Part shown: positions 1 to 64,000 of the stretch, piece after piece
Layout of the letters: the number at the start of each line of letters is the position of its first letter
Position numbering within the stretch: the stretch's first letter is position 1
Source: an uncultured Chloroflexia bacterium
GTDB lineage: Bacteria; Chloroflexota; Anaerolineae; CG2-30-64-16
DNA: 64,000 nucleotides
Direction: 5' to 3'
NCBI GenBank assembly: GCA_963774265.1
Contig: CAVZDU010000007.1
Span: forward strand, 384,001-448,000
Translations under genes and position numbers: made by a program
The notes under the pieces: model-generated
Told to the model about the DNA's origin: nothing
Databases searched by the model: none
The model's input: only the letters and a program-made list of their open reading frames with translations

Positions 1-874
1 GCTCATCAATCTGCTGTGGGGCACGGGCAGTTTCTTCCCCGGATTCCGGGTGGAACGCGCCGAGCTGCCAGCGAGTCTCTTGGCCTACTATCATGGGCCG
101 CGCTTCGGGGTCACGGGCCTCCGGGCGCGGGTCAAGATCTACGACCGGCCGCTGCTTTGCACCGCAATCAAGCCGATGGGGTTGACGCCGCAGTATCTGG
201 CCGAAATGGCCTATGCGTGCGCGCTCGGCGGCATGGACCTCATCAAAGATGACCACGGCATCACCGATCAACCGTTTTGCCGTTTCGAGGAGCGGGTGAC
301 TCAATGCGCCGAGGCGGTCGCGCGCGCCAACCGGGAGACGGGATTCTCCTGCCTCTACGTCCCGAATGTCACCGGGCCCACCGACCAGATCCTCGCCCGG
401 GCCCGGTTCGCCAGCGAGGCAGGCGCGGGCGGGATCATGATCAGCCCTGGGCTCACCGGCTTCGACGCCATGCGCCAGGTAGCCGATGACAACCGGGTGA
501 AGTTGCCGATCCTCAGCCACCCCACCGGCACCGGGCACTGTGTGCTGCACCCAGAACACGGCTTTTCGCATTATCTTTTTTACGGCCAGTTGCAGCGCCT
601 GGCCGGCGCCGACTCCAGCATCTACATCCAACAGGGCGGTCGTTTCCAGGTGCGCCCTGAGGACTGTTTTGCAGCGCGCGACGGGTGCCGAGACGAGCTG
701 GGCCACATTCGGCCGATCATGCCCATGCCGGGCGGCGGCATGACGCGGGAACGAATCGCAGCACTCAAGGAGATGTACGGCGCTGAGGTCATCTTTCTGG
801 TGGGAGGCGGGCTGCACAGGATGGGTCCCGATCTGGCCGAAAACGTTCGCCAGTTGGTCAGCGCCGTGCGGTGA
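1..874 (+). CDS. RuBisCO-like protein (form IV RLP), 5' end outside window
   Basis: GGMDLIKDDH active-site motif, IKPMGL, YVPNVTG and MPMPGGGM motifs typical of the RuBisCO large-subunit fold. Confidence 0.9.
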   Translation, partial: LINLLWGTGSFFPGFRVERAELPASLLAYYHGPRFGVTGLRARVKIYDRPLLCTAIKPMGLTPQYLAEMAYACALGGMDLIKDDHGITDQPFCRFEERVTQCAEAVARANRETGFSCLYVPNVTGPTDQILARARFASEAGAGGIMISPGLTGFDAMRQVADDNRVKLPILSHPTGTGHCVLHPEHGFSHYLFYGQLQRLAGADSSIYIQQGGRFQVRPEDCFAARDGCRDELGHIRPIMPMPGGGMTRERIAALKEMYGAEVIFLVGGGLHRMGPDLAENVRQLVSAVR

Positions 875-1297
875 TGCCGATGATACACACCGAGAAACAT
901 GTCTTGCTCACCGAAGGCGGCTTTCAGGCCTTCAACGTCACCGAAAAGGCGCGCGCCGCTGTCAAGACTGCCGGCATTCGGCACGGCTCCGTGCTCGTCT
1001 ATTACACCCACACAACCGGGGCTGTGATCGTCGTCGAGCACGAAGCCGGCATCATTGTTGACCTCGAAGACGCGCTGAACAAAATCGCGCCGCCGGACGG
1101 CGAGTACAAGCACCATCTGCGCGGGTTCGACTTCAACGGCTTCGCCCACATCGGCACATCGCTGCTCGGCGTCTCGGTGACCGTCCCGGTGCTCGATGGC
1201 GATCTGCTGCTCGGCGCCTACCAGGAGATCCTAGTGATCGACATGGAGCCAGCGCGCCAAACAGCGGACCATGGTGATCCAGGTTTCAGGGGAGTGA
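871..1297 (+). CDS. YjbQ/UPF0047 family protein, frameshift near 1258
   Basis: HTTGA, YKHH, NGFAH, LLLGAYQEI motifs; the C-terminus KQRTMVIQVSGE* continues in another frame to TGA at 1295-1297. Confidence 0.8.
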
Positions 1298-1299
1298 TT

Positions 1300-1913
1300 G
1301 TGGCGCCACGCATTACGCGCTTGACATTGAAGGTCGGCGAGGTGGTTGTGCCGTCCTTGCCTGAAGCGGCCGCGTCGCTCCTGGCGCCGGGCGTCGAGCT
1401 GCCCCTCCGCGGCGCCGCGCCCTGCTGAACGCAGCGCTTGCCTGTGCCGAAGGCCGCGAGTCGCCGGACCAGTTCTGCGCTGCCGCCGTTGCAATTTGCG
1501 GCGAACGCAGCGAGACAGCGGCCGGCAGGCTGTTCGAGCGGTTGGCGAGCGAACTGGCGCCGCTGGAAGGGATGCCGGCGCTACTGTCGGATCCGGCGCT
1601 GACCTGCGAGCTGTGCCTGGTTTCCGACTACCCTGCCGAGTGGCTGCTGCCAGCATTGACGCGAGGCGGATTAGCGCGCATCTTCCCGGCCTGCAAGATA
1701 GCGTACGTGGCCGATCTTGGGGGATTCTCGGGGCTACTCGACGCGCTGGTCGAACGCGGCGTGATCATGCCCGGCCAGACCCTCTGGGTGGACGCTCACT
1801 CGCCCCACACCTCTGCGGCGCTGCGCAAGGGCATCGACGCGGCCATCTTCGAGGATGCCTGGCGGTTACGGCGCGACCTCGGCATGTGGGGCTTGCTGCC
1901 CCTGTCCGTCTGA
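1300..1913 (+). CDS. Degenerate HAD-fold protein, frameshift near 1410
   Basis: Joining the tail of ORF 871-1428 with ORF 1542-1913 gives a HAD-like layout (LVSDY, TLWVD, AALRKGIDAAIF) with no DxD motif. Confidence 0.45.
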
Positions 1914-1961
1914 GGCACAGGAGAAGCCCGCTGCGCTCACCATGCGGACACCGGTAGGGGT

Positions 1962-2029
1962 TGGCTGGGCGGGGAGGGACTCGAACCCACGACCTTACGG
2001 ATGTGAACCCAGTGTTCTAACCCGCCCCC
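1962..2029 (-). pseudogene. Degenerate tRNA (Val-CAC-like) lacking most of the D arm
   Basis: Reverse complement reads GGGGGCGGGTTAGAACACTGGGTTCACATCCGTAAGGTCGTGGGTTCGAGTCCCTCCCCGCCCAGCCA: T-arm GTTCGA, acceptor GGGCGGG/CCCGCCC, CAC in the loop, mispaired anticodon stem. Confidence 0.65.
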
Positions 2030-2422
2030 GATAATATCTACGATAAGGCTGCTTCAGCAGGCCGTGGGTACTCCACCATTACCATCCGTGCGCACTACAC
2101 ATGCGGTGTAGTTTCACGTCGCACTACGGCGTTGGAGTTAACATAACACTGTGCCCCCAAAGGGATACGAACTTATCCCCTGCACCAGATGGCGGGGGAA
2201 TTGGCGGACAGTGACGTTGTGAGATACGAATTTCCGCACACCGATGGCACACGGGCTGTCTGTCGCGACGGGACTGCGGTCTTGGATACCGTTGGTGAGG
2301 GGGTTGAGCCGTGTCAGGATGTACGTGCCACCGATGTTGAGTACTACGTCAGCTATGACCGCCAGAGTCTCCGAGGCTGCACTGCGTTTTTATAGGCACG
2401 CCCAAATAACTTATGGGCGTGC

Positions 2423-2700
2423 CTATATACTTGGTGCAAGCTCGTAATATGCACCTTTCCGAGTCCCTGATTGAACTAGCAGACTTTTCTCCTCCATCCG
2501 TGTCAAAAGACGTTTGGCCTGCTCAGATTCCAATCGACATAATTCAGCGGCTTCGCTGCGGGTGATGCGTCCCTGCGCGCGCACGTATTGCAGGACCATC
2601 TGCTCTTGCTGGATCGGACCAAAGCCCGCTTGTCGGACATAGTCGGCCCCCTGGCCGAGCCGCTTGTAGACCTGTGCGCTCAACGTGTACGTCCGGGCAC
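2423..2700 (-). pseudogene. C-terminal winged-helix fragment of an AlbA_2/RecG-C-type ATP-binding regulator
   Basis: YTLSAQVY...QQEQMVLQYVRAQGRITRSEAAELCRL...G.RKGAYYEL; no N-terminal domains upstream. Confidence 0.7.
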
Positions 2701-3088
2701 GCGTGCAAGCAACCAGAACCATACCATGTCCCGGCCACGCGATCGGCCTGGATCTCGTCCAGCGTGCTATCAAGTGTCAGCGCGGGACGGGCGGCGGGCG
2801 CACGGTAAGGACGGGACCACCGATGTGTTCCTGAACCTTCTTCGAGTGGCAGCGAGTCAGCTCCCGGAAGATTGTCGGTGGTTGTAGTATTGGCGGGAAG
2901 TACGATTTCGATCTCAAAGCGCCCACCCGTTATCTCTCACTGATGCGATAGCCACCCTCACGCACCAACGCAGCCAATCAGGAGGACAGGGAGTTGTTAC
3001 AGCGAGCGCCTGTCTTGCACCGAAACCCCCGGATTAACGCGTCCAAACCTCTACACTGACTCCGCCCTTAAAATATGAGTGAAACCTA

Positions 3089-3156
3089 TTGACAACCCTA
3101 CCAATCTGACGTATGATACCGGTAACATTACCGGAAATGTTACCGGGAATGTTACC
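3089..3156 (+). promoter_or_regulatory. Sigma70 promoter followed by three tandem LacI-type operators
   Basis: TTGACA 3089-3094, 17 bp spacer, TATGAT 3112-3117; then 12-bp period GGTAACATTACC / GGAAATGTTACC / GGGAATGTTACC. Confidence 0.8.
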
Positions 3157-3223
3157 AGCCGATGCAACAGCAGCGTAGATTCTTCTATCCCAACATTCCT
3201 AACCCATCCAGGAGGCTACAACC

Positions 3224-4642
3224 ATGAAGAAGTCCCCGTATGTCATCTGTGTGCTTCTGCTCGCCGCGATCCTGATCGCGGGCTGCGCGGGCGCACAGCC
3301 CGCCGCCCCGGCGCCGACGGCCGCTCCCGCTGTCGCCGAGCCGACCAAAGCGCCTGAACCGACTGCCGCCCCGGCCGCTGCCGAACCGACCAAGGCGCCC
3401 GAACCGACCGCCGCCCCAGCCGCCAAGCAAAACATCACCCTCACCTACATGGCGAGCCAGGACTGGATCAAGGATGCCGAGCTTGAGTTGGCCAAGAAGT
3501 TCGAGGCTGAGACCGGTATCCACATCGACTACCAGATCATCCCGGCCGATCAATACTTCAATGTGCTGAAGACGAAGCTGAATTCCGGCGAAGCGACCGA
3601 CATCTTCGGTGGCCAGGCCGGCAAGAGCGATCTCAAGCTAAACTACAACGTCGAGCAAAACGCGGTTGATCTCACCGGCGAAGAATGGATCACGCGCGCC
3701 GATCCCAACTCGGTCGATATGGTCTCTTTGGATGGCAAGGTCTATGGCGCCGAAATCTGGGACATCGTCGGCGCGAACTACTTCGTCGTGAACTACAACA
3801 AGGCGATCTTTGAGAAGCTCGGCATCAGCGTGCCGAAGACCTACGCCGAATTCAAGGCCGCCAACGACAAGATCCTGGCCGCTGGCATCACCCCGATCTA
3901 CGAGCCGGTCTCGGACGGCTGGCATCATGTGTTGATGTTCCCGATGACGGGCCCGCGCTTCGAGGAACTCACCCCCGGCTTGTCCGATCAACTGAACGCC
4001 AATAAGACCACGTTCGCCGCAAGCAAGGACATGCTGCTCGCGCTCACGCAGTTGCAGGAAATGTACAAGGCGGGTTACTTCGGCGCGAACGCGTTGGCAG
4101 ACACCTACGCCGACACGCAAAAGGCGATGGCGAGTGGCAAGTATGCCATGACCGTGGCGCCGCTGGGCATGCCCGCCGACATCGAGAAGGCCTATCCTGA
4201 CACAAAGGCCGACACCTTCGGCTTCTTCACGATGCCGCTGGTGGATAACGCCCTGGCCCCCGCCCATCCTGCGGGCCCGGCCAAGTTCATCTACTCCGGC
4301 TCGAAGCACATTGCCGAGGCCAAGCAGTACTTTACCTTCCTGATGAAGCCGGAGAACCTGCAGTATCTGCTCGACAACACGCCGCAGTTCCCGGGGCTGA
4401 ACTTCACCGGTCTGAAGGAGAAGTGGACGCCGGCGCAGGAAGAGTATCTCAAGAACTATCCGGCCAAGGCCATCGTGTACCAGGATTCGGTCAACTACCT
4501 GAACCCGCAGTGGATGGACATCGGCAAGGACTTGACCGCGATGTTCACCGGCGCGCTCACACCGGAAGACGTGCTGAAGAACATTGATCAGCGCCGCGCC
4601 GATATGGCTACGACCGCGAAGGATCCCGCCTGGGCCAAGTAG
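3224..4642 (+). CDS. Carbohydrate ABC transporter substrate-binding lipoprotein (CUT1)
   Basis: GGAGG RBS, lipobox IAGC, repeated AEPTKAPEPTAAPAA linker, SBP_bac_1-like body. Confidence 0.92.
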   Translation: MKKSPYVICVLLLAAILIAGCAGAQPAAPAPTAAPAVAEPTKAPEPTAAPAAAEPTKAPEPTAAPAAKQNITLTYMASQDWIKDAELELAKKFEAETGIHIDYQIIPADQYFNVLKTKLNSGEATDIFGGQAGKSDLKLNYNVEQNAVDLTGEEWITRADPNSVDMVSLDGKVYGAEIWDIVGANYFVVNYNKAIFEKLGISVPKTYAEFKAANDKILAAGITPIYEPVSDGWHHVLMFPMTGPRFEELTPGLSDQLNANKTTFAASKDMLLALTQLQEMYKAGYFGANALADTYADTQKAMASGKYAMTVAPLGMPADIEKAYPDTKADTFGFFTMPLVDNALAPAHPAGPAKFIYSGSKHIAEAKQYFTFLMKPENLQYLLDNTPQFPGLNFTGLKEKWTPAQEEYLKNYPAKAIVYQDSVNYLNPQWMDIGKDLTAMFTGALTPEDVLKNIDQRRADMATTAKDPAWAK

Positions 4643-4690
4643 TCGTCAGGATCAGTGAGAAGCGGAACGTAGCTGCTTAGAGCTGCGTTA

Positions 4691-4840
4691 GTTGCCCCCT
4701 CCCTTCCCGCCGCGGCAGGAGAGGGAGATACGAAAGGGGTTTTGCGGGCGGCCGCGCCGCCCGCAAAACCCTCGAAGAAGATTTCCCTCGCCTTCAGCAT
4801 CCCCCGTGGTTGCGGGGACGCCGAAGGCGAGGGGGCAGCG
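4691..4840. repeat. Intercistronic multi-hairpin element
   Basis: Three nested inverted repeats including GGGTTTTGCGGGCGGC-cgc-GCCGCCCGCAAAACCC, closed by GTTGCCCC...GGGGCAGC. Confidence 0.75.
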
Positions 4841-4914
4841 CCTCATACCTGCGCGAGTCGGCACCAAGAGAATTGCTCTGCCACCCATGGTCCGCCTGTA
4901 CCGCGACGAAAGAT

Positions 4915-5788
4915 ATGAAAAGCAAACCTTACCCGTTCTACCTGATCATTCCCGCGCTGGCGCTCTATTTGACTCTTCAGCGTCATCCCCAGTGTGATGG
5001 GCTTTTTCTATTCCTTCACGGATTGGAACAGTTTCTCGAGTGAGATCAATTTCGTGGGGCTGGATAATGTCAGGCTGATCTTCTCGGCCAATCGAGGTTA
5101 CCTGGCAGTCATTCAGCACACCGTCGTCTTCACTATCGCCACCATCATTATCAAAACGGTGATCTCGCTCGGGCTGGCGTTACTGTTGACCAGAGGCATC
5201 CGGCGGTTTGCCAACTTCCACCGCGTGATCATCTATCTGCCAGCGGTCTTGCCGATGCTGGTCATCAGCCTGGTCTTCAAGTCAATCCTGAACCCGGCCA
5301 CCGGTCTACTCAACACCTCCTTGCGTGCGATCGGGCTGGGCGCGCTCGCGCAAGGCTGGCTGATTGATCCGAAGTGGGCTATGCCCTCGATCATCGGCGT
5401 TGATGTCTGGCGCGGGGTGGGCTACCTGATGGTAATCCTGATCGCAGGTATTCAGGCGATTCCCAAGGACTACTACGAAGCCGCGGCCATTGACGGCGCA
5501 AGTGGCTTCGCAGTATTCCGCTACATCATGCTCCCGATGCTGATGCCGGTGCTCGCTGTGACCACCGTGCTGAACCTGCTGTACGCGCTCAAAGTGTTTG
5601 ATGTGGTGTTTGTGTTGACCAACGGCGGACCTGGGCGCGCAACCGATACCGTCTACACCGCCATCTTCGACGAGTTCTCCAAAGGCAGATACGGCGTCGC
5701 CACCGCCCTGTCAACGATTCTCTTCCTCATCATGATCGTGCTGGGCTATTTTGTGATCAGGTCGATGCATCGGGAGGAGATCGGGTGA
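4915..5788 (+). CDS. Carbohydrate ABC permease 1, frameshift near 4975
   Basis: MKSKPYPFYLIIPAL N-terminus in one frame, FTDWN...YYEAAAIDGA EAA motif in ORF 4994-5788. Confidence 0.9.
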
Positions 5789-6615
5789 TGACCACGATAA
5801 AGCGCCAACTGGCGCACTTACCCAATCATGTGATAGCAATCGGCGTCAGCCTGTCCATGTTTGTCCCGATCTATCTGCTGATCGTGAACTCGCTCAAAAC
5901 GAGAGCCGAAGCCAGCTCGATGGGCGTTGACCTTCCCGCCGCCTTGCGATGGAGCAATTTCGCCGTCGTGGTCGAGAAGGGCAAACTGGCTACGGCGTTC
6001 GGCAACAGCCTCTTGTATGCCGTCGGCGCGACCGTGATCGGCACCATGCTGGCCGCAATGGCCGCCTATGCGCTGTCGCGCAACCGTACGCGCTTCAATC
6101 GAGGGATCTACTTCCTGATCGTGGCCGGCATTGCGATGCCCACCAACTTCGTCACCCTCACCAAGGTGATGCAAGTGACGCATTTGATCAACACGCAGTT
6201 CGGCATCATTCTGCTTTATGCTGCCATGCAAATCCCCTTCAGCGTATTCCTGATATATGCCTTCGTCGAGACGCTGCCGCGCGAACTGGATGAGGCTGCC
6301 ATCATGGACGGATGCAGCCCGCCCCGGCTGTTTTTCTCGATTATCTTCCCGCTGCTCACGCCGGTGCTGGTTTCTGTGGGTGTGTTGAATCTGCTCAACG
6401 TTTGGAATGAGTTCTTGCTGCCGCTGTATTACCTCAATCGCAGCACAAACTGGCCGATGACCCTGGCGGTCTATAATTTCTTCGGACAATACTCGTCCGA
6501 CTGGAGTCTGGTCTCTGCTGATGCCGTGCTCACCGTCCTGCCGGTCATCATCATTTACCTGCTCGCGCAACGCTTCATCATCGCTGGCATGACGACCGGC
6601 GCGGTGAAAGGCTGA
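5785..6615 (+). CDS. Carbohydrate ABC permease 2
   Basis: ELDEAAIMDGC EAA motif, WNEF, GMTTGAVKG C-terminus. Confidence 0.93.
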   Translation: MMTTIKRQLAHLPNHVIAIGVSLSMFVPIYLLIVNSLKTRAEASSMGVDLPAALRWSNFAVVVEKGKLATAFGNSLLYAVGATVIGTMLAAMAAYALSRNRTRFNRGIYFLIVAGIAMPTNFVTLTKVMQVTHLINTQFGIILLYAAMQIPFSVFLIYAFVETLPRELDEAAIMDGCSPPRLFFSIIFPLLTPVLVSVGVLNLLNVWNEFLLPLYYLNRSTNWPMTLAVYNFFGQYSSDWSLVSADAVLTVLPVIIIYLLAQRFIIAGMTTGAVKG

Positions 6616-6620
6616 AGGGC

Positions 6621-7691
6621 GTGAACGAGCTTCTTTGGAAGGAAAACTGGGAGGAATCCCGGCAACACTACCTGGACTGGTGGGCCGGACACGGCCTGGT
6701 CATCAGCATGTGGGAGCACCTGCCCAAGGAAGGCGTGCCGCATGAGGAGGTGCCTGCCCCCGCGCCGGCCAGGGACTGGCAACAGTACTGGTTCGACCCG
6801 GAATGGCGCGCCGCCAATCTTCACTACCAGTTATCCCGCAGCTCGTTCAAGGCCGACATCCTGCCGGTGGCCAACACCCACCTCGGACCGGGCTCGCTGG
6901 CCGCGATCCTCGGCGCTGAGCTCGAGGGCGGCGAAGATACCATCTGGATCCATCCCCGCGCCGAACAAAGCGACGCCATCGTCCTCGATGAAAACAACCG
7001 GTGGTGGCGCACGCATCTCGACCTGATCCGCGCATGCAAACGCCGCGCGCAGGGCCGATACTTCGTCGGCTGCCCGGACTTGATCGAGGGCCTCGACACG
7101 CTGGCCGCGCTGCGCGGCACGCAGCCGGTGCTGCTGGATATGATGGATCGGCCCGCAGAACTGGCGCAGCAGGTGCAGGCGATCAACGACATCTGGTTCC
7201 AGGTCTTCGAGCGGATCTACGGCGAGATCAACGAAGGCGGCGAAATGGCCTTCTGCTACTTCTCCATCTGGGGGCCGGGCCGGGTGGCCAAGCTCCAGAG
7301 CGACATTTCGGGCATGATTTCAACCAGGAATTTCCGCCGGTTCGTGCAGCCGTTCATCCGCGAACAATGCCAGCGGTTGGACTATTCGCTCTATCACCTG
7401 GATGGGGTGGCCGCAATGCGCCACCTCGACGCACTGCTGGAAATCGAGGAGCTGAACGCCATCCAGTGGACGCCCGGCGTCGGCCAGCCGCAGGGCGGGG
7501 ATCCGTGTTGGTATGACCTGTACAAGCGGATACGCGCCGGGGGCAAGGCGATCATGCCCTGCTGGGTGGAGCTGAACGAATTGCAGCCCCTGCTCGACGC
7601 AGTGGGCCCGGCCGGGGTGAATGTGCTCATGCACTTTCAGTCGGAGCGGGACATCGATGCCGCACTAGAAATCGCGGCGCATTACCGGTGA
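6621..7691 (+). CDS. URO-D/methyltransferase-like TIM-barrel protein
   Basis: ALRG...LLDMMDRP, LQSD, YHLDG, IQWTPG motifs of the URO-D-like family. Confidence 0.7.
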   Translation: MNELLWKENWEESRQHYLDWWAGHGLVISMWEHLPKEGVPHEEVPAPAPARDWQQYWFDPEWRAANLHYQLSRSSFKADILPVANTHLGPGSLAAILGAELEGGEDTIWIHPRAEQSDAIVLDENNRWWRTHLDLIRACKRRAQGRYFVGCPDLIEGLDTLAALRGTQPVLLDMMDRPAELAQQVQAINDIWFQVFERIYGEINEGGEMAFCYFSIWGPGRVAKLQSDISGMISTRNFRRFVQPFIREQCQRLDYSLYHLDGVAAMRHLDALLEIEELNAIQWTPGVGQPQGGDPCWYDLYKRIRAGGKAIMPCWVELNELQPLLDAVGPAGVNVLMHFQSERDIDAALEIAAHYR

Positions 7692-7781
7692 CATTTGGAA
7701 TCAAGCTTTCAAGAAGCTACAGTGTTGCTTCTTGAGGGTCATTCTGAGACCGCCATCTATGATTGGATTCGAGAACATCTG

Positions 7782-10199
7782 ATGTCCACATTGACCTACG
7801 AAGTCCGCCCTGATGGGTTGTATATCCGCAGCGATCGGGGTCGGCTGGCGCTTACGCCTTACACACCGCGTGCGATCCGCGTCCGTTACACCCTGAAACC
7901 GGATTTCAGCGCCCGACCGAGCTTGATGGTCGTCTCGCAGCCTGAAGCGGACATCCGCTTCAGCGTCGAGGAGACGCCGGATAGCCTGCTGTTCACGACG
8001 TCCGAGCTGATCGATCGAGATCGACCGGCAGACCGCCGCGTTCACCTATCGGGATAACCAGGGCCGCCTGCTGACCCGAGAACCCGCCCGCGGCGGCAAG
8101 ACATTGGAACCGATCGAGGTGGCCGTCTCCGTATTCGACGATGCAACCATGACCGAGGACGAGAAAGCGTCGACGGCGTGCGCATCCACGCGCGGAATGT
8201 GCGCAAGGTTGTGGATCGGCAAGCGTATCACACCAAACTGGCGTTCGAGTGGGCGGACGGCGAGGCACTCTATGGCCTCGGCTCGCACGAAGAAGGCATG
8301 CTGAACTTGCGCGGCCAGCACCAATACCTGTACCAGGAGAACATGAAGGCAGTCGTCCCGGTGCTGGTCTCCACCCGCGGCTACGGGATCCTGCTCGACA
8401 GCGCTTCGCTGATGACCTTCCACGACGACGCCTTCGGGTCCTACCTGTGGACCGATGTGGCGGATGAGCTGGACTACTACTTCGTCTACGGGCCTGAGCT
8501 CGACCAGATCGTCCATGAGCTGCGCGGCCTGACCGGCAAGGCTCCGATGTTGCCCAAATGGGCGTTCGGCTACGTGCAGTCCAAGGAACGGTACGTCTCC
8601 CAGGAGGAACTGCTCCAGGTCGTCCGGGAATACCGGGCACGCGGTCTGCCGCTCGACTGCATCGTGTTGGATTGGAAATCGTGGACGGGCGAGCTGTGGG
8701 GACAGAAGACGCTGGACCCGGAGCGCTTCCCCGATCCACAGCGGATGACGGCCGAGCTGCACGCCTTGCACGCCAGGCTGATGATTTCCATCTGGCCGAT
8801 CATGCGGCCGGGCGGCGCGAACTGGCAGGAGATGCACGAGCAGGGCTTCCTGCTGGGGAACCAGGCCACCTACGACGCGTTCAACCCGGCGGCGCGCGCG
8901 TGCTACTGGAAGCAGGCCGACGCCGGCCTCTTCTCCCAGGGGATAGACGCCTGGTGGTGCGATTGCACCGAGCCTTTCGAGGCGGATTGGCAGGGCGCGG
9001 TCAAGCCCGAACCGGAAGAACGGCTGCGCATCAACACCGAGGAGGCCAAGCGCTATCTCGACCCGGCATTGATCAATGCATATTCGCTGCTTCATTCCCA
9101 AGGCATCTACGAAGGGCAGCGCCGGATCACCGACAGCAAACGGGTGGTGAACCTGACCCGCTCGGCCTACGCGGGGCAGCAGCGCTACGGGACCATCACC
9201 TGGTCGGGCGACATCGCAGCCAGTTGGGAGACGCTGCGCCGGCAGATCGCCGAGGGTCTCAATTTCTGCACGACCGGATGCCCCTACTGGACCGTGGATA
9301 TCGGCGCGTTTTTTGTGAAGCGCAAGCCCGATCTCTGGTTCTGGCAGGGCGACTACGATGCGGGTGTCGAGGATCTGGCTTACCGGGAGCTGTACGTGCG
9401 CTGGTTCCAGTTGGGGGCGTTTCTGCCGATGTTCCGCGCGCACGGCACCGACACCCCGCGCGAGATCTGGCGCTTCGGCGAGCCGGGCGAACCGATGTAC
9501 GACGCGCTGGCGAAATACCTGCATCTGCGCTACCGGCTGCTGCCCTACATCTACTCGCTCGCCGGTTGGGTCACGCAGGACGATTACACGCTGTTGCGCG
9601 CCCTGGCCTTCGACTTCCGAGCTGACCCAGCCGTGTACGACATCCGCGATCAGTTCATGTTTGGGCCCGCGTTTCTGGTCAATCCGGTGACGCAGCCGAT
9701 GTACTACGCCGTCGGATCTACGCCGCTGGCGGGCGTCGGCACAGACGCCGCACCGTCTATCTGCCGGCCGGCTACGACTGGTACGATTTCTGGACCGATC
9801 GACGGCTTGCCGGCGGACAGACGGTGCTGGCGGACGCCGCGCTCGACATCTTGCCGCTCTACGTGCGCGCCGGATCGATCGTGCCGATGGGCCAACCCAT
9901 GCAATACGCGGATGAGTTGCCCGATGCGACCCTCGAGCTGCACATCTATCCGGGCTGCGACGGCAGCTTCCTGCTTTACGAGGATGAAGGCGACAGCTAT
10001 AATTACGAGCAAGGGGCTTTTTCCACGATCCACATTCGCTGGCAAGATACGGCCAGACGCCTGCTTCTGGATGCACGCACCGGATGCTACCCCGGCATGC
10101 AGGAGCGGCGCACGTTCCAGGTGGTCCTGCACGGCGAAGGACAGCCGGAGCACCAGACAGCTCGTCTACGAAGGCGAGCCGATCATGTTAGGGTTTTGA
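7782..10199 (+). CDS. GH31 alpha-glycosidase (alpha-xylosidase-like), about four frameshifts
   Basis: PKWAFGYVQS, IVLDW, WWCDCTEP nucleophile motif, WSGDI, MFRAHG, LYEDEG spread over ORFs 7695, 8104, 8178 and 9824. Confidence 0.9.
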
Positions 10200-10229
10200 T
10201 CTGTTTTGATCTGAAAGGAAAGCCAGTCA

Positions 10230-11272
10230 GTGGCAGAGACCTGCAAAGCTCAAGAAGACGACCATCGTAGACATCGCCGAGGCTGCTGGGGTATCCGTGT
10301 CCACGGTTTCCCGCATCCTCAACAACAGGCCGGATGTCGCCGAGGAAACCCGCCAGCGCGTCCTGCAGGTGATCGAGGAACAACGGTTCGCACCGCAGGT
10401 CGCCTGGCAGCAACTGCGTTCAGGGAAAAGTCGCGTGGTTGCCTTGCATTTTCCGCAGGACTTCAACCCGCCATCGCAAGACATCATCACCGGTGCGGCG
10501 CTGCACTGCGCAGGCGTGAATTATTCCCTTAATCTCATGGCCCAGACACTCACCGAACCCGATCTGTTGGCGGTCTATCGCCAGCGGCCAGGCGGATGGC
10601 ATGATCCTGATGGAGATCCTGACGCGCGACTGGCGGGTTGAACTGCTGCGCAAACACGGGCTCCCCTTTGTGATGATCGGCCGCTGCGAGGATAACACGG
10701 GCCTGAGCTACGTAGACGTCGACATCGCCCGCGGCGTGGCCGACGCCGTCCGGCATCTGTTTGAGCTGGGACACCGGCGGATCGGCTTCGTCACCATTGC
10801 GCCGATCCTGCAGCGGCGAGAATACGGGTACGCAACCTGGGCCCTGAAAGCCTACCAAGAGACCTGCCAGCAATTCGGACTGCCGGGCCTGTGGCAGGCA
10901 GTTGATCTCAAGTCGAACCACGTCCACGACGTCGTTCTTGAGTTTCTTGGGGAAAATCCTGAGATCACGGCGATCGTGACGCCCCAGGATGCGGGCGTGC
11001 CGGGCATTTTGCGGGCCGTGCGGTCGCGCGGTCTGCGCATCCCGCAAGATATCTCGGTGGTCGGGTTGCTGAGCGATTCTCTGGCCGAGTTCATTACGCC
11101 CCCCTTGACCTCGATCAATTTCCCCTCGCGCGAGATGGGGCAGGAAGCGGCCAACATCTTGATTGCTCAGTTGGAAAACCGCCTGCACACGGTCCAGCAG
11201 GCCTTACTCCCGGCCGCCCTGCGCGTGCGCGGCAGCACGGGGCCGGCGCGAGCTGTATCTTCGGCTCAATAG
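10230..11272 (+). CDS. LacI family regulator, frameshifts near 10240 and 10590
   Basis: TIVDIAEAAGVSVSTVSRILN helix-turn-helix; GHRRIG, IPQDISVVG, PPLTSI. Confidence 0.9.
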
Positions 11273-11293
11273 CCTGTTCGTATTGCGAGGAGT

Positions 11294-11498
11294 ATGTGTC
11301 AAGGACATCAACGACGTCCTGGCCTTAGGCCCCTTTGCACCTTCATGGGAATCGTTGCGGAGCTTCACCATCCCTGGCTGTTATCAGGATGCCAAAGGGC
11401 GCGCTGGTTTAACGCAAGGAGCCAAAGCGTTGGTCGTCACGATGCCGGATCGCCCGCCCTGCGAGCACGCCTTTGCCCTGCGCATCACACCGGCCTGA
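11294..11498 (+). pseudogene. GH29 alpha-L-fucosidase remnant with large internal deletion
   Basis: GPFAPSWESL...PGCYQDAK (GH29 N-terminus) fused directly to LVVTMPDRPPCEHAFALRI* (GH29 C-terminus); GAGGAG RBS. Confidence 0.7.
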
Positions 11499-11880
11499 GG
11501 TCGCATTGGACCGGGTGTCAATGTGGGTCGATGCGGGTAGTTTCCGGTCACATCAAAGGCCCGCTTGTCTCGTTTCAAAAACCCTCGAACGTGCGCCGCT
11601 GCGAACCACTGGCGATCATTTGGGCGTGAGCTTGGGCGGCGCGGGCACGGCAGTCGACGCAGTTCACCAAGATGAAGCCAGTACCGATCGCGGTGGGAAG
11701 AGTAGCAACAACCAAGGCGACAACCGGCGTGAACCGCCCAGGGATAACAGGATTGCCGCATTGGAGGCAACCTTTTTCATGTCCTGAGGATGGTGAAGCA
11801 TGCAAACCAGCCGACCGAGTTGGCGTGTTTGTATTGAGGCAACGCCGGGCGGGCGAATACGACCCCTCAACAATAAAAAG

Positions 11881-11953
11881 TGCCCCCAAGGGGATTCGAA
11901 CCCCTGCACCAGGCTTGAAAGGCCTGTGTCCTGGTCCTCTAGACGATGGGGGC
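11881..11953 (-). tRNA. tRNA-Glu (TTC)
   Basis: Reverse complement GCCCCCATCGTCTAGAGG...CAGGC-CTTTCAA-GCCTG...GGTTCGAATCC...GGGGGCA forms a full cloverleaf; CCA not encoded. Confidence 0.95.
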
Positions 11954-12083
11954 GTCCTGACACATCAATTGTACCAGAGGGCGCGCGTAGGCGCAAAAAG
12001 CGAGTCCCCTTCGCCACGCTCATTTCCGCCACCGTCCCGAAGAATGCTATAATTGCGCTGAGACCCATCAGAGGAGCGCCTTG

Positions 12084-13106
12084 ATGAACGATACTGACCT
12101 CGACCGGCTGGGGTGGCAAAAGTTGGTCGCCCCATTTGCCAGGCCCGATCTGCCAACTGGCATCTGGCAAATAGTCAATACGCTCGGACCTTTCATCGTC
12201 CTTTGGCCGCTGATGGTCTGGAGCCTTAACATCTCCTACTGGCTGACGATCGCCCTTGGCCTGGTCACCGGCGCCTTCTGGATTCGCACCTTTATCATCT
12301 TCCACGATTGCTGCCACGGCTCGTATTTTGGGTCCCGCCGGGCCAACGAGATCACCGGGATTATCCTCGGCGTCTTGACGTTCACCCCCTTCTACCAGTG
12401 GCGCCACGATCATGCGATCCACCACGCCACCGCCAGCAACATCGACAAGCGCTACACAGGCGACGTTCCTACGATGACCGTCCAGGAGTACCTGGCCAGC
12501 CCCTGGTGGAAGAAGGCCGGCTATCGCATCATGCGCAACCCGTTCTTCCTGTTCACCCTCGGCGCCCCGGCCATGTTCACCTTGATTCAGCGATTCCCGA
12601 CCAAAGGGGCAGCACGCCGTGAATTCCTCAGCGTCATCTATACCGACATCGCCCTCGCCGCCTTGCTGATCCCCGCGGGACTGCTGATTGGGTGGAAGTC
12701 GCTGCTACTGATCATGCTGCCCGTCGTGGTTCCAGCCACCGCCACGGGCGTCTGGATGTTCTACGTTCAACACCAATTCGAGGGCGTGTACTGGGAGACC
12801 AAGGAGCGCTGGAGCTTTGTCCGTGCGGGGCTGCAAGGGAGCTCGTTCTATCGCCTGCCCAAGGTGCTGCAGTGGTTCACGGGCAACATCGGCTTCCACC
12901 ACATCCATCACCTCGGTCCGAAGATCCCGTCCTACCGCCTGGAGGCATGCCACAACGCAAATCCGCCGCTGCAGGTCAAGCCGCTGACGATCGCCAACAG
13001 TTTGAAAGGTGTGCGCCTGCACCTGATCGATGATACGACGCGGCAGTTGGTGGGGTGGGATGCGCTCAAGGGGGCCAAAGGCCGGGTTGGGATGGGCGCA
13101 GGCTGA
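12084..13106 (+). CDS. Membrane fatty acid desaturase (Bacillus Des-like)
   Basis: His boxes HDCCH, HDHAIHH, HHIHH; TGCTATAAT extended -10 upstream. Confidence 0.9.
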   Translation: MNDTDLDRLGWQKLVAPFARPDLPTGIWQIVNTLGPFIVLWPLMVWSLNISYWLTIALGLVTGAFWIRTFIIFHDCCHGSYFGSRRANEITGIILGVLTFTPFYQWRHDHAIHHATASNIDKRYTGDVPTMTVQEYLASPWWKKAGYRIMRNPFFLFTLGAPAMFTLIQRFPTKGAARREFLSVIYTDIALAALLIPAGLLIGWKSLLLIMLPVVVPATATGVWMFYVQHQFEGVYWETKERWSFVRAGLQGSSFYRLPKVLQWFTGNIGFHHIHHLGPKIPSYRLEACHNANPPLQVKPLTIANSLKGVRLHLIDDTTRQLVGWDALKGAKGRVGMGAG

Positions 13107-13330
13107 GGTTTGCGCGAGATGCACCCATCAGCGCGGGGGCAGGCCAAGCCTATCACATTCGACCCGCCATCGTTGCCGTCATAACTCCCGTATCCCACGA
13201 ACACCTCCCCACCCGGTATCCTGAAGACATGATAAGGTCGGGCCCCTCGTCGGTGAAATAGGCGGTGCGGCGAAGTTTCGGGATGCGCAAGTCGGTGCGC
13301 GGGTTGTGACGCTCACCCCCCTGTGTTAGA

Positions 13331-14584
13331 ATGACCGCCGATACACCACCCAGGGTGCAGAAAGGCCGGGGCGTGAGCAAGGTTATCATCGCATGCGCGC
13401 AGCAGCAGATGCGGCTATTCGATTCGTCGGACAGCTTCCGCCGCGAAATCAGCCGCTTCCTGAACATGGCGCGAGCCAAGGGCGCGCAGTTGGTGGTCTT
13501 TCCGCCGCTCACGGGGGTCATGGCGGCCAGCCCGCGTGTCCAGGGATTCAGCATCAACCTGCTGAAGCAGGCGGCGGAGCGGCAGCGCGGTCGGGGGTCA
13601 TTCTGGTCGCGCACGCGCGGCGCTGTGGCTGAGGGCACCGCGTCACTGTTGGGCGCGAACTTTCGCAAGGCTTTTGCGCAATTGCTTGACAGCGAGCCCG
13701 CGGGGCTGGTCGCAGACTATGAAGATACGTTTGCGGAGATGGCGCACACCTATGAGACGACCATCGTCGCCGGCAGCGCCTATCTTCCCGATGCGAACGG
13801 CGTGATCCGGCATCGCGCAAGCGTGTTCGGCGCGGACGGCAGTTTGCTCGGCCGGCACGACAAAATGATTCTCTCGCCTGAAGACCGCTCCATCGCCGAG
13901 CCCGGTGATGCCTGGCACGTGATCGGCACACCTGTCGGTCCGTTGGGACTTCTGTTCGGCGAAGAGGCGCTGTACCCGGAAACCGGGCGCATCCTGGCTT
14001 ATCAGGGGGCGGAGCTGTTGATCACGCTCGGTGCGGTCGGCGATGAGTCACTGGCCGCCCATGTCCGGTACGCCGCGATTGCCCGCGCGCAAGACAACCG
14101 TAGCTTCGGCCTGGCCAGCTTTCTCGTAGGGCGCAACTACATGGCGGCCGAGGAGGGCTCAGCAGCCACGTTCATGGGAAAGTCCGGGATCTATGCGCCG
14201 CTGGAGATGACCCCCCGCTATTCCGGCGTGCTGGTGGAGATGGGCACCGCGAACACCGAGGGGCTCCTGACGGCAGAACTGGATCGGGAAAAATCTCAGT
14301 GGTTGTGGATGCACGGCAGCAGTCCGGTGCGCCGCGACATACCGATGGCATTATTTGGCCGCTATCTCCCGGCACTGTATGGCAGCGGCAGGTCACTGAC
14401 CGATGTGTGGCCGGACGGAACGGTTGAGGGGGATGAGGAAGAGGCGCTGCCAGAACACACCCTGGATGCGATGGAGGGTGCACCGGCTGAGGCAGACGAG
14501 GCGGAGATGGCGGCCCGCGAGCCGGAGATACTCGACGAGGCGGACCAAAGCAGCGAGCTGAGAGGCGAGGGCGAAGGGATCTGA
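13331..14584 (+). CDS. Carbon-nitrogen hydrolase (nitrilase) fold protein with degenerate triad
   Basis: GAQLVVFPP, HDK, TPVGPLGLLFGEE, ARAQDN; acidic tail. Confidence 0.75.
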   Translation: MTADTPPRVQKGRGVSKVIIACAQQQMRLFDSSDSFRREISRFLNMARAKGAQLVVFPPLTGVMAASPRVQGFSINLLKQAAERQRGRGSFWSRTRGAVAEGTASLLGANFRKAFAQLLDSEPAGLVADYEDTFAEMAHTYETTIVAGSAYLPDANGVIRHRASVFGADGSLLGRHDKMILSPEDRSIAEPGDAWHVIGTPVGPLGLLFGEEALYPETGRILAYQGAELLITLGAVGDESLAAHVRYAAIARAQDNRSFGLASFLVGRNYMAAEEGSAATFMGKSGIYAPLEMTPRYSGVLVEMGTANTEGLLTAELDREKSQWLWMHGSSPVRRDIPMALFGRYLPALYGSGRSLTDVWPDGTVEGDEEEALPEHTLDAMEGAPAEADEAEMAAREPEILDEADQSSELRGEGEGI

Positions 14585-14615
14585 GTCCCTTCACCCACTG
14601 CGACCTCAGCCGCGG

Positions 14616-14888
14616 TCATTTAGGCCTGAAGATCTCGTCAAACTGGCGAACAAGGCCAAGCAAGGCGACGCCAATCTTGACGTAGTCACTGGCGCCTGCC
14701 TGAATCGTCGCTGGTGCACGGAAACCGAGCGTGGTCGCTGGCAGATTCGATTCCTGTTGGCGGATGTAGGTCCAGCCTGCGAGTGCGCCGAGGATGGCTC
14801 CAATCAGGCCGCCGAGCAAGATGGCTGTGTTTCGAGAATTCACAATCACACCTCTTGTCGCTTGATAAGGGAGGTTGTTCCCCGCCAC
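14616..14888 (-). CDS. Small hypothetical membrane protein (start uncertain)
   Basis: LLGGLIGAILGALAGWTY transmembrane segment; downstream of 14846-15142. Confidence 0.6.
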   Translation of the reverse strand: MAGNNLPYQATRGVIVNSRNTAILLGGLIGAILGALAGWTYIRQQESNLPATTLGFRAPATIQAGASDYVKIGVALLGLVRQFDEIFRPK

Positions 14889-15142
14889 AGGGCGTTCACT
14901 TGAGCGTTCGCGGCGCTGGCAGCAATGAACGGCGAAGCAGCTTTATCGCTTGCCTGGCGCGTCGCCCGATTCACCGTGTGGAACACCCCCTGCACTTTAG
15001 GCGAGACCTCCCGCAGCTTCTTTTCCAGCGCACGCAGTCCCTTGATGGAAAAGAAGATGATCGCCCCAGGGATCAAAGTCATGATGAACGCCTCGAGGCA
15101 CAGCAGGACGACCGATAGATCACGCCAAAAGGCCAGGTCCAT
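14846..15142 (-). CDS. Small hypothetical membrane protein
   Basis: GGAGG RBS, N-terminal TM helix followed by an amphipathic helix. Confidence 0.65.
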   Translation of the reverse strand: MDLAFWRDLSVVLLCLEAFIMTLIPGAIIFFSIKGLRALEKKLREVSPKVQGVFHTVNRATRQASDKAASPFIAASAANAQVNALWRGTTSLIKRQEV

Positions 15143-15279
15143 GGAATCCTCCCAGTTTGTAAATCAACGTACAACATTGTAGCAGAGGTGCACAAGCCGG
15201 GCAAGCACCAATCTGATGTGAGAGGTGGGCAATCAGCGCAAAAACCAGAACGACATCCGGGCTCAGATGGCGCAACGTC

Positions 15280-16368
15280 GTGCCGGTGGCTGCCGCGGCC
15301 TTGTTGGTCTTGCTGCTGGCCGGTCGCGCCGGACGGCCCTGGGTGGAGTTTGGTCCTCAGCAGCATGTGACCACCACGAATCCGAAGATGGGAGTCCACA
15401 CGCGGCTCACCGACGAGGTGGAGCCGTGGAAGATTCAGCGCACGTTTGAGATGGTTCGCGAGATGGGCGCGACCTGGGTGGTCGAGTATTTCCTGTGGGC
15501 CGCGCACGAACCGCAGCGTGGGGTCTACGACTGGTCGCACGCGGACCTGGTCGTGGACCACGCAGTCAACCAGGGGCTCACCGTCATCGCACGCCTGGGC
15601 TATGTGCCCGAATGGGCGCGGCCGAAGAATGCCACGCATCTGTACCTGGACGATGAAGGGTATGATGCGTTCGCCAGGTTTGCAGCGGCGTTCGCTCGCC
15701 ATTTCGAGGGGCGGGTGCGATACATCATTGTCTGGAACGAGCCAAACCTGAGCCAGGAGTGGGGTTACCGGCAGCCTGACCCGGGGGAGTACACGGAACT
15801 TCTCAAGCGAGCATATGCCGCGGTCAAGGCCGCGGCGCCCGAGATCCAGGTGTTGGGCGGCGCGCTGGCGCCCACGCTCGCACCGCCCGGCAGCGAGTGG
15901 GCCATGGACGATCTGGTCTACCTGCAAGACATGTACGACGCCGGGGCAAAAGACGCATTCGACATCCTGGCCGCGCACGCGTACGGCTGGACGTTTGCGA
16001 CGGATGCCGCGCCGGGCATCGACAGCGTCAACTGGCGCCGCGTCGAGCTTCTCCGCGAAATCATGGTGCGGAACGGCGACGCAGACAAGCATGTGATGAT
16101 CACCGAGGGCGGGTGGAACGACCATCCGCGCTGGACCAAGGCGGTGCGTCCCAGCCAGCGAGTGGCGAACAGCGTTGCAGCGTATAAGATGGCCCTGGAG
16201 GACTGGCCCTGGGTGGACGCCGCCTGCCTGTGGGCGTTCCGGTATCCCCGACCGGCGCGCACGTACCAGGATTACTACACGTTTGTCGACGGTGATTTTC
16301 GGCCCAAACCGATCTATAGTGCTCTGCAGCGGTACGCGGCCGGGCTGGACTGGCGGGAGGAGCCGTGA
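15280..16368 (+). CDS. Clan GH-A glycoside hydrolase (GH5/GH39-like), membrane anchored
   Basis: VWNEPN acid/base, AAHAY, MITEGGW nucleophile. Confidence 0.8.
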   Translation: MPVAAAALLVLLLAGRAGRPWVEFGPQQHVTTTNPKMGVHTRLTDEVEPWKIQRTFEMVREMGATWVVEYFLWAAHEPQRGVYDWSHADLVVDHAVNQGLTVIARLGYVPEWARPKNATHLYLDDEGYDAFARFAAAFARHFEGRVRYIIVWNEPNLSQEWGYRQPDPGEYTELLKRAYAAVKAAAPEIQVLGGALAPTLAPPGSEWAMDDLVYLQDMYDAGAKDAFDILAAHAYGWTFATDAAPGIDSVNWRRVELLREIMVRNGDADKHVMITEGGWNDHPRWTKAVRPSQRVANSVAAYKMALEDWPWVDAACLWAFRYPRPARTYQDYYTFVDGDFRPKPIYSALQRYAAGLDWREEP

Positions 16369-17267
16369 GGCAGGCTGGCCGAGGGAAGGGATCGGTGCCA
16401 GGCAGCCAGCGGGATGGTTGGTCGACCGGTCGGCTCACCCGGACTGTGTTGCGCGGACGCCTTTTGGGCGGGCTCAAGAGCCGCCGATGGCTCCCGCTGG
16501 TTGGTGTGGCGATCCTCCTGGCAGCCGCGCTGATCCTGCTCAGCATCCTGGGGCGAGAGGGAACTCTCAAGGAGATTCAGGATCGGGGAGTTTGGCGGGT
16601 TGGCATGGATCCGAGCTTCCCACCCTTTGAGAATTTCGACGCGGTGACGGGTGGGGCAGTGGGCCTCGACGTCGATCTGGCGAACGCCATCTCGGGCGAG
16701 TGGGGCATCAAGACCGAAATCGTCAGCCTGGGATTCGATGAGCTGCTCGACGCAGTGGCCGCGCACCAGGTGGACGCGGCGATCTCGGCCTTGCCCATTC
16801 AGCCGGAGCGAACCGAGGAAGTGCGATTCTCGGATCCCTACGTGCAGGCCGGCGTTGTGCTTGCGGTGAAGAAGGGGAGCGAGCTCCTCGGGCCGGTTGA
16901 TCTCGCTGGGCGTCGCGTTGCAGTCGAATGGGGCAGTCAGGGTGAGGCCGCAGCGCGGCGCCTTCGAGAGGACACGGAGCTGGCGTTCGAGTTGCTTCCG
17001 CGCGAAACCGTTACGCTGGCGCTGGATGCGCTCGTGACAGGCGAAGCAGATGCCGCGATCGTCGACGCGATCAGCCTCGCGATCTACGATCAGGCCGCGC
17101 AATTGGTTGCGATCGGCGAGCCGCTGGTGTCCGACCCGTACGTGGTTGTCGTCCCAGCGGATGCGCCCGATCTTCTGCAGGCAGTCAACGACGCTTTGCG
17201 TGCGCTTGAATCCGATGGTACGCTTGACACTATCCGGGCGCGCTGGCTTCGCCCCGCGCAATCTTGA
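16365..17267 (+). CDS. Amino-acid ABC substrate-binding protein (SBP_bac_3)
   Basis: [33 protein letters not shown]. Confidence 0.85.
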
Positions 17268-17286
17268 GGCTTCGATTTTCACTCAG

Positions 17287-18108
17287 ATGATCCACTTCGA
17301 CATTTTCACCCTCTTTCCCGGGATGTTCTCCGGGTTCCTGGCCGACAGCATCCTCAAGCGCGCACAGGACGCTGGCATCCTATCCGTAGGGCTGCACAAC
17401 ATCCGCGACTATGCTGAGGGCCGTCACCGTGTCACCGACGACACACCCTATGGCGGGGGAGGCGGTATGGTGATGAAGCCCGAGCCCATCTTCCGGGCCG
17501 TTGAGACGGTGCTGACAAGAGAACCGGGCTGGGTATTTTCGCCGTCACCTGAAGCGCCTGAGCCGCCCACGGCGCAGGGACCGGTCGATCTGCCTCCTGA
17601 TGTGCCGATCATCCTGCTCTCGCCCCAGGGTCGCACGTTCACCCAGGCCGTCGCCGAGGAGTTGGCACAGCATCGCCGCATCGCACTGATCTGCGGCCGT
17701 TACGAGGGTGTCGACGAACGCGTGCGCGAGGGATTGGTGACCGACGAGATCAGCATTGGGGATTTTGTGATCTCAGGTGGTGAGCTGGGCGCGGCGATAC
17801 TCCTGGATGCGGTCACGAGATTGCAGCCCGGTGCGTTGGGCTGCGACATGGGCGCTTTCGAGGACTCGTTTGCGACGGGTGTATTGGAGTATCCGCATTT
17901 CACGCGACCAGCGCAGTTCAGGGGAGAAGGCATCCCCGACATCCTGACCTCCGGCGATCACGCGAAGGTGGCCCGCTGGCGGCGCGAGCAGGCATTGCTG
18001 CGCACCTGGCTGCGCAGGCCTGATCTGCTCAACTCCGCGCCGCTGTCCGATCTGGATCGGGCATTTCTGGAAAAACTGCGCGCGGAGGCGGAGGAGAACG
18101 AGGGATGA
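17287..18108 (+). CDS. trmD: tRNA (guanine-N1)-methyltransferase
   Basis: [39 protein letters not shown]. Confidence 0.97.
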
Positions 18109-18154
18109 ATTTGGCCAAGAAGTCCCGTCTGTGATAGAATCTCCTTTCGTGACC

Positions 18155-18220
18155 AATGAGGCGCCGCGGTTTCAGGCTCTGAGTCAGCCGAGCGGGTGGC
18201 CCAACGATGAACTCAAACGA
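18155..18220 (+). promoter_or_regulatory. Putative L19-leader-like autoregulatory RNA
   Basis: 5' UTR of rplS after TAGAAT; GAG..CCGCGG...TGGCCCAA..ATGAACTC resembles L19 leaders from memory only. Confidence 0.35.
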
Positions 18221-18233
18221 AGGGTAGTAAATC

Positions 18234-18584
18234 ATGGCTAATCTTATTGATTCTCTTGCTGCTCAGGCCGTTCGACAGGACATGCCGGCGATCGCTGCCG
18301 GTGATACCGTTAAAGTGCACACCCTGATCGTCGAAGGCGATAAGGAACGCGTGCAGATCTTCCAGGGCCTGGTGATTCGTGTGCGCGGCGGCGGCGCTGA
18401 CAGGAACTTCACCGTGCGCCGGATCGCATCGCACGGCGTCGGGGTCGAGCGAACGTTCCTCTTCATGTCGCCTCGTGTCGACAAAATCGAGGTGCTTCGC
18501 CACGCAAAGGTTCGCCGCGCGCGCCTATACTTCCTTCGTGGCCGCACCGGCAAGGCGGCCCGCCTGAAGGAACGCGCCACGTAA
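18234..18584 (+). CDS. rplS: 50S ribosomal protein L19
   Basis: GDTVKVH, ERVQIFQG, GVGVERTF, KVRRARLYFLR. Confidence 0.98.
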   Translation: MANLIDSLAAQAVRQDMPAIAAGDTVKVHTLIVEGDKERVQIFQGLVIRVRGGGADRNFTVRRIASHGVGVERTFLFMSPRVDKIEVLRHAKVRRARLYFLRGRTGKAARLKERAT

Positions 18585-18610
18585 TTCTGGCAGGGCGAAG
18601 TTGAGCAGAT

Positions 18611-18648
18611 AGAAGGCGTGGGGTGCGATAAGCCCTGCGCCTTTTTTC
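18611..18648 (+). terminator. Intrinsic terminator after rplS
   Basis: AAGGCGTGGG...CCCTGCGCCTT hairpin followed by a T run. Confidence 0.75.
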
Positions 18649-18667
18649 ATTAAGGAGAGGGAACAGG

Positions 18668-19319
18668 GTGCACGAGCAGCCAGGGCTGGCATTTGAGCTG
18701 GCGTTGTGGAGCGCGGGCAGACAGGCTGTCGCCGGCGTCGACGAAGTCGGCCGCGGCGCGCTGGCCGGTCCGGTCGTTGCCGCAGCAGTCATCCTGCCGC
18801 CAAGTCCTGATGCGCTGGCGCCGTTGTTGGGGCGCGTCGACGACTCGAAGCGACTGACGTCGCACCGAGCGCGACAAGCTTTACGACGAGGTGATGGCGC
18901 GGGCGCTGGCCGTGGGCTTAGGTCGTTGCGAGGCGGCCGATATCGATCGTCTGGGCATCGTGCCGTCAACCAGGCGCGCAATGACCCTCGCGCTGGCGGC
19001 TCTGAAGGTTCCGCCCGACTATGTTCTCCTGGATTTCCTGACGCTTCCCGATGTCACATACCCCCAGCGCGGAATAGCGCATGGTGATGCGCTCTCCCTC
19101 TCCATTGCCGCTGCATCCATCATCGCCAAGGTGACGCGTGACCGTTGGATGTGCGGGCAAGCGCGTGTTTACCCGGGTTATGGGTTCGATCAACACAAGG
19201 GATACGGCACGGCGTTCCACCGCGAGTCGCTGGAACGGCTGGGACCGTGCGATCAGCACAGGATGAGTTTCGCACCGCTGGCAGCGGGTCAGTTGAGGCT
19301 GATCGCAGATGGCGGATAA
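18668..19319 (+). CDS. rnhB: Ribonuclease HII, frameshift near 18870
   Basis: [39 protein letters not shown] split over two frames. Confidence 0.93.
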
Positions 19320-19719
19320 GATGCAACTGAAAGCTGCGGCTGACCCTCGGAAGCCGTTGGGACGATTGGGCGAGGCCCTGGCCGCCGAGCATCTGGAGCG
19401 GCTCGGCTGGTGGATCGTGGCGCGCAATTGGCGGACCCGGCGCGGGGAAATCGATATCGTCGCGCGCGATGGCGATTGGTTGGTATTCGTCGAGGTGAGA
19501 ACGCGCCGCGCCAGCCGGTCTGGCGGAGATCCCTTCCTGGGTCGCCCGGAGGATTCGGTCACCCCGAAGAAACAGCTCAGACTGGCGCATACGGCCGAGG
19601 CGTATTTGTTCACCCTGCCCTGGTCGGGTCCGTGGCGGGTGGATGTGCTGGCGCTGGAGCTTGGGGCCGATGACGCGGTCGTTCGGATGGCGCATTTTCG
19701 GGACGCAGTAGGGGGCTAG
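19309..19719 (+). CDS. yraN: YraN family (UPF0102) endonuclease-like protein
   Basis: GRLGE, RNWR, GEIDIVA, LVFVEVRTR. Confidence 0.92.
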   Translation: MADKMQLKAAADPRKPLGRLGEALAAEHLERLGWWIVARNWRTRRGEIDIVARDGDWLVFVEVRTRRASRSGGDPFLGRPEDSVTPKKQLRLAHTAEAYLFTLPWSGPWRVDVLALELGADDAVVRMAHFRDAVGG

Positions 19720-19720
19720 G

Positions 19721-20638
19721 GTGGACCTGCTCGTGATCGTTGGACCGACCGCTGCCGGCAAAACCGCGCTTGGCATCGAACTGGCCGAAGCGCTTGGCGG
19801 CGAAATCGTTTCCGCTGATTCGCGGCAGATTTACCGCGGGATGGATATCGGCACCGCGAAAGCGACCGCCGGGGAACGTGCGCGGGTCCCGCACCACCTG
19901 CTGGACATCGTGAATCCCGATCAGGTGTTGACGTTGGCGGAGTACCAAGCCCTGGCCTACCGGACGATCGAGGAGATCGCCGCGCGTGATCGTCTGCCGA
20001 TGCTGGTGGGTGGAACGGGACAGTACGTGTCTGCCGTGCTCGAAGGTTGGCGCATTCCAGGAGTGGCCCCGCAGGAAATGCTGCGCCGCGAGCTGGAGGC
20101 AGTGGTGGCTGAGGCTGGCCCACTGGCATTGCACGAGCAATTGGCCTGCCTCGACGCCACCGCCGCAGCCCGCATCGACTATCGCAATGTGCGCCGCGTG
20201 ATCCGAGCGCTTGAGGTGTGCCTGACAACAGGTCAGCCGATCAGCGAACTGCAGCGAAAAGAGCCCCCGCCCTATCGAGTGGTTCAGGTCGGGGTGACCC
20301 GGCCTCGGCCCGTTCTATACGAGCGGATCGATCGCCGCGTGGACGCGATGGTGGAGGCGGGGCTGGTCGACGAAGTGGGGGCACTGGTTCAAGCCGGGTA
20401 CGCGTGGGATTTGCCCGCGATGACCGGGCTGGGCTACCGGCAGGTCGGCCAGCACCTACGGGGCGAGGTAACCCTGGACGAAGCGATCGCTCTTGTAAAG
20501 AAGGGCACGCGGCGCTTCGTCCAGCAGCAACACAATTGGTTCCGGCCCGGCGACCCTGCGATTCACTGGATCGACCCCCAGGACACCTCGGCCGATCAGG
20601 TGCGCCAGTGGGTTGAGACCCGCCTGGCCCAGCAATAG
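19721..20638 (+). CDS. miaA: tRNA dimethylallyltransferase
   Basis: GPTAAGKT, DSRQIYRGMDIGTAK, VGGTGQY. Confidence 0.97.
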   Translation: MDLLVIVGPTAAGKTALGIELAEALGGEIVSADSRQIYRGMDIGTAKATAGERARVPHHLLDIVNPDQVLTLAEYQALAYRTIEEIAARDRLPMLVGGTGQYVSAVLEGWRIPGVAPQEMLRRELEAVVAEAGPLALHEQLACLDATAAARIDYRNVRRVIRALEVCLTTGQPISELQRKEPPPYRVVQVGVTRPRPVLYERIDRRVDAMVEAGLVDEVGALVQAGYAWDLPAMTGLGYRQVGQHLRGEVTLDEAIALVKKGTRRFVQQQHNWFRPGDPAIHWIDPQDTSADQVRQWVETRLAQQ

Positions 20639-20666
20639 GATTTTCCACTGATGCAGTGGCGTGAGC

Positions 20667-21324
20667 TTAGCCTCGGCTGGCTTCGGCGGTGCCGTAGCGG
20701 TGTTGGTAGCGGTCATAGTTGGCCGCGATCTCTTCGGCCGGCAACGATTCCACCTGGCCCACCTGCATGGCCAACCACACCGTCTTCGCAATATCCTCGA
20801 CCATCACCGCGGACTTGAGCGCCTTCTCCACGGTGGCGCCGATCGCAAAGACCCCGTGCTGCCTCATCAAAACCGCCGTCGAAGCGCCGATGTGCGCGAG
20901 CGCGGTTTCGCCGATCCCTGTGCCGCCGATGCGAGCGTAGGGTGCGCAGGGGATTTCTACGCCAAATTCGTCCGCGATGGCCGTCAGGCACACTGGGATC
21001 GACTTGCCTACGGCCGCGAATGCGGTGGCATAGTTGGAATGCGTGTGGATGACGCCGTTTACGTCGGGCCGGCCCCGGTAGACGGCGCAGTGCGAGTGGG
21101 TGTCTGTGGACGCGCCGAGCGTCCCTTCTACAACCCGGCCTTCGATATCGACAATGACCATGTTGGCAGGCGTGAGTTCCTCGAACAGGACGCCTGACGG
21201 TTTGATGACGACCAGGCCGCTCTCGGGGTCACGTGCGGACGCGTTGCCCGCGGTCCACGTGACCAGGTTGTACTTTGGCAACGCCATGTTGGCGCGAAAC
21301 GCGTTCGCGGAGGTTTTCAAGCAT
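20667..21324 (-). CDS. araD: L-ribulose-5-phosphate 4-epimerase (class II aldolase family), frameshift near 21298
   Basis: MLENLRE start, TWTAGNAS, IKPSGV, HTHS Zn motif, HGVF. Confidence 0.85.
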
Positions 21325-21385
21325 CTTGGAGCCCCTATCGACAGAGTGTTGATTGCCCGAAATAGATGGCTTGCCATCTACTTGC

Positions 21386-22678
21386 TTAGTAGTAAGTCTG
21401 CAGGAATGTCTGGCCGAGAGCGATGCAGCCCTGGCGGTTGGCGCACTTGTCCGCAGTTGGCTCGACGTACAGGTCCCAGTTGTGCGAGCCGCCGTTGGGA
21501 AGCTGCGCAGCGACGCGGTAGCGCCCCACCCCTTGAAGTTCGAACTGATACCGCCCCGCCTTATCGCCCACTTTGCCCTCGACGCGGAAATTCTTGTCGT
21601 TGACCTGCACCGTGATATATCGTCCGATATGGTTCTCGATCACCAGCCACGCGAGGTTATTGTTTGTCGGCTGCTTGGGCGCGGGGGGTGGCGTCGGCGC
21701 GACCGCCACAGCCATCTGGGCGAAGTCGATCGACATTCCGAGATACTGCGTGCTGGCCCACGCCTCGCGTATCTTCGGCAAATTAAGCTTGGCCCATTTG
21801 CTGTCCTTGCTGCGACCCACGATGTCGACGCCGTCGCCCTTCTTCAGCGAGCCGACGATCGGGTAGTTTGTCCCCGGACCTGACCGCACATTAAGCGTAA
21901 CGGACGTGACGACGGCATCGGCAGCCGGCTGCGGCGTCGCAGTGGGCGTGGAGCGGCTGATGCTCTTCCGCCCCGGAATCGACGCCGGTTTGTTCCAAAG
22001 TCTGAAGTTATCGAAAGTGACCTCCAGTCCACCGTCCTTGTTCGTCCCAGCGATCAGGGCGATTTCGCCCTCTGTGAAGCTGCGATCCTGCACTCGCTTC
22101 AGCTCCTCATCGTTGGCCAGCACCACGATCTCCCTGCCGTTAGCAGCCACAGCCAGGCGGTTCTCGGCGCCTTCGCCCGCGTTCAGTGCGCCGGTTTCCG
22201 TCCAGTCAACCAGGCGGTCCAGCTCGCCGTCGATGTAGGCCAGCACCGCGAAGTAGCCCTCTGCGTCGGCCAGGAAGGCATAGAAATTGTCCGCGTCGGT
22301 ATAGCGGAAGATCATGCCCATCATGCCATCGGCAGGACCGTCGATGTGGGTGGCGAGGATCTCAACGTAGAAGTCTTTGAAGGCATCATCACTGTCGAGT
22401 GTCACCCAGCGGAACAATTCCCCCTCAGGCACCTGCACAGTCAAGCGCCCGCGGTTGATGAAGCTGAGCGCCTCGCTTCCGCTTTCGACATTCCACTGTC
22501 CCGAGTCTCGGCTGAAGTTGTCTTCGAGCGCCGGGTTGCCTTCGCGCCATTGGGACACGTCGGCGCCTTGCGCGGCGGCAAACCCAGGCTGCATGAATAG
22601 GACGAGGAACAACAGCGCGACGCAGCGCGCCGGGGGGATGGAATGACGACGCAACATATGCGGTTTCTCCTCAGGCAA
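21386..22678 (-). CDS. Secreted protein with lectin-like beta-sandwich and bacterial SH3 domain
   Basis: Signal peptide, DNFS...FDNF beta-sandwich, Pro/Thr linkers, LNVRSGPGTNY SH3b motif. Confidence 0.8.
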   Translation of the reverse strand: MPEEKPHMLRRHSIPPARCVALLFLVLFMQPGFAAAQGADVSQWREGNPALEDNFSRDSGQWNVESGSEALSFINRGRLTVQVPEGELFRWVTLDSDDAFKDFYVEILATHIDGPADGMMGMIFRYTDADNFYAFLADAEGYFAVLAYIDGELDRLVDWTETGALNAGEGAENRLAVAANGREIVVLANDEELKRVQDRSFTEGEIALIAGTNKDGGLEVTFDNFRLWNKPASIPGRKSISRSTPTATPQPAADAVVTSVTLNVRSGPGTNYPIVGSLKKGDGVDIVGRSKDSKWAKLNLPKIREAWASTQYLGMSIDFAQMAVAVAPTPPPAPKQPTNNNLAWLVIENHIGRYITVQVNDKNFRVEGKVGDKAGRYQFELQGVGRYRVAAQLPNGGSHNWDLYVEPTADKCANRQGCIALGQTFLQTYY

Positions 22679-22811
22679 CGCGTTGGGCTTGGAGTGCGGC
22701 CACTTCAGCCGAGGTGCGCTCAGGCGAGGGAGACTGAATGGTCAGTGTCAGGTGATGCATCGTTGCAGCTCCCGAGAAAGGTTAATGTCAGTCTACCACG
22801 GAAAGGGTTGA

Positions 22812-23123
22812 ATCACAAGCGGTTTCACGCAGGAGATAGTCGACAGGCCAGATGCATTCCAGATTGTCGAGCCGCTCGAAGTCAGTTGGGAAATTTGCAT
22901 AGGGTCATAGCGGAAGGGCAACTTCCAGGTCCGGTATCGCGCGGACGCCGATACCTCCAGCGGCGACAAGACCATCAATTTCGGCGATTTGTTAGGTCCG
23001 ACTGCCGTGAGTCTCTCCTCGTTGAGCGCGGTCGCCGAAGCCAATTCAGGGTCGCTGGCCGCGTGGGCGGCAGCGATGTTACTGGCTGCCGCGGGGTTGT
23101 TCGTGTGGAGATGGCGCGCGTAG
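22812..23123 (+). pseudogene. Orphan C-terminal fragment of a surface protein
   Basis: Frame ending at TAG 23121-23123 reads INFGDLLGPTAVSLSSLSA...AWAAAMLLAAAGLFVWRWRA*; in-frame TAG at 22908 and no convincing start. Confidence 0.55.
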
Positions 23124-23222
23124 ACGCACCGCCAGTCGGGTTTGAGGTGGAGGGGCCGCGCACGCAGCGCGGCCCCTCCTGTGTGCGGGTTATACGCGGG
23201 CGGTGGGTTCCGCCGCGGATCC

Positions 23223-23606
23223 TCAACCCAGGCGCCGTGTCTTCACGAAGTCGACCAGAATGTCGAGCATCTGCTTACGATAGGCCACAGCCTCCATAAC
23301 GTGGCGCTCATGCAGATCGTACACTGCCTGCGGCACGCGCAGCTCACCGGCTTCGAGCAGGATCGGAACAACGACGTACCGGTCGCCGTCGATGCTGATC
23401 TCAGTGCGAGCGATCTCGGCTTTTTCCGCCGTGATCTGAATGCCTGCGGACCCGTTGACGACTTGCACGTTGGTGGACACGGTCAGTTTGCTGCCGTCTG
23501 CGATCTGATCGGCAATGGCCTGCAGTGCACTGCGGATCGACAGCTCAGGGCTGGGATTGATCTTGTTGACGGTCGACGGGGTTTCGGCTTCTCTATTCTC
23601 TGGCAT
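23223..23606 (-). CDS. Hypothetical protein C of three-paralog operon
   Basis: GGAGG RBS; TEISIDGD...HERHVMEAVAYRKQML. Confidence 0.8.
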   Translation of the reverse strand: MPENREAETPSTVNKINPSPELSIRSALQAIADQIADGSKLTVSTNVQVVNGSAGIQITAEKAEIARTEISIDGDRYVVVPILLEAGELRVPQAVYDLHERHVMEAVAYRKQMLDILVDFVKTRRLG

Positions 23607-23628
23607 TTTGGCAAACCTCCTGGAAGTT

Positions 23629-24426
23629 TCAGGCGAGGGCTGGCAGCGCCCGGAGCGCCTGCATTTGGTCGATGATCTGGCGAACGAAGCGATAGGCCGC
23701 GGGCAGCGCAAGAAGCGGCGTGGCGGCAAACAGGACGGCAAGCTGAATGGCGCCGCGCACCACGGTCAACGCAAGGCGGAGCCACGCGTCACGCGTGCGC
23801 AGGGCCAGGCTGACCGCGCGGATGTGCTGCCGCGCATCATCCGTGGACAGCCCAGACGCCCATGCCGTGCGCATGTCGCCTGTCCACGACACGCGCGTGA
23901 GCGCGGCCCGCGCGTCGCCGAGGCTTGTTTCAACAACGGTGAAGTCACGCACTGCCTCACGAACCTTGGCGAAGAAGGCTTCGGTCCTTTCAACGGCTTG
24001 CTGGAAGGCCGGCACTGCGGCGAGATCGTCCATCGGCTGACCGGGACGCTCCCGCAAGTCAAGATCGCCCGCGGATTGACTCATGGCGGACCAGGATGCG
24101 AGCTCCAGCTCCGGCGCCTCCAGCCCGGGCGCGATCGCTGGCGATGGGCCGCCTGCTGCTGCGAAGGCCCTGAGCCGGTTCTCAGCCTGCGGCAGGGCGG
24201 ATTCGGCGACGGCAAGGCGTGCTTCGGCCAGGTCCAGGGCCTGGTCTGCTGCGCTCCGGTCTTTGGGGAGCGCAATCAGCCACAGATTCACGTCGCCAGG
24301 TGCGTCGGCTGCGGCGGGGCCAACGCCGGTGCTCTCCAGGCCGGCGTCGCCTGGCGCAGCAGGGGACGCCGGCTGCCACACCCCCAGCTCGTCCTCCGCA
24401 ACGGCAGGCCCGATGAATGCGGCCAT
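23629..24426 (-). CDS. Hypothetical protein B of three-paralog operon, hydrophobic C-terminus
   Basis: Starts 1 bp after the upstream stop; helical N-terminal region; TRVSWTGD...HIRAVSLALRTRDAWL. Confidence 0.8.
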   Translation of the reverse strand: MAAFIGPAVAEDELGVWQPASPAAPGDAGLESTGVGPAAADAPGDVNLWLIALPKDRSAADQALDLAEARLAVAESALPQAENRLRAFAAAGGPSPAIAPGLEAPELELASWSAMSQSAGDLDLRERPGQPMDDLAAVPAFQQAVERTEAFFAKVREAVRDFTVVETSLGDARAALTRVSWTGDMRTAWASGLSTDDARQHIRAVSLALRTRDAWLRLALTVVRGAIQLAVLFAATPLLALPAAYRFVRQIIDQMQALRALPALA

Positions 24427-24427
24427 A

Positions 24428-24997
24428 TCACTTGATGGTCGGGATGAAGCCGGCGATCAGCTCACCGACTGTCCTGAGCATCGCCTGGCGATGCGCCTGC
24501 GCCTGCTCGACAGTCTGAGAGTGAATCTGCCACAGCGCCTCGTCGATCTGCCCTGCGTCGACTGGCACGACGACCAGCGTGTCTCCGTCGAGTTTGATGT
24601 ACGTCATGGCGCGCGGCTGGGCGTGCGTGAAGCCCATTACGGCATCCGGGCGGACGTCCTCGATGCGCTCGGAGACGAAGGTGCGCACCTCGAGCGTCGT
24701 GACGTCATTCGCGAAGTCGATGAGCTTGTCGCCGAGCGTTTCGAGGGCCGACTTGAGTTTGTCCGTCACCTGTTTGAAGGGGCTGACCGTTGGCTCTTCC
24801 GTGCTCGTGCCCCCGAAGATGCTGAAGGCCTCAGGCGTGAAGGTTTCCAGGGCCGTCAGGTTTGACATCGCCTGGGTCGGGATGACCGTGATGGTGACGT
24901 GCCCCTGGGGACTGACCTGCACAGTCACAGGGCCCGCAGACGTGCTGGCTGGGGGAGCGATTTCCGCGCTGCCGGTGGATGGATCGGCTTCAGGCAT
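24428..24997 (-). CDS. Hypothetical protein A of three-paralog operon
   Basis: GGGAG RBS, TGCTATAAT extended -10 near 25030-25038; TYIKLDGD...HSQTVEQAQAHRQAML. Confidence 0.8.
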   Translation of the reverse strand: MPEADPSTGSAEIAPPASTSAGPVTVQVSPQGHVTITVIPTQAMSNLTALETFTPEAFSIFGGTSTEEPTVSPFKQVTDKLKSALETLGDKLIDFANDVTTLEVRTFVSERIEDVRPDAVMGFTHAQPRAMTYIKLDGDTLVVVPVDAGQIDEALWQIHSQTVEQAQAHRQAMLRTVGELIAGFIPTIK

Positions 24998-25074
24998 GGC
25001 ATTCTCCCTGCGAGTAGGATGTGAGAGCAATTATAGCACAAATGGCGCGCCGGGGTTCCTGTCAAGATCAACAG

Positions 25075-25103
25075 TTGACACCCTACCTGCCCTGTGCTAT
25101 TTT
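25075..25103 (+). promoter_or_regulatory. Sigma70 promoter of the AfuABC-like operon
   Basis: TTGACA, 17 bp spacer, TGcTATTTT. Confidence 0.6.
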
Positions 25104-25169
25104 ATCGTCGACGAAGGAGTTTCGTCCCCGTCACCCCGGAATCCACATCAGAGTCTTCAAGGAGGAAGC

Positions 25170-26207
25170 ATGAACCGCAAAGTCCAGACGCTCGTCTCGC
25201 TACTTTTTATCTTTGCTGTACTGCTGGCAGGCTGCGGTCCCGCAGCCGCACCGGCCAGCAAGGAAGTGAATGTGCTGTGCACCCCCCAGGAGGAGTGGTG
25301 CCAGGGCATGAAGCAGGAGTTCGAGGCCAAGTACGGCGTCACGGTCAACTACGTCCGCATGTCGAGCGGCGAGGCATTGGCCCGCGTCCGTGCCGAGAAG
25401 GAGAACCCGCAATTCGACATCTGGTGGGGTGGCCCCATGGACAGCTTCGTGGCTGCGAAGCAGGAGGGGTTGCTTGAGCCATACAACTCTCCCAGCTACG
25501 CGAATCTGCTCGACCAGGCCAAATACAAGGATGTTGATAACCAATACGCCGGCATCTACGTGGGAAGCCTCGCCTTCTGCACCAACAAGGACTGGCTCGC
25601 CAAGAACCCCGGCATGAGCGCGCCCAAGTCATGGGACGACCTGCTGAAGCCCGAGTTCAAGGGCCAGGTCATCGTGGCACACCCGTCGACCTCCGGCACC
25701 TCCTACACCGCGCTGGCCACCATTCTCCAGATCCGCGGCGAAACAGCGGGCTGGGAATACATCAAGAAATACGCGGGCCAGATCTCGCAGTACACCAAGA
25801 GCGGTGCAGCCCCCGCGAAATTCGTTGGCCAGGGTGAGGCGGTCGTGGGGATCGTCTTCTCGCACGACATCGTGAACGAGATTGACAACAATAAGATGCC
25901 CCTTGTGCTCACTTTCCCCGAGGAAGGCACGGGCTATGAGATCGGCGCGATGGGCATTATCAAGGGCGCCAAGCACATGGACCTCGCCAAGAAGTGGTTT
26001 GACTGGGCGTTGACCGCCGAGGCTCAGAAGCTGGGCCCGAAGTACAAGGCGTACCAGGCGCCGACCGTGAAGGGCGTCGAGCTCTCTCATCCCGAGCTGC
26101 TCCAGGTCAAGTTGATTAACTATGACTTCCAGTGGGCCGGTACGAACAAGAAAGCCTTCGTCGACAAGTTCACCAACGAGATCGCCGCGGCCGACCAACT
26201 TAAGTAA
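25170..26207 (+). CDS. AfuA/FbpA-type ABC substrate-binding lipoprotein
   Basis: GGAGG RBS, LAGC lipobox, RMSSGE, DIWWGG, PSTSGTSY, PEEGTGYEIG. Confidence 0.9.
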   Translation: MNRKVQTLVSLLFIFAVLLAGCGPAAAPASKEVNVLCTPQEEWCQGMKQEFEAKYGVTVNYVRMSSGEALARVRAEKENPQFDIWWGGPMDSFVAAKQEGLLEPYNSPSYANLLDQAKYKDVDNQYAGIYVGSLAFCTNKDWLAKNPGMSAPKSWDDLLKPEFKGQVIVAHPSTSGTSYTALATILQIRGETAGWEYIKKYAGQISQYTKSGAAPAKFVGQGEAVVGIVFSHDIVNEIDNNKMPLVLTFPEEGTGYEIGAMGIIKGAKHMDLAKKWFDWALTAEAQKLGPKYKAYQAPTVKGVELSHPELLQVKLINYDFQWAGTNKKAFVDKFTNEIAAADQLK

Positions 26208-26305
26208 TAGATTTCAAGATACGGAAGGAAGAAGGAAGAGTGAAGATCTTCCTTCTTCCTTTTGGCATTTTCCTTTTCGCCAGACTCCCCGGATCGAGGC
26301 TTTCC

Positions 26306-28621
26306 ATGGCGATATCCATGCCCGGCTCCCAAGACCGCAGGGAGATGGAACGCAGCTTGCGTGCGACGATGGTGAGGCGCTACCGGGAGTTCGCATTGAT
26401 TGCCCACGATCCCGTGCTTCTCATCAGCCTCCTCTACTGCGGCCTCTTCCTTTTCGTGTTTGTCGTCTTTCCTCTTTTTCGCGGCACAGCCAATGGTTTT
26501 CTGGACCCTGATCAATCGGGTCCATGGTTCACGCGGCTGAGTTTCAAATACATCGCCCGTTTCTTTGACTCGTACTACGGGCCGTACTCGCGTCAGGTCT
26601 TCGGAAATACGCTCGTCATGGGGCTTCTGACAGCAACTGGCGGCACCATTCTGGGTTTCATCTTCGCCTACACCATGGTCCGCTGCAATGCGCCGGGCAG
26701 CCGGATCATTCACGTGCTGGCTCTCGTGCCTACCGTGTCTCCCCCATTCGCCCTGGCCCTGAGTACGATTTTGCTCTTTGGCCGCAACGGGCTGGTTACA
26801 GCAAAACTACTCGGCATCGAATTCGTCCCGGGCATGAACGATATCTATGGTATGGATGGCCTGGTGCTGGTCCAGATCATCACGTTTTTCTCCGTTGCCT
26901 ATCTGATCATACGTGCGATGCTCGAACGGCTCGATCCCAGCATGGAGGAAGCTGCGCACAGCCTCGGCGCGGGAAAGCTGCACATTTTTCGCACCGTCAC
27001 ACTTCCACTGCTGATCCCAGGCATCGCAGGGTCATTTCTGCTTCTTTTCGTGGAGTCACTCGCTGACCTCGGCAACCCGCTCTTTATCTCAGGCAACGTC
27101 ACTGTTCTGTCGGCGCAGATCTTTCTGGCGGTCGCGGGGGAGTATGACTACCAGAAGGCGTCGGCCCTGGCGTTCGTCCTGCTCATCCCGACCCTGGCGG
27201 TCTTCCTCGTTCAGCGTTACTACGTCAGCCGGCGCTCTTACGTCTCCGTGACCGGCAAGCCGACCGGCGGCCACATCACTGTGCGTGAGCCATGGATCCG
27301 GTGGCCGTTCATCACGATCGCATATCTCACCTGTCTATTGGTGGTGATCCTCTATGCCGCCATCTTCTACGGGTCGTTTGCCAGCGCGTGGGGAGTTGAC
27401 TATACGCCCACGTTGTATTGGTGGAAGTTGATGGCCGCGCGCGGGGTCGAGTCGATCCTCGATACGACTTTCCTGAGCGCATTCGCGACGCCACTCGCCG
27501 CGCTCACCGGCATGATCATCGCCTTTCTCGTGGTGCGTAAGAAGTTCTCGGGCAAGGATGCGCTGGATTTCGTCTCCAACCTGGGCGGCGCTGTACCCGG
27601 CACGATCCTGGGTATCGGCTTCGTCCTGGCCTTTTCGACCGTGCCAACCTTTGTGGTCGGGCTGCTCTATGTCATGCTTGCGGTGTTTCTCGCCCGTCAG
27701 GCATTACCCGATAGACGGTCGCATTTCATCGTCGTGGCAGCAGGGAGCGCGGTCGGCCTGGGCCTGGCCCAACTGACCCGGTTCCTGGGCGAATCCGGCC
27801 CCTACTACCTCATCGGGGCTTTGTACCTTGTGTTCGGAGGACTGGCCTGGCTACGCGGGCGGTCCAGTGCAAAGCCTGCGCGATCGACTTTGGTGCTCGC
27901 AATGGGCGCATACGTGCTGATGGGTGGCCTGATCGAGTTCGTCGCACAGCCCATCGCGGTCCTGAGCCGTTCGATCCCCCCAGGTTTTTGGGCCAACTTC
28001 CTGTTCCAGTTTTCCGATTATCTGAAGGTCTTCTTCCAGACGCCGCTGCCCCTGGCGGCGATCGTGTTTGCGTTCCTTTCCTTGTTGATCATTGAGAGGG
28101 AGACCGGCAGATCTCGCATGGTCATCACCGGACTCCTCATCAGTCTGGTGGCAGCGCTCTGTTTCGCAGGCCAGCCGCTGGCGCTGATCGGCACGCCGTA
28201 CATCATTCTGGCGGCTTTCGCTGTACGCAGCCTGCCCGCTTCAGTGCGCGCCGGCGTGGCTGCGCTGCAGCAGATCGACCCATCCATTGAAGAGGCGTCG
28301 GGGATGCTGGGGGCAGACGCGCAGTACACCTTCCGCAAGGTGACGCTGCCGCTGATCCTGCCCGCGCTGCTCGCGGGCCTGATCTTTGCCTTCACCCGGC
28401 ATATGACCAGCCTGTCGGCGATCATCTTCCTGATCAGTGCGCGCTGGCGCATCGTGACCGCGTCGATCCTCAGTGAATGGGAGCAAGGCGGCATCAGTAT
28501 TGCCGCGGCGTATTCGACCGTGATTATCGTGTTGGTTCTGATCGCAATCGGCTTTCTGTACTATATCACCCGGCGAGTCCTGAAGGGTCGCGGCGACGTG
28601 GATCTGACGTTGGGAGCTTAG
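26306..28621 (+). CDS. AfuB/FbpB-type ABC permease with extra TM insertion (start uncertain)
   Basis: Two EAA motifs (MEEAAHSLGA, IEEASGMLGA), SPPF, LADLGNP. Confidence 0.88.
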   Translation: MAISMPGSQDRREMERSLRATMVRRYREFALIAHDPVLLISLLYCGLFLFVFVVFPLFRGTANGFLDPDQSGPWFTRLSFKYIARFFDSYYGPYSRQVFGNTLVMGLLTATGGTILGFIFAYTMVRCNAPGSRIIHVLALVPTVSPPFALALSTILLFGRNGLVTAKLLGIEFVPGMNDIYGMDGLVLVQIITFFSVAYLIIRAMLERLDPSMEEAAHSLGAGKLHIFRTVTLPLLIPGIAGSFLLLFVESLADLGNPLFISGNVTVLSAQIFLAVAGEYDYQKASALAFVLLIPTLAVFLVQRYYVSRRSYVSVTGKPTGGHITVREPWIRWPFITIAYLTCLLVVILYAAIFYGSFASAWGVDYTPTLYWWKLMAARGVESILDTTFLSAFATPLAALTGMIIAFLVVRKKFSGKDALDFVSNLGGAVPGTILGIGFVLAFSTVPTFVVGLLYVMLAVFLARQALPDRRSHFIVVAAGSAVGLGLAQLTRFLGESGPYYLIGALYLVFGGLAWLRGRSSAKPARSTLVLAMGAYVLMGGLIEFVAQPIAVLSRSIPPGFWANFLFQFSDYLKVFFQTPLPLAAIVFAFLSLLIIERETGRSRMVITGLLISLVAALCFAGQPLALIGTPYIILAAFAVRSLPASVRAGVAALQQIDPSIEEASGMLGADAQYTFRKVTLPLILPALLAGLIFAFTRHMTSLSAIIFLISARWRIVTASILSEWEQGGISIAAAYSTVIIVLVLIAIGFLYYITRRVLKGRGDVDLTLGA

Positions 28622-28631
28622 GAGTAAGTCC

Positions 28632-29726
28632 ATGTACCTGGTGCTGCAAGACCTGGTCAAAAAGTTCGCCAGCAAAGGCGGCGGCGCCGCTATAAGCGGC
28701 GTGGGCGAAGTCACGGCGGTGAACGGCGTCTCGCTCAACATCAACCAGGGCGACCTGGTGACGCTGCTCGGGCCATCGGGGTGCGGCAAAACTACAACGC
28801 TGCGCATGATCGCCGGTTTTGAGTTTCCCACGTCAGGTCAGATCCTGCTGGACGGCAAGGCGATTAACGATTTGCCCCCACATCGCCGCGACATGTCGAT
28901 GGTTTTCCAGAGCTACGCTATCTTTCCGCACCTCAGCGTGTTTGAGAACATCGCCTACGGCTTGAATGTGCAACGTCTCTCTCAGGAGGTGATCCGCCAG
29001 CGGGCGGGCCGGGTGATGGACCTGGTGGAGTTGACGGGCTACGAGAATCGCCAGCCGAATCAGCTTTCCGGTGGGCAGCAGCAGCGGGTTGCGCTTGCCC
29101 GGGCGCTTGTGATGGAACCCAAGGTCCTGCTCATGGACGAGCCGCTGTCGAACCTCGACGCCAAACTGCGCGAACAGATGCGCACGGAAATCCGCCGGAT
29201 TCAGAAGCGGCTGGGCATCACCAGCGTCTACGTGACGCACGACCAGGTGGAGGCCATGACCCTGTCAGATCAGGTCGTCGTGATGAACCAGGGCCAGATC
29301 GAGCAGACTGGCACCCCTCTGGAGGTGTACAGGCGGCCCGCCACGCGCTTTGTGGCTGATTTCATCGGCCGGGCGAACTTCGTCACAGCCATGGTGCGCG
29401 ACCAAAGCAACGGCACCTTGGTCATGGATGCGTTGGGCGCGGTCGTCAGCGTGCCCGCCCCGGCAGAAGGCATCCCGACCGGCGCGGTGGTGACCCTGGT
29501 CGTGCGGCCTGAGATGGTGGAGGTCGATACCGACCGGCCCCATGCGCAGGCGATCGTGCGCCGGGCCGCGTACCTGGGCAATGTCGTGGAGTACGATCTG
29601 GAGGTCGGGGATCATCTGTTGACAGTGGCCGAGCACGATCCGCGACATGCCCGGGTGCATGATGAAGGGGCCACCATACCGATTCGGTTGATCGAAGACT
29701 GCCTGTACGTGTTGCCAAATGAATGA
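28632..29726 (+). CDS. ABC transporter ATP-binding protein (AfuC/PotA-type)
   Basis: GPSGCGKTT, LSGGQQQR, DEPLSNLD, TOBE-like tail. Confidence 0.95.
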   Translation: MYLVLQDLVKKFASKGGGAAISGVGEVTAVNGVSLNINQGDLVTLLGPSGCGKTTTLRMIAGFEFPTSGQILLDGKAINDLPPHRRDMSMVFQSYAIFPHLSVFENIAYGLNVQRLSQEVIRQRAGRVMDLVELTGYENRQPNQLSGGQQQRVALARALVMEPKVLLMDEPLSNLDAKLREQMRTEIRRIQKRLGITSVYVTHDQVEAMTLSDQVVVMNQGQIEQTGTPLEVYRRPATRFVADFIGRANFVTAMVRDQSNGTLVMDALGAVVSVPAPAEGIPTGAVVTLVVRPEMVEVDTDRPHAQAIVRRAAYLGNVVEYDLEVGDHLLTVAEHDPRHARVHDEGATIPIRLIEDCLYVLPNE

Positions 29727-30639
29727 GCGCGTCTGCGACCTGCTGATGGTGGGTCACTTCGCCGTGGACCGCTTGATCGTGGATGGGGTAACAACGACAT
29801 CTTCCGGGGGTGGGGTCTATTACGGCGCGATCGCGGCGCGACGGTTGGGCGCGGCCGTGGCGGTCGCCACCCGCTTGCGCGCCGACGACTTCGAGCGGCT
29901 GGAGGAACTCCGTTCCGAGGGCATCCCGGTGTTCGCGACGCCTGCGGAAGAGACCTCAGGCATCGCCAACTACTACGACTCGGCCGACATGGAGCGCCGC
30001 ATCTGCATTCCAATCGGCTTCGCGGGCGCCATCCGGGCCGCTGACCTGCCGATCGATTGGGCGCATGCGCCGGGTTCGTCCGATGATGAGGGCATGCGCG
30101 CCGCCATCTACGTCATCTCGCCCATCATTGCCGGCGAGGTGGAGCTGTCATTGTTGGCGCGCCTGGCATCGCGCGGCCCCGTCGCAATGGACGTACAGGG
30201 GTTCGTGCGAGTGCGCGTCGGCAATGAGCTCCACTTCCGCACCTCACCGCAGCTTGACGAGACATTGCACCATGTGACCTATCTCAAGGTGGACCGTGCG
30301 GAAGCCGAGGCGCTGACCGGCGAGAAAGACCTTTCCCGTGCCGCGCGTGTGTTGGCCGCACAGGGGCCGCGCGAGATCGTCCTGACCGAATCCGCGGGCG
30401 TGACGGTCTTCGCCGATGGCCAGATACACCGCGCGCCGTTCCGTCCGCGCTCCCTGACCGGGCGCACAGGCCGAGGCGACACCTGTTTTGCCACCTACCT
30501 GGCCATGCGCCTGTCGCACAGCGCTGCGGAGGCATGCGCCTGGGCCGGCGCAGTAACGACCTTGAAGCAGGAACAGCCTGGACCCTGGCGGGGCGCATTG
30601 GCCGACGTGGTAGCGCTCCTGGAAAGCAGCAAGAGTTGA
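29719..30639 (+). CDS. PfkB family carbohydrate kinase
   Basis: GGGVYY, DVQGFVR, GRTGRGDT anion-hole motif. Confidence 0.85.
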   Translation: MNERVCDLLMVGHFAVDRLIVDGVTTTSSGGGVYYGAIAARRLGAAVAVATRLRADDFERLEELRSEGIPVFATPAEETSGIANYYDSADMERRICIPIGFAGAIRAADLPIDWAHAPGSSDDEGMRAAIYVISPIIAGEVELSLLARLASRGPVAMDVQGFVRVRVGNELHFRTSPQLDETLHHVTYLKVDRAEAEALTGEKDLSRAARVLAAQGPREIVLTESAGVTVFADGQIHRAPFRPRSLTGRTGRGDTCFATYLAMRLSHSAAEACAWAGAVTTLKQEQPGPWRGALADVVALLESSKS

Positions 30640-30651
30640 GGCGCTCGACTC

Positions 30652-30684
30652 AGGTGCCCGGCACTTCGAAAGTTCCGGGCACCT
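30652..30684. repeat. REP-like palindrome (AGGTGCCCGGCACT family)
   Basis: AGGTGCCCGGCACT-tcgaa-AGTTCCGGGCACCT. Confidence 0.85.
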
Positions 30685-30738
30685 TCAGCACGCGACACCT
30701 TCCGCGGCCCCGCAATCACCAACCCGAGGAGCTGCCTC

Positions 30739-32950
30739 ATGCCTGTCTCACCCAGAGCGTCGCGATCGTTGACTCCCGAAGATGTCGCAACCGTACCCCA
30801 GCCCGGCCTCGTCCAGCCGGTCGATTTCCAGTTCAGCCCGGACGACGCGCTGATAACATTCCTCCACAGCCCTGACCGTTCGCGGACGCGGCAGTTGTAC
30901 GCGTTCGATCCCGCTACGCGTGAGTGCGGTCTTTTTCTCGAACCACCGTCACAGGGAACAACGGACGAAAACGTCTCTTTGGAAGAGGCGTTGCGCCGGG
31001 AACGTGCGCGGCAGTGGGGCACCGGGGTGACCGACTATGCCTGGGCAAAGTTGGCCGCGCGGCTATTGGTCCCCCTGCCGGACGGTGTGTACGTCCAGGA
31101 TGCGGCGGGGCTGCGCAAGGTCGTCGACGGCGCGGTGCAGGATCCGCGTTTTTCGCCCGATGGCGCACAGATCGCGTTTGTCAGAGAAGGTGACCTGTGG
31201 GTCACTGACGTTCTCGACGGGGAAACCAGGGCTTTGACCCGGGAAGCTGCGAATTCCGGCGTCACGCGCGGCCTCGCCGAATACATCGCAGCCGAGGAAA
31301 TGGGCAGGCACGAAGGCTTTTGGTGGTCGCCGGATGGCGCCATGATCGCCTTCACCGAGGTCGACGAGCGTCACATCCCCATCTACCGCATCATGCACCA
31401 GGGCAAAGATGCGGTGGGTGACGGCGCTCAAGAGGACCACCGCTACCCGTTTGCAGGGAAGGCCAACGCTCGGGTGCGGTTGGGCGTGGTCATGGTGGCA
31501 ACCGGCGAGGTGCTTTGGATGAGCGAAGTCGCAGGTGGCCCGCAACCTGCGTCCGGGCTGCATTCTGCAGCCTGGGAGTACCTGGCGCGCGTCGAGTGGT
31601 TCCCCTGCGGTGACCTGCTCGCCCAGTTTCAGGATCGCCGCCAGCAGCAGCTCGACCTGATTCGCTTTGATCCGGTGACAGGCACGGGCAAACAGCTGCT
31701 TCGCGAGTCGAGTGCGGTCTGGATCAACCTGCACGACGTGCTGCATCCGCTGCCGGCGAATCACAAGCTGTGGCCGGGCGGATTCATCTGGGCGTCGGAG
31801 CGCACCGGCTTCCGCCACCTGTACCTTTATGATCGCGACGGCGGGTTGGTGCGTCCGCTCACCGAGGGCCAATGGATGGTGGATACGCTGGCTGGCGTCG
31901 ATGCGGCCCGCGGGATCGCGTACTTCACCGGCACACGGTCCGGAGCAACCGAGCGTCATCTATACCGCGTTGCGTTCGAAGGTGGGGAGCCGGCGCAGGT
32001 GACAGTGGGGGACGGGATCCATCTCGTCAAGCTGGACCACGGCTGCCGGCGCTTCGTCGATGGTTTCGAGTCCGACACGCAGCGGCCCTGCGTCACCCTG
32101 CGCGAATTGGATGGCGGTGGCGAGCTGGCGGTGATCTATCAGACCGACGACCCGCGCATCGACGAGCTCATGCTTCAGCCCCCGGAATTCACCTCCCTCA
32201 CGAATCGCCGCGGCGTCACGCTGCGGGGCATGACCTACAAGCCGGATCCGAGTCGCTTTGGGAGGGGACCGTACCCAACCATCGTGGATGTCTACGGCGG
32301 CCCACATGCCCAGCGCGTGATGCAGGCCTGGCGCAGCACGGTCAACATGCGCGCCCAATATCTGGCCAGCCTGGGCTTCCTCGTGTTCAGCCTGGACAAC
32401 CAGGGCAGCGCCAATCGCGGGCTCGAGTTTGAGTCAGCGATCCGCTGGGACATGGGTCATGCCGAGGTGGACGATCAGGTTGACGGAGTGCGCTGGCTGA
32501 TCGAGGCGGGATTGGCCGACCCGGGCCGCGTGGGTGTGTATGGCTGGAGTTACGGCGGGTACATGGCGCTCATGTGCCTTGCGCGTGCGCCCGGGGTGTT
32601 TCGCGTAGCCGTGGCCGGCGCACCCGTGACGTCCTGGGCCGGCTATGACACGCATTACACCGAGCGGTACATGGGACTGCCCTCTGAAAACACGAATGGC
32701 TATGCGATAAGCAGTGTCATAGTTCACGTCGCTCATATCAAGGGTAAGCTGCTCCTCGTCCACGGGCTCATCGACGAAAATGTCCACTTTCGCCACACAG
32801 CGCGTTTGATCAATGCGCTCACCCGCGCGCGTTCCGTACGAATTGATGCTCTTCCCTAACGAGCGCCACATGCCGCGGCGCCTGGAAGATAGGGTTTTCA
32901 TGGAGGAGCGCATCCGGGATTTCTTCATCCAGAACCTGAAAGGATCCTGA
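30739..32950 (+). CDS. S9B dipeptidyl peptidase IV, frameshift near 32830
   Basis: WWSPDG, VYGGP, GWSYGG, YDTHYTERYMG, DENVH; catalytic His region (FPNERH) lies in a second frame ending at TGA 32950. Confidence 0.92.
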
Positions 32951-32951
32951 C

Positions 32952-33419
32952 ATGGTGGAAACGGTCACCCTGCGCGAGATCACCGAAAAAACGGTCAGGC
33001 CCGTCTGCCGGCTGAGTGAAACGTTGTCCCCCAGCCACAAGAAGATGGTGGCGGACAACGCTGTGTCGATTGCCGAGGCGCACTATTCTCCCTATGCGTG
33101 GTACCGCGCCATCTACGCGGACGAGACCCCGGTGGGCTTCATCATGATCTATATTGGGCCGGAAGACGAAGAGCATGGCAAGCTGGACACGGTTTATTTT
33201 CTTTGGCGGCTGATGGTGGCGGGGCCGCACCAGGGCAAGGGATACGGCCGTCGCGCGGTCGAGCTGTTGATGGAGAAAGTCAAGACGGAGGGCGCAACCG
33301 AGTTGCTGGTCAGTTGTGGAGAAGGGGAAGGCAGCCCCGAGGGGTTTTATCGGACGCTGGGGTTCGAACGGACGGGCGACGTGCTCGACGATGAGGTTGT
33401 CATGAAACGGAGCCTGTAG
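32952..33419 (+). CDS. GNAT acetyltransferase (diamine N-acetyltransferase-like)
   Basis: NAVSIAEA, LWRLMV, HQGKGYG, PEGFY. Confidence 0.88.
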   Translation: MVETVTLREITEKTVRPVCRLSETLSPSHKKMVADNAVSIAEAHYSPYAWYRAIYADETPVGFIMIYIGPEDEEHGKLDTVYFLWRLMVAGPHQGKGYGRRAVELLMEKVKTEGATELLVSCGEGEGSPEGFYRTLGFERTGDVLDDEVVMKRSL

Positions 33420-33554
33420 AACGTGGAGGCTCAGAGCGTCCGCGTATTTGTAAACTCAAATGTATCCCAAGTGCTGTGGTGGGAACCCGGATCACAATAT
33501 CCTACGGAGAAACATGAGAGACTCACGCTATCACGTAGAGAGTAGGAGTGATCG

Positions 33555-33713
33555 ATGAGATACGGGCACTATACGACAAGAGCAACCGCTAAGGCGATCG
33601 CCATCGAGCGCGAACCCCAGGCCAGCAGCGCACACCGCGCCTGGCTTCTGAAGCTGGTTCTGCTGCTCTCGGGCGTCCTGGTCTTCGTGTTGGCCGGGAC
33701 CTATCCGGCCTGA
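33555..33713 (+). CDS. 52-aa small membrane protein, absent from the ORF track
   Basis: AGGAG RBS; MRYGHYTTRATAKAIAIEREPQASSAHRAWLLKLVLLLSGVLVFVLAGTYPA*. Confidence 0.5.
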   Translation: MRYGHYTTRATAKAIAIEREPQASSAHRAWLLKLVLLLSGVLVFVLAGTYPA

Positions 33714-33858
33714 GCTGAGCAAGTCTTTAGTAAGATGCTGACACTTGTGCAATCGTGCGAGTGCCAGCGCTTCCAACTCATCCTCTGGCGGCATCGCCAA
33801 CACTTCTCTATCTCAGTCACTACTGCGTTTTGCGTCACCTGCACTATAATTGAGCTAT

Positions 33859-35213
33859 ATGAGCACATTGGTGACAGTTGCTGACAGCCTCCCGCGCGAC
33901 CTGGGGAATGGGTTGATCCTGCGTCTCTCGACCCGCGTGGACGCGGAGGCGCTCGCCGAGTTCAACAGGTGGGTGCACCGCGATCCCGGCGTCGCGGAGC
34001 CGGACGAGGGGACCGCGGAGTGGACACGCGAGCTGCTGGGCGGCGGGCACCCGACGTTCGGCGAGCATGACTTTACGATCGTGGCTGAAAAGGCTACCGG
34101 CCGCATCGTCTCCACCCTCAACCTGATCTCGCAGACCTGGACCTATGGCGGCATCCCGTTCGGAGTTGGCCGCGTGGAGCTGGTGGGCACCGGGCCCGAG
34201 TATCGCCAGCGCGGCCTGGTTCGTCTCCAATTTGATGTCGTGCACCAGTTGAGCGCGGAGCGCGGCGAGCAGGTGCAGGCGATCACGGGCATCCCTTACT
34301 ACTACCGGCAGTTCGGCTACGAAATGGCCATGGACCTGAGCGGCGGCCACATCGGCTACGTGACGTCCATCCCCGCGTCAAAGAGGGGCAGGCAGAGCCG
34401 TGCGTCCTCCGGCAGGTGGTCGCCGAAGATCTCGACTTTGTGCTCGAGCTCGAACGGATTTCGGCTCGGCGCTCGCTGGTGCATGCGCCGCGCACTGCCC
34501 CCCTGTGGCGTTACGAGATCTTCGAGCGCCGGGCGGGCGACGGTCAGCGGCTCGAATGGCGCATCGTGCAGACTGGGGGCGGCCAGCCGATCGGCATGCT
34601 CGGTTTTAGCCCCGCGCCCTGGGGCGGCAGCCGGCTCCCGGTGCTCTGGCTCGAGCTCGCGGACGGATGGTCCTACGTGGAAACTGCGGCCAGCCTCCTG
34701 CGCGGCCTGCGGGTCGAAGGCGAGGCCGTGATGGCGGCCAGGGGCAAGACCCTGTCCGGGCTCCAGTTTCAACTGGGCGAGCACCACCCTGCCTACGAGG
34801 CGAACCAGGAGCGCCTGCCGCACGTCCGCGCCGCTTACGCGTGGTATCTGCGCGTGCCAGACCTGCCTGGCTTCCTTCGTACGATCGCACCCGCGCTTGA
34901 AGAGCGCCTCGCGGGGACGTACGCGGCAGGCCACTCGGGCGAGCTGAAGCTCAGCTTCTACCGCTCGGGCCTACGCATCGTCCTGGAGCGCGGCCGGTTC
35001 GTAGCGATCGAGCCCTGGACGCCGGTAGCGGCGCAGGATGAGGGAAATGCAGCCTTCCCGGACCTGACCTTTCTGCAACTGCTCTTCGGCTACCGGACAT
35101 TCGCGGAGCTGAGGCACGCGTGTCCAGATGCTTGGGCCGCTGATGATGAGGCGCGCGGGCTATTGACCGCGCTCTTCCCGCGCCGCTACTCGCGCTTCAT
35201 CCCGATTTCATAA
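33859..35213 (+). CDS. Eis-like multi-domain GNAT, frameshift near 34380-34410
   Basis: ELVGTGPEYRQRGL, ITGIPYYYRQFGYE, then FPDLTFLQLLFGYR in a second frame. Confidence 0.85.
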
Positions 35214-35225
35214 GGAGGTGACACA

Positions 35226-36200
35226 GTGAAGTATCGGAGGTTTGGCCGGACCGGCTGGCAGGTTTCCGAGATCGGCTACGGCATGTGGGGCATGGGTGGT
35301 TGGACCGGGTCGGATGACGCCGAGTCGTTGGCGGCCCTCCAGGACGCTCTCGGCCTGGGGTGCAATTTCTATGACACTGCTTGGGGCTATGGTGCGGGAC
35401 ACAGCGAAGGGTTGCTTGGGCAGCTTGTCCGCGCGAACCCTGGCAGGAAGTTCTATACGGCGACCAAGATCCCGCCGAAGAACTTCAAGTGGCCGTCGCG
35501 GCGGGAGTTCTCAGTTGACGATTGCTTCCCACCCGATCACATCGAGCAGTACGTGCATTCGAGCCTCCAAAATGCGGCGATCGAATCATTCGACCTGATG
35601 CAGTTCCACACGTGGGAGGATGCCTGGATTCGCGACGCACGAGTGGCGAAGACGATGGATGATCTCAAGCGGCAAGGGCTTGTGCACGCCTGGGGGATCA
35701 GCATCAACCGCTGGGAGCCGTGGAACGGGGTCGAGACGGTGCGTAGCGGCCTGATCGACTCGGTGCAGGTGATCTACAACATCTTTGACCAGAATCCTGA
35801 CGACGAGCTGTTCCCTGCCTGCCAGGAGAACGACGTCGCGGTGATTGCCCGTGTGCCTTTTGACGAGGGCACGCTCACCGGGACGCTCACCGTGGACAGC
35901 AAGTGGCCCGAAGGTGACTGGCGCAACACCTATTTCGTGCCCGACAACCTGATACCCAGCGTCAAACGTGGTGATGCGTTGAAGCCGATCGCCGCAGGCG
36001 CAGGCTTGACCATGCCCGAAATGACCTTGCGGTTCATCCTAAACCACCCGGCGGTGAGCACGATCATCCCTGGGATGCGCAAATTGCATCACGTGGAAAC
36101 GAACATCGCGGCCAGCGATGCTGGTCCGCTACCTGCCGATCTTCACGCCCGGTTGCGAGACCACCGGTGGGACCGCCAGCCGACAAAGTGGTCGCAGTAG
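35226..36200 (+). CDS. Aldo/keto reductase
   Basis: SEIGYG, YDTAWGYG, ATK, QVIYN, IIPGM. Confidence 0.92.
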   Translation: MKYRRFGRTGWQVSEIGYGMWGMGGWTGSDDAESLAALQDALGLGCNFYDTAWGYGAGHSEGLLGQLVRANPGRKFYTATKIPPKNFKWPSRREFSVDDCFPPDHIEQYVHSSLQNAAIESFDLMQFHTWEDAWIRDARVAKTMDDLKRQGLVHAWGISINRWEPWNGVETVRSGLIDSVQVIYNIFDQNPDDELFPACQENDVAVIARVPFDEGTLTGTLTVDSKWPEGDWRNTYFVPDNLIPSVKRGDALKPIAAGAGLTMPEMTLRFILNHPAVSTIIPGMRKLHHVETNIAASDAGPLPADLHARLRDHRWDRQPTKWSQ

Positions 36201-36210
36201 CGACGCGATG

Positions 36211-36242
36211 AGGTGCCGGGCACTTCGCAAGTGCCCGACACC
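36211..36242. repeat. REP-like palindrome adjacent to the IS
   Basis: AGGTGCCGGGCACT-tcgca-AGTGCCCGACACC. Confidence 0.8.
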
Positions 36243-36253
36243 GGGGGCATACC

Positions 36254-37510
36254 TAGGGCAATCGCATCTTAATTGCCCTGACCAAAGAGCACTTTGAGCA
36301 AGTAGGGCTCATCCCAGCCAGCTTTGAGACGCTTGGCCTTGATGCCGGCCTTGACACTTTTTTCCTGTTTGAGCAGGTTGAGGGCAATGTGCCGGAGAAC
36401 AGCGAAGTTGGCCGGGCCGTTGTCCTTGCGCACCCGCTGGTGATCTTCATCGAAGCCGATGTCGAGCACCCAGTGCAACCCGTTTTCGATGCCCCAATGG
36501 CTACGCAGCGCCTTGAGCATGCGCCGGGCATCGCCGTCCAGGCTGGAGATGAAGTACCGGGTCTCGATCGTCGTCTCGCCCGGCATTCGGCGCTCGGCGA
36601 CGACCTTGACGATCGTGTGGAGGTTGCGCCACCCAGCCCGGTTGCGCAAGTAGCTCACCAGACTGCCATCCGAGATGGTCCAACACTGACGGATTTCGAG
36701 GCGGCCATGCGCCTTGTCCGTCGTCTTGTGGTAATCGTGCGGGACGTCCTGGAAGTTCACTTCTTGAGCTCCCGCAAACAGTGCGTGGATGTCTTCGTAG
36801 AGATGGCCCTGGTTCTTCTTAACCACCAGCACGTAGTCGGCATCCTGTTCGACAATCGCCTGGGTGATCTCGGTCTGGCAGCCGATGGCGTTGATCGTCA
36901 CGATGCAGCCGGCGATTTCCAGCACCTGCAGCAGCTTGGGGATGGCCGTGATCTCATTGGACTTGTCGTCCACCTTGACCTGCCCAAGCACCAGATGATT
37001 GGCCGTCGCCCAGGCGCTGACCATGGCGATGCCCGCCTTGCCGAGCAGGCGGTTGCAGGAACCACGCAGCACTTTACCATCAATCGCAATGACTTGGCCG
37101 CGGGTCACCTGGCTCACGGCCTGAATCCATTCCAGAAAACACTGCTGGAACTGCTCGGTATTCAGCCGAGCAAACACTCGCCCGAAGGTGTCATGTGACG
37201 GGATGCCGTTGGGTAGTTCCAGGAACGTCCGTAGCCATGTCAGCTTGGCGTTCCCGAACAACTCCACCTCGACCCAGTCATCGGCGCCACACAGGATGGC
37301 GCAGATCGCAATGATGATGATGTCGAGCAGTTGATGGCGCTTCGTCCGGTCGATCCGGGGATCTGCCAGGCTCGCAAAGTGCTCGCTGATCGCTGCGGTA
37401 GGCTCGTCGTTCATGGGCTACCCTCCTGACCACTCAAGGATAGCCCATTCCGCCTGCCGCGTCTACCATCCAAGCAAACAATATGATATTTATTAGATGC
37501 GTACGCCCTT
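36254..37510 (-). mobile_element. ISAs1 family insertion sequence, 1257 bp
   Basis: Imperfect terminal IRs TAGGGCAATCGCATCT / AGATGCGTACGCCCTT; 10-bp duplication GGGGCATACC at 36244-36253 and 37511-37520. Confidence 0.93.
36269..37414 (-). CDS. ISAs1 transposase (second DDE Asp replaced by Asn)
   Basis: DPR, GIPSHDT, IAIDGK, KSNEI, VTINAIGCQ, HGRLE, HWGIEN. Confidence 0.95.
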   Translation of the reverse strand: MNDEPTAAISEHFASLADPRIDRTKRHQLLDIIIIAICAILCGADDWVEVELFGNAKLTWLRTFLELPNGIPSHDTFGRVFARLNTEQFQQCFLEWIQAVSQVTRGQVIAIDGKVLRGSCNRLLGKAGIAMVSAWATANHLVLGQVKVDDKSNEITAIPKLLQVLEIAGCIVTINAIGCQTEITQAIVEQDADYVLVVKKNQGHLYEDIHALFAGAQEVNFQDVPHDYHKTTDKAHGRLEIRQCWTISDGSLVSYLRNRAGWRNLHTIVKVVAERRMPGETTIETRYFISSLDGDARRMLKALRSHWGIENGLHWVLDIGFDEDHQRVRKDNGPANFAVLRHIALNLLKQEKSVKAGIKAKRLKAGWDEPYLLKVLFGQGN

Positions 37511-37544
37511 GGGGCATACCTTGGGCACCTTGAGCATCGTGAAT

Positions 37545-37611
37545 TTGACATCCCTATACCTTCTTGTATAATCCCCGCCAAGGGAAACGATTTCATGGTA
37601 TCGGTACCATG
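37545..37611 (+). promoter_or_regulatory. Sigma70 promoter with palindromic LacI-type operator
   Basis: TTGACA 37545, 16 bp spacer, TATAAT 37567; CATGGTA-tcgg-TACCATG 37594-37611. Confidence 0.75.
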
Positions 37612-37672
37612 AGATCGTGCACCCGACGAAGCCCAATTCTTTCCCATCCGTTCAGCCGCCCGAGGCAGAGTC

Positions 37673-38776
37673 GTGACTACCATCAGGGATGTGGCAAAAC
37701 GCGCCGGTGTCGCACCTGTGACCGTATCACGGGTGATGAACGATGCGCCCAACGTCAATGCCAAAACGCGGCAGCGGGTGGAGCAGGCGATCACCGAATT
37801 GGGATATGTGCCGAACGTGGCGGCGCGCAGCCTTCGCTCGAAGCGCACCCGTTCATTGGCTTTTGTTGTCCCCGATATCACCAATGCCTTTTGGACCACC
37901 GTAGCCCGCGGGGTGGAAGACGCCGCGCAAAGTCACGGCTACTCCGTGCTTCTCTGTAACACCGACGAAGACCTCGTCAAGCAGCAGCGCTATCTTGATG
38001 TCATCGTCAGCCAGCGAGTGGACGGCATCATCATTGCACCGTGTAACACCGATGCAGATCAGCTGGCGCCACTGCGAGATCACGACATTGCTACGGTCGT
38101 GATCGACCGGCGCATCGAGGGCTGGGATGTGGACACCGTGTACGGTGACTCGCTCTCAGGCGCGTATGCGCTCACGAAGCACTTGATCGGCCTGGGCCAC
38201 ACTCGTATCGCCATGCTGTCGGGGCCGTTGGGCGCGCCAACGGCTGAGGATCGCATCGCAGGATACCGGCTCGCCCTTCAGGAGGCCGGCATCGCGCACG
38301 ACGAGCGCCTGATCCGTCGCGGGGGCTTCAGCATGCCCGCCGGCCGCGAATTGATCGGGCAGCTCCTCGATGAGGGCTTGGCGCCCACGGCGATCTTCGC
38401 GGCCAACAACTCGATCGCGTTGGGAGTGGTGGAGGCGATTGGGGCGCGCGGGTTGCGCATCCCTGCCGACATGGCATTGGTGTGCTTTGACGACTACCCA
38501 TACATTGCCAGCTTTTTTCCCTTTCTGACGATCATTGCGCAACCGGCCTACGACATGGGCAGCGAAGCAGCGCAGTTGTTGCTGCACCGGTTGGAGGCGT
38601 CAGGTCCGCTGGAACCCCGGCGCGTGGTTCTCCCGGTGCGCATGATCATTCGCCACTCTTGCGGCAGCACAATGGGGTCTGGCGGGGGGTGTCCGCTCAA
38701 CCTCCCCCTGAAGGATCTGCGCGAGGCGAAGGACGTGCTTGTAGAGTCGATGGTTCCAGACACGTTCGCCGTATAA
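37673..38776 (+). CDS. LacI family regulator
   Basis: TIRDVAKRAGVAPVTVSRVMN, GHTRIA, IFAANN. Confidence 0.95.
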   Translation: MTTIRDVAKRAGVAPVTVSRVMNDAPNVNAKTRQRVEQAITELGYVPNVAARSLRSKRTRSLAFVVPDITNAFWTTVARGVEDAAQSHGYSVLLCNTDEDLVKQQRYLDVIVSQRVDGIIIAPCNTDADQLAPLRDHDIATVVIDRRIEGWDVDTVYGDSLSGAYALTKHLIGLGHTRIAMLSGPLGAPTAEDRIAGYRLALQEAGIAHDERLIRRGGFSMPAGRELIGQLLDEGLAPTAIFAANNSIALGVVEAIGARGLRIPADMALVCFDDYPYIASFFPFLTIIAQPAYDMGSEAAQLLLHRLEASGPLEPRRVVLPVRMIIRHSCGSTMGSGGGCPLNLPLKDLREAKDVLVESMVPDTFAV

Positions 38777-38894
38777 CCAGTTCCTTTAAGACGCGATCCC
38801 ACCGCACGGTTTAGCGTTTTGACGGATGCGGTGCGAAAATACGCTCGGCATAGAGTGGGCAGCCGGGCCACCTGGGTGGAGAGGGAGACGGACC

Positions 38895-40433
38895 ATGGGT
38901 GAAGTCCTTGTCCAAATGGAGGGCATCGAGAAGAGCTTCCCAGGCGTTCACGCGCTTAGCGACGCATGCTTCGAGCTGCGCTCGGGCGAGGTGCACGCGC
39001 TGGTGGGTGAAAACGGCGCGGGCAAATCGACGCTGATGAAAATCCTGGCAGGCGTATACTCCAAGGACGCGGGACGCATCGTCTACAAAGGCCGCGAGGT
39101 CCAGATTCCTAACCCCAGGGCGGCGCAAAACCTGGGGATCAGCATGATCCACCAGGAACTCAACCTGATGCCGCATTTGACCGTCGCTCAGAACATCTTC
39201 ATCGGGCGTGAACCGCGTGCTCGCACCAGGCTTTTGTTGGACGAAGGAAAGCTCAACGAACAAGCCAAGCAATTGTTCGAAACGATGCACCTGAAGATTG
39301 ATCCGCGTGCGAAGGTGGCGGATCTTTCGGTGGCCAAACAGCAGATGGTCGAGATCGCCAAAGCACTGTCCTTCAATTCCGATGTCTTGATCATGGACGA
39401 GCCGACGGCAGCGCTCACTGAAACCGAGATCGAAGAGCTTTTCCGCATCGGCCGGCAGCTACGCGAGAAAGGCGTGGGCATCGTCCACATCTCCCATCGG
39501 TTGGAGGAGCTGAAGCAGATCTCCGATCGCATCACCGTGATGCGCGATAGCCGCACCATCGACACCATCGCGACCCAAGATGCCACCATCGACCAGATCA
39601 TTGGTATGATGGTGGGCCGCACGATCTACGAATCCACGCCCGAGCTGCCCGAGGTGCCCAGTCAGGAGATTGCGCTCGAGGTGCGCAACCTGAACCGGGG
39701 CACCGTGATCAAAGACGTCAATTTCCAACTCAGGAAGGGAGAAATCCTGGGCCTGGCCGGGCTGGTGGGCGCGGGGCGGACGGAGGTTGCACGGGCCATC
39801 TTTGGCGCGGATCCCATCGACTCGGGTGAGGTGCTGGTCAAGGGCAAGAAGACCCACATCGGCTCGCCCCACGACGCGGTGGCCGCGGGCATCGCCTATT
39901 TGTCCGAAGACCGTAAACGTTACGGCCTGGCGCTCGGCATGGACGTCGAATCGAATATCATACTGGCCACGTTCGGCAAGTTCCTGCGGACGCTGGGCTG
40001 GATCGACACGGCGCGCACCCGCGTAGTCGCGAAGGCGAGCGTTGAGTCACTGGCGATCAAGACGCCGAGTCTGGCGCAGCGGACCAAGAACCTGTCCGGC
40101 GGCAACCAGCAGAAGGTCATCGTCGGCAAATGGCTGACCGCAGACACCGACGTCCTGATCTTTGACGAGCCAACGCGCGGCATCGACGTCGGCGCCAAGA
40201 GCGAAATCTACAAGTTATTGAACGAATTGGCGCAGCAGGGTAAGGCTATCATGATGATTTCCTCGGAGCTGCCGGAGATCCTGCGTATGAGCCACCGCAT
40301 CCTGGTCATGTGTGAGGGCCGTATCACCGGCGAACTGAGCAGCGCCGAGGCGAACCAGGAACGCATTATGGCCTATGCCACACAGCGCGGGCAAGTCGTC
40401 GTCACCAACGGCGCAGCAGCCGTCAAGTCCTAA
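38895..40433 (+). CDS. Monosaccharide ABC ATP-binding protein (RbsA-type)
   Basis: [21 protein letters not shown], two ABC domains. Confidence 0.95.
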
Positions 40434-40449
40434 GCGAGGGTTGTCTGAC

Positions 40450-41460
40450 ATGGAAACCAAGATCGTCCAGTCCCAGCCGGTCAAGAAGACATCGATCTTA
40501 CGCTCCGACGCGGCGCAGCGTTTTCTAGCGTTCGGCGCACTCATCCTGATCTTCGTCGTTTTCCGGTTCCTATCGCCGTATTTCCTGACGGGCAGCAACA
40601 TCAGCGGCATCCTGATCGCCACTGCCGTCAACGGCGTCCTGGCTATCGGCGTGACGTTTGTGATTATCACCGCCGGGATCGATCTCTCCGTCGGCACGGT
40701 GATGACGTTGACGACGGTCATGATGGGAAAGGTTATCACGGATTGGGGTCTGCCGATCCCCATCGGGTTGTTGGTGGGGGTGGCGACGGGCGCACTGGCT
40801 GGGTTCATCAACGGCTTCCTGATCTCCAAGGCGAAGCTGCCGCCCTTCATCGCCACGCTGGGCATGCTGAACGTGGCGAAGGGCCTATCCCTCGTCATCA
40901 GCAAGGTGAAGCCGATTTACTTCGACTCCAATCCCGCATTCCAGAAGATCGCGATGGGGTCGCTGGTAAATCTGGACCGCTTCATCCCGGGCCTGGAGAT
41001 CAACAACGCGGTCCTGATTCTGTTCGGCGCAGCCATCGTCGCCAGCCTGATCCTCTCGAAGACGGTCCTCGGCCGCTACACCTTTGCCCTGGGCAGCAAC
41101 GAAGAGGCCGCTCGCCTGTCGGGCGTCAACGTCGATCGCTGGAAGATCGCGGTCTACTCGCTGACCGGCTTGTTTGCCGGCCTGGCGGGCATCATCATGG
41201 CTTCGCGCATCAACTCGGCACAGCCAGCGTTGGGCCAGGGGTACGAGCTCGATGCCATCGCCGCCGCCGTGATCGGCGGCACATCGCTAAGCGGCGGTGA
41301 GGGCACGATCCTCGGCACGATCATCGGCGCCTTCATCATCAGCACGATATCCAATGGGTTGCGCATCTGCTCGGTAAAGCCCGAGTGGCAGATCGTGGTG
41401 ACCGGCGTTATCATTGTGGGAGCCGTCTACCTGGATATCGCGCGGAGGCGCACCAACTAG
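40450..41460 (+). CDS. Monosaccharide ABC permease (RbsC-type)
   Basis: GIDLSVG, PPFIATLG, YELDAIAAAVIGGTSL. Confidence 0.95.
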   Translation: METKIVQSQPVKKTSILRSDAAQRFLAFGALILIFVVFRFLSPYFLTGSNISGILIATAVNGVLAIGVTFVIITAGIDLSVGTVMTLTTVMMGKVITDWGLPIPIGLLVGVATGALAGFINGFLISKAKLPPFIATLGMLNVAKGLSLVISKVKPIYFDSNPAFQKIAMGSLVNLDRFIPGLEINNAVLILFGAAIVASLILSKTVLGRYTFALGSNEEAARLSGVNVDRWKIAVYSLTGLFAGLAGIIMASRINSAQPALGQGYELDAIAAAVIGGTSLSGGEGTILGTIIGAFIISTISNGLRICSVKPEWQIVVTGVIIVGAVYLDIARRRTN

Positions 41461-41591
41461 CAAGTGTCGCATTCGCTGCGGCTCGGTCATCCCTAGGGGT
41501 CGCTCCGCGAAGATCGGCCGCAGCATCACTCTTTGGTCGTTAGCTCGCATTGAGCTCGACGGATAACACACTCAGGAAAAGGAGAAGCACC

Positions 41592-42621
41592 ATGCGTAAG
41601 GTAGTAGCTCTGTTCTCTGTCCTGGCGGTCGTGGCCCTGCTGGCCGGCTGCGCCCCCGCGGCGACGCCGGCGGCCAGCCAACCGGCAGCGACCACCGCAC
41701 CGGCCGCACCGGCCGCAGCGACCGCTGCACCGGCTGCGGCGACCACCGCCAAGCCGTACATCCCGGTCATCTCGAAGGGGTTCCAGCACCAGTTCTGGCA
41801 AGCTGTGAAGCTGGGCTCCGAGAAAGCCGCCAAGGAATTCAACGTCGACATCACGTTCGAAGGCCCTGGCAGCGAGGCCGAAGTCGACAAGCAGATCGAA
41901 ATGCTTCAGACCGCGCTCGACAAGAACCCGGCCGCGATCTGCTTCGCAGCGGTCGACTCGAAGGCAGCGATCCCGCTCCTCGAGAAGGCCAAGGCAGCCG
42001 AGCATCCCGGTGGTCGCCTTTGACTCTGGTGTGGACAGCGACATCCCCGTGTCCACCGCGACCACCGACAACGTGGCGGCTGCGGCTGCGGCTGCGGATC
42101 ACATGGCGACGTTGATTGGCGGCAAGGGTGAGGTCGCGGTTATCGCTCACGACCAGACCAGCCGCACCGGCATCGACCGCGTCAAGGGCTTCGTCGATCA
42201 GATCGCCGCGAAGTATCCTGACATCAAGGTCGTCAACGTGGATTACGGCGCGGGCGACGCGCTCAAGTCCACCGAGATCGTGAAGGCCGTCATCCAAGCC
42301 AACCCGAACCTGAAGGGCTACTTCGGCGCGAACGAAGGCTCGATGAAGGGCGTCATGAACGGCGTCAAGGAAACCGGCAAAGAAGGTAAGATCGTCATGA
42401 TCGGCTATGACGCCGGCAAGCAGCTCAAAGACGCGATCAAGGCCGGCACCGTTGCTGGCGCCATCAGCCAGGATCCGGTCGGCATTGGCTACAAGTGTGT
42501 TGAGGCCGCTGTGAAGGCGCTCAAGGGCGAAACACTGCCCAAGATCATCGACACCGGCTTCAAGTGGTATGACAAGACCAACATCGACTCGCCCGAGATG
42601 GCGCCGCTGTTGTACGATTGA
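41592..42621 (+). CDS. Monosaccharide ABC substrate-binding lipoprotein, frameshift near 42000
   Basis: LAGC lipobox, SKGFQHQFW, then FDSGV, QDPVGIGY in a second frame. Confidence 0.9.
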
Positions 42622-42648
42622 TCTGAATCGTACGACCTGAGACTGTGA

Positions 42649-42687
42649 GAAAGGGGCTGTCCATTGGTTTGGGCAGCCCCTTTTTTC
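42649..42687 (+). terminator. Intrinsic terminator
   Basis: AAGGGGCTGTCC...GGGCAGCCCC followed by a T run. Confidence 0.8.
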
Positions 42688-42713
42688 GAGGTCCGACCCA
42701 AAGGGGAGACACA

Positions 42714-44111
42714 ATGGGTTACTTTGAATTGCTGACCACGCAAGACCTGGACCAGATCCACGCGACAAGCATGCGGCTGTTGGCCAATGTGGGGGTTGCA
42801 TTTCCCCAGGCAGAAGTGTTACGGACCTTTCAGGAACACGGGGCCCGGGTCGATGGGGACCGCGTCTATCTGGCCGAGGCGCAGGTGATGGACGCACTTG
42901 CGAGCATCCCGAAACGGTTCACCCTCCATGCTCGCAATCCCAGGCGCAACGTGACGATCGGCGGCGGCAGTACGGTGTTTGCGCCGGGGTACGGCGCGCC
43001 GTTCCTCGTCGATGCCGAGGTGGGCAAACGCGGGGCCTCGTTGGAGGACTACCACAATCTCGCCAAACTGGCGCATGCGCTGCCAAACCAGGACGTGAGC
43101 GGCTACCTCCTCGTTGACCCGGATGTCCCGACAGCCCATTTGCACATGCTCTACGCCCACATGCTCCACTCGGATAAACCGTTCATCGGCAGCACCGCGG
43201 GTGCAGCGGGCGCTCGACAGACGCTGGAGATGGCCCGCATCCTCTACGGGGGAGACTTCGGTGACCGTGCGATCACCATCAGCTTGATCAACAGCCTGAG
43301 CCCTCTGGCCTATAGCACCGAGATGCTGGATGTGCTGATGGAATACGCGCCGGCCCGCCAGCCAATGGTGATTGCGGCGCTGGCCATGGCCGGCTCGACC
43401 GGACCGGTGACGCTGGCCGGCGTGCTGGCGATGCAGACAGCGGAGTTGTTGGCCGGGATTGTGCTGACCCAGTGGATCAGTCCGGGAATGCCCGTTGTCT
43501 TTGGATCCACCTCAACCAATATCGACATGAAGTCCGGCGCGTTGTGCATCGGCAGCCCTGAGCTTTCGCAGATGATATCCGCGCATGCCCAACTGGCGCG
43601 CTTCTATGGCATCCCATCGCGCAGCGGGGGTGCGCTCACTGACGCCAGCTACCCGGACGCGCAGGCCGGCTTCGAGTCCATGATGGGCCTGCTCACCACC
43701 GCCAACAGCGGCGTGGATTTCGTCCTCCACGCGGCGGGCATCCTCAGCTCGTACCTGGCCTTCTCGTATGAGAAGTTCGTGCTGGATGACGAGATCTGCG
43801 GCATGGTGCGGCGGCTGCGCCGCGGCTTCACCGTGGATCCCCAAACGCTGGCCTACGATGTCATCGCCAAGGTGGGGTCGGGTGGTAACTATCTGATGGA
43901 AGATCACACGGTGGAGCGGTGTCGCACGGAGTTCTGGAAGCCGGGGGTGTGCGATCGCAGCGGGTTGGAGGCGTGGATGGCCACGCGCCAGGACGCGGTG
44001 TCTCGTGCGCGCGTGCGCTGGCAGAAGCTGGTGTGCGATCACAAGGACCCCGAGCTGGATCAGGTCATCAGCCGCCAACTGGGGGCGTACCTGGAGAGTC
44101 ACATTTCATAG
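42714..44111 (+). CDS. MttB superfamily methyltransferase, non-pyrrolysine type
   Basis: SDKPF, NSLSPL, GSTGPVTLAG, RSGGALTD..PDAQAGFE, HAAG; no in-frame TAG. Confidence 0.9.
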   Translation: MGYFELLTTQDLDQIHATSMRLLANVGVAFPQAEVLRTFQEHGARVDGDRVYLAEAQVMDALASIPKRFTLHARNPRRNVTIGGGSTVFAPGYGAPFLVDAEVGKRGASLEDYHNLAKLAHALPNQDVSGYLLVDPDVPTAHLHMLYAHMLHSDKPFIGSTAGAAGARQTLEMARILYGGDFGDRAITISLINSLSPLAYSTEMLDVLMEYAPARQPMVIAALAMAGSTGPVTLAGVLAMQTAELLAGIVLTQWISPGMPVVFGSTSTNIDMKSGALCIGSPELSQMISAHAQLARFYGIPSRSGGALTDASYPDAQAGFESMMGLLTTANSGVDFVLHAAGILSSYLAFSYEKFVLDDEICGMVRRLRRGFTVDPQTLAYDVIAKVGSGGNYLMEDHTVERCRTEFWKPGVCDRSGLEAWMATRQDAVSRARVRWQKLVCDHKDPELDQVISRQLGAYLESHIS

Positions 44112-44245
44112 CGGTCGAATTCATTCGGCGGCACAACGGTGGCGGCGTCAACCAGCCGGCCGTGAATGAATTCTGACAGCCAGCCGGCCGTGAATTCATT
44201 CACGGCCTGACAGGGCGAAACCTGCTGAAGCAGGTTCGGTTCGAT
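44112..44245. repeat. Palindromic left flank of tnpA
   Basis: CCAGCCGGCCGTGAAT repeated twice; GCCGTGAAT-tc-ATTCACGGC and AACCTGCT-ga-AGCAGGTT hairpins. Confidence 0.75.
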
Positions 44246-44266
44246 TGCGAGTCAGGAGACAGATAG

Positions 44267-44776
44267 ATGCCATTCTGGCGCACATGCTATCATTTGGTGT
44301 GGGCGACAAAGAATCGTGAGTCACTGATCACACCGGAGATCGAGCCACGCCTCTACGGCTACCTCGTCCACAAAGCCTCAGAACTGGGAGTCTTTGTTTA
44401 CGCCATCAATGGCTGGACCGATCACGTCCATCTCATCGTTGCCATCCCCCCACACGTTTCTGTTTCAGACCTGGTCAAACATCTCAAGGGGACCTCTTCC
44501 CACGACCTCAACCAGCAGGGGTCCAGCATCTTTTTCACCTGGCAGCGTGGTTTCGGTGTCCTCACTGTCGGCGAGCGGCAAAGGCCTGCTGCCGAGCCGT
44601 ATGTCAGACAACAGAAAGTGCATCATCGCGACAGCACGACTGTCGCGTGGCTGGAGCGGTGTTCCGAAATCGACGATGGACCTGAAGAAACGTCATTGTC
44701 GGCCGCGTCTCTGCCAGTGCCTGCCGTGCGTGAATCACCAACGGCGTACGACCCTCTCGGCGAGCCGCCATTCTAG
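44267..44776 (+). CDS. tnpA: IS200/IS605-family Y1 HUH transposase
   Basis: YHLVWATKNR, DHVHL (HUH), LKG.SS, WQRGFG, YVRQQKVHH. Confidence 0.92.
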   Translation: MPFWRTCYHLVWATKNRESLITPEIEPRLYGYLVHKASELGVFVYAINGWTDHVHLIVAIPPHVSVSDLVKHLKGTSSHDLNQQGSSIFFTWQRGFGVLTVGERQRPAAEPYVRQQKVHHRDSTTVAWLERCSEIDDGPEETSLSAASLPVPAVRESPTAYDPLGEPPF

Positions 44777-45085
44777 TGGCGCCTGCGGTTCGAAACCGCG
44801 GGCTGATATCGGTGCCAAACCGGCTGAAGCCGGTTGCGCATGCCGGCATGGCGCACGTGGGGGGACATCAGCCCGCTTGAGCGGGCTTGCAGCGGCGCGT
44901 GCGGTTCGAAACCGCGGGCTGATATCGGTGCCAAACCGGCTGAAGCTGGTTGCGCAAGCCGGCATGGCGCACGTGGGGGGGACATCAGCCCGCTTGAGCG
45001 GGCTTGCAGATGCTCTAGCCTGGCACTTCAGTGCCAGGCGACGAAGCAGGTCTGGCGTACCAGCCGCCGGCTTCAGCCGGGAGCG
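44777..45085. repeat. Two tandem 116-bp palindrome-rich units plus a terminal hairpin
   Basis: Units start at 44785 and 44901: GCGGTTCGAAACCGC, AACCGGCTGAAGCCGGTT, AGCCCGCTTGAGCGGGCT; then CCGGCTTCAGCCGG. Confidence 0.9.
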
Positions 45086-45086
45086 A

Positions 45087-45518
45087 CTAGCCAAGTAACG
45101 CCAGCAGCCCCAGCAGGTAGCTGTGCGGTCCGAAGCCGGCAATCTGGCCCACGCATACGGGCGCGATCACCGAGGTGTGGCGGAACGCCTCGCGCGGATA
45201 CACGTTGCTGAGGTGCACTTCGACGCAGGGCAGGGCGACCGCGGCGACAGCGTCGCGCAACGCATAGGAGTAGTGAGTGAGCGCGCCGGGGTTGATGAGG
45301 ATGCCATCGGCCCATCCCCGCGCGGCATGAACGGCGTCGATCAGGCCACCTTCGTGGTTTGATTGGAGGATGCGCAGCTCGACGCCCCGCGCCCCTGCCT
45401 CCCGCTCCAGCATCGCGTCGATCTCGGCCAGCGTCGTTGCACCGTACACCCCTGGCTCGCGCTGGCCCAGCAGGTTCAAGTTCGGTCCGTGAAGCACCAG
45501 TATCCGGTCCATCGGCAT
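45087..45518 (-). CDS. aroQ: Type II 3-dehydroquinate dehydratase
   Basis: [31 protein letters not shown]. Confidence 0.97.
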
Positions 45519-45529
45519 GCTCTCCTCCT

Positions 45530-47131
45530 CTACCCGCGAAGTGGTCCCGTGGATGCTTGTACCGCGGCTAGCGCGGCCTCGACCGCGTCACCCGGCACGT
45601 CTTCCACCAACGCGACTTTGCCGATCCGCTCAATCACGACGAATCGCAACGTGCGGCCGCGCCGCTTCTTGTCCGTCCCCATCGCGGCGATTACTGCGTC
45701 AGGGTCAAAGGGAACCCTGGTCGGCAGGCCCAGGCGCGCCAAGACCTCACCGATGTGCTCCGCCAGGCCAGCATTGCATGCACCGATGAGCTCGCTGAGC
45801 CGCGCCGCGGCCACCATGCCCACTGCCACTGCGTCGCCATGCCGCAGCGTGAAGCCCGAATGGAGTTCGAGCGCATGGCCGAACGTGTGGCCCAGGTTGA
45901 GCCAGGCGCGGTCGCCTGCCTCGAACGGATCGCGCTGCACAAGATCGACCTTGACCCGAACCGCCTGGGCGATCATCGCGCTCAGCGATTCGGGGCCATC
46001 ACCTGCCAACTGCTCGAAGAGCTTCCGATGCCCGATGATCCCCGCTTTCACCACCTCAGCCAGCCCCGACCGATACTCCGCGCCGGGCAGCGTTCGGAGG
46101 ACGTCGGGATCGATGAGGACCAGCTCCGGTTGTTTGAACGCACCGACCAGGTTCTTCCCCCCAGGGAGATCGACGCCCACCTTGCCGCCAACGCTCGCAT
46201 CGACCATCGAAAGCAAGGTGGTCGGCATCTGGACGAAGGGTACGCCGCGCAGCCAGGTTGCCGCGACGAATCCTGCCGTGTCCCCGATCACGCCGCCCCC
46301 GAGTGCAATCACGGGTTCGTTGCGGGCCAGCCTTATCTCGGTCAACTGCTTGTAAAGGTCCGCGACGGTGTCCAGTGTCTTGTGCGCCTCGCCATCAGGT
46401 GCGAGGAGAAGGTGCGTCTCGAATCCGGCCGATCGGAGTGCGCCGAGCAGCGTGTCCGCGTGGTGTAGCGCCACAGTCGGGTTCGAAATAACGGCGCAGC
46501 GGCCCGGCTTGATCCCGGCTGACAGCAGGCGGGAACCCGCTTCTGCGAGAAGGCCTTCGGCAATCAGGATGTCATAGATCGAGTCGGGGGTGCGGACAGG
46601 CAGCCGGTAGGCGCCATCGGGCAAGCCGGCGGTGATCGCGAGGACGCGATCGGCCACCCGCGCGACCGAAAGGTGAGTGGTGTCGATATGGTGTGGGAGT
46701 GATGAGTAGGCTGCGGCTCGTTCGGCAAGCAACTCGGCGATTCGCTCGCCAAGCGCCTTGCCGGCCAGCATCGGGCGATCGATTGCATGTTTCAATCGCC
46801 CCGCGATGGCGTCGGGCGCTGCCTCCAGGCAAATCACGATCCCGCCGGACAGCAGGGCAGCACGATTCTCGGCGCGCAGCACCGCTCCGCCGCCTGTCGC
46901 GACGACCAGGCCCGCCCCTTCGCTCAATTCCTGACACGCCTCAGCTTCCATTTGTCGGAAAGCCGGCTCGCCGTCCTCTGCAAATATCCGGGCAACTGGC
47001 TTGCCGGCGCGGGCTGAGATCCGCTCGTCAAGGTCGATGAAGGGCCATCCCAGGCGGTCGGCGACAACGCGGCCCGTGCTGCTCTTGCCGGTGCCCATGA
47101 AGCCGGTCAAAACGATGTTCGGCTTTGTCAC
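45530..47131 (-). CDS. aroB: Fused shikimate kinase / 3-dehydroquinate synthase (AroKB)
   Basis: [13 protein letters not shown]; then [30 protein letters not shown]. Confidence 0.95.
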
Positions 47132-47163
47132 CTGTTCATGCCTCCGTAAGCGAATGGATGTGA

Positions 47164-48348
47164 TTACGCCTCATACCCGAACCGCCAGGTTGCATTATCC
47201 ATCGGCAGGTCGGCCAGCCGGCTGCGCCTGAGCGCGGCGAAGCGCGGTTCTTGTTCTGCGAGCGAATCGCCGCCAAGCTTTTCCATCAACGCGTCGGCAA
47301 GCACCCACGCGGCCATGGCCTCTCCGATGACCACCGCGCGGGGCGCGGCCGAAAAATCGGAGCGCTCGTACTTCGTGGGCGTGGGCGCGCCGGTGGCCAG
47401 GTCTACCGACATCAAGGGGTTCAACGTTGTGCTGATCGGCTTCATTGCCACGCGCAGCACGATGGGTTCGCCCGTGGTGACGCCGCCCTCCAGGCCGCCG
47501 GCCCGGTTCGTTGCGCGGCGCAATTCCCCGTTTTCACCGAGGATGATCTCATCGTGCACCTGCGTCCCGCGCAGGCACGCGTTGTCGAAGGCGCGACCGA
47601 TTTCGACGCCTTTCATCGCCTGGATGCTCACCATCGCGGCCGCGAGTCGTGCGTCGAGTTTGCGGTCGAAGTGGACATGGCTGCCCAGGCCGGGCGGCAC
47701 ACCCAGCGCCACGACCTCGAACACGCCGCCCAATGTGTCCTTCGCCTGCATGGTGTCCAGAATGGCCTGCCGCATCCGCTCAGCCGCGGCTGCATCAGGG
47801 CAGCGCACGTCGTTCTCCTCTGCTGCGGCGAAGCGTTCCTCATAGGGCATGGACTCAGCGATCCCCGCCTCGACATCGCCGATGCGGGTCACGTAGCCGC
47901 CCACCACAATCCCGAAATGCGCCAGGTAGGCCCGGCAGATCGCGCCCACCGCGACGCGCAGGGTGGTTTCCCGCGCGCTCGCACGTTCCAGCGCCAGCCG
48001 TAAATCCCGGTATCCGTACTTGACGGCGCCGGTCAGATCCGCATGGCCGGGCCGCGGGATGGTCATCGGCGGAACATCTTTCTCTGCCCACGACCGGTAG
48101 TCCAGGTTTGCGACCTCCACGCCAATCGGCGCGCCGGTTGTTTTGCCTGCCAGGATGCCTGCCGTAATGCGGACATGGTCTTTCTCGATCTTCATGCGCC
48201 CGCCCGCACCATAAGCCACCTGTCGTCTTGCCAGGTCGCGGTCGATCATCTCTGCGTTCACCGGCAGCCCTGCGATCATTCCCTCCAGGATGGCGGTCAG
48301 CGATGGGCCGTGGCTCTCGCCGGCGGTGAGGAATCGTAAAGTGGACAT
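47164..48348 (-). CDS. aroC: Chorismate synthase
   Basis: TAGESHG, PRPGHAD, ERASARET, MKPIST. Confidence 0.97.
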   Translation of the reverse strand: MSTLRFLTAGESHGPSLTAILEGMIAGLPVNAEMIDRDLARRQVAYGAGGRMKIEKDHVRITAGILAGKTTGAPIGVEVANLDYRSWAEKDVPPMTIPRPGHADLTGAVKYGYRDLRLALERASARETTLRVAVGAICRAYLAHFGIVVGGYVTRIGDVEAGIAESMPYEERFAAAEENDVRCPDAAAAERMRQAILDTMQAKDTLGGVFEVVALGVPPGLGSHVHFDRKLDARLAAAMVSIQAMKGVEIGRAFDNACLRGTQVHDEIILGENGELRRATNRAGGLEGGVTTGEPIVLRVAMKPISTTLNPLMSVDLATGAPTPTKYERSDFSAAPRAVVIGEAMAAWVLADALMEKLGGDSLAEQEPRFAALRRSRLADLPMDNATWRFGYEA

Positions 48349-48351
48349 ATG

Positions 48352-49203
48352 TTATCCTTCGATGGCCGCACGCATGACATCTATGGGCGCAGCGCGCCCT
48401 GTCCAGATCTCAAAAGCTCGCGCCCCTTGATGCACCAACATCCCCAGCCCACCAATCGCCCGCGCGCCACACCCTGCTGCGTGACTCAGGAAGGCAGTGG
48501 GACGGTGGTAGATCAGATCATATACCACCTGGTCCGGCCGGAACGGCACGCTGAGGTCCCACGGCAGCGCGTTGTCCTCGTGCAGGCCCAGGCTGGTCGC
48601 GTTGACGATCAGATGGGCGGCGGGGGCAAGCCCGGCGATGGCGGACGGGAAGGCGTGGGCGGATAGTCGGCCGGCAGCAGAGGGGAGTGTATCTGCAATC
48701 GCTTGACATAAGTCATAAGCTTTGGCTGCGTCGCGCGCGCACACGGCCACCGATCCTCCTGCCTCCGCGAGGGCATAAGTCACCGCGCGCGCCGCGCCCC
48801 CGGAGCCGATCACCAGGGTCCGTCCGCCAGGAATCACGCCGTGTTCGTCCAGATCCCGGAGAAACCCGTGCCCGTCCGTGGTGTCACCGAGCATCGTTAC
48901 GTCCTCTTGCACCACGATCGTGTTGACCGCGCCCACCGCGACCGCGGCAGGCGTGAGCTCATGGAGGTGAGGCATGACGGCCTGCTTGTGAGGCACTGTC
49001 ACGTTGGCGCCCGCGAACCCGAGCGCGCGCAGCCCAGCCACCGCTTCGCCCACATCCTCGGGCCGCACGGGCAGCGGAACATACGCCCAATCCAGCCCCA
49101 GCGCCGCAAAGGCCGCGTTATGCATCCGCGGGCTGCGGCTGTGCGTCACAGGCCAGCCCATGACGCCCACAAGGCGGGTGCTCCCGTTGATCGTGACATT
49201 CAT
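48352..49203 (-). CDS. aroE: Shikimate dehydrogenase
   Basis: HSRSPRMHN, NVTVPHK, GAVNT, GSGGAA, GMLVHQG. Confidence 0.95.
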   Translation of the reverse strand: MNVTINGSTRLVGVMGWPVTHSRSPRMHNAAFAALGLDWAYVPLPVRPEDVGEAVAGLRALGFAGANVTVPHKQAVMPHLHELTPAAVAVGAVNTIVVQEDVTMLGDTTDGHGFLRDLDEHGVIPGGRTLVIGSGGAARAVTYALAEAGGSVAVCARDAAKAYDLCQAIADTLPSAAGRLSAHAFPSAIAGLAPAAHLIVNATSLGLHEDNALPWDLSVPFRPDQVVYDLIYHRPTAFLSHAAGCGARAIGGLGMLVHQGARAFEIWTGRAAPIDVMRAAIEG

Positions 49204-49207
49204 GGCC

Positions 49208-50566
49208 TTATTGCACCCACCGGATGTCGGCTCCCAGATCCTGCATCGTCTCGACAAACCCGGGAAACGAGTCGCCGATCGCCTCAGCGCCGTGCACGGT
49301 CGTCGGACCCTCGGCTGCAAGCCCGGCAACGGCCAGGGCCATCGCCAGCCGGTGATCGCGGTGGCACTCCACCTCGGACCCAACCAGTTTCGTTGGGCCG
49401 TGGACGAGCATCCCATCGGGCCGTTCCTCGATCCGCGCGCCCATTTTGCGCAGCTCGGCTGCCACGGACGCGATGCGGTCCGACTCCTTCACGCGCAGCT
49501 CCGCGGCATCACGCACGATCGTAGTTCCTTCGGCCTGGGTCGCCAGCACCGCGAAGATGGGGAACTCGTCGATGGCGCGCACCACCAGGTCGCCGCCCAC
49601 TTCGACGGCACGCAACTCGGAGGCACGCACGGCCAGCTCCCCAACAGGCTCGCCAGCGTCATCCTGCGCGTCGTTCGCAGTCGCGGTCAGGTCGATGGCC
49701 TCCGCCACGATCCCTTCCATTTGCAGCAGCAGGTCGAGCAACCCGGTGCGCGTGGGGTTCAGCCCCACGTTGCGCAGGGTTACATTCGACCGCCGCACAA
49801 TCGATGCGGCCACGAGCGGGAAGGCGGCAGAGGAGAAGTCGCCGGGGATGATGAGAGGCTTGCCTGGCCGCGCCCGCAGCCGCTGGCGTCCGGCCAGCGA
49901 CACGGATAAGCCCGCGGCTGCATTGGAGCCGGCGGAGTCTACCTCGACGCCGAACCAGCGCAGCATGCGCTCGGTGTGGTCGCGCGACGGGCCGGGCTCG
50001 TGGACGATCGTCTCGCCTTCGGCGAAAAGGCCGGCCAACAGGATCGCGGATTTGACCTGGGCGCTGGCAACGGGGAGCGTGTAGTCGATGCCCTTCAGGT
50101 TGCCGCCCCTGATCGTGAGCGGCGGCAGCCGGCCGCCATCTCGTCCAAGGACGGTCGCGCCCATCAGGCGCAGCGGCTCTGCGACCCGGCCCATGGGCCG
50201 GCGGCGCAGCGGTTCGGTTCCGGTGAGCACGGTGGTGAAAGGTTGCCCGGCCACCAGCCCTGACAGGAGGCGAATGGTGGTGCCCGAGCCCGCGCAGTGA
50301 AGCACATCCACCGGCTCAGCCAGGCCGTTGAGACCGCGTCCGTGCACGGTCAGGCGTCCACCGGCGCGGTCCTCGATCTGCACGCCCAACGCCTGCATGC
50401 ATCTCAGCGTCGCCAGGCATACCTCCGCCGGCACCCAACCTTCGATCTCGGTGTCGCCGTCGGCGATCGCCGCAAGCATGAGGCCGCGGTGGGTAATGGA
50501 TTTGTCGCCCGGAACGGTCACCGTGCCGCGCAGCGGGCCGGAGGGATGAACGATCAGGTCAGGCAT
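49208..50566 (-). CDS. aroA: EPSP synthase
   Basis: PGDKSITHR, SAQVKSA, RDHTERML, ELRVKESDR, DHRLAM. Confidence 0.97.
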   Translation of the reverse strand: MPDLIVHPSGPLRGTVTVPGDKSITHRGLMLAAIADGDTEIEGWVPAEVCLATLRCMQALGVQIEDRAGGRLTVHGRGLNGLAEPVDVLHCAGSGTTIRLLSGLVAGQPFTTVLTGTEPLRRRPMGRVAEPLRLMGATVLGRDGGRLPPLTIRGGNLKGIDYTLPVASAQVKSAILLAGLFAEGETIVHEPGPSRDHTERMLRWFGVEVDSAGSNAAAGLSVSLAGRQRLRARPGKPLIIPGDFSSAAFPLVAASIVRRSNVTLRNVGLNPTRTGLLDLLLQMEGIVAEAIDLTATANDAQDDAGEPVGELAVRASELRAVEVGGDLVVRAIDEFPIFAVLATQAEGTTIVRDAAELRVKESDRIASVAAELRKMGARIEERPDGMLVHGPTKLVGSEVECHRDHRLAMALAVAGLAAEGPTTVHGAEAIGDSFPGFVETMQDLGADIRWVQ

Positions 50567-50649
50567 GCTCCTCCTGTGATATATGACGGAAGGAAGAAGA
50601 AAAAATGGAAAAAGGAAAACTCTTCTGTCCTTCGTGTCCCGGTGGTGAA

Positions 50650-51495
50650 TCAGATCTTCATGGCGCGGCGCGCCTGTTGCGCCTGCGAAAGCCGCGTGCG
50701 CAATGCCGCTTCGTCGCCGCTCTGCAGCAGCGCTTCCAGGCTGCTGAGTTGATCGGTGTACGTTGCCAGCGATTCGAGCACCGCCGCGCGATTCGTCAGC
50801 AGGATATCGAGCATCATATCAACATCGCTCGCGGCGATGCGCGTGGTGTCACGGAATCCGGACGCGGCCAACCTCAATGTGAGCGGATCATCCCCCCCTG
50901 CCACCGAATTCACCAGGCCCGCCGCGACCAGGTAGGGGAGGTGACTGATCGCCGCGACCGCCCGATCGTGCACGGCCGGGTCGAGCAACCGCACGTGGCT
51001 GCCTACCGCCTCGGCCAGGCCGTGCGCCGTCCCCAGCGCGGCGTCGGACGTGCGCGGCAGAGGACACAGGACGAATGTCATCCCGGTGAAGAGATCGGCA
51101 TCGGCCGCGGCGAAGCCCCCGGTCTCCTTGCCGCACATCGGATGCCCGCCCACCGGCTGTAATCCCTCCGGCAAGCGGTCCATCGCTGCACAGACCGCCT
51201 CCTTGGTGCTGCCCAGGTCGAGGATCACCGCGCCGGGCCGCGCCAGGCGGCCCACGTCGGGCAACTGCCGCAGCAGGGTGCGCACGGGCGTCGCGAGGAC
51301 GATCAGATCTGCCTCGGCCAGTGCCCCTGAGGCGAGGTCGGTTGCGCCGGCGTCGATCGCACCGGCCGCGCCGGCAGCAGCCAGCGTTGCTGGCGTGCGC
51401 GTGACCGCCGTGATCCGGCTGGCCCACCCGGAGCGCCTCAGCGCCAGCGCCAGTGAGCCGCCCATCAGCCCCAGACCGATAATGGCGACGTGCAC
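50650..51495 (-). CDS. tyrA: Prephenate dehydrogenase
   Basis: GLGLMGGS, DLGSTK, GGHPMCG, HD...ISHLP, GFRDTTRIA. Confidence 0.93.
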   Translation of the reverse strand: MHVAIIGLGLMGGSLALALRRSGWASRITAVTRTPATLAAAGAAGAIDAGATDLASGALAEADLIVLATPVRTLLRQLPDVGRLARPGAVILDLGSTKEAVCAAMDRLPEGLQPVGGHPMCGKETGGFAAADADLFTGMTFVLCPLPRTSDAALGTAHGLAEAVGSHVRLLDPAVHDRAVAAISHLPYLVAAGLVNSVAGGDDPLTLRLAASGFRDTTRIAASDVDMMLDILLTNRAAVLESLATYTDQLSSLEALLQSGDEAALRTRLSQAQQARRAMKI

Positions 51496-52508
51496 TACAT
51501 CGTCCTTCCGATAGCGGGCGCGAGTTGTTTCAGCTCACGAACCAGCGCCGCAAACTTCTCGGGCTTCAGGGACTGGGCGCCATCGGACATCGCCAGCTCC
51601 GGGTGCGGATGCACTTCGATCATCACTCCGTCCGCGCCCGCCGCGATGCAGGCTTTGGCGGTTGGGCCGACCAGCTCCCACTTGCCCGTGCCGTGGCTCG
51701 GATCGCCGAACACAGGGAGGTGCGTCCACTGCTTCATCAGGGCAATCGCGTTGATGTCCAGAGTGTTGCGCGTGGCCGTCTCAAACGTCCGGATGCCGCG
51801 CTCGCAGATCATCACCTGGCGATTTCCGCCGCTGAGCACGTATTCCGCGGACATCAGCATTTCCTGGATGGTGCCCATCATGCTCCGCTTGAGAAACACC
51901 GGTGTGAGTGTTCGGCCCACCGCGGTCAACAGGGGAAAGTTCTGGCTGTTGCGCGCGCCGATTTGGAACACGTCGGTGTATTTGCCGACCAGCGGCACGG
52001 CTTCAGGCGACATCACCTCGGTGATGATCGGCAAGCCGGTCACCTCCCGCGCCTCCGCCAGGAGTTCCAGCCCATCCTCACCCATCCCCTGGAACGCATA
52101 GGGCGACGTGCGCGGTTTGAATGCGCCGCCGCGCAGGATATCCGCCCCTGCCTCGCGGACCGCGCAAGCCGTTTCGAGGAGCTGGCTGCGACTCTCGACC
52201 GAGCAGGGGCCGGCGATCAGCGTGATCCTCGGCCCCCCGACCTCCACCCCGCGCACGTTGATCACCGTGTTTTCGGGGTGGAAGTCGCGGCTGGCCAGCT
52301 TGAAGGGCTGGAGGATGCGGACGACCTGCTCGACGCCCGACATCATCTCGAAATTGTGTGGTTGGACCGGCCGGTCGTCGCCGACCACGCCAATGATGGT
52401 CCGCTCGGTGCCCTGGGACAAATGGGCTCTGTAACCCATCGTCTCGACCTGCCTGACAACACTATCGATCTCGGCCGCGGTGGCGGTCCCCTTCATCACG
52501 ACGATCAT
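51495..52508 (-). CDS. aroF: DAHP synthase type I-beta with N-terminal regulatory domain
   Basis: [33 protein letters not shown]. Confidence 0.96.
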
Positions 52509-52518
52509 GATGCCCTCC

Positions 52519-53769
52519 TTATTCCTCGGCAGCTGGGTAGCTGCCCAGCAGTTTGAGAAACGCCGTGCGGGTCAGCAAACCCAGCAGCGCACGGTTAATG
52601 GTGGCGTCTTGCCAGTGTCCTTCGAGGTCCACATAGAAGACGTAGTGCCACGGCCGGTTGCGGCGGGGGCGGCTTTCAAGCTTGGTCAGGTTGATCCCGC
52701 GTGTCGCCAACTCGCCCAGGACATGGTACAGCGCACCCGGGGTGTGCATCGTGGCGAACACGATGGATGTCTTGTTGCGTTTCGCGGGGGGCGGCTCCTC
52801 GCGGCCCAGCAGGAAGAAGCGCGTGGTGTTATCCGGGGAATCCTCGATGCCCGCATCCAGCACCTCAAGCCCGTATATCTGCGCCGCGAGTGCGCTGGCG
52901 ATGGCTGCCGCGCCAGGTTCGGGCTTGGCTGCCAGCTCGCGCGCCGCGCCGGCCGTGTCGTAGGCGACGACCCCCTCCCACCCTCGCGTGCGCAGGTAGC
53001 GCTCGCATTGCGCCAGGGCCTGGTAGTGGGAGTGAACGCGCTCGATATCGGAGACCTGCGTCCCCGGCATGGCCATCAGGCTATGCCGCACGCGCAGTTT
53101 CACCTCGCCCACCACGCGCAGGTCGTGGTCCAGCAGCAGATCGAACGCCTGGTTAATGGAGCCTGCCTGCGAGTTCTCGACGGGCAGCAGGCCGAGGGTG
53201 GCGCGGCCCTCCTCGACGGCCCTGAAGACATCCTCAAAGGTCGGGCAGGCGAGGGTGGTCACCTGGGCGCCGAAACGTTGGTAGACGGCCTCTTGCGAGT
53301 AGGCCCCCGGCTCCCCCTGGAACGCGATCGTATGGTGGATGTCGAGCAGCTGCTTGCCGTTGGCGCGTGGCTCCTCAACCTGGGGCGCGGCCTCGGGCGG
53401 AGTGAACTCCGAACTCAGGTCGGGACGCAAGCGCACCGCGTCGCGGAGGTAGATGTGGCGGACGTCGTAAATGGGGCGCTCGGTGTTCCAGTGGATGAGG
53501 GTGCGGACGGTGTGGGGCAGGCTCTCCGCCACTTCGATCTCCACCGCACTCAGAAGCGGCACGTGATGCCAGCCGAACTCGCGGGCCGCGCGGGCCGGGT
53601 ATGCGGCGTCAAGATCGGGAGTCACGGTGAAGATGGCGCTTGCAACGTCTTCAGGGTTGACGCTGTTTGCAGTCACGATGGCGGCGAGCAGCTCCTGGGT
53701 GGCCTGCAAGATCGCTTCGGCGGAATTGGACTCCACGGTGGTTGCGCCGCGGATGCCTCGAACGGCCAT
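52519..53769 (-). CDS. pheA: AroH-type chorismate mutase fused to prephenate dehydratase and ACT domain
   Basis: VRGIRGATT...LRPDL (AroH); [25 protein letters not shown]. Confidence 0.92.
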
Positions 53770-53801
53770 GATAAGACCTCCTGCTGGTTTGAGTTACGAT
53801 C

Positions 53802-53837
53802 AAAAAAAAGAGCGTGGAAGCTTGGGCCTCCACGCTC
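53802..53837 (-). terminator. Attenuator terminator upstream of the aro operon
   Basis: GAGCGTGGA-ggcccaagct-TCCACGCTC-TTTTTTTT on the minus strand, 32 bp before the first start codon. Confidence 0.9.
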
Positions 53838-53861
53838 GGCTAAACTAGGCTGGACTGGGCA

Positions 53862-53963
53862 TCATCGCTGCAGCGGCACACCATTTGCAGCCGGCGGGGG
53901 GCAAAGCCGGGGCGGGCTGGTAAAATAATAGTAGAAATTGGCGCCGCTGAGCTGAGAACGCAT
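53862..53963 (-). CDS. 33-aa Phe/Tyr leader peptide
   Basis: MRSQLSGANFYYYFTSPPRLCPPPAANGVPLQR*; GAGGT RBS; lies between promoter and terminator. Confidence 0.82.
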   Translation of the reverse strand: MRSQLSGANFYYYFTSPPRLCPPPAANGVPLQR

Positions 53964-54004
53964 CGACCGATGACCTCAGGTCCGGAATCTCACGAAGTGG
54001 CGAG

Positions 54005-54034
54005 ATCATAGCACGCCGGCCTTGGATTTGTCAA
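54005..54034 (-). promoter_or_regulatory. Sigma70 promoter of the aro operon
   Basis: TTGACA, 18 bp spacer, TGcTATGAT on the minus strand. Confidence 0.75.
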
Positions 54035-54069
54035 ACCGCGAATTTTGCCACACAGGTCGCGTGCCGTGC

Positions 54070-54102
54070 AGGTGCCGGGCACTTTCAAAGTGCCCGGCAC
54101 CT
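54070..54102. repeat. REP-like palindrome
   Basis: AGGTGCCGGGCACT-ttcaa-AGTGCCCGGCACCT; a short related copy at 54366-54380. Confidence 0.85.
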
Positions 54103-54497
54103 TGTGCCATGACACCGGTAACGCTGTAACACCCAATACCTTAAGATGTGTATACCCCTTTATCAATCATTTTTGCTGAGCCAGGACGTTCTTGCAGGCC
54201 TCAAAAAAGATAGAGAGGGGGGAGTATATATCTTATGGTAGCAGGTGTTACTGTGTTACGGTGGTCCTGCACGAGGGCGTGGTCGGCCAGTCGTCACCGC
54301 CCGAGCAAGGGCGCGGCGCTGCCGACAGTCTGTGGCCCAAATGTCGAGATTTGCGACATTTGCGCAGGTGCCCGGCACCTTGAGCAATGCGGGTGACGCT
54401 GGTCCGTGATGGGCGGACGCGCCCCAGGATGCAGTCGAGCGATCCCCGGATGATGTTCACAGTCGTACGCCTACTTCTGAAAGGAGAAAGTCGAAAC

Positions 54498-54821
54498 ATG
54501 GTTGTTCGAATCTGGCACGGATGGACCACTCCGACCAACGCCGATGAATATGAGGCACTGCTTAAGGAGGAAATCTTCGTCGGCATTCAGAACCGGCACA
54601 TTCGCGGCTTCCAGGGCATTCAGCTTCTCCGGCGCGAACTCGGCGCAGAAGTCGAGTTTGTGACGATTATGTGCTTTGATTCGCTGGATGCTGTCCGGGA
54701 GTTTGCAGGCGAGGACTACGAAGCAAGTGTTGTCCCGGCGCAGGCAAGAGCAGTGCTCTCCCATTTTGATGAACGATCGCAGCACTATGAACTCAGGGCC
54801 GAGAGGAGCGGGGCAGGCTGA
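54498..54821 (+). CDS. Antibiotic biosynthesis monooxygenase (ABM)-like protein
   Basis: AAGGAG RBS; RIWHGWT, FAGEDYE, FDERSQHYE. Confidence 0.85.
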   Translation: MVVRIWHGWTTPTNADEYEALLKEEIFVGIQNRHIRGFQGIQLLRRELGAEVEFVTIMCFDSLDAVREFAGEDYEASVVPAQARAVLSHFDERSQHYELRAERSGAG

Positions 54822-55019
54822 CGCACATGACTTGTCGCTCGCGCGCTCAGCCGCGTGGGACACGCCAGGCCGAGAATAGCCACCGGTCCGGCCGCCGGCT
54901 GCGCTAACCCCATCGGCGACACGATCTTGACGCCGGTCGCACTCCTGATACAATAATTGCGGGATGGCGGCCGATTTCAGGCGCGTGACCGGTCGGGACA
55001 CCGAAGGAGATGCGACCCC

Positions 55020-55757
55020 ATGGATGCGACCCCCTCGCTGCCGGCAGAAAAGATCCGGGTGCTGATCGTGGACGATCATGCCATCGTGCGCCAGGGACTG
55101 CGGACCTTCCTGGAGTTGCAGACCGAAGGTTCCGCTCTGCCCATCGAGGTCGTGGGCGAGGCGGTCAATGGCATCGAGGCGATCGAGCTCAGCCGGCGCA
55201 CGCAACCGGATGTCGTCCTGCTCGATCTGGTCATGCCGCAGATGGACGGCATCCAGGCCACGCCCAGGATCCTCGAAAGCAGCCCTCACACACGGGTCGT
55301 CATCCTCACCAGCTTCGGCGAAGAAGACAAGGTTCTGCCGGCCATACGCGCCGGCGCGCAGGGGTACCTGCTCAAGGATATTCCGCCGGCCGAGCTGGTG
55401 CGCGCGGTGCGCGACGTGCATCTCGGCAAGGTGCAGTTGCACCCGGAAGCCGCCCGGAGACTGATGTCGGCGGTTGCGGCATCTCCGGATGCGTCATCTG
55501 CGGACGCGGCGAAGGAAGAGACGGCCAAAAGCCGCGCCGCGACCAAACCCGAGAGCGGATTGACCGGACGCGAGCAGGAAATCCTGGGCCTGATCGCCGG
55601 CGGCTTGAGCAACCGCGAGATCGCCGCGAAACTGGTCATCAGCCAAAAGACGGTCAAGACTCACGTCAGCAACATCCTCGGCAAACTGGGCCTGGCAGAC
55701 CGCACGCAGGCCGCCATCTACGCGCTGCGGCACGGCCCACCCACGGATTCGGGTTGA
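55020..55757 (+). CDS. NarL/LuxR family response regulator
   Basis: IVDDH, LLDLVMP, LTGREQEIL, TVKTHVSNI. Confidence 0.95.
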   Translation: MDATPSLPAEKIRVLIVDDHAIVRQGLRTFLELQTEGSALPIEVVGEAVNGIEAIELSRRTQPDVVLLDLVMPQMDGIQATPRILESSPHTRVVILTSFGEEDKVLPAIRAGAQGYLLKDIPPAELVRAVRDVHLGKVQLHPEAARRLMSAVAASPDASSADAAKEETAKSRAATKPESGLTGREQEILGLIAGGLSNREIAAKLVISQKTVKTHVSNILGKLGLADRTQAAIYALRHGPPTDSG

Positions 55758-56959
55758 TGCGCACAACGGGCGTCTGGTTGATCTTCGCTGCGGTGGCAGT
55801 GCGCGGGGTCGTGGTTTTGTCCGGTGAGCCCCGGTTCCTGCCGGCGATGGGATTGCTGGCCGCGTATGGCTTGCTCCTATTCGCCGCAACGTGGATCAGG
55901 CATCGCCGAAGCCCCGGGCTCCCACTGTCTCCGGGGGGCAAATGGTGGGCGCTGGCTTACCTCAGTCTTCAATTTTCCATCGTGCTGCGGCTGCTGGTCG
56001 TCTCGACATATGAGGACTTCTTCGCGAGCCTTGTCATCCCACTGGGCCTGGACGCGGTGTTCTTTTTCGGCACACGGGTCGGCTTTCTCTGTATCGCAGC
56101 CTTCTCGCTGGCGCTGATCCGCACATTGCTGTTTTCGGACGTGGGCCAGCTTTTTGGACTGGCAATGGGAGTGCTCTACAGCGGATTGTCCTTCCTGGTC
56201 GGCGGATATGCCCACCAGGTACAAAAGGCCGAAGCCAGCCAGGACCACAACCGGCGCACCTTCGACGAACTGCAGGCCGCGCACCGCCAGCTGCAAGGCT
56301 ACGCCGACCAGGCGACCAGCCTGGCTGTCGAACACGAACGTAACCGGTTGGCGCGCGACCTGCACGACTCGGTCACGCAGACGGTCTTCAGCATGAACCT
56401 GGCCGCGCAGTCCACCCGCCTGCTGCTCGATCGGGACCCGTCCCGTGCCGCGGGCCAGTTGCTCCGCCTCGAGGAGCTGGCCGCGAACGCGCAGGCTGAG
56501 ATCCAGTCCCTCGTCACGCAATTGCGCCCGCGTTCCGTGACCGACGACGGACTCCCGACCGCGCTGCGGCGCCTGGCCGCGGAACGACAGGAGCGAGACG
56601 ATCTGCAGGTCTCGCTGGAAGTCAAGGGCGAGAGAGCCGTGTCCGAAGCGGAGGCAGCCGGGCTGTACGCCATCGCGCAGGAGGCGCTGACCAACGTTGC
56701 CAAACACAGCGGTGCGCGCCAGGCAACCGTCCGTCTGGATGTGACCACGGCGGGCGCCTGCCTGGAGATCGAGGATCGCGGCGCGGGCTTCGATCTGGCC
56801 GCAGCCTCGAGCCAGCCCGGACATTTCGGCCTGGCGGGCATGACCGAGCGGGCGCGTGAGATCGGCTGGCGCCTGTCGATCGAGGCGCGGCCTCGCCAGG
56901 GCACGTGCATCCGCGTGACCGCGAATCCGTCCGGGGGTGGCCCGGGAGGTGTGCAATGA
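55757..56959 (+). CDS. Membrane sensor histidine kinase (HisKA_3 + HATPase)
   Basis: ERNRLARDLHDSV, QEALTNVAKH, DRGAGF, GLAGMTER. Confidence 0.93.
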   Translation: MRTTGVWLIFAAVAVRGVVVLSGEPRFLPAMGLLAAYGLLLFAATWIRHRRSPGLPLSPGGKWWALAYLSLQFSIVLRLLVVSTYEDFFASLVIPLGLDAVFFFGTRVGFLCIAAFSLALIRTLLFSDVGQLFGLAMGVLYSGLSFLVGGYAHQVQKAEASQDHNRRTFDELQAAHRQLQGYADQATSLAVEHERNRLARDLHDSVTQTVFSMNLAAQSTRLLLDRDPSRAAGQLLRLEELAANAQAEIQSLVTQLRPRSVTDDGLPTALRRLAAERQERDDLQVSLEVKGERAVSEAEAAGLYAIAQEALTNVAKHSGARQATVRLDVTTAGACLEIEDRGAGFDLAAASSQPGHFGLAGMTERAREIGWRLSIEARPRQGTCIRVTANPSGGGPGGVQ

Positions 56960-57738
56960 ACCGGACAGAGCCGTCGAGCGGCTACCAGGGCGGCTATCTG
57001 GTCGGCTTCGTCTTGATCGCCGTGGTCGCGCTGCGGCTTGCGCTTCTCCATCGTCCGAACCTCCTCGCCCCGATCCTGCTCCTCGCGATCTACAGCGTGC
57101 TATACAGCCTGGAACCCTGGCTCTCAAGCCATATTGGGTGGCAAAGGTTCCTGTACTTCCCTTTGCAGACCGGCATCGTGATTGCCCTGTCCAACCTGCG
57201 CCCATTCCTGGATGTGCCATCGGCTCTGTACGTTCCCCTCGGCATCCAGGTGGTGCGCACATTTCCCCGCCGTACCGCGGCGGCCTGGCTGATCCTCTAT
57301 GCTGTCCTGATGGGCGCCACCCTGCTACTCGGTATGCCCTGGGCGGAGGGTCTAGCCCTCTTGCTGCTCAACCTCGCGGTCGCCGCGTTTCTCATCTCCT
57401 ATGATCTCCTCTATTCGCGGATGCAGGCCGACCAGGCCGAAAGCCAGCGCCTGTTGACGGCCCTGCAGTCAGCCCACCAGCAATTGCAGGAATACGCCAG
57501 CCAGGCCGAGGAGCTGGCCGCAGCGCGTGAACGCAACCGACTGGCGCGCGAGCTGCACGACTCGGTCAGCCAGGTGATTTTCGGCATCTGGCTGACCTCG
57601 CAATCGGCGCGCATCCTCCTGGAGCGTGAGCCGGCCCGCGTTCCCGAACAGGTCGACCGCCTGCAGGCCATGACCGCAGGTGCGCTCGCCCAGCTGCGCT
57701 CGCTGATCGCCCAATTGCGTCCCCCTCGAGACTCCTGA
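56956..57738 (+). CDS. Membrane HisKA_3 protein lacking the ATPase domain
   Basis: ERNRLARELHDSV, ends at LRPPRDS*. Confidence 0.85.
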   Translation: MNRTEPSSGYQGGYLVGFVLIAVVALRLALLHRPNLLAPILLLAIYSVLYSLEPWLSSHIGWQRFLYFPLQTGIVIALSNLRPFLDVPSALYVPLGIQVVRTFPRRTAAAWLILYAVLMGATLLLGMPWAEGLALLLLNLAVAAFLISYDLLYSRMQADQAESQRLLTALQSAHQQLQEYASQAEELAAARERNRLARELHDSVSQVIFGIWLTSQSARILLEREPARVPEQVDRLQAMTAGALAQLRSLIAQLRPPRDS

Positions 57739-57906
57739 GATCAGAGATCCTTCGATCCCATCTGCGACCGTAGACCTACTCCTACATCTCAAGTCGCAGC
57801 GCGAAAATCCGCCTGCTGGCGCAGGCACAGTTACATCTCACGCCAGATGTGCTGCTGCCCGTCCGCGCGTATAGTAAGGACGAGGTTAACGGGAAAGGAG
57901 TCTCTC

Positions 57907-59121
57907 ATGGAACCCCAACCCACTCAGCGGCGGTATGACCTGGATTGGCTGCGCGTGCTGGCCTTCAGCGGCGTCTTCTTCTATCACTGCGCCCGCTTCT
58001 TCAACAGCAGCGACTGGGAGATGAAGAACGCCGTAACCAGCCCGTTGGTCGATATCTTCACCGGCATCTTCGAGATGTGGGGCATGCCCCTGCTCTTCGC
58101 CATCTCCGGGGCGAGCATCTTCTTCGCCCTGCGGCCTGGCGGCGCGATGCGCTTCCTGCGAGACCGTGGTCTGCGCCTGCTTGTGCCGCTGGCGCTCGGC
58201 ATCCTGGTGATGGGCCCCCCGCAGGTCTATCTGGCGCGATTGACACACGGTGACTTCGAGGGCAGTTTCCTCCAGTTCCTGCCCCTTTACTTCGATGGCA
58301 ACCCTTTCAATGGCAACTTCGCCTGGACGGGCGTGCATCTGTGGTACCTGGAATATCTTTTCCTGTTCACGCTCGTATTGACGCCGCTTTTCGTCTGTCT
58401 GAAGCGGCCGTCCGGCCTGCGCTTGCTCGCGAGCCTCAGCCGATTCTCGGTGCGGCCCGGCGCGATCTTCCTTTGGGTGCTGCCGTTCGTGGTCTTGCTC
58501 AGCCTGGTAGATCCTTACGGCCTGCTCAGGCCCGGAGTGACTGAATCCGCCGGGCGCCTGATGTACCTTCCCTTCCCGCTCCTCGGATACCTGGTCTTTG
58601 CCGACTGCAGCATCCAGCAGGCGATCATCCAGCAACGGCGTGCGGCGCTGATTCTGGCGCTGGCGCTGACGCCGGCCATACCGCTGATCACGATAGGGAT
58701 CGAGGAGTGGGGCTGGGTGCTCAACGTGCCGGGCTTCGTGCTGGTGATGGTGCTGGGTGGACTGCTTATCTGGGCCTACCTCCTGGCATTCTTCGGCTAC
58801 GGGATGCGCTACCTGACGGTCAACCACCCGGTGCTCGCCTACGCCAATGAGGCGGTCCTGCCGTTTTACATCCTGCACCAGCCGGTGATCCTGTTCGTCG
58901 GGTGCTTCGTTATCCCACTGGCGCTCCCGATCGCAGTCAAGTATCTGATCATCACCCCGCTGGCGTTCGGCATCACGCTCGGGCTGTACGAGGTCGGCGT
59001 CCGCCGGGTGAACCCGGTGCGGTTCATCTTCGGGCTGAAGCCGCGGCAACAGGCGACGCCTGCCTTTGCCCAGATCCAGGCGGGATCGAAGGTGGAGACA
59101 TCGCGAGCGACGGAAGGGTGA
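57907..59121 (+). CDS. Acyltransferase family 3 (OpgC/MdoC-like)
   Basis: RRYDLDWLR, MPLLF.ISG, HLWYL, FYILHQ. Confidence 0.9.
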   Translation: MEPQPTQRRYDLDWLRVLAFSGVFFYHCARFFNSSDWEMKNAVTSPLVDIFTGIFEMWGMPLLFAISGASIFFALRPGGAMRFLRDRGLRLLVPLALGILVMGPPQVYLARLTHGDFEGSFLQFLPLYFDGNPFNGNFAWTGVHLWYLEYLFLFTLVLTPLFVCLKRPSGLRLLASLSRFSVRPGAIFLWVLPFVVLLSLVDPYGLLRPGVTESAGRLMYLPFPLLGYLVFADCSIQQAIIQQRRAALILALALTPAIPLITIGIEEWGWVLNVPGFVLVMVLGGLLIWAYLLAFFGYGMRYLTVNHPVLAYANEAVLPFYILHQPVILFVGCFVIPLALPIAVKYLIITPLAFGITLGLYEVGVRRVNPVRFIFGLKPRQQATPAFAQIQAGSKVETSRATEG

Positions 59122-59153
59122 CAGGGTGTCGGAGGAAGCCAGGAGAGGCCGGC

Positions 59154-59537
59154 ATGGCAGACATTGACAACGCGTGCATATCCGTACTGATCGTGGACGA
59201 TGTAGCGTCCGTGCGGCGGGAGCTCCGGACGGCCCTGACCCTGTCCGGGAACATCGAGATCGTTGGTGAGGCGGCTAACGGCGCCGAGGCGGTCCGGCAG
59301 GCCGAATCGCTGGAACCGGCGGTCGTGCTGATGGACCTGGAGATGCCCGTGATGGATGGTTACGAAGCGACACGCCGGATCAAGAGCCGCTGCCCCGCGT
59401 GCCGGGTTATTGCGCTGACCGTGCACGGCTACGAGTCCGCCCGCCGGAGAGCATCCCAGTCCGGAGTGGATGGGTTCGTGGTCAAAGGCGCTCCGCTGGA
59501 GAACCTGGTGGATGTCATGTTGAAGCCGAAGGGGTAG
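59154..59537 (+). CDS. Single-domain response regulator
   Basis: IVDD, LMDLEMP, LT, VKG; no output domain. Confidence 0.9.
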   Translation: MADIDNACISVLIVDDVASVRRELRTALTLSGNIEIVGEAANGAEAVRQAESLEPAVVLMDLEMPVMDGYEATRRIKSRCPACRVIALTVHGYESARRRASQSGVDGFVVKGAPLENLVDVMLKPKG

Positions 59538-59857
59538 GCCACGGAACCCAAGTCGAGACGAAGCCGATGAAGTCGGGCTGCACGGCCGGCCTCGTTGACG
59601 GCCAGAACCAGGTACGAGCGATTGGTGGCCGGCTCGGCTACCGCGCCGAGGTCCCGAACACCCAGGCCGTAGGCCCGCATGCGATTTACGGCCGCCGCGC
59701 AGTCGCCGCCGGGGACGAAGTAAGGATTTCCTTCGGTGCCTGACACTCTGACAGGGGGATCTCTCTTACGTCATCGCAGACGCGTGAGAGTGTCAATGGG
59801 CAGTTCCTCTTCTGTGGCGGCAAGACCACCAGGTGTGCGCGCCCCCGGCCCGGCGTC

Positions 59858-60541
59858 TCAATAGGGTGGATCCGCCGGCCCGGTGTATCCGCACAAGCCG
59901 ACGCGCGGTGAATTGACCAACGGTATCGGCTCGCCGTAGTTGTCATGGGGATGTCGTTTTGCGTGTTCTGGGCACAGCGTTCCCCACTCATCGTGTTCGA
60001 TCACGCATTCCATGCACAACCAGGCGGCCGGCTGGCCGCATTCGACGCATTCATGAGGAGGCGCCACATTCCGGACCAGGAGCGTGATCGGGTGGACCGA
60101 CAGCGGCTTGCCCTTGCGCCGGCCCACAGCGCGCATGAGGGTGATGGAGGATGATCCGAAGTCGTAAATGTGGGTCAGCTCGACTCCTGGCTGGAAAACG
60201 TCCTCGATCCGGCGCCTCATGGGAATCTCATCCCCTTGCCAACCGCCAATCGAAAACTGACTCAGATGCCCGCAGCACTCCAGCCAGATCGCGCGCAAGT
60301 ACTCGTCCAGCTTCTTCAATGTGGCGAGGCCCCTTATCTCCAGGTCCAACCAGAATTCAGGCAGGCCCTCAGCCTGAACCCGAAGATGAACCAGAGTCTC
60401 GTCGTCGCGCTTTTTGCCTGCAGCCTTTGCCACGGCATCCTGCCAGTAGGTGCAGGCAGCCAGATGCCTTGCAACTCCGCTCTTGGCGGTCTCTCGCCCG
60501 CAAAAAACGCAATTACCCCTGGATTGCTTTCCGCGCGGCAT
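59858..60541 (-). CDS. Zn-finger protein with pRiA4b ORF-3-like domain
   Basis: CVFC...HLAAC, LRAIWLECCGHLSQF, YDFGSS, CVEC, NSPRVGLCGY. Confidence 0.75.
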   Translation of the reverse strand: MPRGKQSRGNCVFCGRETAKSGVARHLAACTYWQDAVAKAAGKKRDDETLVHLRVQAEGLPEFWLDLEIRGLATLKKLDEYLRAIWLECCGHLSQFSIGGWQGDEIPMRRRIEDVFQPGVELTHIYDFGSSSITLMRAVGRRKGKPLSVHPITLLVRNVAPPHECVECGQPAAWLCMECVIEHDEWGTLCPEHAKRHPHDNYGEPIPLVNSPRVGLCGYTGPADPPY

Positions 60542-60773
60542 AGGTCTCTCCTTTGTTTCAAGTACTCGTCATTGTACCACTTTTCGCAACAAGATCATCG
60601 CTGATGGAGAAGGGGCACGACCGCGCGGCCAGACGCCCGTCACCGTTTGCGCATTTCGCCCGGCTCTGCAATTGCACGTTGGGCTGCACCGCCGTACAAT
60701 AAAGCCCTGTTGACAGGTCGCGCCGACATGGCGGCGCCATCTGAAGGCGTCATCCGATCAAGGGGGGTGCGTC

Positions 60774-61316
60774 ATGGCAATTGGAGAGGCCAAATCGAGG
60801 GTCGTCGCCCGCATCTGGCAATCGATTGCGTCGAGCGGGGTGCCGGTGAACGCCATTCCGAAGGAACAGCTCGATGCGCTGGTGAACGCCATCGCAGACG
60901 GCGTGCTGCTCGCGGTGGATCATGAGCTGGCAGAGGCCGGGCTGGCCGCGCGCAGCGAGGGGGATGCGGCTGAAACGCCCTCGGCGGGGGAAAAGGTTCT
61001 GTGGGAGGGCCGGCCGTTCCTATCCCTCACCACCTTCTACCGGATCACCAACGAACGCGTGCGCGTTCGACACGGCCTGCTCGGCCGGGATTTCGATGAC
61101 ATTGAGCTCATCCGTATTCAGGACCTGGACCGCTCGCAGGGGATGGTGGAACGGATGCTCGCCATCGGGGATGTGATCATCAGGAGCTCGGACCCGTCCC
61201 GGCCCGAGTTGGTCCTGGAGAACGTGCCGGACCCCGACAAGGTGCACGAGATCCTGCGCAGCGGCATGCTGGAGGCGCGTAAGAAGTTCCGCTACAGCGT
61301 CCAGGAAGAGATGTAG
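60774..61316 (+). CDS. Bacterial PH-domain protein
   Basis: LWEGRP, YRITNER, IELIRIQD, GDV.I.SSD. Confidence 0.85.
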   Translation: MAIGEAKSRVVARIWQSIASSGVPVNAIPKEQLDALVNAIADGVLLAVDHELAEAGLAARSEGDAAETPSAGEKVLWEGRPFLSLTTFYRITNERVRVRHGLLGRDFDDIELIRIQDLDRSQGMVERMLAIGDVIIRSSDPSRPELVLENVPDPDKVHEILRSGMLEARKKFRYSVQEEM

Positions 61317-61390
61317 GGGGACGCGCGCATTTCGCATTGCGCGCGAGCCTGCCGCATCGTTGTGCGCACCGCCGGCGCGCTCACCAGTTA

Positions 61391-61424
61391 ATCGAGCAAG
61401 GTTGGCTACAAAACCTTGCTCGAT
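61391..61424. terminator. Hairpin after the PH-domain gene
   Basis: ATCGAGCAAGGTT...AACCTTGCTCGAT inverted repeat. Confidence 0.55.
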
Positions 61425-61495
61425 TTCGCCTTCGACTTCCCCGATAGGGTAAATGTCATGCCAATGCAATAACCGCCATAAAGCTGGGAAGCAAA

Positions 61496-62050
61496 ATGGT
61501 CAACGCTGAAGATGTCGTAGGTCTCTGTCGCCGCCTTTTGGACAATGGGATTCACATTTGGTTGACCGGCGGGTGGGGAATTGATGCATTGCTTGGCGAG
61601 CAGTCGCGTCCACACAAGGATCTTGATGCGATCCTGCTGCTGGACGACATGGTCCAAATGCGCGAAATCCTTAGCCGGGATGGTTATGACCTGAAGGAAC
61701 TTTGGTCGGAGAATCGCTGGGCTGTTGACAAGGCAGGCAATACAACAGCAACGGCCTTCGTCTTGCAGGATAAGGAGGGTCGTGAATTTGATGCTCATGC
61801 AATGTGTCTCGATGGGAATGGCAATGGAGTTCCTGCATGGACGGCAGACGGCGAGTTTGTCTTCAGGAAGGAAGACCTCGAAGGAAAAGGAATAATCGCC
61901 GGGCATTCCGTCAAATGCATTTCTTCTAACATGCAGGTCCATTGTCACAGAGGGTATAAGCTACCAGAGGCGCATTTGCACGATTTGGAGTTGCTTCGTG
62001 AGAAGTTCGGCGTAGAGGTTCCCGCCGGGAGGCCGCCGGGCACCTTATGA
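61496..62050 (+). CDS. Lnu(A)/ANT(2'')-like nucleotidyltransferase
   Basis: WLTGGWGIDALLGEQSRPHKDLD, G.IAG..VKCIS, H.GY motifs. Confidence 0.85.
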   Translation: MVNAEDVVGLCRRLLDNGIHIWLTGGWGIDALLGEQSRPHKDLDAILLLDDMVQMREILSRDGYDLKELWSENRWAVDKAGNTTATAFVLQDKEGREFDAHAMCLDGNGNGVPAWTADGEFVFRKEDLEGKGIIAGHSVKCISSNMQVHCHRGYKLPEAHLHDLELLREKFGVEVPAGRPPGTL

Positions 62051-62150
62051 AGGAGCAACCGCGAATCTGGCGAGAAGGCTGCGCTTCGCTTTCTTCCACC
62101 TGACGCGACTGTAGCATGTTGCCTGGCCGCGGTCCCAGCCGGCTCAGCAA

Positions 62151-63740
62151 CTACAGCAGTTTGCCGGGATTCATCATCCGCGTGGGATCGAATGCCGCCA
62201 GAAGGGCGCGTAAGGCCGACATGCCGAGCGCGCCTTTTTCGTTCACCAGGTAGGCCGCGTGATCGACACCCACGCCGTGCTGGTGGCTGATGGTCCCGCC
62301 ATTGGCCAAAATGGCCTGGGTTGCCGCAGCCTTCAACTTGCGCCAGCGCGTCAACGTGACCCGTGGCTCCCCAGCAGTCCGGAAGAGGAACGTGGTATAG
62401 ACGCTCGATCCGGTCGGGTACAAGTGCGACAGGTGAGTGAAGACATGGACGCGCTCGCCCTCGTCCGACAGCCCCAGCCGGAGCGCCGCGTTGACCGCCT
62501 CCACCAGCCCCGGAATACGATCCCACGACGTCGCCGTCTCCAGCGTGTCGATGGCGTATCCCATCTCCCAGAGCGTATTTCGCAGGTAGGGCGTGCGGAA
62601 TCGCGATTTGCGCCACTCCCGGCCGAACCTCTCCCCCATGTGCACCCCTTTATGCTGCATTGCGATCCCCAGCGCCTCCTGGCGCGCCGCCTTAACGAGC
62701 TTGCTCTTTCCGCTGAACCCCAATAGCAGCATACATTTCTCGCCTGCGACGCCGCGGGCCGATAGGTATCGTTCCAGGAGGTGGATGAGCTGGGTGTGTC
62801 CGGCCAGGACCAGGGTGGTCTCAGTCTCAAGGGGCGTGCTCAGCCTGAGCATCGAGAGTGGAAGTTGCGCCTGAACGATCGCCCGGGCTGCATCGAGGCC
62901 CGCTTCGAAGGCCGGCAGGAAGACCGCATGAAAAGCCTCCGTCTCGGGCAGGGGAGTGACCCGGACCGTGGCTTCCGTGATGATCCCGGCGCGGCCCTCC
63001 GAGCCCAGCACCACCTCGCGCAGGTCCGGTCCGGCGGCCGAGGCGGGGAAGGCAGGCAGCACCAGCGGCCCGGCCGGCGTCTCCATCCGTCCGCCCGCGA
63101 ACAGCCGCTCGATGCGGCCGTAGCCCAGCGCCTGCTGCCCGGCCGAGCGGGTCGCGATCCAGCCGCCCAGGGTGGAGTATTCGAACGATTGGGGGAAGTG
63201 GCCGAGGGTGAAGCCTTCGGCGTTGAGGGCAGCCTCGAGATCCGGCCCAGACACGCCCGCGCCGAAGGTGGCGAGATGGCTTTGGGCGTCGAGCCGAATG
63301 AGCGCGTTGAGCCTGCTCAGATCGACGGTGAGCACCGGCCGCTCGTCCGCCAGCGGATTGATGTGCCCTACGACGCTTGTGCCGCCGCCGTAAGGGATGA
63401 TCGCCACACCGCTGCGACGAGCAACCTCGACCAACTCCCGCACCTCATCAGGGGTGGCTGGATACGCGACGCCATCAGGAAAGGCGCTGACCTGGCCGCT
63501 GCGCAGGTTGATCCAGTCCGATAGGCTCTGCCCCGCCGCGTGGCGGGCGCGATCCACCGGATCATCGGAGAGCAGCGGGTGCGAGGGCAGGCGGCTTTCG
63601 GGGACGGTCCTGACTACATCCTCGAAGGCTGCATCCTGGGGCGGTGCACCCGCGCCCACGCGCTCTGCGAGGTACTGCCTTGCTTTCGTATGGAGGGGAT
63701 AGTCGATGGCGTCATCGCCCCAACCATTCCAGCGCCGCAT
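62151..63740 (-). CDS. FAD-binding oxidoreductase (alkyl-DHAP synthase-like)
   Basis: MRRWNGWG, PYGGGTSVVG, GHFPQSFEYSTLGGW, SHQHGVG, MNPGKL. Confidence 0.92.
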   Translation of the reverse strand: MRRWNGWGDDAIDYPLHTKARQYLAERVGAGAPPQDAAFEDVVRTVPESRLPSHPLLSDDPVDRARHAAGQSLSDWINLRSGQVSAFPDGVAYPATPDEVRELVEVARRSGVAIIPYGGGTSVVGHINPLADERPVLTVDLSRLNALIRLDAQSHLATFGAGVSGPDLEAALNAEGFTLGHFPQSFEYSTLGGWIATRSAGQQALGYGRIERLFAGGRMETPAGPLVLPAFPASAAGPDLREVVLGSEGRAGIITEATVRVTPLPETEAFHAVFLPAFEAGLDAARAIVQAQLPLSMLRLSTPLETETTLVLAGHTQLIHLLERYLSARGVAGEKCMLLLGFSGKSKLVKAARQEALGIAMQHKGVHMGERFGREWRKSRFRTPYLRNTLWEMGYAIDTLETATSWDRIPGLVEAVNAALRLGLSDEGERVHVFTHLSHLYPTGSSVYTTFLFRTAGEPRVTLTRWRKLKAAATQAILANGGTISHQHGVGVDHAAYLVNEKGALGMSALRALLAAFDPTRMMNPGKLL

Positions 63741-63777
63741 TGCGTGCTCCTCTGCGTGGCCCAGGCGGCCGGCATTC

Positions 63778-63857
63778 AGGTGCCCGGCACTTTTGCTGGG
63801 AAAGGTGCCCGGCACTCAGTACTCAGGTGCCCGGCACTTCGAAAGTGCCGGGCACCT
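63778..63857. repeat. REP-like cluster: three direct copies and one inverted copy
   Basis: AGGTGCCCGGCACT three times, then AGTGCCGGGCACCT. Confidence 0.88.
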
Positions 63858-63875
63858 GAAGCACCTTCTCCGAGA

Positions 63876-64000
63876 TCACTCCACGATCACCACATCGCCA
63901 GTGCTGCGCCCGAACGTCTCCGGCGCATACATCTCTTCTGCCTTCGTCGGCGGAACCACAAAGCGTCCCGGTGTCGTGGCGCGGGCGATGTAGGTGTAGT
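63876..64000 (-). CDS. C-terminus of a bacterial alpha-2-macroglobulin family protein (partial)
   Basis: YTYIARATTPGRFVVPPTKAEEMYAPETFGRS...VIVE*. Confidence 0.85.
   Translation of the reverse strand, partial: YTYIARATTPGRFVVPPTKAEEMYAPETFGRSTGDVVIVE

Follow-up and report, generated by a model that had tools for sequence, protein, structure and literature searches.

In bacterial immunity and regulated cell death, effector modules linked to proteases are becoming a prominent subject, with gasdermins, EACC1, Pepco and Craspase/CalpL as examples, and the catalogue of these modules rests on named domains. According to two earlier surveys (Kaur, Burroughs, Iyer and Aravind 2020, PMC7159879; 2021, PMC8195603), effector-associated domains (EADs) and EACC1-caspase pairs occur in multicellular bacteria, and EADs are described as almost all alpha-helical. 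A preprint (Evans et al. 2025, bioRxiv 10.1101/2025.11.14.688446) presents EACC1 and Pepco as pore-formers unleashed by proteolysis, and lists Pepco/Trypco, bacterial gasdermin and CATASP as protease-associated small effectors.

The locus analysed here lies in a 64,000-nt stretch of DNA (the window) of an Anaerolineales genome and consists of three genes, A, B and C. The products of A and C have in common a domain of ~115 residues with a helix / beta-meander / helix core, which we give the working name X; family members are recognised by this core and by the motif T..DGD..P..G..H..A..R, both of which A and C possess. Like the EADs of the surveys, X is small and apparently non-catalytic and is joined to a protease with an effector or signalling role; it has paralogous free copies in adjacent genes, is found inside a STAND NTPase and beside CHAT, SIR2 and nSTAND1 genes, and is enriched in Chloroflexota and Myxococcota. 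The EAD principle of a small domain both fused to effectors and free in adjacent genes, within STAND/caspase systems of multicellular bacteria, applies to X. Unlike those EADs, X is alpha+beta with a beta-meander and is placed C-terminally on a C25-like protease, and the module has a constant third partner, B, encoded between its two X copies; furthermore, X matches no model of the 2025 Pfam library.

The likeness to the EACC1-caspase pairs (PMC7159879; bioRxiv 10.1101/2025.11.14.688446) is that a caspase-superfamily protease is accompanied by a constant partner. The small EACC1 protein is described as having alpha+beta elements on either side of a single conserved hydrophobic helix, an arrangement that is also predicted for B, and proteolysis is reported to unleash it as a membrane effector, whereas the same logic is only proposed for B. 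In contrast to those pairs, the gene order is reversed, the protease being 5′ in the present module, a third gene (C) is added, and B (~250 aa with an X-like core) has no detected sequence match to EACC1. Pepco/Trypco, gasdermin and CATASP, as listed in the preprint, resemble the module in being small proteins of obscure enzymology beside caspase- or trypsin-like proteases, the latter often fused or linked to STAND sensors. Unlike the beta-rich folds of gasdermin or Pepco, however, B is predicted to be mostly helical, B and C have no Pfam or PADLOC match, and no gasdermin (a beta-rich fold whose C-terminus is a short inhibitory peptide) is among the fold matches listed for B. Finally, the long forms of A found in other genomes, as well as a stand-alone protease of the same genome (P0249), match Peptidase_C25 (gingipain-like, clan CD caspase fold, PF01364), whereas gene A of the window has no protease domain.

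The explanation that we prefer, and to which we give an even chance, sees in the operon a version without protease, specific to this lineage, of an unnamed but conserved protease-X / B / C module of conflict type, in which X serves for docking and B as a membrane effector. The module would be composed of a caspase-fold Peptidase_C25-like protease with a C-terminal X, followed by B and then by C as a free X. X would be a non-catalytic docking domain acting in the manner of the EADs of STAND/caspase conflict systems, and may pair with its paralogues, namely C, the X of A and the X-like core that B has in diverged form. B, the constant partner of the protease, would likely be a latent membrane effector or substrate that is released or activated by proteolysis, and C may regulate or cap the assembly. 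For the X-B-C set of the window, the protease would act in trans, or else the set would be protease-independent, since it is under purifying selection without a fused protease. X occurs in several hundred clusters on caspase-fold proteases, with the conserved partner B, and is named in no library. If a protease does license B as a membrane effector and X does serve for docking, the catalogue would gain a module and an adaptor fold, both of them new; the lineage of the window, being naturally split, is suited to finding out which parts depend on the protease. The three-gene module is widespread yet undescribed, and its neighbours are often genes of cell-death or immunity type in filamentous bacteria. 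Within the papers searched, no description of X or of the module was found.

Layout of the operon

The features of the locus are as follows.

25030-25038, minus strand: promoter-like TGcTATAAT (extended -10) preceding A, read from the sequence
24428-24997, minus strand: gene A, 189 aa from ATG, ribosome-binding site GGGAGAA
24431-24781, minus strand: X domain of A (residues ~73-189), with a helix, a 4-5 strand beta-meander and a long helix
23629-24426, minus strand: gene B, ORF of 265 aa
23722-24012, minus strand: X-like core of B (residues ~139-235), predicted helix, three strands and long helix
23692-23781, minus strand: hydrophobic segment of B (residues ~216-245), conserved and possibly membrane-inserting
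23223-23606, minus strand: gene C, 127 aa, ribosome-binding site GGAGG, X domain only
23149-23179, minus strand: perfect 13-bp GC-rich hairpin without a U-tract, 44 nt past the stop codon of C

A preliminary description of this DNA had reported three tightly packed minus-strand genes with an extended -10 promoter of their own. The co-directional ORFs are present as described, with one base between the stop of A and the start of B and 22 bases between B and C, and all the motifs quoted for the three proteins were found in the translations. The promoter claim stands in part: TGcTATAAT is located upstream of A, but the nearby TTGACA lies 24 nt upstream of the -10 and does not make a properly spaced -35, leaving a putative promoter. 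A scan for two-hexamer promoters listed no minus-strand site here, because a proper -35 is missing beside the extended -10. The hairpin that follows C (-56.3 kcal/mol for a 106-nt fold, z -4.5, equalled by none of 200 shuffles) is possibly a terminator or a transcript-stabilising structure. Among contigs from sequencing runs, which cover small shares of the stretch, those from RNA libraries match only C (23311-23586, 98-99% identity, depth ~2), a weak hint of transcription; gaps in this cover carry no information. The cassette has housekeeping genes as its neighbours in the window: miaA, a class II aldolase and an ABC transporter. An SH3-domain protein downstream of C (21386-22678) was considered as kin of the SH3/C39 protein that precedes A in one other locus (L025), and proved unrelated on comparison.

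Searches of the domain libraries with A, B and C agreed with the earlier statement that no named family could be recognised. Pfam returned no match with an E value of 1 or below for any of them, NCBIfam gave nothing usable for the three proteins (two rows far below threshold, both for A), PHROGs matches all had E values of at least 0.14, and PADLOC detected none of the three proteins, nor any of the long A forms, their B and C partners or the protease. Against PDB sequence profiles, the best E value was 1 for A and C together and 0.53 for B.

The X domain and its protease fusions

Gene A encodes a disordered N-terminal tail and then the X domain, in which the motifs LEVRTFVS, RAMTYIKLDGDTLVVVP and H159 ... 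R170 correspond to invariant columns of the alignment. The AlphaFold2 models are middling overall (mean pLDDT 64 and 62), with a block of pLDDT 80-87 over residues 101-170 of A. C is a paralogue of the X domain of A: as had been proposed, the two share one unnamed domain (BLASTP E 6e-10; hhalign probability 98%, E 1.5e-13), and on sequence grounds their homology is solid. A profile of the family (A4) picks up A and C in the genome at 2.7e-74 and 4.6e-40, and each of the three genes is single-copy there. Elsewhere, a marginal match to C (E 0.001) lies inside an unrelated-looking ORF of one genome (G040), and an ESM Atlas search with C produced nothing usable.

Searching with a combined A and C profile collected 727 protein clusters at E <= 1e-3, 470 of them at E <= 1e-10. 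The preliminary description had missed what X mostly is, namely the C-terminal module of caspase-fold, Peptidase_C25-like proteases. Peptidase_C25 was found in 49 of the 70 X members of at least 280 aa, always N-terminal to X, which occupies the extreme C-terminus, and CHAT in one of the 70; apart from the protease and other effector domains, these long members contain no Pfam domains. Gene A corresponds to about the C-terminal 170 residues of the long proteins, its residues 18-189 aligning to positions 543-710 of a 710-aa long form (P0102; 47% identity, E 2e-43). No match to PF01364 above the curated cut-off was obtained for A, B or C of the window. The PF01364 matches of the long A forms and of P0249 are just above the cut-off and cover mostly the last ~90 model positions. 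These proteins keep the SHG and ACYG motifs, which we take to be the His/Cys dyad of clan CD, and they have no signal peptides or secretion domains, and are therefore likely to be cytoplasmic proteases and not secreted ones of the gingipain type. In an X-domain tree built by a quick search, with crude short/long labels under which several third-gene proteins were tagged as short A, the A-type domains are apart from the C-type ones and the short-A clade is not nested inside the long forms; because of this, the phylogeny does not settle fission versus fusion.

Hundreds of X sequences show no or almost no variation at the T, G-D, H and R of the motif. Such conservation would suit a small enzyme or metal-binding domain with the D, H and R as its active site, as had been suggested, yet this reading appears weak and we hold it to be very unlikely. 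That is, B departs from the motif, the first D of DGD being T and the P being W; X has ~115 residues with long flanking helices; it is fused to proteases, and one STAND protein (P0232: Trypsin_2, nSTAND1, X and WD40) contains four partial X sub-repeats in tandem; and sequence and fold searches of the PDB revealed no enzyme resembling X. The motif changes in B and the tandem repeats suggest that X is better regarded as a structural or docking element than as an enzyme.

Gene order and genomic context

Synteny was assessed in 49 loci from Chloroflexota and Myxococcota. The first gene is a long A (>= 480 aa) in 33 of them; B adjoins A in 42, and C is also present in 35, so that the operon is syntenic across genomes. 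The window has the gene order of the module, with A, B and C adjacent on one strand, but the usual protease domain of the first gene is absent from its A (189 aa, no Pfam match).

In five loci, genes for a CHAT-SIR2_2 and an nSTAND1-WD40 protein directly precede A, B and (C), in that order, and in three further loci a CHAT-SIR2 and/or an nSTAND1-WD40 gene lies nearby. CHAT and Ser/Thr-kinase-TPR genes flank the module in Myxococcota, and a PLD-helicase gene is linked to it in some loci. Together, the fusion to C25-like proteases and the linkage to CHAT-SIR2 and nSTAND1-WD40 genes point to a protease-effector or adaptor system that is under regulation. A STAND or CHAT neighbour is absent from most loci, those of Chloroflexia and many of Myxococcota, and the conflict-system context is therefore facultative.

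Histidine-kinase-GAF and HAMP-GAF genes are neighbours of the module in several loci, and filamentous and social lineages are favoured: it is present in 16 of 25 genomes of a Chloroflexaceae-type family (f43) and also in Myxococcota. These observations, as well as the housekeeping genes around the cassette of the window, would be consistent with a proteolytic switch for regulation or development (for instance in stress signalling, protein turnover or the control of differentiation) instead of a conflict or cell-death system; B would be a signalling substrate to which X directs the protease. We consider this rather unlikely, as some loci are linked to CHAT-SIR2, nSTAND1-WD40 and PLD-helicase genes, and as carriers are patchy within the phylum (21 of 401 genomes), a distribution more typical of accessory conflict genes. 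If it were correct, the module would be among the few such systems known in Chloroflexota. The module is apparently also present in closed, single-contig Chloroflexota genomes, maybe from cultured strains.

Gene B and its relation to X

B is made up of a conserved N-terminal D-E-L-G-x-W motif, a helical hairpin, a diverged X-like core and a hydrophobic C-terminal helix, followed by a conserved LALPAAYRF.RQ motif; the predicted model is mostly helical with 3-4 strands. The helical N-terminal half and the hydrophobic C-terminal segment noted earlier are thus both borne out, the Kyte-Doolittle mean over 19 residues reaching 1.88 at residues 226-244. The further claim that B is a paralogue of the same domain is supported by some comparisons and not by others. 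BLASTP gave no significant match of B to A or C, hmmsearch with the A4 profile did not match the B family, and hhalign with narrow profiles yielded E values of 0.13 and 0.14. With broad profiles (224 X domains versus 56 B sequences), however, hhalign aligned B to X with a score of 33.4 (E 1e-4, probability 58%), and precisely in the register given by the preliminary description, and none of 21 controls reached this score (15.3 for the reversed profile, 12.9 for the best of 20 column shuffles). T177, G183-D184, H201 and R212 of the B core are in the same register as the motif of A, and in the AlphaFold2 secondary structures of both proteins the T is residue 6 of its strand, GD comes just before the next strand, H occupies position 7 in the long helix, with R 11 residues further on. 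This suggests that B probably carries a much diverged copy of X, with homology at the limit of detection.

An operon with three paralogous versions of a single small domain, an X unit that can repeat in tandem and a hydrophobic helix in B would also fit a structural hetero-oligomer independent of any protease (a filament, shell or multi-component pore) with B as the membrane anchor, and the purifying selection on the cassette in genomes where no protease was found would be in keeping with this. We judge it unlikely: for a free-standing filament or shell in particular, as envisaged at first, the evidence points elsewhere, X being mostly fused to proteases and the cassette representing the end part of a protease-B-C module. 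An assembly of the different proteins by way of their common domain is as such compatible with the domain, synteny and B data. Complex predictions of the A core and C with B as the partner scored 0.64-0.74, but an unrelated protein in place of C also scored 0.70, and these scores count neither for nor against binding. Going further than the protease-linked docking module that we prefer, we would tentatively raise the possibility that X is a new, beta-sheet-based homotypic assembly domain, functionally a prokaryotic counterpart of Death/CARD-type adaptors, that would nucleate the caspase-like protease, a latent membrane-disrupting B and a free, regulatory C into a single signalling complex, making up a cell-death module of filamentous and social bacteria that had escaped notice; the lineage of the window would then be a natural experiment, its protease and effector halves having become genetically uncoupled.

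The stand-alone protease and the lineage of the window

The stand-alone protease P0249 (477 aa) is encoded on another contig of this genome, beside CHAT-SIR2 and nSTAND1-WD40 genes. It matches PF01364 with 24.7 bits (cut-off 23), keeps SHG and FACYGAGTP, is 48% identical (tblastn) to residues 3-481 of a long A, and stops right after GDPAVRL. Judging from these alignments, the first gene of the window is an inter-domain linker plus X only, and a related protease, predicted to be catalytically intact, is encoded elsewhere. The neighbouring nSTAND1-WD40 gene contains at least three frame switches, which may reflect either decay or assembly error.

A first gene lacking the protease domain, together with a frame-shifted STAND gene in the same genome, might suggest that the domain was lost and that the cassette which stayed behind is decaying. 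This is highly improbable, since all three ORFs are intact in the eight genomes of the genus, every one of which carries the cassette, the ribosome-binding sites and the -10 element are retained, and dN/dS is 0.18-0.31 (0.20-0.29 for A, 0.18-0.31 for B and 0.20-0.22 for C). The protease was found in only three of the eight genomes (completeness 75-90%), and it also exists as a stand-alone gene in other genera in which the C query found no cassette. Cassette and protease are not inherited together.

Layout of the A-B-C cassette

Three co-directional, tightly packed minus-strand ORFs (A, B and C) were found as the preliminary description had placed them, with a single base separating the stop codon of A from the start codon of B and 22 bases separating B from C. 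The G+C content of the window is 59-67%, and among named relatives it comes closest to MAGs of uncultured Anaerolineales (Chloroflexota).

Features of the A-B-C cassette
25030-25038, minus strand: extended -10 element TGcTATAAT, upstream of A
24428-24997, minus strand: gene A, 189 aa from ATG, preceded by GGGAGAA
23629-24426, minus strand: gene B, 265 aa ORF
23223-23606, minus strand: gene C, 127 aa, preceded by GGAGG

The operon had also been credited with an extended -10 promoter of its own. The TGcTATAAT element is indeed present, but a canonical -35 is absent, since the TTGACA near it is 24 nt away, and a consensus promoter scan listed no minus-strand site. On the plus strand, a good sigma-70-like match (25075-25103; TTGACA, 17 nt, TATTTT, with TG) points towards the substrate-binding gene of the divergent ABC transporter (25170-26207), with which the promoter region of A-B-C therefore shares an intergenic space of ~170 nt. 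A 13-bp GC hairpin, devoid of a U-tract, is located 3′ of C. The neighbours of the cassette are ordinary genes: upstream is the divergent ABC transporter, and downstream lie miaA, a class II aldolase and an SH3-domain protein. Long antisense ORFs are common in high-GC DNA, and those overlying A and B on the plus strand (23515-24435, 24083-24865 and 24579-26207) are most likely not genes, because homology and dN/dS favour the minus-strand genes.

Relationship of A, B and C

A and C share a domain of ~115 residues (helix, beta-meander, helix), hereafter X, with 29% identity over 112 columns (BLASTP E 6e-10) and a profile-profile match at a probability of 98% (E 1.5e-13), so that by sequence the two are clearly paralogues. 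BLASTP gave no significant match of B to A or C, and genus-level profiles gave E-values of 0.13 and 0.14. A 224-sequence X profile matched the narrow B family at E 0.023, and a broader alignment of 56 B sequences from two phyla at E 1e-4 (probability 58%, score 33.4), compared with scores of 15.3 for the reversed alignment and at most 12.9 for 20 column shuffles. All of these alignments of B fall in the motif register that had been proposed from the sequence. In the AlphaFold2 models, whose overall confidence is middling (mean pLDDT 64 in A, 62 in B; ~80-87 in the cores), A and B show the same order of elements, that is, helix, strands and long helix. T132 of A and T177 of B both occupy position six of a strand, G138-D139 and G183-D184 lie directly ahead of the next strand, and H159 and H201 both occupy position seven of the long helix; R170 and R212 come eleven residues after the histidine. 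Given the profile scores, the controls, the register and the matching motif placement, B is probably a very diverged copy of X. The proposal that all three proteins are divergent paralogues of one domain is thus clear for A and C, and probable only for B. Outside its X-like core, B carries a conserved N-terminal D-E-L-G-x-W motif and a helical hairpin, and at its C-terminus a hydrophobic helix (residues 226-244, Kyte-Doolittle mean 1.88) is followed by a conserved LALPAAYRF.RQ motif.

No search placed the proteins in a named family. Pfam returned no match at E <= 1 and PADLOC none for any of the three, PHROGs matches all had E >= 0.14, NCBIfam gave two chance rows for A far under their cut-offs, PDB sequence profiles reached E 1 and 0.53 at best, and fold searches gave no match above background. 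None of X, the B family and the three-gene architecture corresponds to a library model or turned up in the literature searched.

Protease fusions, related loci and a proposed docking model

A profile of A plus C retrieved 727 clusters at E <= 1e-3 from 1.84 billion representative proteins (470 at E <= 1e-10 and 42 at E <= 1e-30). Many of the matches are proteins of 640-750 aa with X at the extreme C-terminus. Among the 70 listed matches of 280 aa or more, 49 have Pfam Peptidase_C25, a caspase-fold protease domain, N-terminal to X; the other partners (CHAT, Peptidase_C39 plus SH3, and metallophosphoesterase) occur in one match each. In the 2675-aa protein P0232, Trypsin_2 and nSTAND1 are followed by four tandem X sub-unit copies (residues 989-1326) and WD40, the repeats being partial copies that comprise strand, GD turn, strand and the start of the helix. 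An enzymatic X, with D, H and R as its active site, is unlikely: two of the supposedly invariant residues of the domain are missing from B, and the unit serves as a repeat.

A scan of a genome collection identified 49 related loci, whose ORFs were then searched with HMMs for X, B and C. They lie in Chloroflexota (Anaerolineae, Oscillochloris, Roseiflexaceae, Chloroheliaceae, Thermoflexales), Myxococcota (Kofleriaceae, Nannocystis, Haliangium, Paraliomyxa, Polyangiales) and, in one further case, a MAG labelled Gracilibacteria. A long A (>= 480 aa) is encoded in 33 of the 49 and an untruncated short A in 9; A is cut by the contig end in 4, and an upstream A is unassigned in 3 (the contig ends upstream of B in L058 and L062, and A lies downstream in L054). 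B is adjacent in 42 of the 49 loci and C is present in 35, a conserved synteny; 4 of the 7 loci without an adjacent B end <=150 nt from the contig end after A. B occurs without a detected C in 7 loci (five from Myxococcota, one from a MAG labelled Proteobacteria, and L027 from Anaerolineales). In L054 (4169-6889), from a Nannocystis MAG, the order differs from that of other loci, with a B homologue upstream of the long A. Among 401 evenly sampled Chloroflexota genomes, X was found in 21, mostly belonging to a single family, where 16 of 25 genomes have it; it is usually seen as two matches ~1.1 kb apart. In G040, a small genome of the same class, C drew two marginal matches that are identical to each other (E 0.001; C6:18054-18236 and C32:7187-7369) and fall in an unrelated-looking 177-aa frame with no A-B-C arrangement.

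In the X-domain tree the split between A-type and C-type copies is fully supported. The third gene is A-like rather than C-like in five loci (L050, L052, L053, L055, L057) of an Anaerolineae/Thermoflexales clade, which suggests that a new duplication of the X domain carried by the protease has taken the place of the free copy there; L056, of the same clade, has the A-like copy only, at the contig start, with B not detected.

The module is occasionally embedded in STAND/CHAT-SIR2 operons. Genes for CHAT + SIR2_2 (~700 aa) and nSTAND1 + WD40 (~1200 aa) proteins, assigned by BLASTP clustering with Pfam run on the L039 representatives only, directly precede it in L027, L039, L047, L050 and L051, and one or both are nearby in L030, L033 and L055. 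Myxococcota loci have CHAT, Ser/Thr-kinase-TPR and PLD-helicase genes nearby, and many other loci have histidine kinases, SufE and similar genes instead. A proteolytic switch in development or regulation also fits the phyletic pattern and the kinase neighbours.

Systems of this kind are already known: STAND/caspase conflict systems include effector or adaptor modules linked to a protease. X may be a non-catalytic homotypic docking domain, following the EAD principle of multicellular prokaryote conflict systems, in which, as outlined in PMC7159879 and PMC8195603, the same small domain is effector-fused and also free in adjacent genes. B would be the constant partner and, with its conserved hydrophobic helix, likely a latent membrane effector or substrate, and C a putative free regulatory X copy. 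Such logic would parallel the EACC1-caspase pair; a 2025 preprint (10.1101/2025.11.14.688446) reports EACC1 and Pepco as pore-formers unleashed by site-specific proteolysis.

The split form in the genome of the window

This sizeable unnamed family includes a naturally split variant. Residues 18-189 of A align with residues 543-710 of the 710-aa long form P0102 (47% identity, E 2e-43), and the aligned part takes in the GP.T.Q.SPQG.VTI hairpin of the linker between the domains. A thus corresponds to the C-terminal piece of the long form. Elsewhere in the genome (contig C3, 392904-394334) a 477-aa protease, P0249, matches residues 3-481 of the L039 long A (48% identity by tblastn, 51% by genome search), retains SHG and FACYGAGTP, and ends just past GDPAVRL, the end of the protease domain. 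We infer that fission is the derived state from the spread of the long form across phyla, the homologous linker and the exact truncation of the protease; in the X-domain tree, which was quickly built and midpoint-rooted, the short-A clade of the window falls outside the well-supported clade of all long forms.

X and B are single-copy in this genome, and the short cassette occurs in all 8 genomes of the genus, and its neighbours in relatives are again the ABC-transporter or miaA genes. Inheritance of the protease does not follow that of the cassette: only 3 of the 8 genomes (completeness 75-90%) yielded the protease, which also occurs stand-alone in other genera where the C query did not find the cassette. 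The dN/dS values of A, B and C against three relatives are 0.18-0.31, so purifying selection maintains the cassette without its protease part. These values, and ORFs intact in 8 of 8 genus genomes, contradict the view that the cassette is a decaying remnant. In this lineage the X-B-C part may be served by a protease in trans, or may now be protease-independent; alternatively, A, B and C may form a structural hetero-oligomer, as the preliminary description envisaged, that works independently of a protease, especially in the short form.

P0249 lies in locus L074 (3583-11335), where a CHAT-SIR2_2 gene precedes an nSTAND1-WD40 gene and the latter converges with P0249. The nSTAND1-WD40 gene has at least three frame switches (tblastn) and the CHAT-SIR2_2 gene one near its start, with P0249 intact and stand-alone; the frame switches may reflect decay (pseudogenisation) or long-read assembly error.

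Follow-up and report, generated by a model that had tools for sequence, protein, structure and literature searches.

The window analysed here, a stretch of 64,000 nucleotides, carries on its minus strand eight genes in the same orientation, which follow each other closely or overlap. Ahead of them lies a leader whose layout is complete at the predicted coordinates and consists of promoter, Shine-Dalgarno sequence, uORF, aromatic run and terminator, followed by the operon (Table 1). The eight genes cover all seven steps of the common (shikimate) pathway together with chorismate mutase, prephenate dehydratase and prephenate dehydrogenase, and the aminotransferase step is absent from the operon. 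An eight-gene shikimate-to-Phe/Tyr operon behind the leader had been proposed in a first-pass annotation of this DNA, and all eight assignments are supported by Pfam. Gene 1 starts with the ATG at 53769 and is preceded by the Shine-Dalgarno sequence AGGAGG at 53777-53782. Because the ORF listed for aroE overlaps aroA by 209 nt, the true start of aroE is probably later than the one listed. A run of four Phe codons (FFFF, 50593-50604) in the spacer between tyrA and aroA was considered as a second leader and rejected, as it belongs to a C/T-rich spacer without start codon or hairpin.

Table 1. Features of the leader and genes of the operon behind it, with their positions in the window.
Feature	Position	Strand	Evidence
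-35 hexamer TTGACA	54029..54034	-	TTGACA aligned across nearly all related leaders
-10 hexamer TATGAT, TG-extended, 18-nt spacer	54005..54010	-	consensus scan
Shine-Dalgarno sequence of the leader ORF, GAGGT, 9 nt ahead of ATG	53973..53977	-	GAGG-like motifs aligned in relatives
Leader ORF MRSQLSGANFYYYFTSPPRLCPPPAANGVPLQR, 33 codons + TGA	53862..53963	-	homologous uORFs in 28/28 usable relatives
Regulatory codons TTC TAC TAT TAT TTT (FYYYF)	53922..53936	-	sequence, six-frame scan
Segment 1 (ACCAGCCCG), candidate anti-antiterminator	53913..53921	-	MFE and centroid fold
Segment 2 (GCCCCCCGCCGGCTGCAAA), putative antiterminator 5' strand, within the uORF	53884..53902	-	folds, 66-leader alignment
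Segment 3 (TTTAGCCGAGCGTGGAGGC), putative antiterminator 3' strand, overlapping the terminator 5' arm	53826..53844	-	folds, alignment
Intrinsic terminator hairpin, 12 bp, 4-nt loop, -21.8 kcal/mol	53810..53837	-	terminator scan, conservation
Terminator T8 tract	53802..53809	-	sequence
Gene 1: chorismate mutase (AroH type)-prephenate dehydratase-ACT fusion, 416 aa	52519..53769	-	Pfam CM_1, PDT, ACT
Gene 2: DAHP synthase, N-terminal FXD domain	51495..52508	-	Pfam DAHP_synth_1, DAHP_snth_FXD
Gene 3: prephenate dehydrogenase (TyrA)	50650..51495	-	Pfam PDH_N, PDH_C
Gene 4: EPSP synthase (AroA)	49208..50566	-	Pfam EPSP_synthase
Gene 5: shikimate dehydrogenase (AroE)	48352..49416	-	Pfam Shikimate_dh_N from residue 85
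Gene 6: chorismate synthase (AroC)	47164..48348	-	Pfam Chorismate_synt
Gene 7: shikimate kinase-3-dehydroquinate synthase fusion (AroK-AroB)	45530..47131	-	Pfam SKI, DHQ_synthase, DHQS_C
Gene 8: type II 3-dehydroquinase (AroQ)	45087..45518	-	Pfam DHquinase_II

The promoter matches the consensus in 11 of 12 positions and has a TG before the -10 hexamer, and its hexamers align among related leaders too; the consensus scan finds three promoter-like sites in the surrounding 2 kb, against 0.4 expected. The leader ORF extends from its ATG at 53963 to the TGA stop at 53864-53862, and the GC-rich 12-bp terminator, the only one found by the scan in the surrounding 2 kb, sits between it and the first structural gene. 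Promoter, GAGGT ribosome-binding site, 33-aa ORF, FYYYF run and GC hairpin with T8 were thus each found on the minus strand where the first-pass annotation had placed them. Segment 2 ends 29 nt ahead of the stop codon (median 20 nt, IQR 16-28, in 66 leaders) and another 26 nt separate the stop codon from the terminator 5' arm (median 29.5 nt, IQR 26-34, in the same number of leaders). As a whole, the 204-nt leader folds with -74.5 kcal/mol (z = -2.96), which is more stable than 199 of 200 shuffles. FYYYF is the sole run of at least five aromatic residues in the window when all six frames are read (128,000 codon positions at 62.6% G+C), and its occurrence in the leader ORF is evidently not due to chance.

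A search of 61 related genomes for the chorismate mutase-prephenate dehydratase (CM-PDT) fusion protein was positive in 48 and yielded 30 loci. Two of these (L016 and L029) were excluded, as a contig end cuts the locus, leaving 28 usable upstream regions. In every one of the 28, the roughly 360 nt ahead of the gene include a uORF with three or more consecutive aromatic residues, in runs such as FYFYY, YFFFYY, FYYFYF or YYYFYF, and 27 of them show a hairpin of -16 kcal/mol or lower followed by a T-rich tail; L028 has kept the aromatic uORF and has a weak hairpin (-6.9 kcal/mol). Outside the aromatic run the leader peptide is unconserved across genera, while nucleotide motifs are kept. In the alignment of 26 leaders of the family (A1) the core C.CCG inside the uORF is invariant, reading CGCGCCGG in most leaders, as are the terminator columns GAGCGTGG.G / CCACGCT. 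A purine-rich, GGAGG-like stretch 3' of segment 2 is conserved as well.

From alignment A1 we built a covariance model (R1), which at E <= 0.001 has matches in 75 genomes out of an even sample of 151 from the class Anaerolineae. By group, these matches fall into 55 of the 101 genera and 54 of the 112 high-quality genomes of this sample. The uORF, on whose conservation the first-pass annotation had made its reading depend, is therefore kept both among close relatives and, by the model matches, in half of the class sample. The window itself scores 134.1 bits against R1, being part of the training set, and shows all features of the family: an F/Y-rich uORF, the segment 2 core C(G/A)CG-CC, the GCGUGGAG...CUCCACGC terminator and aromatic-pathway genes behind it. 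Aromatic runs are present in the leaders recovered with R1. The first ORF behind 26 of them encodes a type I chorismate mutase in 22 cases, a prephenate dehydratase in two and a DAHP synthase in one, and one belongs to no family. Full-length R1 matches are missing in four of the 74 source leaders (L028, L061, L062 and L067). When the whole phylum was sampled, 7 of 151 genomes matched, among them that of the window and one other from its class; the five matches outside the class comprise two real leaders, one ahead of a DAHP synthase (L180) and one ahead of a chorismate mutase (L181), and three plain terminators (L182-L184). Among the genomes searched, the leader family appears to be essentially confined to the class Anaerolineae. 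From the weak matches of a further model, R2, 20 new ones were inspected, of which four are plain terminators after coding sequence (L171, L174, L177, L178) and four are ambiguous (L165, L168, L172, L176). A strict terminator-core pattern had a single match in the window's genome (L159), which turned out to be an ordinary bidirectional terminator without leader; the pattern missed the element described here.

The codons of the aromatic run were then compared over 64 distinct leaders, taking as aromatic zone everything from the first through the last aromatic residue of each leader. In this zone 412 of 504 residues (82%) are aromatic, namely 229 Y, 164 F and 19 W. Both synonymous codons are used for Tyr (TAT 141, TAC 88) and for Phe (TTT 129, TTC 35), so that the third position varies between C and T, and the first position is T in 422 of the 504 codons. 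To judge from these sequences, the aromatic run is selected at the codon level. It is in frame with the start codon in all leaders with available upstream sequence except for L122 (from genome G083), in which the run alternates Phe and Thr codons.

In the fold predicted for the untranslated leader the entire uORF forms a long hairpin. In it GGCUGCAAAUGG, which belongs to segment 2, is the partner of the aromatic codons and of ACCAGCC (segment 1), and the terminator folds on its own. Locally, segment 1 pairs with GGCUG of segment 2 in both the MFE and the centroid fold, and also in the free folds displayed for the relatives; this pairing is good in the genus of the window and in several others and is not conserved class-wide. 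Segment 1 is a candidate anti-antiterminator, a role that we infer from the modelled pairing. When the 3' arm is absent and the aromatic codons are covered by a footprint of 30 nt, segment 2 (53902-53884) pairs via GCC.CCCGCCGGCUG with UAGCCGAGCGUGGAGGC of segment 3, to which the terminator 5' arm belongs; the stretch paired to segment 2 includes GAGCGUGG. The pairing originally proposed for the antiterminator, CCGCCGGCTG... with ...AGCCGAGCGTGG, is seen in the predicted fold if the 3' arm is missing or masked, without its AAA:UUU end.

We also folded truncated transcripts of the 28 leaders, which stop before the 3' arm, and scored whether at least 60% of the 5' arm was paired upstream. This was the case for 17 of the 28 leaders without any footprint, for 25 with the footprint in the middle of the aromatic run, for 24 with the footprint on the last aromatic codon and for 22 with the footprint on the stop codon. 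Within the model, the result for the stop codon counts against a purely thermodynamic reading, and for these 28 leaders an equilibrium calculation does not by itself separate the stalled from the finished ribosome state. In full-length MFE folds under a modelled stall the terminator is kept in 27 of 28 leaders and at most partly lost in three; L011 is the only leader that loses it entirely, and L028 is without terminator from the outset. In the window the terminator fold exceeds the antiterminator fold in stability by 10 kcal/mol (7.5 kcal/mol on average in the 28 leaders), and the switch as modelled must therefore be kinetic, with the antiterminator being kinetically trapped. By analogy with the classical cases, the antiterminator could win only by being transcribed first.

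Both helices were tested on 66 distinct full-length leaders using a MAFFT alignment (A3) that was fitted to neither structure. For the antiterminator (9 pairs) 86.7% of the cells are paired, compared to 26-60% (maximum 60.4%) with a slid partner, and compensatory changes occur in 13 cells of 4 pairs. The corresponding values for the terminator (9 pairs) are 92.8% of the cells, 28-58% with a slid partner, and 22 compensatory cells in 6 pairs. The shuffle counts are 1/500 for the antiterminator and 0/500 for the terminator, and they are not probabilities, as the aligned sequences are related. Two pairs of leaders show concerted changes in all three strands: in L147 and L155 the arm GCGUGAGGC occurs together with the 3' arm GCCUCACGC and GCCUCGC in segment 2, the change from GGAG to GAGG in the arm being accompanied by UU to CU in segment 2, and in L130 and L136 the arm GCGUGGGA occurs together with UCCCACGC and CUCACGC in segment 2, with A to G in the arm being accompanied by U to C. 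The segment 2 core and the lower terminator stem are nearly invariant, and across the alignment the case for the antiterminator comes mostly from conservation and less from covariation. RNAalifold on the 26-leader family alignment returned the terminator only, with 0 compensatory pairs, and covariation emerged only in the class-wide set. The mutually exclusive folds expected for an attenuator are thus predicted for these leaders, and the putative antiterminator helix is kept among them, in part through compensatory changes.

A different kind of evidence comes from the genes that follow the leaders. Table 2 lists the genomes in which R1 or R2 has several matches, or in which the cargo is a different one. 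In the multi-copy genomes the codon content of each leader matches the predicted genes behind it. Tyr-only runs (YYYAYYY, YYYGYYY, YYYYYY) are found ahead of operons that encode chorismate mutase and TyrA without prephenate dehydratase, and in the same genomes a second leader with a Phe/Trp or a mixed run precedes the genes listed next to it. The Thr leader of G162 was found by R1, which had been trained on aromatic leaders only, with E = 2e-4 per genome and 1.1e-5 over the collected loci, and two His leaders were found by R2, which had no His leader in its training set, with E = 1.4e-5 and 4.6e-4; these Thr and His cases are not numerous, and some of them lie close to the noise, as plain terminators turn up from about E = 7e-4. 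Such Thr and His leaders, on a module shared with aromatic leaders, argue strongly that specificity is set by the codons rather than by a ligand pocket. As a hypothesis, the Thr, His and tyrS modules could be of common descent with the aromatic leaders.

Table 2. Regulatory runs and the genes behind them in genomes with several leaders or with other cargo.
Genome	Run	Genes behind the leader
G052, G098	VYYYAYYYA / AYYYGYYYA	chorismate mutase, DAHP synthase, TyrA
G052, G098	FFFGWYF / FFFFWWFF	separate DAHP synthase
G132	YYYYYY	chorismate mutase, TyrA
G132	YYFYFTY	prephenate dehydratase, DAHP synthase
G117 (Pfam), G156 (by eye only)	YYVYA / YYAYA	tyrosyl-tRNA synthetase (tyrS)
G099	YYAYIYA	B3_4 + class-I W/Y synthetase fusion
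G092, G046	aromatic runs	Liv-type periplasmic binding proteins, permease/ATPase genes
G162	YTTTTGT, shared module	aspartate kinase, asd
G083	CFSTFTFTTT	prephenate dehydratase, DAHP synthase, aspartate kinase
G080, G122	HIHSHSHHH	hisD

Judged from its anatomy, its conservation, the complementarity of its segments with partial covariation and the match between codons and cargo, the element is very probably a ribosome-mediated transcription attenuator that senses charged tRNA-Phe and tRNA-Tyr. Translation of the uORF, ribosome stalling and the kinetic competition between the folds are what we infer for this leader, and the resulting model would work as follows. Transcription would start about 35 nt 5' of the 33-codon leader ORF. 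With ample Phe and Tyr the ribosome would pass FYYYF and segment 2 and reach the stop codon, where segment 2 would either be occupied by the ribosome or be recaptured by the segment 1 hairpin, so that the 12-bp terminator could form and the transcript would end at T8 before aroH-pheA. A finishing ribosome would be located inside the would-be antiterminator loop, near segment 2. With Phe or Tyr being scarce, the ribosome would stall on FYYYF and mask segment 1. In the window segment 2 lies 19 nt past the last Phe codon (a value for the window only, as the class-wide measurement is unreliable, being disturbed by later aromatic residues), and therefore the stalled ribosome would leave segment 2 free. 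It could then pair with segment 3 once this has been transcribed, the terminator would be blocked and RNA polymerase would enter the eight-gene operon.

The same segment 2/terminator module might instead be controlled by a ligand or a protein (riboswitch, T-box, TRAP- or PyrR-like protein), the uORF being incidental, which we regard as improbable. A cmscan of positions 53000-55000 on both strands with permissive filters found no amino-acid leader family of Rfam (Phe, Trp, His, Thr, Leu or leu/phe) and no T-box at E <= 10, and nothing credible among its other models: nine weak matches to miRNA, sRNA and antitoxin models reached 11-22 bits, compared to gathering scores of 35-80, and were rejected. 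The T-box (RF00230, as given in PMC3766115) had been the alternative named in the first-pass annotation, and its model is among those without a match. The core of segment 2 and the base of the terminator are nearly invariant among leaders whose CM-PDT proteins are only 63-87% identical, which could mark a binding site, and the GGAGG-like stretch after segment 2 would fit this view, but no conserved structured aptamer is seen beyond the alternative helices, the RNAalifold consensus being the terminator only. The aromatic run is also in frame in all checked leaders but L122, and its codons shift to Tyr-only, Phe/Trp, Thr or His together with the cargo, which a fixed site would not predict.

Just as unlikely, in our estimate, is a partial terminator that acts constitutively or under global modulation (for example via NusA/NusG or growth rate) and sets the level of the operon, with the uORF having only a translational role in mRNA protection or re-initiation. 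Such a terminator would agree with the thermodynamic dominance of the terminator fold in all equilibrium models. It leaves unexplained the high aromatic content of the runs in the 64 distinct leaders, the match between codons and cargo, and the complementarity between segment 2 and the terminator arm that is kept via compensatory changes. That the uORF is conserved for a functional small peptide is hardly credible, as the SPPRLCPPPAG-like motif that recurs in the genus and several related genera follows RNA segments 1 and 2 (CCAGCCCGCC...CCGCCGGCUGG), other genera have unrelated residues there while keeping the nucleotide core, and conservation at the amino acid level is confined to the aromatic run.

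As a ribosome-mediated attenuator the window leader can be compared to well-known systems. Like E. coli pheL-pheA it combines a short leader ORF containing a run of codons for the end product, an alternative antiterminator (here putative) and terminator, and a chorismate mutase-prephenate dehydratase gene behind them. Unlike pheL-pheA, its run mixes Phe and Tyr, it is without match to any Rfam family, and it precedes not pheA alone but eight genes for the common pathway and both branches, in a host from the Chloroflexota. The Rfam entry for the E. coli Phe leader is presumably RF01859 (Phe_leader). In E. coli trpL-trpE 1:2, 2:3 and 3:4 hairpins are formed, the antiterminator is kinetically favoured over the more stable terminator, and the position of the stop codon lets a ribosome that has reached it disturb the antiterminator. 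The window leader would share this four-segment logic and the placement of the stop codon, but its sequence is unrelated and the 1:2 hairpin is missing or different in many members of the class. Leader-peptide attenuation by a stalled ribosome is described for pheL-pheA and also for pheM-pheST, as summarised in PMC11802643.

The idea that a mixed Phe/Tyr leader had not been described before did not hold, as PMC11802643 also reports a precedent in the C. glutamicum aroR leader (Phe-Tyr-Phe), which is located ahead of the aroF (DAHP synthase) operon and leads to increased transcription under Phe limitation, Tyr supply being without effect. According to this description, aroR and the window leader have in common a mixed Phe/Tyr peptide, an operon including DAHP synthase and, for the window leader as predicted, ribosome stalling; aroR differs in being actinobacterial, in its three-residue run and in its insensitivity to Tyr, the two having been compared by description. 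By analogy, aroR would be the nearest functional analogue of the window leader. Because aroR is reported to be insensitive to Tyr supply, the presence of Tyr codons in a leader is no guarantee that Tyr is sensed, and on this precedent perhaps only one of the two signals, Phe or Tyr, counts for FYYYF. The primary study of aroR is reportedly that of Neshat et al. 2014. A full-text literature search turned up no account of an aromatic leader peptide from Chloroflexi/Anaerolineae, and Lopatovskaya et al. 2010, said to be a multi-phylum attenuator survey, could bear on priority. Term searches within PMC9413887, PMC4833913, PMC2965389, PMC3766115 and PMC1262725 found no mention of such a peptide either.

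On our best reading of the sequences, the window leader belongs to an uncatalogued RNA family, absent from Rfam, that would work like pheL and aroR. It would extend classical leader-peptide attenuation, best known in Proteobacteria and Actinobacteria, to the Chloroflexota, and the family is widespread, with about half of the sampled Anaerolineae genomes having it. The mechanism itself is textbook knowledge and will not surprise a specialist; the cargo-matched codons and the possible modular reuse are the notable parts, and together with the apparent use of the module for Thr and His they represent a natural specificity experiment. For annotation, the operon can be marked as putatively Phe/Tyr-regulated. 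The covariance model might also be used to find genes for aromatic biosynthesis, tyrS and candidate aromatic-amino-acid transporters in uncultured Anaerolineae.

It is quite possible, although we propose it only tentatively, that these leaders form a class-wide superfamily in Anaerolineae, in which one antiterminator/terminator module (C(G/A)CGCC... with GCGUGGAG) has been duplicated and re-aimed by swaps of the regulatory codons. Its targets, in this equally tentative reading, would be aro operons for Phe and Tyr, tyrA or tyrS for Tyr, a DAHP synthase isozyme for Phe and Trp, Liv-type ABC transporters for aromatics, aspartate kinase-asd for Thr and hisD for His. If true, leader-peptide attenuation rather than T-boxes or repressors would be the main amino-acid regulatory network of Anaerolineae, and the superfamily would offer a natural series for following how the specificity of attenuators evolves.

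The module made up of segment 2, the antiterminator 5' strand inside the uORF, and the terminator whose 5' arm pairs with it is found with codon runs for threonine and histidine as well. Leader L151 (G162:C81, at about 7503-7638 of the contig) carries the Thr-codon run SYTTTTGTPAT on the segment 2/terminator module of the aromatic leaders and is followed by the genes for aspartate kinase and for aspartate-semialdehyde dehydrogenase. R1, the covariance model trained on 26 aromatic-family leaders, detected this leader with E = 2e-4 per genome. Upstream of histidinol dehydrogenase the His-codon leader HIHSHSHHH is present in L162 (G080:C211) and L169 (G122:C213), both of which contain the CCGCGCCGGGAGG segment and the GGGCGUGGCC...GGCCACGCCC terminator. 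R2, a chassis-only model whose training set held no His leader, matches them with E = 1.4e-5 and 4.6e-4. Phe and Thr codons alternate in leader L156 (CFSTFTFTTT, G083:C11), and the operon behind it encodes prephenate dehydratase, a DAHP synthase paralogue and aspartate kinase; mixed codons coincide here with a mixed cargo.

Two aromatic leaders each are present in genomes G052 (L142/L143), G098 (L157/L149) and G132 (L141/L158). In these genomes Tyr-only runs are located upstream of chorismate mutase and TyrA, whether or not DAHP synthase is also present, and Phe/Trp-rich or mixed runs upstream of a separate DAHP synthase or of prephenate dehydratase and DAHP synthase. The signal is thereby split between two leaders, the attenuation equivalent of isozyme-specific control. 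Three Tyr-rich leaders precede genes of the tyrosyl-tRNA synthetase type (see the table), and the protein behind the one in G099 has 610 aa with a B3_4 domain fused to a class-I W/Y synthetase. Candidate aromatic-amino-acid ABC importers have aromatic leaders as well: in G092 (L147, L148) and G046 (L154, L155, L160) such leaders stand before genes for periplasmic binding proteins of the Liv type (Peripla_BP_6) and for LivHMGF-like permeases/ATPases.

Following segment 2 most leaders possess a purine-rich, Shine-Dalgarno-like stretch such as GGGAGG, GGAGG or GGUGGAG (columns about 37-47 of A3, the MAFFT alignment of 66 distinct full-length leaders), its counterpart in the window being GGCUG at about 53886-53893. 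This stretch might pair locally with the CUUC of segment 2 to give a small hairpin, cause ribosome pausing or be part of an inner helix.

A possible second leader in the 83 nt tyrA-aroA spacer of the window (50567-50649, minus strand) was rejected, as it has neither a start codon nor a hairpin; the spacer consists very largely of C and T, and one of its frames gives FFFF at 50593-50604. For the two minus-strand ORFs between the histidine kinase gene and the leader (54248-54586 and 54471-55442) no Pfam family was found. The 12-nt motif GGTGCCGGGCAC, counted together with its near-palindromic variant, is present in 16 copies in the window (at most one mismatch) compared to about 1 expected, and it resembles a REP-like dispersed repeat. 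Part of the copies are arranged as inverted pairs, and one such pair gives a perfect hairpin upstream of the aro promoter, at 37 nt from its -35 element.

Features surrounding the aro operon in the window and Tyr-rich leaders in other genomes
Feature	Position or locus	Strand	Remarks
MttB-family trimethylamine methyltransferase homologue	42645-44111	+	adjoins IS200-like transposase gene
IS200-like transposase gene	44267-44776	+	Y1_Tnp; immediately past final operon gene
Histidine kinase gene	55010-56959	+	HisKA_3 and HATPase_c; upstream of leader, divergent
GGTGCCGGGCAC-type repeat sites	54071-54101, 54367-54379, 36212-36242, 30653-30665, 63779-63856		
L173, YYVYA leader	G117:C149		aromatic-leader module; upstream of tyrosyl-tRNA synthetase
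L167, YYAYA leader	G156:C15		aromatic-leader module; upstream of tyrosyl-tRNA synthetase, protein assigned by eye only
L163, YYAYIYA leader	G099:C32		aromatic-leader module; upstream of tyrosyl-tRNA synthetase-type fusion
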